This document shows positions 1 to 64,000 of a stretch of DNA of 64,000 bases, one piece after another. The position numbers and the translations under genes were made by a program. The notes under the pieces were generated by a model. The model did not search any database. It had not been told where the DNA came from and saw nothing but the letters and a program-made list of their open reading frames with translations. The first letter of the stretch is position 1. Every line of letters begins with the position of its first letter. The stretch spans positions 88,784,001 to 88,848,000 of the forward strand of contig NC_042999.1 of assembly GCF_006345805.1 (NCBI RefSeq). Reading direction: 5' to 3'. The DNA comes from Octopus sinensis. Taxonomy: Eukaryota.

Positions 1-249
1 TCATAATACAGGCTTGTCCTTTACAGGTGCTGGTGCCACAGAGAAGCAGTCAGTACATTCTGTAAAGTGGTTGGTGTTAGGAAGGGCATCCAGGCATAGA
101 AACCAAGCCACAATAAACACTTGGTGTCTAGACAGCTCTCTGGCTGACCAGCTCCATGTCTATGCCAGCATGGAAAGTGGGCATTAATGATGATTATATA
201 TATATACACACATAGATACATATATTTATGCATATGTATATATGTAACT

Positions 250-750
250 ATAAGCCAAGTGAAATTATTGTTGTGACCATTGTCAGTGTCACATAACTGG
301 CACCCATGCTGGTATCACATAAAAAGCACCTTTTGAGCATTAGGCCTTATGGGGGCACTGTGGCCAATGCTGGTTTCACAGAACTAGCAACCATGTTGGT
401 AACACATAAAAAGAGCCTTTTGAGCATTGGGCTCAAGTCATGGAAGCAATGACAAGTGACCAAGCTTTTTGACAATATGTTGCACTTGAGAAGGAAGATC
501 CATCAAACCAAGTAAAATTGTAGTTCTGGGAGATACTGGTGACACGCAACTGGCACCCATGCTGGTAGCACATAAAAGCACCCATTACACTCTGGGCGTG
601 ATTGGTGTTAAGAAGGGCATCCAGCCATAGAAACCATGCTAAATCAGATTGGAATCTGGTACAGCCCCTCAGCTTACCAGACATTGTCAAACCGTCCAAC
701 TCATATCAGCATGGACAATGAACACTAAATGATGATGATGATGATGATGA
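250..750 (+). mobile_element. RTE-type LINE 3' UTR/tail fragment ending in (GAT)n. Shorter copies at ~20-195, 2580-2798, 28610-28680 and 36490-36638.
   Basis: Motifs GGCACATAAAAGCACC, GGTGTTAAGAAGGGCATCCAGCCATAGAAAC and CAGCATGGA..AAATGATGATG match the 3' UTR of the RTE ORF at 16337-17952; CpG-decayed. Confidence 0.75.
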
Positions 751-2760
751 ATATATATATATGTATGTATGTATATGTATATGTGTGTGTGTAATGTATT
801 ATATGCTTTGTAACTCTTTTTGCATGACATATTTTCTATTGCATGTATGGGCCCTTGAGGCCAATAAATAAAAGATTGTTATTGCTGATGTTGTTGTTAT
901 TTCCACTACTGTTAAACAGATGAGTATAACAAAATACAAACATCAAACATTATCAGTAAAGATTCATTTCAGATATACAGATCTTTAAAATTAACACAGC
1001 CTGCCAACATATAATCATTTGTTATTTGCTCTCATGCATTTCAGAAAATATTAAGTGGTCACTTGAGACCAGTCAAATTTATTTTTTGTATTGATTTACC
1101 AGTATAGATTAGGAAATAAATATCTTATCAATAAGAGACATGAAATCCATCTTCTACTCATCAGAAAAGAAAACCAAGCTGAAAAATTTGGTTACAAAAC
1201 TAAATCGTATTTATTCAGTGTAGTCTTATATGATTGAAAACATATTAAAAAAATCTCCAGCAAATTATAAAGTATATCCCCCAATAAAAGAAACATACAC
1301 AATGCAATCATCCACTTGTATATTTTAGTTGAGGTATTTTCTGTAGATGCTAGCGGACAATCATAGCCACGCATGCACAAATGTGTTTGCTCACCCATGT
1401 GTTAGCAGATTCATAGTTGAATAAACAGTACCGCTAGCAATGAACTAATTACACACTATTGATCAGTGAATTTGAGCAACTTGCTCATCAAACAACACAG
1501 CCAATCAATAGATGAGTTCTAGTTTGTCATTTTCTTCTCAATCTTTTTCTCCCTTTATCTAGCAAAATTATACAAATTGAAATAAAATAAAAATAATATT
1601 GAAGTATTTCAAATGAAATAAGCTTCAGGTTTCCAAACTTTAAGTAAATATTTCAGAAATTCAACTAAACTTTATTTCTTATTAGAATTTGTCTAATGTT
1701 AATCATTTGTGGTCAAATTAAATTTTCCCTGTATTTATTTTTCATATGTTGAATGGTTAGATTAATAAAAGAAAAATACCCTGTTTTATCGCAGAATGTT
1801 TCCCTGCCTATCTAACATCAATCATAATTATTAAATAGCGTTGGAACTTCTTTTCAGCAAGATAAATTGATCAGTTAAATGTATGTCTTCTATTTGTTGA
1901 CTTGTATATTTCAATCAATTTCAAATTGAACATCTAGAAATGCAGAAATTAAACAATGTGTATATAGAAACTAAAAAAATATTAATCAGTTTATATATGC
2001 TAGTAAGTTTTATCTAATGAATTTTCAATAAATCTATAAGAAAAATGGCTTAAACAATTATCATAAATTAATTTTTCAAGTTTCTCTAATTTAACAAATT
2101 TAAAGGAAAAAAGTGGGATTTAATAAAGTCTTCATATGTTAATTTCAACCCAGCAATATGTAAATCAGACTCAGTCTCAGATCATGTACAATATAAAAAT
2201 GATATTTTTGTTTATCAATAGTAAAGCTTTTATCAGTAAACAAAAAGCAGTTTGGTTATCTAGTTATTATCATGTGGCTCATTGTCAGCATTGCTGTCAT
2301 CGTCGTTATTGTCTTTATTATCAATATTATCATCAGCATTAACACCATTGTTTCTAAATGACAGCTTTTCAATACTCGCCTTGGTCAGATGAAATTTCCT
2401 GAAGCAGATTTTCAATGGTTGGTCACACGTCCAGAACTGTTTTCATGGTAGATTGTAAACAAATGACATTGCCTGTATGATGAAGATACTTCTTAACAAT
2501 AACCATTTGATATCATGGCAAAATCACACACACACACACACACATATGCATGCATCAGTAAAAATCGCGCCAAAACTAACCTCGCATGTGCTAGTGCCAT
2601 GTAAATAGCACTGAGACCCCTCTGCTGAATGGTTGGTGTTAGGAAGAGCATCCAGCCATAAAAACCATGCTAAAACAGACATAGTAGCTTAGGGTTTCCT
2701 ACCTGGCTGGCTCTTGTCAACTGTCCTGCCCATGCATGCATTGAAGACGAATGTTAAACA

Positions 2761-2833
<73 letters not shown>

Positions 2834-2839
2834 TATATT

Positions 2840-4028
2840 TTCTCAGATGAGTCATCTTTGAATTGTTTCCAAAGGAATTTTTGTCCATGCTTCAGCTAAA
2901 ACAGTCTCCAGTTCTTATAGTGATGATGATGGAGGATATCGACTCCTTACTTGTTTTTCTAAAATGCACCACAAATGTTCAATAGTATTGAGATCTAGGG
3001 ACTGCGGTGGCCAGATAAGATGTTCAACTTCACTAGAATGTTTCTCGTGCCATTAACTAACAACTTTAGCTGTGTGAATTGGAGCATTATCATCCTGGAA
3101 GATTGCTTTTCCGTCCAAAAGCAGTTCCACAACCATAGGATGAATTTTATCAGATAAAATGCTTAAATAGTCTTGACTGTTAATTCTACATAAAGGGAAA
3201 CCATTGGGCCAGCGGATTTCCAAGATATAGCCACCCCTAGATCATCACGGATCCTCCTCCAAGTTTAACAGTTGGAAGAAAGCAGTCTGGGTCAAATGCT
3301 TCTTTTGGATGTCTCCACACACATACTCGGCCGGTAGTCAGAAATAAAGTAAAGGATGACTCATCTGAGAAAATAACATTTTTCCACTATTCTAGGGAGC
3401 AATTCTGTAGATTTTTACTCCACCCTAAACAATTGGCAACGTTTGTTTTTGAAAGCAGTGGTTTTCTGATTACAGCTTTCCCATGAAATCCAGCTATCTG
3501 CAGCTCCCAGCAAACAGTTTTTGTGGAAACTGGGTTTTCGGGGTGGTCATTATGCTCTGCAATCATTTTGGGAATTGTTCTTTTCTGATGCTTCCTAACA
3601 ATTCATGTAAGAGTCCAACTGTCTCTATCTGAAAATTTTGGTTTTCTTCCAGAGTTTTCTTTCGATGAGGAGGTTTTTCCCTCTTTCTCAAAAGCTGTCA
3701 TTACTTTTGAGACAGTACTTCTTGATACACCAAACATTTTGGCTGTTTTCGTTATGCTAGCACTTGCCATATGAGCACCATATGCTAGCACTTGCCATAT
3801 GAGCATCAACAATTTGACCTCAATTCAGTAGATCTGTCATTTTAATGAATTTTAATTACTTTCTTCTGAGGATATCTGAAAAGAAACAGCAATTTTAACC
3901 AGACCTATTAAGCAACACCAATAATAAATCAAAAACATAAAAATAAACAAGCTTTTGATGGTTTTATAGATATTTCAAAATTATGATGCTATGATGCTAG
4001 GTGTTTCCATTATTTTGTCTAACCCCTG
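2840..4028 (-). mobile_element. Tc1-like DNA transposon relic (disrupted transposase)
   Basis: Minus-strand translation gives the HTH region RSTVSKVMTAFEKEG..SGRKPK, then IFQDDNAPIHTAK and WPPQSLDLNTIEHLW. Left TIR is TA|CAGGGGTTAGACAAAATAATGGAAAC at 4028; the right end is lost in (AT)n. Confidence 0.9.
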
Positions 4029-4037
4029 TATATATGA

Positions 4038-4185
4038 GAAGCTTCTTTCAGTTTCTGTTTATGAAATTCACTCACAAGCTATTGGTCAGTTTAAAGCTAT
4101 AGCAGAAGACATTTGCTCAAAGTGCCACACTGTGGGAATGAACCTGAAACCACATCAGTGCAAACTTCTTAATCACATAGCCGTG
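4038..4185 (-). mobile_element. tRNA-derived SINE fragment (CORE-like octopus family). Related copies at ~12390-12560(-), 16200-16335(+), 48548-48690(+) and 48821-48952(+).
   Basis: Shared B-box-like GGTTCA..CCCAC motif followed by GCAAGTGTCTTCT.CTATAGC and GCCTTGTGAGTGAATTT..TAGA.GGAAAC in all copies. Confidence 0.65.
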
Positions 4186-4886
4186 ATTTAGATTGAATTT
4201 TTAAAAAATTTGAAGTAATGTGGAATAGAATATAACATAGAGTGTCAAAAGAGTTTCTCAGATATGCACTCAAATAAGCTACTTTATGTTATTCTTAGTC
4301 AATCTACTTAAAAACTGGTCGAAACACAGGCAGCATCTCAGAAGTTAACATAGCCATAAGCTCATTTGCAACAAAACAAAGCTTGTGTATCATCACAAGG
4401 TCGTTTAGCACAATGGAAACTAGAAATAATCAGTCTGTATCACTTAGGCCAGGAAAAGAATTTAACTCAATATTTCCACTTAATAGAAAAATTACTTGTG
4501 TTATGTCTGATTGATTGAGACATCTTTTACTTACATTACCTTCTTCATATTCCAGTAGAAAATAACAAAATACTTTGTTATTATCTTATGCCATATAACT
4601 GCAATTAAAAAAGACATCAAATATGAATTAATAGAATAGCTTGGAATGTTGCAAAATTAAATTCAAAGACAAAGTTTTTGGCAGTGTGACTGCAATATTA
4701 ATAAAAATATTGATGGAAATGAAATTAATAACAAGAGAAATAGCATTAAAATAATTATAAAGAACAACAAAAACTCTTTACCATATAGCAAATTGAATGT
4801 AACACAGATACCTTGTAATTCCTCAAGAAACACTACTATACAGACATCAAGAATATAAAGTTTAGCTTGTGGTTCATAAAAAATAA

Positions 4887-5284
4887 TCTTTATATATAAA
4901 AGTGAAGTTGTGTGTCTGTCTCCTACAATTTAGATTCCTAACTACTCCCACATTTTGCGATACAGTTTAACCAAAACCGGATAACTTATAGTCATGATTC
5001 ATATCAAGCTCTTCTGGGTATTAGCGTGCATCTACAATGAGTCTACGATTTAAAAAAAAAATTTACCATCATTTTTTTCCATTTTAATGCATTTTTTCGC
5101 TATTATATAAGGGAAGTAACTCTCTAAAAATGTCTACGATGAGTCAACGATTTTAAAAAAAATTTACCATCATTTTTTTTCCATTTTTAATGCATTTTTT
5201 GCTATTTTTTGGCTATAACTCTCTAAAAATGCTTATATAGTTATTTCCCTTACAAACCCGAGCAACGCCGGGCGATACTGCTAG
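4887..5284 (+). mobile_element. Non-autonomous Helitron, 398 bp
   Basis: Starts with TC after A and ends CTAG before T, with subterminal CCCGAGCAACGCCGGG hairpin and no TSD. Same family and length as 41065-41462. Confidence 0.9.
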
Positions 5285-5429
5285 TTGTATATAATATAAC
5301 TTAAGTAATATTAATAATGATAGTAATAAGGATAGTAATACTTTCTTTGAACCATTTGTGAAAACCACTTATCACTGCTGACATGAGGAAGAGGATAAAT
5401 GTGAGAGTTCCACTGGGCAACTGGTTTAT

Positions 5430-6830
5430 GGGGTTATCCAAAAGAAAAATGGTTTGAACAATTATCATAAATTAATCTTTTAGGTCTCTCAAATTTAACG
5501 AATTTAAAAATAAAAGGATCTACCAAAAGGTCTCTTGCAGCATTACATAGGCCACTTTCACTTTGAAAACTCCCCACATCATATTGGAATTTGAATAGAA
5601 AATATTTGTAGACTACAGATGTCATTCTCACCAGAGTTGTTTCCAGTTACCATCTTTAGTGCATACTCAAAACCTAGTGTTCATATTTCTTAGTCATTTT
5701 GTAGTCTATATTCACTCAGCCCAGCATCCACATTTGAGACAAAGGCATATTTCAGGAGTATTCTTGTGTATTAATGTTGCAGTTGTTGTTATTGTTGTTG
5801 CTTTTTTTTTTTAAGCTGATGACATTGTGTCTGTGATTTGATAATTCTTGTTGCTGCTGGTTGGCTGGTATGCATTCTATTTTGCAGCCCATTGACATTT
5901 CTGCATTTTGTAGTAAGATAAATACCAAAGGCTGTTTTTCCTCTTCACAAGTTCAGTTTGCTATTATCCAGCAATTTTTCCTTTTATCATTTGATGAGCA
6001 TCTGAAGGAGACTACGTAATTAGACAAAAATGAAAAAAAAATACCTGATTGATGCTTGTGTGTGTACATGTGTTATCTGTGTTGGCGTTGGTATTGTTAT
6101 TTGGAAAACTGCATTCTGCTGCTGACGTATGCATAAACACTCTGCTTCAGTACCTTGGCATAGATTTGGGTACCTGTTACTGTTGCAGTTTCAGTATTGC
6201 CACTGTTTCTTTTTTCTGTGTGTTGCAACTTCCGTTATTACTGTTACTGCTTCTGTGTAGTTGTGTTGTAGCTTATTACTGTTGCTGTTGTTAAACTGCA
6301 GTTGTAGCTGAATTGTTGGCAGCAGTGCAGTTCAATGTTCACTTGGTCTCTGTGATACACAGGGCCTTCAGACATTTGGTAGTAACACATGCGGGGCACT
6401 TGGTCATCTATTATCTACTATAACATGTAGTTCATTTCCATTTCAAGGACTATTTGGTCAGGGATCTTGTCCAAGTTTCTAGTTGTACCTGGATTAAGAA
6501 ACCCAATGTCAATTCCAGACCATTTTTCTTTTTCACACCCATAATTGTATTCTTTTTCTCTAGAACACAATCCACCAGATATTCAATCTCATCAGTCTAT
6601 TCAAAACCTTCACCTTCATCACTTTCTAACCCAAATATTTTGGAATGAGGCTGAAATCTTCAATATAGATGAAAGACTTCCACTTTCTCCTTTCACCTAG
6701 CATTGAACCTTTTTCCTTTCTTTACCATTGTGAGAGTGACCCTTTATACTTATGTATATTACCATTTACTTAATTGTTTCCCCTAAGAAATGTGGGCTCT
6801 GACTTATGCAGACATATTTGATGTCTTTCT
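5430..6830 (-). pseudogene. Decayed ORF1/gag-like retroposon protein related to the ORF at 51886
   Basis: Frameshifted translation WSGIDIGFLNPGTTRNLDKIPDQIVL..GNELHVIVDNR aligns with WRGYGVELWLMATKEDIERFPYRIEIEEEKTLSVIVEGR. A low-complexity linker and a weakly similar C-terminal segment follow. Confidence 0.55.
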
Positions 6831-6844
6831 TCTAAGCAAACATT

Positions 6845-9650
6845 TTGACCATTCTTGGGTCTAACCATTTCTCATCTAGAGGGTGCAGCCTTTATAGTGT
6901 TCTTATTGTTGGTACTGTTCATACCATTCACACCCATGCATCCAGCTCTTCCTTACTCAATCTTCTCCAAAAAGGTGCACCCAAAGACAACTATCAGCAT
7001 ATTTTTGTGTTGGCTAAGGCAACAAAACTTCAATATCCCCTTAGTATTACCATTTCAAACTGTTATAAATTACTGGCATAATTTTCACTAAAAGCCTATC
7101 ATCCAAGTGTTTTTGGAAGGTCTATTAAATCCACTTCATTCAGTACCTCCCAATCCTTTTTTTATAAGTCAGAGTTATCAGCATTCCAATAGTGACCATA
7201 TTGTTCTGCCTCATCTCTGTAAAATCTATGACACTGTCCTGTGGAAAGGACTCTGCTTCATTCATTTAAGCTGCCTTCTGTTGAAGGTTATCGTTTTTTG
7301 GGATGGATTTTCTCCCATATTTTGTCTTTTGCACCTTTTCTGACAATTTGGAAATCTTTCTTCGTTTCCATATCCTCTGCCTCATTACAAGACATGCCGC
7401 TGGTTATGACAGGAAGAAGGGCTGTGTGGTCAGTAGATTCTGAGACCAGGAACAAGGTGTATTCCTTCACCATCTTCAGAACTGTGAACTATGTTGCTCT
7501 AGACACTCGCACCTGTGGTTGGTGTCTCTACTATCATCCACCCAGTTTCTCTTCACCTTTTTCAGTTCTTCCAAGCAAAAGGTCTTCATGTGAGAACCTT
7601 TTTTTCCTGAAGAAGTGCTGCAATTAGTTTCCGCAAGTCTAGCAGCCAGTTTTTGTTCCTGCGCCATGAACCAAGCCAATTCCCTTTGTTTTTGTGCCTA
7701 TGATAGAGCCTGACTCAAATATGACCCTCCAGTTTTAGGAGCTGCTAAGATTTATATGTTTATTCTGTCTCCTCCTCACTCTGTATCATGCTTTACATTT
7801 CTGTACTAACCAGGTGTTTTCTTTTTTAAACAAAAAATGATAACAAGCCTGAGGTTAGTATTGTTGCTGATATTCCTAACCAATATATTCATATTCCTCT
7901 GTCCCTAATAGTGGGTGACAAGTATAGAGGTGTACCATGCCTATTTCTAGGATACACTTTTTATCCTAAAAACTAATACAAACCCACCCATAGTTCCTAA
8001 AATGATCAATTGAGAGAATTTTTGCCATTATTCCAATAGTTGCTTTGAAGTTAATTGGAATCCTCTGCTTTTTATTAACAGACATGGATAGACAATTGTG
8101 CATTGTACCTGCTGCTGAATATATTCTTTGGGCAAAGATATGTAACTTGGTCTTCCCATGTGGCATTGTTTTCCCAAATAGACTTGACATGTGGGTAAAA
8201 CTTATCCCATCCTGAAAGACATTAATACATTTATATGACAGACCACATTATTAAAAATACTCTTTACATAGTAGACCATATCATTTAAAATACTGTTTTG
8301 ATGGGGTTTAGGCATTTTGTGTTTCTCCCTTGACATATCTTTATGGGACAGAATGTTCTGTTCACGTGAGGCAGCAGGAGTGGCATGTCAAATTATTTTG
8401 CTTATTTTGTTTTAAGAAGTCATGTTTATATAAATAGATAAATAAATAAAAAATAACAAAAAATAGTATCAAGACAAACATAAAAAAATGACAAACTTCT
8501 AAAGTTTGCCACAAGTTATGGAAGATCCCATACCATTTTTAAGACTCTTTACTTGTAAAACCATCAAAAATTTTGAAAATAATCCTTTCATTTACACCTG
8601 ATAAAATCCTAAATTATCAAAATATCATATAAATATCTTGTTTCCCCATGGTTTTCATTTCCTGTAACACAAGGGTCCACACTCTCATATAAAAGGTATT
8701 ACAATGAAGCAATCAAAGGGATGCTTTTTCCAATAATCTTTTCTAATTTACTCCTTATCCGTCTTTCTCTCTCACTCCCCTTCTCCCACCAGTCACTCTC
8801 TAGTTTTTTCCTGTAATCATTTATTTTCTAAATGCTATTGTTTTAGCTTTTTTCAGCATTTTCAAAGTCCTTCATCACTGATTGTTGACCCTGCCCTTGT
8901 CAATACCCTGTAATTCACTAAACCAATCACTGTGTGTTGAGAAAGATATGTCCAATTTCCCGTAACTAGTCCTCTGTCTATATATCCTCTCTAGATCAAA
9001 TCATGCAGATTACAAGTCTGTGGTCTGTGTTATCTACTGGCAGAAAATGCAAACATTCTACATTATTTTGATCTATTGACCTTATGCATTTGTTCCATGT
9101 ACAAACTGAAGTATTCAGAATATCCAGTTGGTGTTTGTCAAACAGTAAGAAACTGTGAGTAGCTTTGGGAGATTTTTACAACTCTCTCACTTATTGCATA
9201 CTTCTACACAATCAAAGCATGTATCTGATAAGCCATTTTAGTCTCCACTAGTACTAAAGAGCAAAATGTTCTGAAAACATTTATAAATGCCAGAATAAAT
9301 CCAGCCACTCTACTCTAGTTGGGAAATAAACAACCTCTAGTCTAAAAATACTACCTTCATAACACATCCAGGATCACCAACTTATAGTCTAGGAAGATCA
9401 TTTGTATCTTAAGATCCAGTTTTTACCAGGAATAACACTGGCCAATCTAACACCTGATTCCAGAAAACCATAGAATCTATATATCTCATTGTTTGGATGT
9501 ATATGCTATGGCAATCATGATTCTGCTGATGGTTGATGTATCCATGTCTACTGACTTGAGGTTCATTGAACAAGCCACCTTGCTTCCAAGCTCTGAGTAT
9601 GAGGATATTAATCAGAAAGAGATTGGGGTAACTTATTTTGGTCTTGGAAA
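6845..9650 (-). mobile_element. Highly degenerate L1/Tx1-like LINE ORF2 (endonuclease to C-terminus)
   Basis: Minus-strand fragments resemble APE endonuclease (..NTDHRLVIC near 9030; SLVLV..G(D) near 9250) with RT/C-terminal remnants downstream; many stops and frameshifts. Confidence 0.5.
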
Positions 9651-10544
9651 AGCCTGCTAATCTGGTCTTTTCAGTGAGCAAAGGTTCCTTGGAAGGTCCT
9701 TTCAGAATGTTCTTGTCTACAAGTATTTTTAAGTGATCTACAGTCAGAATTGAACTTAACATTCAGTGTATCTTGAGCTTGAGTTTACATTCTATTTGTA
9801 TTTTTTAGATCCTTTTTCCATCTAAGCTTCAACACTATGTTGTTACCATTTGCAAAAGTGATGTTGATGAGGTGCAGTTCTTGTGAGTTTAAGTACTGAT
9901 GTTGTTTTTGTTGTTTCTCTTGTTTTTTTTGCTGCAATTGTTGTGATTCTGGATTTTCTTGCTGCTTGTTTCACTTGTTGATGTGGTTGTAGGTTTGGTT
10001 CCTGTTGTAACAGTACTCTTTAGTTTAGTTGTTGATAGTGCCAGGCTTTTTAATGGGCTTTCTATTGCTTTGCTGATCTTTCAAGGGTTTGAGATTGCCT
10101 CTTTGATTATATTTCCATTTCCCTGTTTCTCAGAACAACAATGACAAATGTTGATGGGCTTGTTTTAAGCTTTTCACATGACAAGATCTTGAAGTCAGAG
10201 AAGCTTGAAGTTCCATTTCCCTGTTCCCCTGAACAACAAAGATAAATACTGATGGTCTTGTTTTAAGCTTTTCACATGACAAGGTTTTGGGTCAGAGAAG
10301 CTTGAAGTAAAGAGAAGAGGTATAAATGAATATGTGAATGTGTATTTGTGCTTTGTTGACCTTACAAGAAAGGAGACAAGGAGTTTCTTTTTTACTGTAA
10401 CAGTATCAGTGAAATTATTTTTCCGGGCTGTGGTATTGATCTCTGCTATTACAAGGAAAAAATAATGTCTCCTGATTAAATAATCAGTCCCAACAGGCAA
10501 TAATATATCTTTGAAAGGAATGTAGAAATTATCCAAATACAATT

Positions 10545-10860
10545 ATCTGGTAAGAGACAACTAGAATATAGGGACTGGAAAGAGAAACAGTCCCTATAAT
10601 AACAGGTGTCTTAACAATGATTAAAGAAATGCAAGCAAATACAAAACTAAAACCCCAGGACTTAAAAATATACATAATATCTAGATAATAGCACTACTAG
10701 GTGCTGCACATCTATATCTATTGTGTAGAGTACTTTCAATATAATAGAAATTGCAAAATCAAAACAAAACACTCTGTATACACAAGACACACAGAGCTGT
10801 GCTTAATACTACAGTGAAAGCCTGCAATTAAAATAAGACTACAGAAAAATATTAATAATA
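10545..10860 (+). mobile_element. R4/Dong-like LINE extreme 3' fragment
   Basis: Resembles the 3' end of the R4-type copy at 31560-31900 (..PIITG..IALLGAAH..), ending in TAATAA. Confidence 0.5.
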
Positions 10861-12024
10861 CATTGCTGGTTTAATAACAATGCTATTGATACAGAGCAAC
10901 ATTGTGGAATAAGACTTCTTCATACAAATGAATTGTCTGACAGATGAATGCTAATAAGTTTTACAATGATTTTATTTAGTACAGTTATATTCATTATTTA
11001 TTTACACAGAAATAACAAAAATGAGTATGAAAACAGCATTTCAGGTAAACATAAAAGTATGAATGTTAAGTTCAATTCTGACTGCAGACCAATTAAAAAT
11101 ATTAGAAGTAACCTTTCTCTCTAAAATGCAGCAAAGAGTAAATGTTAATTCAGTCTCGCAGACTGTGTAAATCCTACCAATCTTATCCTTGAAAAGAAAG
11201 TGAAATGACATAAAGAACATGGTTGTATGTATTTGTGGTTGATGTTTTTGTTTTTGTTTTTGTTTTTTCTTCCTTGCCAGAAGATTTACACAACAAATTT
11301 GGTTTCTTTAAGACATAAAAAATCAATTTAATTTTGTGGTCAACAGTAATAAGTTTGTGAAGAAATGTGAAGTGATCATAACATGTTCACGCTTTGCTTA
11401 TAGTTATAACTAGATAACATCAGCAGACCAAACAATATCAAGATGAAATCTAATTTAAAGTGAATCTGAAACTTGATGCTACAATATCTGCAAGCTATAA
11501 TCAATAAAGTTGTTGCAGTGATTTAGTCAGTAAAAACATTGAATCATTTCATCAATGATTTTAATGTTGCTTTGTTGCTCTAAATGGAGCCATAACTACT
11601 GATAAGAAGAAACAGAAGGAATAGAAAGTACTTGCAGTATTACAGGAGTATAGCAATAATAATAACAACAACAACAACTGATAGGAAACAACATTTATAT
11701 TACAGTTGGGGACAAGGAATCAACAAAGAAACTCCTACATGATAATTTGACTTGCTAGGAGTAGCAGCAAAAATCTCCTTATCTTACCATTTCTATCTTA
11801 AACAAAAGAAGGACATATTGAATCTTTTAGTCCAAGAAGCATTGTGTCTAAGTAAAAGATAGAATTGTTATGGCTGAAAACACTTTGATCATAAGTGTGC
11901 TCGATCATGGTTAACCTGGTGTTAAACCACAAAACAAGAAAGCACAAACATGCACGCACACACACACACACTAACATGCACATCTATATATATATCCCAT
12001 GTCAGCATGGAACATTGACAATGA

Positions 12025-12061
<37 letters not shown>

Positions 12062-12156
12062 GGAGGAGGAGGAGGAGGAGGAGGAGGATAGTGATGATGA
12101 TGATGACGATGATGACGACGACGACAATGACGATGATGGTGACGATGATGATGATG
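12025..12156. repeat. Compound (GAT)n(GAG)n(GAC)n microsatellite at a retroposon tail
   Basis: Direct reading; preceded by the RTE-tail motif CCCATGTCAGCATGG. Confidence 0.9.
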
Positions 12157-12879
12157 CTATATCATCATAATTTAATGTCCTCTTTTCCATGCTTTCAAGT
12201 GTCAGACAAAGTTGATTAAAGCAGATTTTCTATGCCCAGATGCCCTTTCTGTTATCAACCCTCGCCTGTTTCCAAGCAAGGTAATATTTTCATCCTGACA
12301 TGTTTTTGCAGACTATTGGAAATGAATGACACTGCTATGATAGTAACACTCTTTGGAATCTATTTGAACATATTTATGTATACAAAATAGAGTTCTTTCA
12401 GTTCCCATCTACCAACTCCACTTACAAGCTCATAGCTATATAGTTGACTCATAGCTATAGTAGAAAACACTTGCCCAAGGTCCCACACAGTGGGAATGAA
12501 CCCCAAACCATGTAGTTGGGATTCAAATTTCTTAAACAAACTACTACTCCTGTGCCTATAGAGGTATTTGTTGAAAGTGAGTAAGTAGTGCTTCGGACAT
12601 TGGTCATGAACTCAACAAAATGGCTGTACTAAAATTTGAGTCTAACCTCACAAGCATTGCAGCCTCTTCAATGATATAATCTCACTAATAATGGGAACAT
12701 TGACCTTCCTGCTACACATCTACAGATGGCTGAAAGTAGAAGGACCCAAGTCCTGTAATATTTACAACAGACATTAACAGATTACCACTACATCTATGAC
12801 CTTACTTTCAGGTGGAATTAGACAAAGACTTGACCAAAAGGACAATGATGATTCTGATTTTCAATATTTTATACGTTAA

Positions 12880-13094
12880 GGTGGTGAGCTGACAGAAACG
12901 TTAGCACACTGGGCGAAATGCTTAGCCATATTTCGTCTGTGTTTACGTTCTGAGTTCAAATTCTGCTGAGGTTGACTTTGCCTTTCATTCTTTCAAGGTC
13001 CAAAATTAAGTACCAGTTGCATATTGGACTCGATCTAATCAACTGTACCCCCCTCCCCAAAAATGTTGGGCCTTGTGCCTAGAATAGAAAAGAA
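12880..13094 (+). mobile_element. tRNA-derived SINE with conserved central domain (Meta/MESC-like, tentative). Other copies at ~16005-16190(+), 19800-20160(-) and 37110-37310(-).
   Basis: GGTGGTGAGCTGACAGAA..GTTAGC head, GAGTTCAAAT B-box, TTGCCTTTCAT..AAGTACCAG body; a CpG-decayed version of 48298-48521. Confidence 0.75.
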
Positions 13095-13507
13095 TATCTT
13101 ATCCATTCCGTCATCTAGCATCTGTGATAATTTGTGAATGACACTAGATAATGGAGCATATAACCATGGATAGAATAACAGATGTATAATTAAAGACAAT
13201 ATAACAAATATTCACAAACAAATGATACTATAAATGCATTGTAACAGATAATATTTGTTCATTTGCTCAGTTGTTTTAACATCCATTTTTCCCATGCTAG
13301 CATGGGTTTTGCTAGGGATTTATTTTGTGGCAGAATTTGATGGCCAGGGGCATTTCCAGCTACAAACCTTTGCCTGTTTTTAAGCCAGGTACTTTTTATT
13401 CCAGAGATTTTCAAAAGCACAGAACAACAGAGCTTAATGTCAACATCACCACTAGTTTGCTCAAGCCATGACATTGTGGAGTATCCACATTTACATAAAC
13501 TGACATG

Positions 13508-13538
<31 letters not shown>

Positions 13539-13619
13539 ATACATATATACACATTTATACAGACATACATATTTATATGTGTGTGTGTGTGTGCATACAT
13601 ATATATGATAATATATAAT

Positions 13620-14145
13620 CATCATCATCATCGTTTAACGTCCGCTTTCCATGCTAGCATGGGTTGGACTGTTCAACTGGGGTCTGGAAAGCCAGGAGGT
13701 TGCACCAGGCCCAGTCTGATATGGTAGTGTTTTTACAGTTGGATGCCCTTCCTAACGCCAATGAGTGTAGTGGGTGCTTTTTACATGCCACCGGCATGGA
13801 GGCCAGTCTGGGGGACGCAGGCAACAGCCATGTTCGGATGGTTCTTTTACATGCTACTGGCACTGGTATCACAACTACAATTTCCATTGATTTTTTATCT
13901 ATTTCGATTTCACTTGCCTCAACAGGTCTTCGCAAGCAGAGTTTTGTGTCCCAAGAAGTAAAGGTATGCATAAGTGGACTGGCTACATACCAGGTAGAGG
14001 CCACGGGTTATGGTCTCACTTGTCCTGCTGAGTCTTCTCACGCACAGCATACTTCCAAAGGTCTCGGTCACTAGTCACTGCCTCGATGAAACCTAATGTT
14101 CTAAGGTCGTGCTTCACTACCTCGTCCCAGGTTTTTCCTGGGTCT
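13620..14145 (-). mobile_element. RTE LINE 3' fragment (ORF end plus 3' UTR with two ~60-bp units and (GAT)n tail)
   Basis: Translation PGKTWDEVVKHDLRTLG..SDRDLWKYAVREKT; UTR homologous to 16337-17200. Confidence 0.85.
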
Positions 14146-14299
14146 ATATATAGTATGTCACCTAAGAAAATGGAATGTTTATGTGACAGTGTGAATTTAC
14201 ACCATGCAGTGAGACCAAGCTTGAAACCCATAATTTTTAAAGTGCATTTCATAAACAAACGGCCTTTTCTGCTCTTAGATTTCTTGCAAACAACTTGCA

Positions 14300-14910
14300 C
14301 ATGCAAGTGCTACCAGTCAAAAACTCAACATACCGGAAGCCAACAAGTGCATGGGGTCATCAGGAGAGAATGCGCACCGTTTTGGGGCCTACCTCTCAAT
14401 GGCATCAATACACACCGGGCCCCCCTCACTGATATGAAGCCCCACTTGCTAGATCAACTGGTTATCAAATAAAGCTCAATATTCATCTAGCCATCGCTCA
14501 TGGTCATTTTTAACCAAATCCAGTGGCTAGCCTTCTCCACTGTAGTTTGGATATCTGCCATGGTGGTATTGACTTTATGATGAGTTAGGCCTAACGATAA
14601 CAACAGTCATCTCACACAGTGTCCAACAAACCCTCTACATCCAACTTCGATTGGAAAATGCTCTGCTTTCCAACCTGCATTTTCACATTCCTTGAGGAGG
14701 TTTACATATCGGTTAATCTTTCGAGCCCAAGCAGCGTCCATGTAATCTTTGTGAGGAACTGTTAACTTGACTAGATTTACAACTTTCCTTCTTTCACACC
14801 ACATCAAAATGTTTGGTTTTTTTCGTTACTGGGATGGGAAAGAATTCCTGGCACCCAGGTAAATCTGCAGTCACCTCCCAATAGCCGTTCCACTTTTCAT
14901 CTCTCACAGT
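14300..14910 (-). mobile_element. HERO-like (R2-group) non-LTR retrotransposon 3' fragment with restriction-like endonuclease
   Basis: ORF 14607-14807: V(E/K)LTVP..AWARK.NRY..L.KEC..AGWKA..FPIEVGCRGFVG, the typical PD-(D/E)xK REL C-terminus of HERO-clade elements. Confidence 0.8.
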
Positions 14911-16336
14911 ATCCTAAATATTTTTAAATATGAAAACAACATGACTATTATTTAACAATATACATATTATATTGTAGGTTTATGACTATAAACAATATCA
15001 TAGACACATACTAGAGGACTTGCTATGCTATTAGACATTGTAATCACTAACATAAGACAGGTAACAGAAACAGGCTCAGTATTGGCACTCAAACCCTGTA
15101 TTCATCAGTTGCAATGTGAACAGATTACCAATATACTACAGAGAGCCTGCTATCCTTCTAGCACTAAGTGACTGACAAATTATCTTGGAAATAAAATTTT
15201 TTTAAAATCTTGTCAATGGGCTTGTTGCTCTCTTATGTCTCAAGTTTATTGTTATGATTTCTAATTTAATCTACAATAAAATTTTAGCTTTTAATTCATA
15301 ATATATTTACAAATTTGTGTTGACAGAACGTCTGACGACAAATAATTTGACAAGTGTAACACAATACATAGTATTCTAGGTTGAAAGGAAAGAAAATCAG
15401 CCAAGATATAATAAATATTTATCAAGAATAAAATGATTGAAGGATGAATCAGAAAAAAATTCTATGAACATAAAAACAAAGATTAAGAGAATTGAATCAC
15501 ATTAAAAAAAAATAAGGTAAGGTAAAGTTGATTTGAAACGATGAAGATCAAGAACCTGAGAAGAAAACTTATCAACACAAAACACATCTTGTTTGTTTTA
15601 TTTCATTTTGCTTCATTTATTATAACCCAATAAAATACAGCGAATTAGCTTTCCATCTTTATGAAGAGACCATCTGTATTCTTGACATACAAATAATCAT
15701 TTCTGACCTATGCTCTCAAAGTGATTGAAGATAACAAGAGCAGCTGGTTATAAACATTCCAGCCAAGGTACAGCAGATGTGCTACTAAAAGTCTCAAATA
15801 AAAAAGGTACAGAATTCCTTGAGAAACTAGGTAGCTATCGAGAGTGGTTTCTATAACTTTGGATTTTGTCAAAGAGATGATGTATCAATGACTTCTACAT
15901 TAGAAGCTAGGCTGTATCAACGCTGAAAATCAAATACACAACTAACATTACTTATAAAGAAGATAAGGGTTCTGAAGCTATTGTATTATTATTTTATGTC
16001 TCAGAATGGTGGGTTAGCAGAATCTTTAGAGTGTTGAACAAAATGCCTTATGATATTTGTTCTGATTCATTGCATTCTGAAGTCAAATCCTGCCATGAAC
16101 AGCTTTGCTTTTTATCCTTCTGGTTGGTAAAAATAAAATACCAATAAAGTATTGGGATCAATTTATTCAACTAACTTCTCCCTGCAAATTTGTGCTCTTA
16201 TGCCATTCCCAACCACATGATTCTGGGCTCAGTCCCACTGCATGTCCCTTTAGACAAGTGTCTTCTGCTATAGCCTCTGGCTTATCAAAGCCTTGTGAGG
16301 GAATTTAGTAGATGAAAACTTAAAGAAGCCTGTCAT

Positions 16337-17952
16337 ATCATCATCATCATCATCATCATTTAGCGTCTGCTTTCCATGCTAGCATGGGTTGGACGGGTCA
16401 ACTGGGGTCTGTGAAGCTGGAAGGCTTCGTCAGGCCCAGTCAGATCTGGCAGTGTTTCTACGGCTGGATGCCCTTCCTAACGCCAACCACTCCGCGAGTG
16501 TAGTGGGTGCTTTTTACGTGCCACCTGCACAGGTGCCAGACAGAGCTGGCGAACGGCCACGAACGGATGGTGCTTTTACGTGTCACCGGCACGGGGCCAG
16601 GCGATGCTGGCAACGGACCCGAACGGATGGTGCTTTTACGTATCACCGACACGGGGTCAGACAGAGCTGGCAAACGGCCACGAACGGACGGTGCTTTTAC
16701 GTGTCACCGGCACGGGGGCCAGCCGAGGCTGGCAACGGACGCGAACGGATGGTGCTTTTACGTTCCACCGACACATTTGCCAGACAGAGCTGGCAAATGG
16801 CCACGAACGGACGGTGCTTTTACGTGTCACCAGCACGGGGGCCAGCCGAGGCTGGCAACGGACACGAACGGATGGTGCTTTTACGTGCCACCGACACGGG
16901 GCCAGACAGAGCTGGCAAATGGCCACAAATGGATGGTGCTTTTACGTGTCACCGGCACGGGGCCAGGCGAGGCTGGCAACGAACACGAGCGAATAGTGCT
17001 TTTACGTATCACCGGCACGGGTGCCAGACGAGGCTGACAGCGGACACGAACGGATGGGTCACTTAACCCCTGCTTTCTGATATATGATTTGATATTGATT
17101 GTTCTCACTTGTCTTGCCGGGTCTTCTCACGCACAGCATACTTCCATAGGTCTCGGTCTCTGGTCATTTCCTTGGTGAGACCTAGAGTCCGAAGGTCGTG
17201 CTTCACCACCTCGACCCAGGTTTTCCTGGGTCTACCTCTTCCACAGGTCCCCTCAACTTTTTCACACACCTATCTTCATCCATTCTCACCACATGACCAT
17301 ACCAGCGCAATCGTCTCTCTTGCACACAACATCTGATGCCTCTTAGGTCCAACTTTTCTCTCAAGGTACTTACACTCTGTCGACTATGAACACTGACATT
17401 ACACATCCAACGGAGCATACTAGCTTCATTTCTTGCGAGCTTACGCATGTCCTCAGCAGTCATGGCCCATGTTTCACTGCCATGTAGCATGGCTGTTCGT
17501 ACACATGCATCATACAGTCTGCCTTTTACTCTGAGCGAGAGGCCTTTAGTCACCAACAGAGGTAAGAGCTCCCTAAACTTTGCCCAGGCTATTCTTACTC
17601 TAGCCGTTACACTTTCAGCACACCCACCCCCACTACTGACTTGGTCACCAAGATAACGGAAGCTATCAACTACTTCTATTTTTTCCCCCTGTAAAGTGAC
17701 GGAAGTTGTTTTCTGCAGATTTTCAGAGGTTAATGCTCCCGAGCATCTGCCACATACAAAAACCATCTTCCTAGTTAGTCTTCCTATGACATTGCTGCAC
17801 CTCTTATGTGTCCATAGCTTACACTTGGTGCATCTTATAGAGTTTCTACCTACACCTTTTCTACAGATCGAGCAGGGCCATCTACCTGAAGGCGTTTGTG
17901 ATTTGTCTACCTTCCTACTTATTAGGACTTTGGTTTTAGCTAGGTTGACTCT
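16337..17952 (-). mobile_element. 5'-truncated RTE-clade LINE (RT C-terminus with PHD insertion, thumb, 3' UTR, (GAT)n tail)
   Basis: Open frame 17952-17203: RVNLAKTKVL..CSIC..CTKC..HKRC..CGRC..FRYLG..AWAKFREL..MLHGSETW..RLRWYGHV. CpGs are largely retained, so relatively young. Confidence 0.92.
16506..17055. repeat. GC-rich minisatellite, 9 units of ~60-62 bp with alternating A/B variants, in the RTE 3' UTR
   Basis: The (G)GTGCTTTTACG core recurs at ~16506, 16569, 16629, 16690, 16751, 16813, 16874, 16935 and 16995. Confidence 0.95.
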
Positions 17953-18199
17953 ATATATATATATATATCTGTATATGTCCTCGTGTCTCTTTGTTCCCCA
18001 TCACTGCTTGACAATGGGTGTTAGCATGTTTACATCCCTGGAACTTTATAGTTTGGCAAAAGAGACTTGTAGAATAAGAACCAGGCTTAAAATATAACCA
18101 CTAGGGTCAATTTGCTTGACTAAAATTTTTCAAGGTGGTAAAAGATATCAAAATCTCTCATTTATTTACAAATGTATTCCTTGTAGTATCTTAAAATCA

Positions 18200-19800
18200 C
18201 CAGAACAACAAGCAACATTCCATTATGGGAAAACCAGTGGGGATTCATGGTTTAGGCTGTTCAACAGTCACAGAAAAGGAGTTCTCTATCATGTCCATAT
18301 TTCCCTTAGGTGCCCGTGGTTAAGCCAAATTTGCTTTGGAGATTATTAAGACTTGTTCCATATGAACTCGAAGCTCACTAACAAATTTTCTGCTAGTGCC
18401 ATTGTCATATCTGGCATTGGTGGAATATTTATCATCTTTCCTTTCACAATTGCATGTAGTAAGACTTCATTGAAACATCTACAGGAGCTGTAATTAAATA
18501 TGCAGAAATTGTTATTGATTAAATCATTTTCCACTGAGGCACAAAAACTGGCTGTGATACTTAGTTCTTTGTTTGTCTACATAGTTATGAGTTCAATCCT
18601 TTCTTCTACATACCTTCTCTATAAACCACAATCTCCCTGACTAACAAATCTCTTCCATTTCTTTTCCACATTTAAGTGGTTAGCAGATGAGAGAAGACCA
18701 TCAAATAAGAAAGGTTACAAGGATATACAACTTTACAGCTTTTTCTAAAACTCTCACAACCATGCTAGTTGGAAAGTTGATATAATTAATAATAAAGATA
18801 ATTGAAGCATATTAAATGGAATATTGGATATTAATAAGATTAAGATGGTCTCAAACTATGGATAATATGCTTACATTCATTTAATCTTTCTATTATTTAT
18901 GGAGATTTAATCAACTCGTAGCTAAGTGTCCTGTCCTGGAAGACATTTGTCTCACACCCTTTTAACATGGTGACATGAAAGCCTGGCCTTCATTTCTCTT
19001 GTAGATATTTATATACATTCTGTTATAGCTGTACACTTTATTATTTAGAGCCCTGTAAATATAGAATATCAAAATCTTTTTTGTCAAAAGCAGTTGAATA
19101 ATTCTCTTTCTTAGAATCTTAATAAAAGCATGGTTCTTCACAGAGTCAAATATGCTCTATAATTTTTGCTTTGCTTTGCTGGTATGTTGTCATGTAAATG
19201 AAAAGAAATGTGAATGAATGCTTCCTCATGCATATGAAACTCAAATTACTTCTAAAATAGTAATGCCTGCACTGCTCTCTTTTTCAGCTCAGAGCTATTG
19301 TGATATTTTCTCCAGCAAATATCTTTGAGAACCAAATCATTGTTGTCAAATACGATATTTTCTACATGGTTGATATCTTTGAAAAAAGTTAATTTGGCTA
19401 GTCAACATCTGCAGCAACAAAAAAATTAATTTTATTTTGTCATTACACAGTGAATAGAAAACCTTATAGAGACTTTACTCTAATATTGGTTAGAATAAGT
19501 TAAGCAATTTCCTGTAGTACAGCAAGCTCCTAGTTGATAATAATAGGCCAATAATAATGATTTGTTGTTGATCTCACGATGCACCTGCTCTTAGAAATAT
19601 GAATTTAAATTCTGACAGACTAATGAAGAATATTCTAGGTATATTAGATAAGTAGTATACTTGAGTTAATATCTTTCTTCAGGGAACTTTTCAAATTACT
19701 TTTAGTTAACTCTAGTTCACCTTTTACATCATCCATAACAAACATTATGATTTTTAACTTTACCAAAAGGTCAGAAATGTTTCCAGTGGAATCAGTCAAG
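18200..19800 (-). mobile_element. Very degenerate non-LTR reverse transcriptase relic
   Basis: Minus-strand remnants in RT motif order: YYWPII (NYRPI-like), SLYKVF, IFDSVKNHAFIKIL (AFDSV.H-like), KGVRQ. Confidence 0.4.
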
Positions 19801-20179
19801 AAAATTAACTCCAATACTTGATTGGTATTTATTTTATCATCTCCTGGAAAGGATGAAGAACAAAGTTAGAATTGGCAAAATTTGAAAATAGAAAGTGAAA
19901 AATTGAAGCAAAATTCTATTTTGCCTTTTTTTTCTAACACATCAGTGTTGCAGCCAATGCACCACTTGCAAGGATAATGATTTCTAATATATGTAGAAGG
20001 CCACAAATTTGTAAGGGAGTAACAGTAAGTTACATCAGCTTATTTTATTGATCTCATTACCTTCACAAAGGAAGTTGACTTCGGGATGAGTTGAACTTCA
20101 AATATAAAGTGGAATAACTTAGTAATACAAATCATTTTTGTCTGACACTCTAGTGATTCTTTCATACCCCGATCTTCTA

Positions 20180-20710
20180 AATCTGTCATCCTCCACTCTA
20201 TTCAGTCTGTTCTCCAGGATTCTACTGTTTCATTCCACCATCATTCTATTAATTCTGTAATCTACCATCTTATTTATTCTGCTCTCTACCACACAAATAT
20301 CTCTTTTATTCACCTGTTTTTTCACATTGTCCTTCTGAACTCTACTCATTGTACCCTCTACCACTATAGGCAATCTGTCCATTACCACTCAACTCATTCT
20401 GTGCCCCCACTACACTACAAATTCTATCTTCCAATTTTCAACACATTCTGTCCTCCCCCATTCTACACAATTTGTCCTCCATAACTCTATACATTCTCTC
20501 TTCCACCACTCAACTCATTCTGTGCTCTAACTACTCTACACATTCTACCCTCCACTACTCTATACATTCTGTCTCCAACACTACAAGTTCCATCATCCTA
20601 CTCATTCTGCCCTTCACTACTCTATTCATTTTGTCCCTCACTCTATACAATCTTTCCTCCACTACTCAATACATTCTATCCTCCCCCAACTCTATTCATT
20701 CTGTTGTCAA
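20180..20710. repeat. Degenerate C/T-rich minisatellite (~26-28-bp units, CTACTCTATACATTCTGTCCTCCAC-like)
   Basis: Recurrent ATTCTGT/CCACTACTC motifs at regular spacing. Confidence 0.7.
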
Positions 20711-20949
20711 TTGCAAATTTTGTCATTTGCCATCTTTTATAATTGTAATAATAACAACTAGGTTATCTTTGTCAAAGAACTACAGAATATAGAGTTTAAT
20801 GAAAGAAACAGAAAAAGAAAATTAGAAATAAAATGAATAAAACTTGTTTTCAACAGGTGAAATATCAACAACAGTAAATTGTTTCCCTTCACTGTATTGT
20901 TTATTTTATCTGGAAAATACTTTAGTTAGATTTAAATTAACAGACAACT

Positions 20950-22650
20950 ACTGTCTCACTTGCCATTATTGGACCTTTACTCTTCATTTGGACCCTTTGA
21001 CCCATATCATTTTAACCACACGAACCCTCATTTGATAGAAGCATTTCAACAGAAGGATGAACCATTTCTATTTTTACATTGTTTTAAACAGTATTTAAAG
21101 ATCTGAAAATGGATCCTGAGTGTTATAAACCTCTTGCAGTCAATGATTTCAATAGTACTGTTTATATATCATCTTCGTCTGTAGTAATGACATAAAAGCA
21201 CAAATTTAATGACTTTACACCTGTATGGCTGATCCATTAACAATATAATTTATTTTTGCTGAGAAATGGTTCAGTTTCATCATCCTAAATATGCAACAAG
21301 TGACATTGATCCTAAAATTCAACAACCAAAAATTGCACTGTACTAAAGTATGAGTTACAACTACATTTTTCTTCCTTTATTTTTTTATTAAATCTCTCTT
21401 CAGTTTGAACACCATCAATTGCCATTCTATCATATTTCAGACAGGGAGAGCAAACAGCAAACTAATCACATTACCAGAATAGAGGTGCATCAGAATTCTT
21501 TGGAAACCTGAACCCACAGGTCAGCCACGTGAGTTTGTATAGTATTTCAGAGTCATGTCTAACTCTTCTGCCATAGTGTTATTTCTTATTCCTTCTATTT
21601 ATACCCTATAGAATTGTTATTGCATCCAGTTTCCATCTTACATTTCTTAGGTGATAAAGCACAAAGTATCCTTTTCAATACTGTAGGTACTTCTTAGCTT
21701 CTTTGTTGATCCAGTCTGACAACTCAGTGATATTCATATCAACAGAAATTTTTCCTTCTCTACACAATGGAATACTTATCCATCATTCATTGATCACTAC
21801 AGATGCTTCTGCATTGTTGCATATTGGAGTATCTATAAGTAAAAGAAAGACATTCAGCCTTTGAAGTTATGGAAAATATCCCAATATGAGAATTTCTCAA
21901 GTTGCCTGAAGCTACTAACAGAGCTGAATTATGCTTGTCTTGTTGAGTGTTCAAATTTATTCAATTTTGCAATAAGCACATTGGTGACTGATAGTAATGT
22001 TATTATGGCAATGATATCATCTATGTTAGCAGTTTGGTGGCTGAACCCCAGAGGGATCTTGCTCAACAATTATATTCCACTTCTGAAGGCTATAAATGCC
22101 TCTACATATCAAAGCAGTGAGAACAGACAAGACATTGATGAATTGATATTCCAATTCTTAATTTATTCACTGGTTTGCAAGAACCTTTGAACACTGTTCT
22201 CCTTACATTTCAAGCCATTCCCAGCAAGTAGCAAAAAACCTTTGGTCCAGGTTTTAGAGCAATTTTGAAGTACCTTTTTTTTTTCTTTTGTAGTTTATTA
22301 AAAGAAAAAAAAAGTTAGCTGCTATGATCTTCACATGCCCTCCAAGACTAATGAAACTCATGCAGAATAGAATATCTGCAGTTATAAGTATTTTCAGAGT
22401 GAAATTTACCTATTTCACTTCTCTTAAGAAATTCATTTATATTCACTGGCTTGTTTAAGACCATCTCAATCTCATTACAGATTAATGGTAATAATTCTTA
22501 TTTGCTTATACAAAATAACTTCATCATGATTTTTCTGTCTCAACGACCCTTGCTTTCTCTAATTCATCTTTTTTACCTTTTAATAGTTGCCACTAACTTT
22601 TGCTTCTATTTGGATTTACTCAGAGACTTTTCTATTATTTTTAGAATTAA
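20950..22650 (-). mobile_element. Degenerate I-group-like LINE relic with RNase H remnants
   Basis: Fragments SEVEYNC..W..HNSALLVASGNLRNSHI (thumb-like), LKYYTNS (IYTDGS-like) and WISHTGV (WIPSH.G-like) in the expected order. Confidence 0.4.
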
Positions 22651-23337
22651 GTTGTTGTGGTGTCTGAAAATGAACGTTGTTATTGTTTTTCTATTGTGTA
22701 TGTGCTTTGTGAATTCATAAATAAAACCCTACCACAAAAAAATTTAAATAATGCTAAATATCTGCAATCCCATCAATATATTACAAACTAAATACTAATA
22801 ACAACAACATCTTACATTGGCAGAAAGCCACATTTTCACTGAAGAAATATATTTATAGTTCATTGAATCAACTTTCACTTTTCCTTTTTTATTTTATTTT
22901 ATTTTGTCATTTTTTGTGGGTTTTTGTTTGGAAAACCCACTAAGGCTATATGTTAATGATACTTTTTGAGAGTTTCTGGCAAGATAAAAGCAAGCAATCT
23001 TTTTAATATATTAATTATTTACAGAAGAAGCTGAGTGTAATGGACTTTTGTAGACCCCTCCAGTCCAGGGAGATTGATGCAATTAATATTCCATTTGAAC
23101 TTTGCTGTAGAACAATGGAAGCAGAAAGAAAATTCTAGGTAGTTACAGCTTTGGAAATCAACAAGTAGGCAAAGTGTTTAGTTTTAGACAGCAGAGTTGG
23201 GTGTTGAGACATTGTAAGGATGACAAGTGGGGAGAGATAAATGCATCAGGTAACTTAAATAGAGCTAGGGTCCAGTTTATCAATTCAAAAAAACTGGGAT
23301 CATTGGAGTAGTGACAGAGCAGATAAAGAAGTGTCGA

Positions 23338-23650
23338 TGAGGTGGTATCAAAAAGTTCCCGGACTAGTTATTTTAATAAGAAATGACTTATTTATCAAAG
23401 TTTTAACATCATCTCATTCGAAATAGTCACCTTGTGCAGCAATACACCAGTCCCAGCATTTCTGCCACTTTTGGAATCTGACCTGGAAGTCATTTTCCAT
23501 AAATGAGATGAGAACCTTCTGTGATTCACTTTTGATTTTCCCAAGGGTGTGAAAACAGTGATCTTTGAGTTGCATTTTCCTCTTTGGGAAGAGATGGGAG
23601 TCTGCAGCTACTAAATCTGGTGAACAGGGTAGATGCAGAAATGATACCAT
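23338..23650 (-). mobile_element. mariner-like transposon 3' relic
   Basis: ORF HLPCSPDLVAADSHLFPK..FQKWQKCWDWCIAAQGDYFE (YSPDL motif and typical mariner C-terminus); TIR-like CCGGGAACTTTTTGATACCACC(TC). Confidence 0.85.
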
Positions 23651-23972
23651 TTTCTCAACTTAATTGCAAAGTTATAGAATCGTAAAAGAATACAGACTGT
23701 TTTAAGTAAACAAACTATCTTAATAGAAATTCTTCTGTTCCAGTGCTTTGCCATGAAATGTAAAATGATGCCTTCCATAATTCGAGTTTTCAGCATGGCA
23801 TTTATACATGGCAACATTGCCTGAATTTTCTACTTTGTTGTCTGACAGAGAATTTCATAGATAAGTATTTGTTATCTGCAGCTTGGAAAAACTGTGTTCA
23901 CATTGCTATTTGTTTACATCTAAATATCATCATTGCACTGCATTTATTTGTAATTTGTAACTATCGCTGTTG

Positions 23973-24023
<51 letters not shown>

Positions 24024-24094
24024 GTATTGTTGATGTTGTCATCGTCATTGTCATCGTCATCATCACCATCATCATCATCATATCATGTGATGCA

Positions 24095-24935
24095 TATGGA
24101 TGAAGACAGCTGTGTAAAGAAGTACTGAGCTCTAACTGTGGAAGAGATGGATGCAGGAAGACATGGGATGAGGTGACGAACCATGATCTTCGAATGTTGG
24201 ACTTAACAGAGGTCATGGCAAGTGACCATGACCTTTGACAATATGCTGTGCTTGAGAAGACTCATCAAGTCAAGTGAAATAGTAGTCATACCCATTACCA
24301 GTGTCATGTGAATGGCACCCATGAAAGCATAATTGTGACCGTTGCTGGTAGCATAATCTTTGAATGTCAGGCTTCATGGAAGCGATGACAAGTGACCAAG
24401 ATCATTCATGATATGCTGTGCTTGAGAAGACTCGTTAAGCCAAGTAAAATTGTAGTCGTGGCTGTTACCAGCCTCATGTAAATGGTACCCATGGAATTGT
24501 AATTGTAGTTATTTCTGGTGTCATGTAAACAGCATCTGTGCCAGTGGCACGTAAAAAAGCACCCATTATACTTTTGGAGTGGTTGGCATTAGCAACCATG
24601 CCAAATTAGAGTGGAACCTGGTACAGCTCTCCAGCTTACCAGTTCCAGTCAAACTGTCTAACCCATGACAGCATGGAAAGCAGCCGTCCAAGAATTCGGA
24701 CCAGGAGATCACCATTTCCAGCGACTTCGAGGGCCACCTCCCAGTGGTGTCGGGCATCAACGAAGAACCCTCAACTACAACAAGACGACCAAAGTTTTTT
24801 TTTTTCCAAGGTCTGGGGTCTCCCGCCCCAAAGCACTAGACCATCACCTAATCACCCTTACCCGTCTTGTTGCTTAACAACAACAACAACAACAACAGCA
24901 TGGAAATCAGACATTAAATGATGGTGATGATGATG
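24095..24935 (+). mobile_element. RTE LINE 3' fragment interrupted by a younger insertion
   Basis: CGRDGCRKTWDEVTNHDLRML.. ORF end, then the same UTR and (GAT)n tail as the other RTE copies. Confidence 0.8.
24684..24894 (+). mobile_element. Short 5'-truncated retroposon with (AAC)n tail and 16-bp TSD
   Basis: Flanked by ACAGCATGGAAAGCAG (24668-24683) and ACAGCATGGAAATCAG (24895-24910); CpG-rich; ends in (AAC)n. Confidence 0.8.
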
Positions 24936-25684
24936 ACCCTCATCATCATGACTCTCAACATCATTAACTTCATAATCGTGGTCGTCATCATCATCATTAT
25001 CATTCATTCCACTGCACCAGTTTATAGTGTGACTCACACATTATGGTCTGTGTATTCTCATTAAAATGTTTATATATTATAACAGTTCTGCAGAAGATGT
25101 CCATAATACATAATAAAGTAGCAGACAATGATTGTGTTTTTCTTTTTCTTTTTTCATCTGTCTCTTTTAAGTTTGATAGCAACGTTTGTATCATGTTAAT
25201 TTGTGCATTTGTGCTTTTATATTAATTCTTCAGCACACATGTTATTCTAAGGATCATTTCTGCTTTTTCATTTTCTATATTGTAAATATTTTTATTTCAA
25301 AGTCATGATATCAAAGAAGTTTGTTTTTATTCCTTCTGTTTGAATACACAAGCATGTTGACAGTAATGTCTCCCATATATCATAGCTGTGTCAGTTTTTA
25401 GGCACTCTCTGTAATGGTATGCTGGTACCAGATGTTTCTGTCCTAAATTAAATATTGGCAAACTTTTTAATATACTTTGTTGCCAAATGTAGATTGTAAA
25501 TATTTAAAGTCAGTTTTCTGTATACAATGTTTTTACTGTCTGTTGTAAGAGCTACTTTCCTTTTTAATGATGGCATTTAATTAATTATTGGAAAACAGAT
25601 ACTGGTGTTTTTTGCTAAAAGGAAACCACTAGTTTCCATCTATTAATTCTTAGCATTATTATTTATTTAATGAATTAATTAATC

Positions 25685-25768
<84 letters not shown>

Positions 25769-25859
25769 CATTTTCTAATCAACAGATCAGACTATTGGAA
25801 AAGAAAAATCCTATCATGCTACAAGTAACCTTAAATGCCAAGAACCCTCCTATTATTTC

Positions 25860-25923
<64 letters not shown>

Positions 25924-26967
25924 TTCTTTGCACTGAAGATGTACTACAGTGTCAGCTGTTCACTACCAATGAACTAAGGTAACACCTCTTATTTTTCAAG
26001 CACCTTCTGGAGTATTCAAGCGGTTCCAAACAGTGCGGTTTTCTCACATCTTGTTGTCAGCTGGGCATGCTATATCTATGATCCAGCATAGTTTGCTTTC
26101 TTTCTCAATTAAGACTATGTCTGGCTTCCTATTCTCTATCACATGGTTGCACTGAATCATAAAATCCCACAGGATCTTTGCATTGTCATTTTCAATGATG
26201 CCTTCAGGTTTGTGGTCATACCAATTTTTTGCTCTGTCAAGTCCATACTTGTTGCAAAGTGTCCAATGGACAAGCCTTGCTCTATTATCATGGTGTCCGG
26301 TTTTAAATCACTTTTAGTCATCCACAGCCATCTTTTTTCTCTGTCTGTCTTATCTTCAACATCCCTATGAAATTGTCCATGCATTCTGTTTTTTTTCCCA
26401 CCTATTTTCAGTTTCATGCATTTTCAATTGTTTGTACAGTGCTTTATCTTTGAAATCTTTCATCCTACACCGGCCTGACCTTCTTCTAATAATAGTAGTT
26501 CTGTGGCATTTTTTACATACCATGCTATATTGTTTTCTTCTGCTCTAATGCTGTGTTCACATCCAATAAGTCCTCTTCCGCCTCTTTTTCTTGGTACATA
26601 CAGTCTATCAGTGTCACTTTTTGGGTGAAGTGTCCCTTATCTAGTTAGCAACTGCCTTGTCTTTCTGTCTAAGCTGTTTAGTTCGTCTACTGTCCATGCA
26701 ATTACCCCTGCTCCATATCTAAGTAGTGAAACCGCCCAGGTATTAATAGCTTCATTCTCATTCTGTCCGTTTAATTTTGACTTAAGGATCAGTCTCAGTC
26801 TGCACAAGTAATCTGCCTTAAATTTTTCTGTCATTTCTTTCTCCATCAATTTATCCATTTCCAAAATCCCCAAGTACTTATAGTCCCTCTTTTCTATCAG
26901 CTTCATAACCTCTCCCGATGGTGTCAATAGTTCATCCATACATTTGATTTTGCCTCTCTTCAAAACA
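25924..26967 (-). mobile_element. R4/Dong-clade LINE 3' fragment (internally deleted) embedded in (TAA)n
   Basis: YKYLGILE..INTWAVSLLRYGAG..LDRKTR, then LHPKSD.DRLYVPRK.GGRGL and MHGQFHR; (ATT)n tracts on both sides. Confidence 0.9.
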
Positions 26968-27024
<57 letters not shown>

Positions 27025-28877
27025 TGTTGCTCAAATATCTATCCTTCTTCTATTTAGTTTGCATCTAAATCCATCCACTTAAAATAATATAGAAAAATAA
27101 ATTTGTGAAAGATGTGAAAAGGAAGAGAAATGAGAGAAGAAAAAAAGAACAATATATTCTTTTTTTTTTATTGAATGATTTATAACATTTTCCTTTTTCT
27201 AGTAAGTACAACAGTCAACTAGAGATAAGTTTTGGTCATATTCTGACTTCATCAATGAAGCATAGTTTTCTCTAGATTTGGTTTTGATAGTAACTAGTCA
27301 ATTGCTTCATCAACTAAACTACCCACTCAGTAAAATGACATAATTGGCCAAATGTGCCACACACATGTGAACTCTGAATGTTATTCACAGGTACAATCCA
27401 TCTAATCATCTTCTACATAGTTTTAGTCTACCTAATTTCACTTACAAGTCTCATGTCAATTCAAGTCTATGGTAAAATATCTATCTCTAAGATGCTAAGA
27501 TGCCATGCATTGTGAACAAATCTAAGACTTCATGCTTGCAAAGCAAACTAGTTAACCAGTGGTTAATAACCACTCACTTATATCTGCATCATTTCCAACA
27601 TAGTGATACAAGAAACACTAACTAAATGTTTAAGTGTATTGTGGTTACCAGAGAAATGAAAATAATATTAGTCCTTGACAAATAGTGTCTTTTGCAATCT
27701 AATGGTAACCATTCTATATAGCTGTAATTTGGTAGAATTATTAGAACATCAAACAAACTATGACTCATATTATCTGTTCCGGCTTTTTGCATCTTATGTT
27801 CAAATCCCACATCACAGCTTTGTTTAATGCAAACAAATGTAAGACCTAATATACAATTACCAAAATACACAGTTTTACTCCTCAAGAGAAAATGCCCAGA
27901 GAAAGCTATTGTGTGCCTATATTAACTACAAATCAACACACAACATAGTGAATACAGTGCACTCTTTCAAACGTGACCTGCATAGTCAACAGCTCACTCT
28001 GTTACTATCACCTGAAAAACACCACAATAATTGCAGAGTACATTTGAAAACCAAAAGGAAAATGAGAGGCAATCAGTATTACATTGGTAGTGTGGGATAT
28101 AGCATGCAAATTTATAAACAGGTTGACATATTTAAGTCCTTGTCTTAGAGAAAATTTCCACATCACTTTTCATCATATACCAATTCTAAAAAATTGCCAA
28201 CCAATTTTGGTATCTCAGCACATTCCCTAATTCTCCATCAAAAATTTTCAAATGAGGGATCCCTGTTGGTACCTGACCAACATAAGCAGTATCAATATTG
28301 ATTTAAATTGCTTATGCTAGTCATTAAAATTTTTTTGTGTATAATTACATTGGTCTGGAGGATGAGAATGTAACAATGGCTTTCAAAAGCCCTCTAAGAT
28401 GCCATTAATATCCCATTTAAACTGATTACTAGTTGACAACTGCATGAAAGACACATGCAGTGAAAGAACTCCAAAGGTCTGATGCTCTGGAAAAAGGGGA
28501 TTTAACATAGTAGCAAGTGGTAGGCCTGGAAAGCTGGACACAATATGAGTGATGAAAGAAGAAAGCCATCCAACTCTAATGAGAAGCCACTGTCATAGTT
28601 GTAGAAAAGGCAGCTCCAGTCAAACTGTCTAACCCATGACAGCATGGAAAGCAGACATTAAATGATGGTGATGAGGATGATTCTACTTCGAAGAATTTCA
28701 TTTCAGAGGCTTTTTTCTCAACCATACTGACCATGACTGTATTCTTACCTCCATTAGTAAAGAAGTTATGTGTCTCCAGTCAGCAGGTTTAATGAGTTGC
28801 CTATATTACTAAGAGCAATGATAAATGTGAAACCAAAACTAACTTTCTAACTGGCCATAACCAATGACTAAATAATA

Positions 28878-28957
<80 letters not shown>

Positions 28958-31480
28958 ATAGTGATGGACTGTGAGAATGAGGACTCAACATAGCATTTGG
29001 TGGATAAATATTATTTGGGGATGCGCAATATTATCAATGATTGCAATTAGCAAACATTCCACGTAGGTATGTTAGTATTCTATCTTCATTGTTTGATAAA
29101 GATTACATGAGACATAGCCTTATCCAAGATAGAAGTGGATTAGGAACATTTTTATGTAGAAAGCCTGAAAATTCCGAGTTTTTGCATGAACCTATTGGTA
29201 GCATTGCTAATCCACAAATTATATATACGATATAAATATATATATTATATCACACACACATGCACATGCACACACACATGCACATGCACACACACATGCA
29301 CACATACGTGCACACACACACACACAACCAGATATATAAGCATAGTGTCTTACACTATCACCCTTAATGCTTTGAGAGTTGAACTCAAATACTAAATGAA
29401 GCCAAATATGTAAACAAAACAATACATGTGTGTGCAAGTATCTGCATGTGTGCATACATATGTGTGTGTATGTTTGTGTGTATGTATGTGTTTATGTACA
29501 TATGAGTGGCTGTGCAGCTGCTCTGGTATGTTTGCATGGCTTCATTGTTGTGTCTGTGTGTATGCATCTTCCTGTCAGTTTTCAACCATTTGTTATTTAT
29601 TAACAATTCTCTTGTGTAACTGGTAGACCTCATTTCAGACCACTAACATGAAATGAAATTAGAAACACTTTTATTCACCAGGAATCAAACAAAATTCAAT
29701 TAAAATGTAAAACTGTCTTACATCAAATGTATCTTGCTGATTACTTGCCAAACAGACAATTAAAATATTTTGCATAAAATACTTTTAAGGAACCTCTCAA
29801 ATGAATATGCTCATCCAAATTGTATTTCATAACTACTTTTCATATCTATGTAATTATTTATGAAAATAATATCATATGAAGTAGATCAATAATTTTCTTA
29901 TCATTGTGATTGATGTAATATAAATCATAGATAATGGAATCTAAAACACAAAGACCACAATAATATTCCTCAAATACATATTTTATAATGTTGGTAGAGA
30001 GAATTCGTTTATTCTTACATATTATTAATTAATATCTAGATGTAATGCATTAGAAATTAAAACAATTTCAAGCTAAAGGTCAAATTAGGAAGCAACTTCC
30101 AAGCTAATCTCAGAGACCATATTTTTTATTCTTCCTACTTCTATTATTGAAATTTATGCAATGACCTTACCTAATGCCAATCTTTTCTTTGTCCTCAGAT
30201 GCAAATAAAAACCAATATTATGATTAAGTTTTATGGGATTTTTTCTCTCTTTTTAAACCAAGGCAAAAAGAAAATTTCTACAACCTTGAATCGTATATCT
30301 CCTTGAACATTAACTTCGGGGAGAAATTTGATTCTCTAGCCTCAGGGAAAAAAATAAATTGATAAGATATTTTTTTTGTTCATTTTGAGGGAATAATAAA
30401 GAATTATAAGTAAATCTAACCAAAAATAATGGAAGTTTCTGATAAATGTTATGACCAATCTAATGTGTAAATTTTCTCAAATTAAAAAAAATGGAATATT
30501 GAAGTTCGTTTCTGCAATTCAAAACAACTCACAAATATTCTATTATACTAACCTACCAAAATATACTCAAGTTCTTCAATATCGTTATTCCAAAGGAATT
30601 GGTAGAGTTATTTTGAGAAAGAAATAATCAAATTCCATTTCACACTTGTATGAATTTCAGGCAACCAATACTTATAGATCATGTCTGAAATCTGATGTTG
30701 CCTCCATGTCTGTGCAATTGATGTGTCAGTGAGGTAGCTATATATTACATCAAATACATATTTATATATAGATATGCTACAGAGAGCTACATCAGAATGT
30801 AACATGTTTCAGAATGTGATGACAATATTGAAATTGATGCCAACTGCTTGCTTCTGTAACTGTCTCCATGCTGCCTATAAATCAAAGCCACCTAAGTATC
30901 ATTTTAAACTTTTAAAGAAAGGTTGGAACTGTGAGAAATGTTACTTTGTTTTTACTTCCATGTAATAACTTGGTATTTAAAGCCAAATCGACACCACTCA
31001 TAATCACGTGATTGCAAGTAGTGATATTGACATCATCACTCACAATAAAAATCAATTATCAGTATATAATTGATTGTAATTATCACTAGTGTGAATAGCA
31101 ATAATATCAGCAGTAACAGCCTTATCATTACCAATAATATCTATGTTATTAATATCAGTAATATTGATTTATTTTGACTCAATGCCAATTTTTGTAGGAG
31201 AGAAAGGTATAATTGATTAAAATGACCTCAGGATATTGTATTAACCCTGGAAGAATGAAAAACTTGGGAAATATTGGCAGAATTTGAACTTAGAATATAG
31301 AAGTATGAAACTAAATATATATTTAGTCTGGCAATCCACTCATTAAGCTGCTTTTGGCATATTTTGATAAAAGTAATATTAACATTTCCATCATTTTCCA
31401 CATTAATATAAGCCCTAATAATGTTAACAACTAATATCATATGAAAAGTATTGTTGTTGTTGTTGCTGCTATTGTTGTTG

Positions 31481-31549
<69 letters not shown>

Positions 31550-31559
31550 CATCATCATC

Positions 31560-32560
31560 ATTATTTGGTAGTTTTATTTTTATCATGTGCTTTCACTGCA
31601 CTGCCAAGTGCTACTCTGTGTGCTTTGGGTATGTGCTGTGGTTTGTTTTGGCATTGTTATTGTCACTGTATTGAAAGTGCTTTAAGTAGCAAGTGTGCCA
31701 TGCCTAGTAGTGCTATTTTCTGTGTGTTATATATATATTCATAAGTCCTGATGTTTTGGTTAGGCATTTGTCTGCATGTTTTTTAATCATACCTAATGCA
31801 CTTATTATTATAGGGATTATTTTTGTTTTTAGGCTTCATGTTTGGGTTATCTCTATCTCCAGATCTTTGTAATTCAAGAGTTTTGCCATTTCTTTTAGAG
31901 ATACATTGTCATCTGCTGGGATTAATACGTTGATTACAAGGCACTGTCAACTATATCCAGTTATTACCTGTGTATATTGGCATATCCCAGAGTATGGTTG
32001 CTTTGTCCTTTTCAGAGACTTTTTACGCCTATACCATCTTTTCTTTTATCATGCCATAGTGTTGGCAAAACTTCCAGTGTATACAGATCCCAACTCTGTC
32101 ATGTCTGTGGATATATTCCTTCTTAGCCAGAACTGGGCTGCCAGTGACAATATGATTTATTGTTTCTTCCCCATCACCATATATTCCGAAGTTACTTATA
32201 GTATTTTTCTTCATTATGTGTTTCTAGTGGTTTCTGTAGAGAAGCTTTGATCTTGTGCTGCAATTAAAAATCTTTCAGTCTCTAGTTTGAGTCATGAGTT
32301 TTTCAACCATTGTGAAGATTTTACTTTTTCTATTCCTTCACTGTTTAGCTTATCCCAGTATTTCCCATGTAAGGGCTTTTCTTGCTATCTTTTTATCATG
32401 GCATTTTGTTGTTCCAGTTTTAGTTTAGATTTCACTTGCTTTACAGCTTTTGCAATTTGCTCATTTTTTTCATAGTTGTCAGGTACTATGACCTCTTTCT
32501 TGTATTTTCCGGCTTCTTTAAAGACAGAAAACATTTTTCCTTTGCTCATTTTGTGGTTAT
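31560..32560 (-). mobile_element. R4/Dong-clade LINE 3' fragment
   Basis: LHGKYW..AAQDQ..ETINHIV.G.P.LAKKEYI.RHDRVG..IHW, then REL remnants; (TAA)n tail at 31484-31548. Confidence 0.85.
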
Positions 32561-32784
32561 TTGAACTAGTTTTCCTTGGTTCTGATCATCATTATGAAAA
32601 ATCTCAGCTTTATCTTACTGGACATGATGGAAAGTGTCAGTAGACTATGGTGATCCTTGTTTACTGATTGTGCTTCAATAACCCTGCAGAGAACTCTTGA
32701 AATTCTAAGCAATGAGGATTTTGTATGTGTTCTATCTTTACATTTGCTTCAATCTTTTTGAAGCCATGTTGATAGCTGGGTACT

Positions 32785-33750
32785 GATACTCCCAAGTGTA
32801 CCATTCACTATTGTTATCATGTTCCCTTTCTTCAGTGTCCACAACCTGTATATTTCCCACTTTTATTCATCAAAGTTCTTCACTTTTTCTTCTTCTTTCT
32901 CTTCACTCCTGTTGTCACCAGGACATGTTGTATCAATTATCAGGCATGTTTTTTACTTTTTTGTTCATTTCAACTATGTCAGATTTTTTATCTTTAACCT
33001 GTTAGTCAGACTCAATCATTGTATCCCACAGGATTTTGCAATCCTCATTCTCAGTAACTCCTTCTGAGATTTAGTCATACCACATCTTTGATCTTTCTAA
33101 GCCATAATTTCCACAAAGCTCCCAATGGGTCATTCTTGCCACACTGTCATGTTTCATTTTGTATTAATGTTGTGCCAATTTCGGGCATTCACTAACAATG
33201 TGCCATACTGTTTTACCCCTTTTAACACACATTCTGAATTTGTCACTCTCAGTTGTTTTATCAATTCTGCATTTCACATACTTTGTTCTCAATGCTTATT
33301 CTTGTTCCATACTTATGTAATTCTGTTTCTATCTTCAAGTCACTCCTCCACATCAATAACCACCAGAACTTCTGTATTTGTCTTTGCACTCATATCTCTT
33401 GCAAACTGACTGAACATTTTTTTCCTTTCCGATGTCATTTCTTTTTATACGTATGCTCTTTTCCTTGTTAAATTTCTCTTTCTCCAAACAATTATCAGTT
33501 TGATGATGCCTGATTTCACATGCATCAACAATGGTTCTACTGAATTTTTTGCATACCACCCTAAACTGTTTTCCTCTGATTCAACACAATCATGACAACC
33601 GGTTAAATCTCTGCCACACTTTCTTCTGGAAAAGTGCAACTAATCAGTGTCACTGTTGGGATGAAATACTCTATACAATATGAATAATTTCTGTTTCTTC
33701 TTATCCATACTCATCAGTTTATCCTTCTGCTAGTTTTATGATTCCATCAT
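32785..33750 (-). mobile_element. Second degenerate R4/Dong-like fragment
   Basis: FHPNSDTD.L..SRRKCGR.L..CVESEENSLGWY, and later HD..A..HWELC motifs. Confidence 0.7.
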
Positions 33751-35530
33751 GGAAGATTTCTTATATCTGCATATCTAAAATGCTGAATCTGTAGATTCAT
33801 TTAAACATTCATTAAGATATGCTGTGCCATAAGGTGATACTTGAAAATAAGTGACTGGGAGTATTTTAAAAATAATAACAGCTATAGCATGGGTATTTTC
33901 AATAGTTAGCATAAGGTATCCATCCATCTCAAGGCGAAAAAGTTAAATATTTATATCCTGCTATAAGCACTATAATGGACACCAGCTGAGATTTCTGAAT
34001 GCTTTAGGCCTAATTAATCAGGTAACAGAGTAATTCAGTAAAAGAACGGTGATTTGCAGTGATGAGTTGAAATCTTTTCATGGCATTTTTAATTAGGGTC
34101 TGATTTAGGCTAAAATATTTTAAATTAAAGAAAAAAAAAAAGATTCACTGATGAAGTTATGGCACCATCACTAGTAATATTACAAAGTAGTAGCAGAAAT
34201 ACCATCATTCTTGCCTTCAAGACTTATTTATGTTTGTATTCCGCTGTCTGAAAATGTTATATTTAAAACATTATTATTCATTCTTTGGCATTGTCATGGA
34301 GATACATTCCAACAATTCCCACCTTTTGGTTTAAGGTTAAATGCAATAATCAATCATTTTTGTGAAATGACATTTTTCTCCCTTCTGTTAGACATTTTTC
34401 TTTTTAATTCTAAAAACAACATTACCTTTTGGAATCTTTTTCAATTTCTTTTTTATACTTCTTTTAATTCTAAAGAAAACAGACCTAGTAATTTTTTTCT
34501 TTGCTTTGGTCTTAGTAAGACTTCATTAAAATGCAAACTTATATTTTAAGCAAATGGTAATGCTATGGATGCAACTTCTGAAGAAGTTTAACACGGTTCT
34601 AACTTTACTATATCAAAGATAATAAATAAATGAAATTTATATTATAATACGAGCTGTATTTCTCTGTCCATCCATTACAAACTAATCTCAGATTAAGATG
34701 ATATTCAATTTATTTAAAGTAAACGAAATAAATTTATTCACTGAATTCACATATACAATGTAAGGAAAAATAAGGTTTGTGTTTTATTTTCGATCAAAGT
34801 TTATTTTTCCAAACATACCACAAAAAAAAAATTACCATGACTATTTCACTTTCAAATACAACAATAGATGGTGTGATAAAAATGAAAAGATAAAGATGGA
34901 GAGACTAGAAGAAGAAAGAGAAAAGTAACAGAAATAGCAATAGATTTACTAAAACCCTCAGTAAAATAGTAAATTCTGCTGTAAGCCTATTTTCATTTAC
35001 TGAATGCTGTTCTTTCTACTACTTGAATCTACTTATTTTTGAGCTGAGTAAACTATTTACAAAAAAAGCTTTCAGTCAATAAAGCAGTCAATTCTGTTGT
35101 TTGTGAGGTAAATATATTATTTTCCACTTAAATATTTGTTGATATACAAAAATTATAAAATTTTAAAATGTCATTAAAACATTCATTATTGCGAATAAAA
35201 ATAATTCACTGAAACTTGTTAACCACATTGATTATGCATGAGGAAGTTTTGGCTCAGATATTTCATCTTATGTTGTGAACAAAATTATTATTTAAAAATT
35301 CTCATTGCCATTTATCATCTGTCACAAATATTACTAATATACACACGCACATATTCACAAATGGGATATTGTTTATGTAGTCATTCAGCTTGCTAGAAAT
35401 AGTGGCCACGACTTCATAAAATCAGCAAGGAAGACACATCTTAATGATAAAAACAGAATCTTGTCTAGGTTCTGTTTCAACCATTATGATGTTTCTTCAT
35501 TAAGATGACAGAAACTGAAAGAAGCCCGTC

Positions 35531-35564
<34 letters not shown>

Positions 35565-37319
35565 GTACATATGTATGTGTGTGTGTATCTATGTCTGTGT
35601 TTGTCCCCCATCACCACTTGGCAACTGGTGCTGGTGTGGCAAAAAGAGACCGATAGAATAGGTGCCAGGCTTAAAGAAAAAAATAAGTCCTGGGGCAAAT
35701 TTGTTCAACTAAAACCCTTCAAGATGATGCCCCAGCATGGCTGCAGACAAATAACTGAAACAAATAAAAGAAAAGAAAAAATGTCATCTACGTAGATGTA
35801 AATTTCATAAAATATATGTGCTGAATTTGCAGAAAATAAAATAGGTTTTGAAAATATATGTTTTTAGTTAAAAGAAGCTTATTTCTTAAGCCTTTGTTCA
35901 GAAAGGCAACCTACATTTCAATAATTCACCTAATTAAAAAGTATCTAATATAAAATCTTTTCTTCTGAAAATAAAAATAGAAGGAAAGCTAGTAAGTTTT
36001 TGATTCTTTTAAAACTCTTTGTAGTTGAACTGAATATATTAAAGATAGTATTTTAAATGAATAGACATTTTAAATTTAAAATGTTGCCATCTTCATATCT
36101 GCAATGCTATTAGTATCAAACTAGTAATGATAATTTGACCTTTAAAATATTATTTTTATTTGGTCATTTGTTTGTTTATTCATTTAATATCCACTTTTGC
36201 AGGGGTTGAACAGGGACTTATTTAAATCAGGATTTTATGGCCAGCTGCTCTTCCTGTCACCAACACTTAACTGTTATTCATGTAAATGATTTCACATTTT
36301 GTTTTATTCCTAAGATATTCGAAAGCATTGAGTAATATGTCAGTATTCATGCACATTTGTATGCACATACACACACATACATACACACACACATTAGTGT
36401 ACACACTCACATATATACATAGCCACACATACACTCACAATGTATGTGTGTGTGTGTGTGTGTGTAGGAAACTTGTCTCACACACATAAAAAACATCCAC
36501 TACTCTTGGTGTAGTTTGCGTTAGGAAGGGCATACCAAATCCAACTGGAACCTGGTACAGCTCTCCAGCTTACCTATTACAGTCAAGCCATGCCAGCATG
36601 GAAAGCAGATGCTAATTGATGATGATGATGATGATGATGAATTATCTGAACATAGAAAAAGGATTAGTTTGTATTCTTTGTTACTTATTAGTTCTTAGAT
36701 CTTTGCCATTTTGGTGTTCAAGCATTTAAATGCATAGCAACTGGCTGCCTTTCTTAAAGCTAACTTCTCAATTATGAAGGAAAAGTAGTTTCTAATTTCA
36801 ATTAAGTTAATGCTTTTTTATCAACTAAAATTGGTGGGAGTGTCTGAAATAGAGATCAGACAAGAAATGATAAAAAGAAAAAGACTGAATATTTTTTATT
36901 GACTTCTAATATTAATTTTTGGTTTATGTTTAATATTAATTCCATTTCAGTTTTTAAATATATTTTAGAATTTTATTTTCAAGTATGGAAACATCACACT
37001 TTTACCATTTTGAAATTTAATCATTAAAAGAAAACAAATCTGAAAGAACAGAATTTTTACTGAAATTTCTTTTTCTGTAGATATATGTAAATATTCTTTC
37101 TAATTTTTGGCACACAGCCAGTAATTTTGAGGGTGGGGGGAAGCAAATTACATCCACCCCAGTGCTCCACTGGTACTTACTTCATCAAAACTGAAAGAAT
37201 AAAGTTGAAGTCAATTTTAGCAGCATTTGAACTCAGTATGTAAAGCCTGAAGAAATGTTGCTAAGCATATTGTCCAGAGCACTAATGATTCTGCTAGCTT
37301 GTGGCCTTAGATACAAAGA

Positions 37320-37650
37320 TAAAGACTCCCTTCAGTCATGAACGACCATGGGATTGCACCTAGAAAGTTCCCTTCCAAGACACAAGTCCAGGCAAGGTTG
37401 TTTATGGAAGACCAGTAGTCACTCATGCATACCAGCCTCCCTCTCCATGCCATCAATGTTATTCAAGGGAAAGGCAAAGGCCAGTACAGCTCGGCAGCAG
37501 TAATGTCACAACTTATTTCTACAGTTGAGTGAACTGGAGCAATGTGAAATAAAGTGTCTTGCTCAAGAACACAACACACAGCACAGGAATCAAACTCACT
37601 ACCTTATGATTGTGAGCCAGATACTCTAACCACTCAGCCATGTACCTTCA
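37320..37650 (-). mobile_element. tRNA-derived CORE-type SINE with long 3' part
   Basis: Minus strand reads GGCTGAGTGGTTAGAGTATCTGGCTCAC (A-box), GAGTTTGATTCC (B-box) and GTGTTCTTGAGCAAGACACTTTA (CORE-like). Confidence 0.7.
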
Positions 37651-37849
37651 CTATATTTATATACCAGCAAACACACCTGTCCTTTGAATGGTTTAAGTTG
37701 CTTTAGTGGTATTTTTTCACCAAATAATTGAACTACCGAGAAGGTTTACAAGTAGCACGGCAATCTATATTTCTGATTAACCTAGGAATGGAAAATCAAA
37801 TTGAAGGCTGGTTATTGTAGAGGTCATTGCACTTTAATAATCATAGAAC

Positions 37850-38850
37850 ATATAAGTTTGCAAGCGATGCAAAATAGAGCTACTGAAGTGGTTGAAGAGC
37901 AGATTATGGATAATGACTGCAAAATATAGCTGTTTTACATGAAAGCGAAATTTCTTGTCAGAAACAGCCACATAAATGGTGTAAGGAAATTGAATGAAGA
38001 CATTGAAACTTCCCCTCTGTGAATTTATTTTTTTCAACAGCAAAGGGAGCTATTTTTTCAGAGAGATAAGCTAACAAAAGCCCCTTTATTCTATCCTCCC
38101 ACATAACCTGCACATTAACTAACAGGGAATGCTACATAAAGTTAAATTGGTATGGAACTTTTGCTAGTAGAAGCAAAACTCTTATTGAAAGGTCGATTCT
38201 TAGGAATGAATCATATGTGATTGTTTAAAAAAGCCCAGAACAACAATGCTAAAATATGTTTAGAACAATGGACAACAGTTGAAATATCATAATGGATAGG
38301 TAAATTAGCATCCTCAAAGGGAAATAACGCATTGGTGGGTAAACAAATGTATCAACAAATAGAAGAGAGTGAAGGGAACATCACCTTTAAAGTAACTCAG
38401 AATAGTAATGGTAAGCTTGCCAAAGTTTAATGCAGTTTAAATATGGAGATTAAGATTGTTTGGTATTGGATATTCATTGCGTACAGTGTTCCTAGTCAAT
38501 TTAATCAGTATGGTAGGTGGACAGTTGAAAGAAATAGACAAAATTCTTTTGCTTTTATAAAAAGATTTAAAAAGTATGAAAGACCCTACATACGAAAATA
38601 CTATGTCCATTTAGGTCCACTGATGCAGGAGCTCTGGGCAAGTTTCAACAAATGGAAAAGTGATATTCAGTAATATCATGGTGGGGTACTTATCACAAAG
38701 CATGGAAAGAAATGCAGACTTCTTTGATCATTCCATGCATCTCACATATGACTGCTGTTGCCTTGGCAATGCTTTGCTTCTGAATAAGGAGGTAACTGAT
38801 GAGAGAATGACGTTGAACATCCAGCACAACCCTCAATCATTATAATCAAT
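37850..38850 (+). mobile_element. Degenerate piggyBac-like transposase relic
   Basis: Fragments EEQIM (DEQMI-like), KQPHKWCK (KPHKWG.K-like) and FFDH..GNALLL (C-terminal ..NA.LL) in piggyBac order; many stops. Confidence 0.45.
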
Positions 38851-41064
38851 GTGCAACACAAGTTAACACTATAAAAGCTTTGTGAGAAAGCAAAGGAAGA
38901 TACCAAATAGCATATGATTTTGTAGTATCATTGTTTTATTATAGAAGTGTTGCCTACATTTTGCATGAGAATATCATGTGACTTAACTTGATAGTTACAT
39001 AATGAAGACAGTTTAACATGGCAGCCCTTTTCTGTGTCAAAAAGGTGTTCTTTAATGATATCTGAGGTGAGTAGGACAGAAAAAAAGAAGCAAGGAACAC
39101 CCAAAGATGAGAAAGAGAAAGCTGACTGCTATCAGTGAGCCAAGATCCAACAATCTTGTACAAAAACTGTTACCAAATATTTCAAATAAATCTGGGTTAT
39201 CAGTTATGTGTGAATCCATGTTTAAAGCAAGCAAAAAATAAAACAGGTATTTGAAGTGGGTAGGACAACTTCTACGATTGAAAACGACCACAAAACAAGA
39301 ATCTGTGCGACTTCAGTTTTACTTCATTATTCAGTTGATAAAGGCCAGCTGAAGTAAGGGGTTGTATGTAATTACTTTAATAAGCATTTTACTGTGGGAT
39401 TCTGTTAATAGTTTTGAACAAGCTTATCTGTCCAGGGAAATAGATACAATCTTCCTTGCAATAGTAATTTCTTCTAAATGATGACTTGAAAGATATGATA
39501 ATTTTTTAAGACTAAAGGGTGTTATTTAATAGAAATTGGATCACTATTTCTAGCAGGTCAAACAGCCTCTTATATGCTTCAGTGTTGATCTATTTGGTAA
39601 CGACCAGAAATGTAAGGTTGTTTCTGTACTCTTGTAAGTTAGTCAGTGAAATTATAATTTATTGTTGCTAACTTTACTGCTTTAATCATCATCCACTTTA
39701 GCACTACCTTCAAATGGCATTCAGTTACCTTTAGCAGAGCTCTCTCTCTCTGTTGCAAGCATTCAGGCCAGGTCTCAGGTTTAAGGATAACATTCTCTCT
39801 TCATCCACCAATCTAAGAGGCACTCAAAAAATCATGGATATTGTCCTTTTCCTTCAAATATTTTTTTAAAAATTGGGATCTTTTCAGTTTGAAGGCCAGA
39901 TTTTCTTAGTTAACTAAACAATTTGAAACTTCGTATATTGGTAGAATGTGTCAAAAGAAAACATAATTGTAAACCAAAATGAAAACGGAATTGTAATTTC
40001 TAAGTTTAACGTTGTTTAATAATTCGAATTTTAACCAATGATATTCTTTCTTTCGACCTCATATTATTTACTGCCTCTCAAAATATTGTTACTGTGACGT
40101 AAACAGCTATTTTGTGACGTACTTAACGTAAACATGTAAACAGACCTACAGATTCGTTTGTAACGTAAACATCCGCTCATCGTAAATAGCTAAATTCGCT
40201 TGGCATCGTACACAGCTTTTTCAGTTCCCTAGAATTATATTTCAAAGAAAATAAAAAGAAAAAGATTCATACGCATAAATATCCATCCTTAGACATCAGA
40301 AAATGAGTGTTTAAATTATTTTCCATTGTTTGCATTGCTTACACACACACACACATACATACATACATACACACATACTAAAATTACATCGTTGGAGCAG
40401 TAATTTATTTATGTATTTTTTGTTATACAATTTATTTTAAAGCTGAATCCCTATCCTGCCATTAACCCCTTTCTTATAAAATAGTTGAAGAATCTGGGGT
40501 GTAGGTATTGGGCCAGTATTGGAACTTTTAACTTCTTGCTCTCTATCTTATGATCTCCGAAATTTAAGAATCTTGTGTTAACTCGGCTCTTATTATTTAC
40601 TCTGACTCTGCCACCACCTCAATGCAAAGACTATCAATATCAGAATCATCTTCACAACCACCACTACAACCATTACTACAACCTCGAATGCCACCACCAC
40701 AACCATCTTCTGCAACCACAACCCCAAGATCAATACCAGCATCATATTCAAAATCACCAATTTCACCACCACTACACTCTGCAATGTCTTCAACTCTACC
40801 ATCCATGAGACATCCTAACATAATCAATGCTACTACTACTATCATCATCATTATCATCATCATCCACTGCCGCCACCACCACCACCACCACCTCTACAAA
40901 AACACCAACACTATAATTTCTGCCATCATACACATCCACTGTCACCACTACACCACCACTGCCATGATAACCACATCTACCACCTCCAACACCATTGCCA
41001 CCACTATCTATGAGACATCCTAAGTTAGAAACTACTTTCACTTTCTAGTTGCTCTTTGAGTTTA

Positions 41065-41462
41065 TCTTTATATATAAAAGAGAGGTTGTGTGTCTGTCTC
41101 CTACGATTTAGATTCCTAACTACTCCCACATTTTGCGGTGCAGTTTAACCAAAACCGGGTATCTTATAGTCGTGATTCATATCGAGCGCTTCTGGGTATT
41201 AGCGCGCGTCTACGATGAGTCTACGATTTTAAAAAAAATTACCATAATTTTTTTCCATTTTAATGCATTTTTTCGATATTATATAAGGGAAGTAACTCTC
41301 TAAAAATGTCTACGATGAGTCAACGATTTAAAAAAAAATTTACCATCATTTTTTTTCCATTTTTAATGCATTTGTTTTTGCTATTTTTGGCTATAACTCT
41401 CTAAAAATGCTTATATAGTTATTTCCCTTACAAACCCGAGCAACGCCGGGCGATACTGCTAG
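41065..41462 (+). mobile_element. Non-autonomous Helitron, 398 bp
   Basis: A|TC...CTAG|T with subterminal CCCGAGCAACGCCGGG; near-identical to 4887-5284 but retains CpGs. Confidence 0.92.
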
Positions 41463-42054
41463 TTATATCTAATCTATCTCTCTAAAAGATGCAAAGCAAG
41501 TAGCATTAAATGGTGAATGGATGTGAGCAGAAAGAGAGTAAGTTCCATTCCAGTTTACAACAATTATAGAATTATTCTCAAACCATAAATGAAGGGTGGA
41601 GAGGAGTGAAGGAGGAGTCATGTTTCCTCTGGGGGGTTACAGAAGTAATAAGCATTGAAAAGTGGAGTTTGCGTTATTATTTTTGTTTCATAGTTTACAA
41701 TTATTTCTACAAATTCATTTTGACTTATCTTCAATCATGTTTATAAACGTGACCGCTGTGCCGTCCACTATAAACATTGATTAATGTCCTATATTTAAGC
41801 GATAGACAAACACTTCAACATATTATTTTTTGTAGAGAGTTGCGAGGGATCATTTCTATGAACGGGGTATCTGTATAACGGATATGACTACATCATTAAT
41901 TGTGGAGTCGTTTAAAAACACGATGCAAGATTAAGTCAACATGGAATTTTTGAAACAATCATAAATTGTTCTATATTTTAGAGATGAGGAATTCTGTACA
42001 ATATTTACATTTTTTATATTGGACGGATATTTGTTCTCATCTTGTTTGTTGCTA

Positions 42055-42100
42055 CCACAAAATTTCGGCTGATTTACTCTCCAGCCTTCATCAGGTGTCC
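42055..42100 (-). ncRNA. Degenerate minimal hammerhead motif, Penelope-pLTR type
   Basis: CAC-CUGAUGA-A-GGCUG(loop 10)CAGCC-GAAA-UUUU-GUG; the stem III/cleavage segment looks mutated. Confidence 0.5.
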
Positions 42101-42576
42101 TGGTAGAATTTTGAATCCAACCCTAGGTTCCAAGGTGCCACGCAGTGTGAATGAACCCGAAACTATGTGGCTGGTATGGCCGGTCAGGGAGTCACGTTTG
42201 CTTTCGCGCCTTTTACGTTCTTAGCCGTGGGAGACGTCTATATTGCTAAGAGTATAAAAAGTGTGAAACCAATGGTAACGTCCTGACTGGTCGTAAACCA
42301 CAACTACATTAGATATTACTACGATATATCTAAAAAAAACATTTACTTGTCTCAGTCATTCGACATATTCTATCGGTTAATTTCGTCGAACTTCTAAGTT
42401 GCGGGGATGGAAAGGAAGTCAACAAGCGGTTGTCTGGGACAAGCACGAAGCTAGCCCCCTCCGGCCCACAAACACGTATATACGACGGGCTTTTTTCAGT
42501 TTCCATCGTCCAAATCTATTTGACCTAGTGACCAGGCAGCAAACTTCTTGTCACACAGTCACTCCTACGCCTATAT

Positions 42577-42659
<83 letters not shown>

Positions 42660-43324
42660 ATATATACACGTCCCCGTAGCTTAGCGTTTTGGAAAAAGAA
42701 ACCGATAGAATAAGTGCTAGAGTTCCAAAGAGTAAGTCCTGGTGTCGATTTCTATAACTAAAAAACCTTCAAACTCTGCTTGTTCTTTCACCTGTCTTCG
42801 TCGTTTGTTTTCTGTAAATTTGAACTACACACACACACGCGCGCGCGCGCACACACACACACACACACTCACACACGCACACATACACACGCACACACAT
42901 ATATATATAGGTAAAAGATTAATGAGTGCGTGCGTTACATAAATAATATCTTCAGGATTAAATAAAAAGACAACAAACGGAAAATATGACATATCTATAT
43001 ATATATACAATTAAAAATAAACGTATTGTAAATAAACAAACAAACACATACTAAATGCACAGGCGAACAGAAAACACACAAGGTCACAAATTCTTCATCA
43101 GTTATCAGCAAGAGGAGTCAAACGCAATTTCGGGCATTATCGATACTATTGTTTCTTTCGCTGTTCGCAAAAAAGTTCGTATTCCATATTTTCGTATTTC
43201 GGATTTCCTGTTGTTTACCTTCTGTGACGTCCTGAACCCATATATGCATATGTATATACATATATATGTAAGTATATACATACACACATACATACATACA
43301 TACATACATACATACATACATACA

Positions 43325-43377
<53 letters not shown>

Positions 43378-43603
43378 GACATTATCTATAAACATTACAA
43401 TTGTTTCGAGACATTTTTACACTTGTTCATTGGTGAGATGTTGTGTAATCATTATCACCAATTCAAGGTGTGAAATGCGCCTTCTTTGAGTAAGACTTTA
43501 TACGAGCTTTATATAGCATACCACAAGGGTTTTACCCGTATATTTACTCGCGTATGTGTGTATATGTATAAAAGCGGAGCAAGAGTACACACGAAGACAG
43601 AAA

Positions 43604-43650
43604 GTGTCGCTGAAGAGTTCACAGAGGTGTGACGAAAGATTTCCGGACGA
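43604..43650 (+). ncRNA. Candidate minimal hammerhead motif
   Basis: GUGUCG-CUGAAGA-GUUCACA(GAGG)UGUGAC-GAAA-GAUU-UC-CGGACG: full core and good stem II, weak stems I and III. Confidence 0.35.
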
Positions 43651-43903
43651 TAAACATAAATTAGAATAAGAACAGTAATAAATGAGTGAAAAGGGAATTA
43701 TATAGTGCGCCTGTTTATTTGGCAAAAAGAGGGAAAAAATAACTATCTCGAAATACAACAATATCTGTTTCAACGCACAGTTTCACATCAAGAATCTTGC
43801 AGCACACATATATAAAAGGATATATTTACAGAAAACAACAAAAGACGAAGACAGGTGCAGGAATAACAAGCAGATGCATTAGTTTGACTGAATATATATA
43901 GAG

Positions 43904-44004
43904 AATACCAAACGAGTTCCCTATGGATACCGTATTTATTACAACGAGTGGCTTGTAAACGAGTTGTAATAAATACGGTATCCATAGGGAATGAGTTTGG
44001 TATT
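43904..44004. repeat. 101-bp near-perfect hairpin (29-bp perfect stem, 10-bp outer stem, 17-nt loop)
   Basis: 43917-43945 is the exact reverse complement of 43963-43991; 43904-43913 pairs with 43995-44004. Confidence 0.95.
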
Positions 44005-44099
44005 TTATTTATTACACACGAATAAACGACCATATTTTATTAACCCAATAACTAAATTCTTCACGTTTAGTTGTAACTTATGAATGACAAAAGTAGTGC

Positions 44100-44145
44100 C
44101 GTCAGCGTGACGTCGGGTCATCACCATGGATTGACCAATCAGAAG
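44100..44145. promoter_or_regulatory. Promoter-like motif cluster (CRE-like TGACGTC, CCAAT box)
   Basis: TGACGTC at 44108-44114 and GACCAATCAG around 44133-44142, in CpG-retaining non-repeat sequence. Confidence 0.4.
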
Positions 44146-44195
44146 CAGCGCTCGCAGTATCTGACATATGTTAGATACCAAAAATATCTCAAAGT

Positions 44196-44764
44196 TGTAG
44201 TGATCCTATACAACGGCGCGCGCTCGCGCACCGTCCATTTGTATTTCGCGCGTGCGGGGTTGGTGCTTTCACCACCGGAAGAAGAACCCTTTTGCCTACG
44301 TAGCAGTTAGCCGAGGCAAGGAGATCGTAAGACGTTGACCACCAGCGTCCAGCAAGCCGCGACTTGAGACAGCAGCGACTGAAGGCGACGGTCACGTATA
44401 TTTTCTCTCCGTCCGGACTTGATTCTAGCAGCACCTTACCAAAAGGCCTTTAACCAAATTGTTGCAAACCAACATCGTCTCCATTGTTCGCCGCCATCTT
44501 TGACCAGTGTCGTGTTGCATTTGAACACTTTCTTATTTTACAGAGATAAGGTTCAGCACGACACATTTATACCAAAGGGATACCAGATAACCACTTATTG
44601 TTACTGTTACCACATTAGAGAATAAAGTAGTATATATATTATTTACGTCTGCGTCTTGTTGTTTCTGACTGGTAGAATTCTGGATTATTAAAGCAACGGC
44701 TAGTGATTGCCTTTTGTACCCCGAAAGTACAAGAGAAGATATATTCACACTAAAGTTTGTTACA
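44196..44764 (+). repeat. 5' LTR
   Basis: TGTAGTG...GTTACA; AATAAA at 44621; YY1-like GCCATCTT at ~44493-44500. Confidence 0.93.
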
Positions 44765-44765
44765 G

Positions 44766-44785
44766 TGGTGACCCCCGACGTGATT
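44766..44785 (+). other. Primer-binding site complementary to the tRNA-Trp 3' end
   Basis: TGGTGACCCCCGACGTGATT versus the reverse complement of the metazoan tRNA-Trp 3' end (..AATCACGTCGGGGTCACCA); one extra C. Confidence 0.88.
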
Positions 44786-46275
44786 CTGGTCTAAAACCAG
44801 AGATCACTGAACAACAAAAGAAAATCCAGTTTTTCTGCGAAGTCGGAACACGATTTAACTCTACGCAGTCATCATCTTTCGTCGATTTGTTTCTGGCCAC
44901 CACAAACAGTTGTAGAAGGAGCCTCTTTCTTATTCTACAGCCATGATGACGAACGCCATCATATCAACGATGCCTTTTCTCCACCTTCGTCATCGCCATC
45001 GTCGTTATCTTCGTCGCCATCATCACTAAGAACGATGTTGTCTCAAGTCCACTACAGTCGCCACCACCACCGTCGCCTTTCCACACCGTCGACCAAGATG
45101 TACATAGCAACTCGCGGAACTTTAGCCAACATGCCGTTTGTGCATTAGCACACCAAGAATTAACAGCCCAGTCTATCCGCGAGATTCTTCTGTAACGATT
45201 TAACCTGTCACAGCATCGAAGCTACAACCGCTACACATTGTGTTCAACCGGCATCTGCATTTTGTGATTTCAACATTTCTGTTACAGAACGAACTGCTAT
45301 TGTGCATCAGGCTATTACAGACTGGTAAATTAACTTTTGTCTGAGATAGCCATGAGAGACATTTTTCTATGCGCTGTATTTATTTTTTTGCTCGCATTCC
45401 ACCTTGTATGTATTTTTGTCGCACACACGTACACACACATAAATGCTATCTCTCACATACATACGTCACACATGCTTTTCTCGCTTGTTTTTACCATGCT
45501 AAATTTGCCTTCGTGGACACACCTCATTTCTATAGACCCTAGGGGTCACGTATACATAGAGAGGGTTGTTTGTCCATTATAACGCGCCGGCATGCCATAC
45601 CTTTGTTCCTGTACGAACGAGGCATATAATCGCTCAACAACTGGCATATTCATTGCTGTTTTTCGGTCTGGCAAGCTCTATTTCATTTCATGCGCCTTTG
45701 CTTCGCACGTGTATTGCCTTGTTTTTTGCAACACGTTTGCGTTAGCTTAATTCTTTTCCCGACTCATAGAATGTCGGATGTTCACATGCGCTGCGCCTAT
45801 GTATGGGCGTAATTATTTTTCCTGTTAGACTCCTGTTGGTCACGTAATTAACAGAGAAAATTATCTGTGTCGCGCATCACACCAGCATGCTTGCACTTTT
45901 GCCTTTTGTGTTACTAGCGAGCTTCTGTCAATTCCATTTCCTCTCCTGCAGCAATTGATTTAACTGCTATTTTGCAGGATCAACCACCTTTAGAGGAGTT
46001 GGATTTAATTTCGCCTAGGTTCATTGACTGTGAGTTTTGCTTTCCCTCCGCTCCTTTCAGCGGAAGGGTTTATACTTTGTGACGTATACACTTTCATGCA
46101 TGCACTTTTGAATTTTGCTCATTTTGAGTATTTTTTCCTTTAGTAAATTTCTTGTGCATGATGTAAATTTTGCCATTTTATTATATTGTGTGCTATTTGG
46201 TTATCTGGTGTCCACCTTGAGTTTATAGTCACTACAGGGAATTTTGTGTCGTGCTTACGCACTGGGGTGGAGCTC

Positions 46276-46844
46276 TGTAGTGATCCTATACAACGGCGCG
46301 CGCTCGCGCACCGTCCATTTGTATTTCGCGCGTGCGGGGTTGGTGCTTTCACCACCGGAAGAAGAACCCTTTTGCCTACGTAGCAGTTAGCCGAGGCAAG
46401 GGGATCGTAAGACGTTGACCACCAGCGTCCAGCAAGCAGCGACTTGAGACAGCAGCGACTGAAGGCGACGGTCACGTATATTTTCTCTCCGTCCGGACTT
46501 GATTCTAGCAGCACCTTACCAAAAGGCCTTTAACCAAATTGTTGCAAACCAACATCGTCTCCATTGCTCGCCGCCATCTTTGACCAGTGTCGTGTTGCAT
46601 TTGAACACTTTCTTATTTTACAGAGATAAGGTTCAGCACGACACATTTATACCAAAGGGATACCAGATAACCACTTATTGTTACTGTTACCACATTAGAG
46701 AATAAAGTAGTATATATATTATTTACGTCTGCGTCTTGTTGTTTCTGACTGGTAGAATTCTGGATTATTAAAGCAACGGCTAGTGATTGCCTCTTGTACC
46801 CCGAAAGTACAAGAGAAGATATATTCACACTAAAGTTTGTTACA
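46276..46844 (+). repeat. 3' LTR, preceded by polypurine-tract-like GGGGTGGAG at 46264-46272
   Basis: Copy of 44196-44764 at offset 2080; 4 substitutions seen by eye. Confidence 0.93.
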
Positions 46845-46869
46845 AAGTGTTCTCACTCACATGTGTGTA

Positions 46870-46910
<41 letters not shown>

Positions 46911-47114
46911 AAATTAGAAAATGGAGAAACATACTTAAATCAATCAAACATCAACCAACAGATGATACCCAATCAATACTTTATTACACCATTACATAAC
47001 AGTAAAGGCATTATACAAAATATATTGTAAATATAATTAGACAAGGAAATAGAAATATAAAATATAAAATATAATATGTTATCCCATGGTGGGTTGAATT
47101 TTCAACCCCTATCT

Positions 47115-47200
<86 letters not shown>

Positions 47201-47244
47201 TTAGTGTAGGAAGAAACGAAGATTTAACAAAATTCCTTTTTATT

Positions 47245-47330
47245 ATTTTCTACATATGTTTCAAAGGCTGCAAAGTCCCTAATTCGGATTGAATAAGGAG
47301 TCCATTTTGCAGCCTTCTCTTCAGGAAAAT
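47245..47330 (-). ncRNA. Type I minimal hammerhead ribozyme (Penelope-type), nearly intact
   Basis: AUUUUC-CUGAAGA-G-AAGGCUGCAAA(loop)UUUGCAGCCUU-U-GAAA-C-AUAU-G-UA/GAAAAU, followed by AAUAAA. Confidence 0.75.
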
Positions 47331-47713
47331 CCAGGAACTTAATTCTCCAACAAAATGCACAGCAAGCTTTTCACAAACGCTCACGAGGAGCCCATGCAAT
47401 AAATGGCACAAACTGTCTATCTATATGCGTTGACGCCAGGCTGGGTGAAAGCAGACGAGAATGTCCGTTAAGATAGTTCAAGGTCAGAATCCGGTTAGGA
47501 GAAGGTGGGTACAGGAAAATCAAAGAGTGTGAATGTATTCTGTATGACTGGTGTTTATATTTGAATTATTTTAAGAATGAGTGCTAGAGTGTTTGAGTGT
47601 GAGAAATTGCTTTCATGTATGTGTGTGTGCGTCTATGTATGTGTGGCAGTGTGTTTCGAAGGCAGCAAGAGAGAGATATATAGCAGGTATTAATGGTCAA
47701 GCAACAGAAAAGA

Positions 47714-47745
<32 letters not shown>

Positions 47746-47749
<4 letters not shown>

Positions 47750-47927
47750 TAGAAAAAAAACACCTTTTATCAATTCATGATATATACGATTTATTTATTA
47801 TTTTGCACATTACTTAATCATCGGTATATTATTATTTTATATTTAATATTTCTATTATATGTAATTTTCTAGATGATGTAATTTAATTGTTCATTTTGAA
47901 TTGATAAAAGGTGGTTTTTTCTAATTT
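47746..47927. mobile_element. Short element with ~31-bp terminal inverted repeats adjoining (TA)n (MITE-like or inverted Penelope ends)
   Basis: AAATTAGAAAAAAAACACCTTTTATCAATTCA (47746-47777) versus TGAATTGATAAAAGGTGGTTTTTTCTAATTT (47897-47927). Confidence 0.65.
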
Positions 47928-48297
47928 TATATTTCTTCGTGAAAGTCCGTTCGTCGCTATTTTTCGCGACCTTTTCAATAGCTTGTCCTTTCTCTTCAAC
48001 GTCTGCCCTGAAATTTGGCCGCGAATTAATTTTATGCCTGCGTGCATGCATGCCTTTCTATGTCTGTGTAGATGTGTGTTTGCTTAGAAGAATAAGGGTG
48101 AGAGGAAAGGAGATTATGTGCGTGCGTGCGAGTGTGTATGTGTGTGTGTGCGTGCGTATGTGTGTGGTTGTGTGTACACTCGTGTGACTACTTGCATGTG
48201 TATGTGTACGTGTGTGTTAGTGTGTGTGTAGCCATCCATGACTAGGTATGTGTATGTATAACTGTGTCTATATACGCACATAGATTTATATGCAAGA

Positions 48298-48521
48298 GGC
48301 GGCGAGCTGGCAGAAGCGTTAGCACGCCGGGCGAAATGCTTAGCAGTATTTCGTCTACGTTCTGAGTTCAAATTCCACCGAGGTCGACTTTGCCTTTCAT
48401 CCTCTCGGGGTCGATAAATAAAGTACCAGTTTCGCACTGGGTCGATGTAATCGACTTAATCCGTTTGTCTGTCCTTGTTTGTCCCCTCTATGTTTAGCCC
48501 CTTGTGGTAGCAAAAGAAATA
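48298..48521 (+). mobile_element. Near-intact tRNA-derived SINE (Meta/MESC-like body, tentative) with LINE-derived tail
   Basis: GGCGGCGAGCTGGCAGAA.CGTTAGC head, GAGTTCAAATTCC B-box, TTGCCTTTCATCCTCTCGGGGTCGATAAA..AAGTACCAG body, tail GTCCCCTCTATGTTTAGCCCCTTGTGG..AAAGAAATA. Confidence 0.85.
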
Positions 48522-49184
48522 TATATCATGTATATATGTGAATAGAAGCAGGCGTGACTGTGTTGTAAGCTGTTCCGGGTTCAGTCCAGCTGCGTGGCAC
48601 TTTGAGCGGGTGTTTCTACTATAGCCCTGGGTCGACTAAACCCTTGTGAGTAGATTTGGTTGACGGAATCTGAAAAAGCTTGTCATATATGTGTTTATCA
48701 ATATCTAGCAGAAGCAACAGAGTGACTCGGGGGGCGAGAGTTTCGTTCATTGACACTTGTCAAACTACACACAGACGCACACAACACACACACACACACA
48801 CACACACATACATATGCATGAGTGGCCGTGTGGTAAGTAGCCTGCTTACCAACTACATGGTTCTGGGTTCAGCCCCATTACGCGACGCCTTGGTCTTCTA
48901 CTAGAGCCTCAGGCCAACCAAAGCCTTGTGGGTGAATTTGGTAGACGGATACTGTGTGTGTGTTTGTGTTTGTCCCCCCGATGGTGGCATGTATATACAT
49001 AATATTATTGTTCTTTCTTGCGAAATATATAGAATTACTTTAAAGAAGTGTTCGGGTCGAACCAAGTAAAAGAATAAAAGAAAGAAAAGAAAGAATATAT
49101 ATATATATATATATGTACATTTTTACTTTTATATACATATTTATATTTATTGCATATCTTTTACTTTTTTATATTTATATATAA

Positions 49185-50470
49185 CTAGCAGAGATACCCG
49201 GCGTTACCCGATTACATTCAATTGGAGAATTAGATTTTTCTGTTATATCTTCTGTGATGAACTGGAATATCTATGTTTCGAATTTCATCAAAATTGCAGA
49301 TGAGGGTTATTTCAATCTTTACACACCCTAAAAAATTGTAATCGTGCCACATGTATCCCATAATCCTGATTTTTATGCGCATATTCCAAAATTCCAGTCT
49401 TATTTAACTTGTTAAAAAGATTTTGTTCCTGAAAAATGAAGGTCATGGAGCTCTAAAATGTGAGAGTTAAGGCCCCTGTTGGGGGTGGGCATCTTAATGT
49501 CAACCAGAGAAGTTGAATTGTTGAAAATCTTTTTAACTTGGGTCTTATATCTATTGTTTGAATTTCTTTGAAATAGGAAATATATGTTCACTGGGTTTGT
49601 AAAAGAGAGCAAAGCTACAGGAAATCAAAAGACGAATGATCACAATAAGCAGTCAGTTACCTTACCCTAGTCGTTACCACTCCTAATGTAGGATTCCTCA
49701 CCATCCAGGTGACAGGCACAGCCGTAAGATGCATCACAAATCTATAGCAATTTGAAGGGCGTGACCCAACTGAAATCAACATTAACAACTGTTTGACGTG
49801 AGAGCTAAGGAGAAATGAAAGTGTCACCTCTGTAGTTTGCAAATGACCACTATACTGATATGTAACTGGACAGAATAAATTTAAAATCTATAAATGTCTT
49901 CGAATAACCAGTCACTCATCTGGGAAGGCCTTGAAATCAATGTTACCATCTGGGGACTATGTGTGACCGAGTGATAATAAAAAGACTGAAAGGAGGTCTG
50001 CAATCAAATAAATTTTACTCTACACTTTGCAACTGAATCAGTGGAGGCAAAGATGCCTCTCATTTACTTGACAATTTATGCAGTGTGTATGTCAAAGCAA
50101 ACTGTTACACTGTTGTACCATTGAATTACAAATAATGCTCATCTTTTATGCTCGGGTAACCCTACAGCTTCCAAGAGCACAACTGTATTCATTTTTGCTT
50201 AGATAAAATGACAAAATTGTAGTTAAGTCCCCATGTAGGGGTCTTTCTAACTTTGTAAGATGAAATTTTATAGATATTACTTCATTTGTGTCTAATGTCT
50301 ATGGTTAAAATTTCATCAACAGCAAAAATATATGAATTGTCATGGGTGTTATGGCCCTTATACATAGAATATAATTTCCAAATTTCATAAAGATCCATTC
50401 AGTACTTTTGACCAAGTTTTGGATCATAAAAGAAATTACTAAAATTTGGGATTTAAGGCTCCCATTAGGG

Positions 50471-50503
<33 letters not shown>
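49185..50503 (-). mobile_element. Non-autonomous Helitron, ~1.3 kb
   Basis: Minus strand starts A|TCTATATA..TATAAAAC at 50503 and ends CGGGTAACGCCGGGTATCTCTGCTAG|T at 49185. Confidence 0.75.
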
Positions 50504-50796
50504 TACACACACACATGCACACATACAAAGATAAATTGATAGATACAACTGAGTGAGCAAACAAAAATATGAGACACAGCCTAGTGCTTTTTTATGTTGA
50601 TAAGCCTAGTACTTACTCTATTAGTTTGTTCTTGTGAAACCAGTAAGTTATGTGGATGTAAATAAGTGAACAGCAGTTGTGAAGCAGTGATGAGGGCGAA
50701 ACACAGGGACAAAGACACACACATACACTTACATATATACATACATATATATACGATTTATTTGTTACAGTTCCTGTCTACGAAATCCATATATAT

Positions 50797-51866
50797 TGTT
50801 GTTGGCATCCTTTTTGTCTCGGGAGACAATGGAGTTGCGCATAAAATAATCTTGTCCGGCTTTTACATTTCATGTCCTAATACATCTCTTGCTGTGGCTG
50901 TGTAGTCCTATCCGGGACAAACACTCCCTCTGGCAGGTGCCGTAAATGTAGCGAAGACTTTGCCTGACTGGTTTTAATGTCATAGTTTCTTGTTGACGTC
51001 TTTTCTTGTCTTTCCATTTCTCCTTTCTCACTGTGTCACTCCTTTGTGTTCCCTCTTTCACGGTACGTCGCCAATCTCCACGGTTGCTGGCAACTGCTTC
51101 CCAGTTGGTAATATTGATGTTGCAGACATTCATGTCCCTTTTGCAAACATCCTTGTATCGTAAGAACGGTCTTCCCACAGACCTAGTGCCCCTAGCAAGC
51201 TCTCCGTTGAGTATGTCCTTGGGGATTCTGCCATCTTCCATACGGCTAACATGTCCAAGCCATCTCATACGTCTTTGTGTGAAGAGTGCAAACATGCTTG
51301 GTATTCCTGCTTGCTTGAGGACATCTTTGTTGGGGACATGATTCTGCCATTTGATGCGATGGATTTTCCGGAGACAGCGCAGGTGAAAGATATTTAGGCG
51401 ACGTATGGCGTCGTATGGCGTGTGTATGGCGTCAAAGTCATACAGTAGAGTGCTAAGTACACATGCCTGGTAAATCTTCATTTTTGTGGTCTTGGTCAGC
51501 TTATTGTTGTCCCATGCGCGTTTGGTGAGTTGGGCCATCACAGCAGCTGCCTTGCCAATGCGTATATTGAGCTCAGCATCAAGGGATAGGTTGTAGGTGA
51601 CGGTAGAGCCAAGATAGGTAAACTTCTCCACCTCCTATACTCTGTGGTCTCCAATATGTATGTTTGGGATGTCCGATGTAGCCTGACACATGATGTTGGT
51701 CTTCTTGAGGCTGATAACTAAGCCAAAGTTGCCAAATGCTTGCTCAAAACACTTGATGAGCCTTCGTAGGGCTTCTTCTGTGTGTGATACCAGAGCGGCA
51801 TCATCAGCAAATAGCATCTCCTTGATCAGGATGCTTCTGAAATTTTGGTCTTGGCACGCAGACGCG
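50797..51866 (-). mobile_element. 5'-truncated RTE (BovB-like) LINE
   Basis: RLRAKTK..MLFADDAAL..KKT..FTYLGS..RWLGHVSRMEDGRIPKDIL.GEL..C..C..R.CLSRIGLHSH; 3' UTR CCATTGTCTCCCGAGAC..GATGCC with (AAC)n tail; one in-frame stop near 51635. Confidence 0.93.
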
Positions 51867-53524
51867 GTGAATTGACCCTCTAGTCATGGCGACTTACGCG
51901 GGGGTCACCGGGAAAAATAACGATTCGTCGATAATCATAAAGGAGGTTTTCTTTGAGAAGGATAAACTCAAAGAATATGAAAAGCTCTTCAAAAGGGAGG
52001 GTGATAGCGTGAAGCTAATCCCCCCCGCGAAAGCAAAAGAGGATAAAGAAAGCAAGACAGGGACATACAGAACCCAAGACAAAAATACGAAGAAACTGGC
52101 AAGAGTGGAGATAGTCGAAATTGAAAAATGTCTGGGAGACATAATGGGGAAAATAACCTACGTGAGTAGAGGCAAGAAATTTGGTACGGTGGAGGTGAGA
52201 TGTGCAACGGAAGAAATTGCGACCTCACTGGCTACCACCGTACTAAGAGCCGAAAAATTCACAATGTGGCCCTCATACAAGGGAAGAAGAGGGGTCCGGG
52301 TTAAAATCCCGAATATACCCCCAGAAGTGAAAACAGAATGGCTGGCAACAGCTATTCTAGGAGCAGCAGAAGAGGAAGTGGAGGTGGAATCTATTAAGGA
52401 GTCCAACGCGGTAAACTGGAGAGGATATGGGGTAGAATTGTGGTTGATGGCCACAAAAGAGGATATTGAAAGGTTTCCATACAGAATTGAAATTGAAGAG
52501 GAAAAAACCCTCAGCGTAATTGTAGAGGGGAGAAAACCAAACTGTTACTTGTGTGGGACAAGGGGGCACATTAAAAAAGAGTGCCCGTTATACGAATTCG
52601 TAGCGGAGTGCGAGCAGGAACTTGAAGAAAAGAAGAATACTGTAAATGAGAAAGAAAACATAGAAAAGGAAACAAAACAACAAGAGAAAGGAAATAATAA
52701 GTCAATGAAGGAAAAAGAAATAAAAGAAAAGAAAGAAATAGAACCAAAACAGAGTCAGGAAAAAAAAAAGGAAAAAGAAACAATAGGAAAAAAACAAGAG
52801 AGGGATCAGAATCAAACGAAAAGAAAAGACGGCACACAAAAGGAAAAAGAAAAGGAACATAAAACACGAGAGAAAGAGAGAACAGAGAAAGAACCAAAAA
52901 GACAAGAGAAGGAAGGAGAAAGAAAAGAAGGCAAAAAGAGAGAAAGAGAGAAACAAAGAGAGGAGAACAAGGAAGAAATAAGCCCGAAAAGGAAAATGAA
53001 GGAAAACGTAGGACGGAAACAAGATTACTATTACTACAAGTTAGTAACCTTCCATTTCTGCCCTGAAATGAAAGACTTGACATGTAAAACGGAGGGACAT
53101 ATATGGGTCAACAGGATGACCGATCGGTGGCAGGAGACTGCTCTAATCCCCGAAGAAAGAGTCGCTGAGTTCCTCAGAGCTGCCGGAGAGAGTGTAATAT
53201 TTTACACGAAGGTTCGAATGAGAGAGCGGCTGCCTGAGGGCTCAGTGATAGACTTCAGAGAAGTGGAAACTATGATAGAATACGTATAGAATTGTGAGAA
53301 GAAAAAAAAAAGAGAAAAAAGAAAATTTTGTGAAATATATGTGACGAAAATGTAACCTCTCGATTCCGGGGATCGAGTGGGCATTTACATCTCATTGTAA
53401 ATATTCTTTCATATGTCATTTTTTACTTTTATTTTTTCCTTTTCTTGTCATTCGCTTTCTTATTTTAAGTTCCCCGATTGTATTGTCCCATCTATGTTCG
53501 CCCCTAGTGGGTAATAAAGAAATA
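51867..53524 (+). mobile_element. ORF1-only (HAL1-like) non-autonomous retroposon
   Basis: ORF1 is followed by only ~235 bp, ending in GTCCCATCTATGTTCGCCCCTAGTGGGTAATAAAGAAATA; no ORF2. Confidence 0.7.
51886..53289 (+). CDS. Intact 467-aa retroposon ORF1/gag-like nucleic-acid-binding protein (RRM-like region, CCHC knuckle, K/E-rich linker, C-terminal domain)
   Basis: Uninterrupted ORF; N-terminal TYAGV (SYA..-type); CYLCGTRGHIKKEC = C-X2-C-X4-H-X4-C; architecture of L1/Tx1-type ORF1. Confidence 0.85.
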   Translation: MATYAGVTGKNNDSSIIIKEVFFEKDKLKEYEKLFKREGDSVKLIPPAKAKEDKESKTGTYRTQDKNTKKLARVEIVEIEKCLGDIMGKITYVSRGKKFGTVEVRCATEEIATSLATTVLRAEKFTMWPSYKGRRGVRVKIPNIPPEVKTEWLATAILGAAEEEVEVESIKESNAVNWRGYGVELWLMATKEDIERFPYRIEIEEEKTLSVIVEGRKPNCYLCGTRGHIKKECPLYEFVAECEQELEEKKNTVNEKENIEKETKQQEKGNNKSMKEKEIKEKKEIEPKQSQEKKKEKETIGKKQERDQNQTKRKDGTQKEKEKEHKTREKERTEKEPKRQEKEGERKEGKKREREKQREENKEEISPKRKMKENVGRKQDYYYYKLVTFHFCPEMKDLTCKTEGHIWVNRMTDRWQETALIPEERVAEFLRAAGESVIFYTKVRMRERLPEGSVIDFREVETMIEYV

Positions 53525-53772
53525 CCGATAGGATGTTACTTATTCATCGATACTCAAAAACTGAACTTTCACCAACTGAATACTCGTCATGTAGTGCCTT
53601 ACTGCTTTCTGCTGGATTTTACCTCGAGAAAGGAACCCTGAGGAAGGAGGGCTGAATTTCGAATACTTCGTACAACAAACGGCTGCAGGTTAGGAAAAAA
53701 AATTTAATCGCCTCTTTCAATTTAGGTTTTCATTTTTCATGTTTTTATTTGTATTTCATTGTTATGTTTATA

Positions 53773-54255
53773 TTGGGTTGTCCGGAAAGTTCGTTCCGAT
53801 TTTTAAAGGAAAGTACATCGTCACTAAATACTCTTCCCAGAATTGGGGTGGTTTCAAGGCAAATAATTCATCAAGGTATCTTTTTACGTCATCTAAGGAA
53901 TTGAAATTTTCACCATTAAGACTATTCTGCAGAGATCTGAATAAGTGGAAATCCGAAGGAGTAATATCTGGTGAATATGGAGGGTGGGGTAAGTCACCCC
54001 AGCCAAGCTGCAGCAATTTTTGTCTGGTTCCCAAAGCATCAAATGCCGATAATGAATTTTTCTCATCTTTTAATTTAAAGCGTTACAGAATTAACACAGG
54101 TTATTGGAACATAAACCTTCTTCCACGAAAAGATAGATTAAACTGTGCTCCAAATGGAGGTGTAGTCAAATCCTATTTTATGGACTCAAACATGTTCTAA
54201 AATAAGTCGAAAGATAAGCTACTATAAATCTGCAAGAACTTTCCGGACAACCCAA
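53773..54255 (-). mobile_element. Internally deleted mariner (483 bp) with both TIRs and TA TSD
   Basis: TA|TTGGGTTGTCCGGAAAGTTC ... GAACTTTCCGGACAACCCAA|TA; residual HPPYSPDITPSDFHLFRSLQN. Confidence 0.93.
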
Positions 54256-54655
54256 TATTTCTATATTTTTATCATGAAATTCTTAATATAAATATGTGGA
54301 TATTCGTATGGAATAATACCTCATGTGCTACATCTGAATTTTCTTTTCTGAATGTTTTAAGACAAATATCCGAAATTTTTATCGTATACCACATTTTATT
54401 AATACTTAGCTCATATACGGAGACAAAAATGTTGTACTATATACTGCAGGTTATCTCCATTAAAATTATATTTAGCATTAGAATTCTTCAAGTAGTATAA
54501 AAATGGTTATTGTCTGCATCATTCGAAAGCGAAATAAATTTTGCATAAGGTGTAAAAGATGAAAAATAATTTGTATGGTGTTAGTAACAAAATATTTTGT
54601 AAGAAATAGAAATTTTATCGTCTGTCTTAAATATATTTTCGCCAGTGTATATATC

Positions 54656-55382
54656 TCAGGTCATCCCATAAGTTCTGTCTGAATTTTGGATAAAGAATAC
54701 AAGTGATCAAATGTTATATTTAATTGAAAGTTAATCATCAATGTACTTTCCCTAATTATCTATGACTTACCTCCATCTATTTACAAGCTTTTTAATCCCA
54801 TCAACGTAAAACTCTTTTGGTTTGAAAGCGAAGAACTCTGAAATGTCAGGTTCGACCTCCCCCTGGCTTGCGAAAGTTGTATCCCCCTACTAATTCTGTA
54901 AACTATGAAACAAATGGTATCCTGAAGGAGTAAGGTCGGGAGAATAAGTTGGATGAAGAAATTTTTCCAAACCGACCCCTTCGATCTTCTGTGATGTGAT
55001 CTTTGCAGTGTGGGGTTGCGCATTGTCCTGATGAAACATCACTCGTTTTCAACTCACTAAAGCGGCTCTTTCTTCCTTCAAAGCTTGGTTCAAACGCTCT
55101 AATTGCTGACAGTAGACTTGAGCATTGATTGTTGCATTAGGTGGTAACAATATAAAGTGAATTACGCCTTTGCAATCGCACCAGATAGAGAGTAGAACCT
55201 TTTTCCCATGAAGTTCCCTTCTCGGTTGTGGTTGAGAATTTTCCCTTTTACCAAGCCACTGTTTACGACGTCTAACATTTCGATAGAAAATCCATTTTTC
55301 ATCACAAGTCTATCGAAAAAGGGTGAAATGAGTTTGCGAGAACGGAGAGAAGAGCAGATGCCAACTCGGGATTTGCGGTTGC
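54656..55382 (-). mobile_element. mariner transposase 3' relic, truncated by minisatellite
   Basis: HQDNAQPHTAK and YSPDLTPSGYHLFHSLQN motifs; TIR-like TCAGGTCATCCCATAAGTTCTGTC next to TA. Confidence 0.85.
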
Positions 55383-57194
55383 TTTACATACCTATATACG
55401 ATTTGCATATAGTTACATACCTATATACAATTTGCATATATTTACATACCTATATGAAATTTGCATATATTTACGTACCTATATAAAATTTGCATATATT
55501 TACATACCTATATACAATTTGCATATATTTACATACCTATATACAATTTGCATATATTTACGTACCTATATACAATTTGCATATATTTACGTACCTATAT
55601 ACAATTTGCATATATTTACATACCTATATACAATTTGCATATATTTACATACCTATATACAATTTGCATATATTTACATACCTATATATATGCAAATTGT
55701 ATATAGGTCTGTAAATATATGCAAATTGTATATAGGTGTGTAAATATATACAAATTGCATATAGGTGTGTAAGTATATGCAAATTGTATATAGGTGTGTA
55801 AATATATGCAAATTGTATATAGGTGTGTAAATATATACAAACTGTATATATGTATGTAAATATATACAAACCGTATATATGCATGTAAATATATACAAAC
55901 CGTATATATGCATGTAAATATATACAAATCGTATATATGCATGTAAATATATACAAATTATATATATGCATACAAATATATACAAATTATATATATGCAT
56001 ACAAATTATATATGTGTATATATGTATAAAAATTATATATATGTATATAAATGTATACAAATTATATATATGTATATAAACGTATACAAATTATATACAT
56101 GTATATAAACGTACACAAATTATATATATGTATATAAACGTATACAAATTTTATATTTGTATATAAATATATACAAAATATATATAATTATATATATAAT
56201 TTGTATATATTTATACACATATATATAAATATATACAAATTATATATATGTATATAAATATATACAAATTATATATATATATGTATATAAATATATACAA
56301 AATATATATTTGTATATATATATGTACAAATTATATATATGTATATGAATATATACAAATTATATATATGTATATGAATATATACAAATTATATATGTAT
56401 ATGAATATATACAAAATATATATATGTATATGAATATATACAAATTATATATGTATATAATATATACAAATTATATATATGTATATAACTAATACAAATT
56501 ATATATATATGTATATAATATATACAAATTATATATATGTATACAAATATATACAAATTATATTTATGCATACAAATAATACAAATTATATATATGTATA
56601 TAAATATATACAAAATATATATATGTATATAAATATATACAAATTATATATATGTACATAAATATATACAAATTAAATATATGTATACAAATTATATATA
56701 TGTATACAAATATATACAAATTATATATATGTATACAAATATATACAAATTATATATATGTATACAAATATATACAATTATATATATGTATACAAATATA
56801 TACAAATTATATATATGTATACAATTTATATATATGTATATAAATATATAAAAATGATATATATGTATATAAATATATACAAATTATATATATGTATATA
56901 AATGTATACAAATTATATATATGTATAGAAACGTATACAAATTATATATATGTATATAAACGTATACAAATTATATATATGTATATAAATGTATACAAAT
57001 TATATATATGTATATAAATGTATACAAATTATATATATGTATATAAATGTATAAAAATTATATATGTATATAAATGTATACAAATTATATATATTTATAT
57101 ATATATAAATGTATACAAATTATATATATTTTATAGTATATACATATATATATACATATTATATATATATATCTATATAAATGTATATTTATAT

Positions 57195-57242
<48 letters not shown>

Positions 57243-57250
57243 AATGTATA
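55383..57250. repeat. 29-bp minisatellite that inverts orientation at ~55686, then degrades into AT-rich variants
   Basis: TTTACATACCTATATACAATTTGCATATA about 10 times, then TATATGCAAATTGTATATAGGTGTGTAAA units, then TATATACAAATTATATATATGTATATAAA-type units. Confidence 0.92.
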
Positions 57251-58132
57251 CAATGTATACACTGTCCAACCCTTGCTACCACGGAAAACGGACGTTAAAC
57301 GATGATGATGATGATGATTCTCCGTATTTGTTTCTCTCTCCGTTCTCTCTCACTTTCCCACTCTCTTAGTTTTCTTATCTCTCGACTCTTCCTCGCTTCT
57401 CTTACTCTCTATCTTATCTATCTCTCCCATTTATAAACAACAGAAGATCTGAGTAAGTTGAGAAATAAAATATTTAGAAAGATCAATCAGAAATATGAGG
57501 CAGTGATAATGGAAAAGTCTGCTTCAAGGCAGACAGAAAAATGCTAACATTTAAAAGGGACAGACGGACTTGCGAGCTGACGAAAAATAATAAAATATTG
57601 GAAACCAAAGTTTTAAGGGATAGAATCTGAGGATAGTAGAGTCACCATGGCTGGCATTTCTTAACGACGGACAGCAACGTAGTGACAGTTTAACGACTGG
57701 CGTAAAATTTTCAACTTGATGTAAAAGAAAATTCGTAAACACCAAGTTTTGAAGTGATTCTTTCTCACGACAGTAGACTCACCATGGACTCTTTATCATG
57801 GACTCTTTATCATAGACGGCAACACATTGACGATTAAAAGGCTGGCGCAAATTTTTTAGCTTGATGTAACAGAGAATTCCTAAACACCCGCTCCTTTAAA
57901 TTTTAATCCCATTCCAGCCCCATTTAGACCCCTTTTCACATTTTGGTTAACATAACCCGATTTCATTCGGGTCTCCTGGGGCCGCATTTTATAAGATGAG
58001 GAATTTTGTCCTAGAGGTGACGCCTTTCATTTGAGGAAAAAAATAGTTGTCATGCAAACTTGCCAGCACTTTTAACATAGGTATGCATATTTTCAGCTGA
58101 ATCGACCGACTACGTAATGCACACATTATATA

Positions 58133-58175
<43 letters not shown>

Positions 58176-58559
58176 CTGTGTATGTGTGTGTGATGTTTTG
58201 TTTGTTGGACCAATGTATTAAGGTAGTATTGTTTTATTGTTTTAAAACGAAAGAGGCAATGTGTTCGTTTCAAAAATAAAAAATACAAACGTCCGCCAAT
58301 GGGAAGACAGTTCATATTCGATTAGAGCACTCTGGGTATAATCATAAAAGTGAAAAATGGAATTTTTAGGCAAATCAAACAGTGAAAAACCAAAAACAAA
58401 AACATTAAAAAAAAATATAATATATAAAATATAAAATTGAAAAATTTAAATTAAATTGAAAATAAAAATTATTAAATTATATTTATAATTTGTTTAAAAT
58501 ATATATATAACTATGAAAAAGTATGAGAAAGTTTAATATACATAACTACAGATATACAC

Positions 58560-58968
58560 TTTGTATATATACATTATATATACATATTATATATAGAACA
58601 CACACACCACACATACATTATATATACATATTTATATATAGAACACACCACACATACATTATATATACATATTCATATATAGAACACACACACACACATA
58701 CATTTATATATACATATTTATATATAGAACACACACACACACATACATTATATATACATATTTATATATAGAACACACACACACACATACATTATATATA
58801 CATATTCATATATAGAACACAGACACACACATACATTATATATACATATTTATATATAGAACACACACACACACATACATTATATATACATCTTCATATA
58901 CAGAACACACACACACACATACGTTATATATACATATTTATATATAGAACACACACACACATACATAT
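58560..58968. repeat. ~42-bp minisatellite CATACATTATATATACATATTTATATATAGAA(CA)n
   Basis: About 9 units read directly. Confidence 0.9.
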
Positions 58969-59351
58969 AAATGAACGCAAGAATATCTGATTCATAATAT
59001 TTGTTCTCATGCTCGTGTGTTGTTGGTGACAGACAGATACGTAAAAGAACGCCAATGTAATGGGAAGGTAAGAAACAGAGTGAGTGAAAAAGAGAGGAAA
59101 TAGCGAGAGTGACAGATACTTTAAATAACGGTAGTGGAACTATCAAAGTTATACATAAAGGGGAGTGAGAGGGTACAGGAGGAAATAGCGTGAGTGAAGA
59201 AGATGGCCCCTAGCAACCACACCTTTTAAGATAGGGATTTCTAAGGTAGCCCACGAGCTTCGTCACCTATTTCTACATGTCCCTGTAAATTTTGGAGCGA
59301 ATCGGACGGGACGTAGTGGCATTGAAAGCGATCCAAGCGGTATATAATATA

Positions 59352-59458
<107 letters not shown>

Positions 59459-59486
59459 TATATCTTATTATAATCTTATTATAATC

Positions 59487-60162
59487 TCTTATTATAAAAG
59501 GCAGATTTTATCTGCCTCCCTTTGTCAGTTATAGAAATCTACAATATAGGATTTCTTCAATTACAATTTACCTAGCATTTTTAAGAGTAGAATGCATCGG
59601 GTCATGCCAGGTCCAGTTTTTAAAATTTAAACTCCAATTAAGCAAAATTTACAGAAAACTCACATTCTGGTGTGTATGTCAAATGCTTTTCTTAGTGTGG
59701 GTTAAAGCACACGCATACGCAAACACACACAAACGGAGCGAACCGTTTCACTGACGCTATCATCCTAATTTCTCCTTTCTCTTTGCAAGTCTACCTTACA
59801 ACACTACTCAAAAAAAAAGAAAGCAGCAAACAGAAACAAATAAATACATAATGATTTACTCCTCACACAATTTCTTCAATTAGACTTTACCTATGATTTT
59901 TCAAAGAACTTCCATTGGTTCATGCCATACAAAATTCTTTCAATTTCACCCCCAATTAAGACAAAATTCGAGAAAACTCAATATTTTAACATTTCACTTT
60001 GAAGCCTTTACTCTGCCTATTACTCCTACTTCCTCTTTAGACACATAGACACGCTAATATATACGACAGTATCAACTGTTGACAGACATTGTAAGCTAAC
60101 GTGTGTGTGTGTGTGTGTGTGTGCGTGTGTGTCTGTGTGTGTGTGTGTGCGTGTGTGTGAGG

Positions 60163-60193
<31 letters not shown>

Positions 60194-61587
60194 ATAGGGA
60201 CGACCCATTCAGACTGGTCATCCGTTTTGCTAGAAGATCACCAATGCTACACCACTGGTTTTCAGTTCATATTAATCAAATTAATATTCACAAGAAGAAG
60301 GACTATTCATTATAATACATCAGTTCCATCGGACAACTGCACACACATTTGCCATTTTACACATGTATGTAAACAAATTCCTTTCTTTTAGAATTTCAAT
60401 TCATTTACTTTTTCAATTCATACAAAGTTTTTTAGGACGAATATAACATCTAAAGTTATCTCTAAGAAGCAGAAAGATCGCCCAAAAGTGTATATAGATA
60501 TTTAAATGTATTTATATATTCATCTATACACACATGTATGTATAACGTGTGTGTATATATTTCCATAGAGGTAACCATTCACTCCGCACAAAGTTTTTTA
60601 GGACGAAAATAACATCTAAAGTTATCTCTAAGTAGCAGTCGCCCAAAAGTGTATATAGACACACACATGTATGTATAATGTGTGTGTATATATTTCCATA
60701 GAGGTAACCATTCACTCCATACAAAGTTTTTTAGGACGAAAATCTTTATATATAAAAGAAAGGTTGTGTGTCTGTCTACTCCGATTTAGATTCCTAACTA
60801 CTCCCACATTTTGCGATGCAGTTTAACCAAAACCGAGTATCTTATAGTCGTGATTCATATCGAGCTCTTCTGGGTATTAGCGCGCGTCTACGATGAGTCT
60901 ACGATTTTACAAATAATTTACCATCATTTTTTCCCATTTTAATGCATTTTTTAAAATTAAGGGAAGTAACTCTCAAACTTCACACCAATATGCGTGCTCA
61001 TATGCGACGTAATATCACATCAGCAGCATTTCCTCACACCCTCATTGCACTTGGCGAAGCCAAAATACCAGGGTATGAAAATGGTAATATTGCCATCGAT
61101 TCCATTTGTACCATTGTTAAGACGCCTCCTGATCTCAGAGATGCAGTGTTCCCAGATCTACAAGCTAATTATCAGAATATGGATTGGATTGGCAAAAAGG
61201 CTATACTGGCCCCGAGGAATAAAACTGTTCACCATATTAATGATGAAATGCTAAAACTCATTCCTGGGGAAGTCTATGTATATCAGTCTATCGATACAAC
61301 TCCTGACCCAGAGGACGTCATCAACTATCCAATAGAGGTACTCAATTCCTTTGAGCACCCCGGACTACCACCACACATTCTCAAACTTAAAGTTGGTGCC
61401 CCTATAATGCTCATCAGAAATTTGGTTCCCCCAAAACAATGCAATGGCACACGTTTGATCGTTAAGTCCTTATCTCCCAGCGTAAACTTATATCAATATT
61501 TGCCTGAATAATCATCATCATTCAGTGCAATCATTAACAGTACTTTCAAGTAATTCATCCCCGAGCAACGCCGGGCAATTCTGCTAG
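59487..61587 (+). mobile_element. Composite Helitron unit 1 (outer TCTTATTATAAAAG 5' end, internal TCTTTATATATAAAAG 5' end at 60743, helicase fragment, CTAG)
   Basis: TC start, subterminal CCCCGAGCAACGCCGGG, CTAG at 61584-61587; joined directly to unit 2. Confidence 0.88.
60960..61490 (+). pseudogene. Helitron RepHel PIF1-family helicase C-terminal fragment
   Basis: KLHTNMR..AILAPRN..V..IN..ML..PGE..Y.SIDT..YPIEVLNS..PGLPPH.LKLKVGAPIMLIRNL.P..CNGTRL. Confidence 0.92.
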
Positions 61588-63543
61588 TCTTATTATAAAA
61601 GGCAGATTTTATCTGCCTCCCTTTGTCTCTTATAGAAATCTACAATATAGGATTTCTTCAATTACAATTTACCTAGCATTTTTAAGAGTAGAATGCATCG
61701 GGTCATGCCAGGTCCAGTTTTTAAAATTTCAACCCCAATTAAGCAAAATTTATAGAAAACTCACATTGTGGTGTGTAAGTCAAGTGCTTTTCTTATTGTG
61801 GGCTAGAGCACACGCACACACACACAAAAACGGAGCGATCTGATTCACTCACGCTATCACTCTAATTTCTACTCCTTTCTCTTTGCAAGTGTGCAACGAT
61901 TAAAGTGAAACTATTTCTATAAAACGAGAGAAGTGTACCTTAAACCACTACTAAAAAAAAAACACAGCAAACAGAAACAAATAAATACATAACGATTTAC
62001 TCCTCACACAATTTCTTCAATTAGAGTTTACCCATGATTTTTCAAAGTACTTTCATTGGGTCATGCCATACAAATTTTCTTTCAATTTTACCCCCAATTA
62101 AGACAAAATTCGAGAAAACTCAATATTTTAACATTTCACTCTGCATATTACTCCCACTTCCTCTTTACACACATAGACACGCAAATATATAAATAAAATT
62201 GTGAGCTATATAAATAAAATTGTGTGTGTGTGTGTGTGTGTGCGTGTGAGTGTGTGTGTGTGTGCGTCTGTGTGTGCGTCTGTGTGTGCGTCTGTGTGTG
62301 TGTGAGGGTGCGTGTGTGTCTGTGTGTGTGTGTGTGAGTGTGTGACAGGGATGAGCAAGTCAAACTGGTCATCCTTTTTGCTAGATCACCTAACATCTAA
62401 AGTTATCTCTAAGTAGCAGTCGCCCAAAAGTGTATATAGACACACACATGTATGTATAATGTGTGTGTATATATTTCCATAGAGGTAACCATTCACTCCA
62501 TACAAAGTTATTTAGGACGAATTGGACGAAAATAAGATCTAAAGTATATCCATGTAGCAGAAAGATCGCCCAAAAGTGTATATAGATATTAAAATATTTA
62601 TATATTCATCTATATACACATGTATGTATAATGTGTGTGTATATATTTCCATAGAGGTAACCATTCACTCCGCACAAAGTTTTTTAGGACGGACGAAAAT
62701 CTTTATATATAAAAGAAAGGTTGTGTGTCTGTCTACTCCGATTTAGATTCCTAACTACTCCCACATTTTGCGATGCAGTTTAACCAAAACCGGGTATCTT
62801 ATAGTCGTGATTCACATCGAGCCCTTCTGGGTATTAGCGCGCGTCTATGATGAGTCTACGATTTTAAAAATAATTTACCATCATTTTTTCCATTTTAATG
62901 CATATTTTTTTAAATAAAGGGAAGTAACATTCAAACTTCACACCAATATGCGTGCTCATATGCGACGTAATATCACATCAGCAGCATTTCCTCACACCCT
63001 CCTTGCACTTGGCGAAGCCAAAATACCAGGGTATGAAAATGGTAATATTGCCATCGATTCCATTTGTACCATTGTTAAGACGCCTCCTGATCTCAGAGAT
63101 GCAGTGTTCCCAGATCTACAAGCTAATTATCAGAATATGGATTGGATTGGCAAAAAGGCTATACTGGCCCCGAGGAATAAAACTGTTCACCATATTAATG
63201 ATGAAATGCTAAAACTCATTCCTGGGGAAGTCTATGTATATCAGTCTATCGATACAACTCCTGACCCAGAGGACGTCATCAACTATCCAATAGAGGTACT
63301 CAATTCTTTTGAGCACCCCGGACTACCACCACACTTTCTCAAACTTAAGTTGGTGCCCCTATAATGCTCATCAGAAATTTGGTTCCCCCAAAACAATGCA
63401 ATGGCACACGTTTGATCGTTAAGTCCTTATCTCCCAGTGTAAACTTATATCAATATTTGCCTGAATAATCATCATAATTCAGTGCAATCATTAACAGTAC
63501 TTTCAAGCAATTCATCCCCGAGCAACGCCGGGCAATTCTGCTA

Positions 63544-63544
<1 letters not shown>
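61588..63544 (+). mobile_element. Composite Helitron unit 2 (internal second 5' end at 62700)
   Basis: Begins TC immediately after the unit-1 CTAG and ends CTAG|T at 63544; same modules as unit 1. Confidence 0.88.
62930..63440 (+). pseudogene. Helitron PIF1-helicase fragment, second copy (1-bp frameshift near 63348)
   Basis: Nearly identical to 60960-61490; the ORF ends early at 63364. Confidence 0.9.
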
Positions 63545-63574
<30 letters not shown>

Positions 63575-64000
63575 AAGCTGAAGTTGTCTGGATATATGTA
63601 TGTATGTATGTGTGTGTATACGTATGTATGTGTAGAGACCTCTTTTGGCTCCACCTGAGTTTTAAAACTGAATGGGTAAATTTCCCCCTAACTATAGAGC
63701 CTTATTGTTCTGTTGAGGAACAATGTTGTTTTATTCAACCGATGGCCTTCCCAACATTTGATTGATGTATTTTCCTCTTGACCCATAACCCTTCTAGTTT
63801 GTAAAGGGTTTAAATAAATAATATAAGGGATCTTTACCCTTTCAACGGCAGATCGAGAAATATATTTTTTGTAACTAAACACTTTCAACCTTCGGACACT
63901 AACCCTAACCCTAATGTGTCATATAAAACATATTTTACTTTTAATGTTACTCTTGACCGCGGCCATGCTAGAGCATCGCCTTTAATCGAGCAACTCGACC

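Follow-up and report, generated by a model that had tools for sequence, protein, structure and literature searches.

The 64,000-nt stretch of Octopus sinensis DNA analysed here (contig NC_042999.1; the window) carries an ORF1-type gene on its forward strand at 51886..53289, an uninterrupted ORF of 467 amino acids. It is composed of an RNA-binding-type N-half (aa 1-218), a CCHC knuckle (aa 219-234; zf-CCHC, E 1.4e-4, passing the Pfam cut-off), a K/E-rich linker (about aa 241-374) and a C-terminal domain (aa 375-467; 53008..53286) for which AlphaFold2 predicts a ferredoxin-like fold. The ORF is preceded by the last 20 nt of a 5' UTR (51866..51885), other copies matching from position 51866 onward, and followed by 234 nt from stop to end (53290-53523), in which the sequence and the spacing between stop and tail core delimit a pyrimidine-rich, family-specific 3' UTR (53290..53474) and a tail of about 50 nt (53475..53523), the latter being common to an autonomous LINE, here called LINE1, and more loosely to other half-LINEs, other LINEs and a SINE. 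The tail ends in AAGAAAT, a rare variant present at 3 of 111 3' ends of the family, AAAAT being the ending at 106 of them, and no poly(A) tract is found at the tail. A stable tail hairpin was considered and rejected, with z values of -1.1 to +0.5 being no better than those of shuffles. The ORF with its knuckle, the short UTR and the tail that an earlier note had read from the letters alone are confirmed; its description of the element as intact holds for the ORF but not for the 5' side, where a head of about 115 nt carried by other family copies has been lost and the element directly abuts an RTE-like fragment. Among the open reading frames of the window, no ORF2 was found downstream of the 467-aa ORF. 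The ten protein relatives that were found all come from Octopus. In three runs that are not recorded as RNA, contigs span the element and extend hardly at all into the flank next to it, a weak hint of expression.

We assign the window copy to a family of ORF1-only retroposons, family A. A DNA search yielded 39 further near-full-length copies of 86-98% identity among the best 40 of 1538 candidates, and the C-terminal domain as query gave 150 matches, the best 150 of 416 candidates. Around the matches to the element DNA and to the C-terminal domain we fetched 80 stretches of ten kb; this sample represents the best-scoring matches and no random draw, with most unplaced contigs left out. Since copies extend about 115 nt further 5' than the window copy, the family A unit is about 1.78 kb long. 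The ORF1-UTR-tail layout predicted by the earlier note recurs in more than 100 copies. In 73 of 77 cases, stop and tail core lie 197-229 nt apart; the remaining four comprise one longer UTR, one chimera with a different half-LINE and two tails that have degenerated. An ORF2 between ORF1 and tail, which would speak against the note's reading, is absent from all 77 cases, outliers included. Being multicopy and devoid of ORF2, the element can be classified, as proposed, as a non-autonomous, ORF1-only retroposon of HAL1 type. HAL1 in the strict sense, i.e. derived from mammalian L1, does not apply, the relatives all being Octopus proteins and the partner an octopus LINE.

The ORF copies bear the signature of purifying selection. 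Within aa 1-240, changes common to at least five of the 101 ORF copies comprise 58 synonymous and 16 non-synonymous ones (pN/pS 0.08), and the comparison of family A with its sister family B gives a dN/dS of 0.11, in agreement with the expected dN/dS below 1 among copies. Singleton changes in the same region of these 101 copies show a pN/pS of 0.63, and the C-terminal domain, with a pN/pS of 0.51, is under far weaker constraint than the N-half. The ORF is open from end to end in 16 of 101 copies, many breaks being indels that reflect decay or assembly error. Family A is a young, recently active half-LINE.

Its ORF1 is homologous to the ORF1 proteins of LINE1 and of a second LINE family, LINE2 (34-36% identity over about 210-230 aa, E 1e-37 to 1e-42), the identity to LINE1 being confined to the N-half. 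LINE1 is a LINE of about 5.1 kb, the ORF2 of which contains endonuclease, RT and zf-RVT domains, corresponding to the APE, RT and zinc-binding layout of the L1 group; its best solved-structure match is human L1 ORF2p (E 9e-57), and 19 of the best 150 ORF2 matches lie in open frames of at least 1128 aa. We use Tx1-like as a working label for LINE1, based on target specificity and on the ORF1 type (a ZCCHC3-like lead at 0.89). The tail of the window copy is identical to that of LINE1 in 41 of 42 nt, an alignment with 48 of 49 identical nt also being obtained, and the tails of family A and LINE1 align with scores of 71-93; the genome thus contains, as anticipated by the earlier note, an autonomous LINE that shares the tail, and the half-LINE/LINE1 pair is well supported. 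LINE1 need not be the only RT donor, because at least two further LINE families, LINE2 and LINE3, carry related tails; the same tail core occurs in three LINE families, six half-LINE families and the SINE. The two further autonomous LINE families whose tails are related, and which could serve the SINE and half-LINE families D-F as donors, were noticed at L105:3260-8722 and at L107 (oriented copies), and 3' parts of LINE1 occur in tandem with a period of about 3.57 kb at G000:C9:76607515-76624048.

In an unrooted tree built from 13 real copies, families A, B and C of the half-LINEs group on one branch (100/100) and families D, E and F on another, both far from LINE1, and the 5' UTRs of family A and LINE1 gave no alignment. 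Together with the low ORF1 identity, the distant branches and unaligned 5' UTRs lead us to infer that families A-F are old ORF1-only lineages which kept or re-acquired the tail, rather than recent deletions. An intact ORF under purifying selection would also be expected if a single internal deletion in a LINE had produced the element, or if the host had domesticated it as a gene; more than 100 copies of the same layout with target duplications, an ORF1 so distant from the LINE ORF1s and a branch shared with B and C already refute this explanation, to which we assign practically no probability. Families D-F represent a second group of ORF1-only elements of about 1.7 kb with AAGAAAT tails, found at loci L049, L085, L088 and L124.

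For the C-terminal domain, which the earlier note had not recognised and had proposed for structure prediction, the AlphaFold2 model shows a beta-alpha-beta-beta-alpha-beta order with a short extension (pLDDT 78). The C-terminal domain of LINE1 ORF1 is modelled with the same element order (pLDDT 84), and both models match the same generic ferredoxin-like folds with Z 5-7 (the element's best being 6.8), an arrangement that is common. The domain matches no Pfam family, no solved structure by sequence, no usable Atlas entry and, at E<=0.001, no Foldseek entry. Profile comparisons with the C-terminal domains of LINE1 and of families D/E give probabilities of 0.1-2.8%, leaving homology unsupported at the sequence level. 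Probably it is an ORF1 domain that was inherited and evolves fast.

The 3' ends of family A define where its members land. Out of 111 distinct ends, 83 abut another family member in head-to-tail trains (A in 36, LINE1 in 30, family B in 13, families D-F in 3 and LINE2 in 1), 14 abut a fixed target repeat (target 1 in 11, target 2 in 3) and 14 lie in unique DNA as solo copies. The solo targets begin with AC in all 14 cases and with ACATG in six. Target duplications of 15-16 bp flank seven of these 14 copies (16 bp at loci L007, L092, L100, L115, L131 and L132, 15 bp at L134), two have 10-11 bp and five no clear duplication; three of the seven copies with 15-16-bp duplications are 5'-truncated. 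Target duplication, 5' truncation and a fixed 3' end are the marks of target-primed retrotransposition, and the target site duplications foreseen in the earlier note are thereby documented. In two of the 101 ORF copies, A>G changes account for 107 of 118 and 154 of 165 differences, the pattern expected from an edited RNA intermediate, and movement through an RNA copy is likely. A massive sense-strand A>G excess, such as ADAR-edited RNA would leave on becoming fixed in the genome, was observed at loci L103 and L120, and a similar excess was seen by eye at loci L119, L098 and L089.

Target 1 is a non-autonomous element of about 1 kb with Helitron-type ends. Helitrons are defined by a 5' TC after A and by a 3' hairpin and CTAG before T, with no target duplication, and target 1 conforms to this: of 10 empty copies, 7 show the 5' end and 9 the 3' end. 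Of the 80 ten-kb stretches, 36 hold trains that finish on the 3' half of the Helitron and 4 hold trains that finish on target 2, with a few mutual duplicates among them. Exact junction patterns count 150 empty and 78 filled Helitron sites; a one-base variant of the site is empty 66 times and filled 15 times, and a deletion variant of the Helitron provides 123 empty sites. The deletion variant is filled at the same spacing from an upstream purine tract with a differing downstream sequence, which provides a lead towards site recognition by sequence upstream of the cut; it is only a lead, as the fillers of this variant are older subfamilies, perhaps from few founders. Families D-F land at the target-1 Helitron site or up to about 30 nt upstream. 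We rejected the idea that read-through RNA overwrites the third base of the target, the one-base variant being commoner in empty (66/216) than in filled (15/93) sites (p 0.008, for patterns that differ in length). Nor did the targets match a known RNA gene or a hammerhead, Rfam returning only low-complexity rows below threshold.

Within trains, adjacent units have their first 12-16 nt in common, also where they belong to different families, and in solo copies a tag of this kind follows the new duplication. It thus seems that the element's head is a target duplication passed on from earlier insertions, by which the landing site would be regenerated. The idea that an inherited 5' tag guides the choice of site was set aside, since the third base agrees between a copy's own head and its target in 5 of 8 solo cases, which is uninformative. 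At loci L101 and L105 the junction with the upstream unit falls at an ACGT motif within the 5' UTR of the unit that follows, as would be expected had the upstream unit inserted into one already present. The composition of trains also bears on a model according to which whole trains are transcribed and reverse-transcribed as read-through units, with the half-LINE riding in cis with a downstream LINE. That LINE1 directly follows 30 of 111 element ends, often as the last unit of a train, and that the tail carries no poly(A) tract would agree with this; however, solo and 5'-truncated copies with duplications of their own end at the element's own tail, as do the 11 copies directly abutting the Helitron, making such read-through improbable.

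The window copy resides at target 2, a repeat in which family members are inserted at several positions within about 70 nt and the downstream half of which occupies 53524..53740 (+; 40 matches scored, the best 40 of 167 candidates). On the 5' side it meets a LINE fragment on the reverse strand (50870..51865, cut at 51865), which we label RTE-like from its protein. Both are part of a large block starting near 39,876, which we compared with six other places: all six other block copies match up to 51866 and then continue in the RTE fragment. In the block copy on C9, three A units stand about 2.5 kb further on, and the copy on C8 carries a B-B-A train, both having the same end junction as the window. 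The window copy is therefore likely the 3'-most unit at target 2, a deletion of about 2.5 kb having removed its head and anything upstream. The three AAGAAAT endings of family A are those of the window, C8 and C9 copies; the C8 ORF differs from the window ORF by 0.7%, and the C9 copy differs in the ORF and is identical in the UTR, which ties this ending to the site and indicates that recombination has occurred.

Several observations were made on the block itself. The composite runs from 39876 as far as 55385 or beyond (64000 in the copy on C9) and contains the RTE fragment, the SINE, Helitron-like and Mariner-like pieces and a satellite; it has one sharp left end, and the flanks differ in all six other copies examined, so that it is possibly a giant cargo-carrying mobile element. 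Its target-2 site (53524-53600, and loci L053-L070) is hypervariable among block copies, with short footprints and tail remnants of 17-40 nt, as if it had repeatedly been cut and repaired. A Helitron-like end and helicase-like ORF fragments lie at 49183-50505 (-) and 60942-63364, and a 29-bp satellite at 55383-57261 flips its orientation near 55690.

Another conceivable origin of trains lies mainly at the DNA level: a few founder insertions would have been copied as cargo of Helitrons or blocks and expanded by unequal crossing-over, the targeting being inherited. The distances between train copies are lower within than between trains (median 0.9% versus 4.4%), the nearest relative stands in the same train for 16 of 48 train copies, the window copy and the SINE lie in a block present at six other examined places, and the C9 and window copies look recombinant. 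Against this, families of very different age and order are mixed in trains, the nearest relative is found in another train in 32 of 48 cases, the outer flanks differ among filled Helitrons, two Helitron sequence variants and the deletion variant have each been filled, and block copies bear different inserts at different target-2 positions. As the main source of trains we consider the DNA-level process unlikely. The split of 32 to 16 together with the lower distance within trains indicates that fresh insertion and local duplication both act, part of the A-A repeats likely stemming from local duplication.

The SINE with a related tail (48298..48521, +) is a passenger of the same block, and its vicinity to the element in the window is explained by both riding in this one duplicated unit. 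Its end (48475-48521) is 79% identical to the element tail over 48 columns, with a score of 46 that none of the shuffles reaches (maxima 33 in 1000 SINE shuffles and 32 in 2000 UTR shuffles), so that the tail similarity on which the earlier note built is significant. The note had extended this to a LINE/SINE/half-LINE trio using one RT, of which the half-LINE and LINE1 pair stands and the SINE's share in the same RT is no more than possible, its tail being about equally near three LINE families (LINE1 43-53, LINE3 39-50, LINE2 30-46). Use of the LINE1 RT by the SINE would accord with tail scores far above chance, with those of 43-53 against LINE1 and with duplications of 12-13 bp at two SINE copies. 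On the other side, SINE copies end in AAGAAAT as do LINE2, LINE3 and half-LINE families D-F, unlike LINE1, with similar scores against the former, and the landing sites of 18 SINE insertions examined do not begin with ACNTG and include the SINE's own head and TA repeats. We lean slightly against a common RT; judged by the tail sequences, the SINE belongs to the same tail guild as the half-LINEs and LINEs. Tandem SINE arrays of about 184 bp occur at L046:820-4800 and 8550-9900, each SINE tail being followed by the SINE's own position of about 48. The SINE head was rejected as a known RNA gene or hammerhead, only low-complexity Rfam rows below threshold being returned.

Taken together, we favour with considerable confidence a model according to which family A is a young ORF1-only family using the endonuclease-RT of LINE1 via the shared tail of about 50 nt, with stacking into trains. 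The element's own ORF1p would bind its RNA in cis, which would account for the selection on ORF1. As the near-identity of the tails suggests, LINE1 ORF2p likely recognises the shared tail, a putative recognition signal; it would nick at the target and prime on the tail, each insertion duplicating about 16 nt of target in front of the newcomer. The transcript would carry a target tag of about 16 nt at its 5' end, and with the target duplicated and the tag inherited, the landing site would be renewed at every head and later insertions would stack 5', a growth order of trains based on few loci. A bolder version sees in the octopus an interstitial counterpart of Drosophila telomeres, in which a Helitron pad that renews itself is shared by several LINEs and no fewer than two ancient ORF1-only lineages, each insertion rebuilding the site from the inherited 16-nt tag, with upstream sequence partly setting the site and the fast-evolving C-terminal domain of ORF1p possibly serving as a tether; we regard this as a doubtful extension.

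HAL1, HeT-A and Ag-Sponge are described as non-autonomous LINEs with ORF1 present (PMC5786205, PMC5753468). Like family A, mammalian HAL1 elements are given there as non-autonomous members of the L1 group encoding ORF1p only, with several origins (PMC5753468, PMC5786205). In contrast to HAL1, the octopus element has as its partner a Tx1-like LINE that is target-specific and ends in a sequence tail in place of a poly(A) tract, the octopus ORF1 is only about 35% identical to that of its partner, and copies stack at fixed sites. HeT-A and other Drosophila telomeric elements are likewise reported as ORF1-only families in need of the ORF2 of other families, forming mixed head-to-tail arrays in which old ORF1-only lineages yield new ones (PMC13534243, PMC5786205); many ORF1-only lineages are stated to reside at Drosophila telomeres (PMC13534243). 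The same recent survey states that Jockey elements away from telomeres do not show repeated loss of ORF2 (PMC13534243). HeT-A belongs to the Jockey clade and to chromosome ends, whereas the octopus elements belong to the L1 group and occupy interstitial sites in a Helitron and another repeat with 16-bp duplications, with no evident host function. Tx1L of Xenopus inserts in a DNA transposon. Tx1-clade elements in general are described, as is LINE1 here, as APE-type LINEs that have a set insertion site within repeats of many copies, transposons among them (PMC4640811); the octopus system differs in its Helitron target, in its leaky specificity (14 of 111 ends in unique DNA) and in several ORF1-only satellite families sharing the site. 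For Octopus vulgaris, a table gives counts for 13 L1-Tx1 families, with 421 insertions that were active recently, and the underlying library may already hold these consensus families (PMC13282606). We found no description of this half-LINE system in the open-access literature.

As a summary, ORF1-only LINEs are already known, and the abundant cases of head-to-tail stacking are telomeric. The octopus displays the same ORF1-only economy at dispersed sites, where copies are young, partners are intact and empty targets number in the hundreds. ORFs of this kind are annotated as uncharacterised octopus genes, which calls for caution in the use of such annotations. The system makes it testable why a parasite keeps an ORF1p of its own, which features a tail of about 50 nt must have to be captured by an RT, and by what means the target of a site-specific LINE is regenerated.
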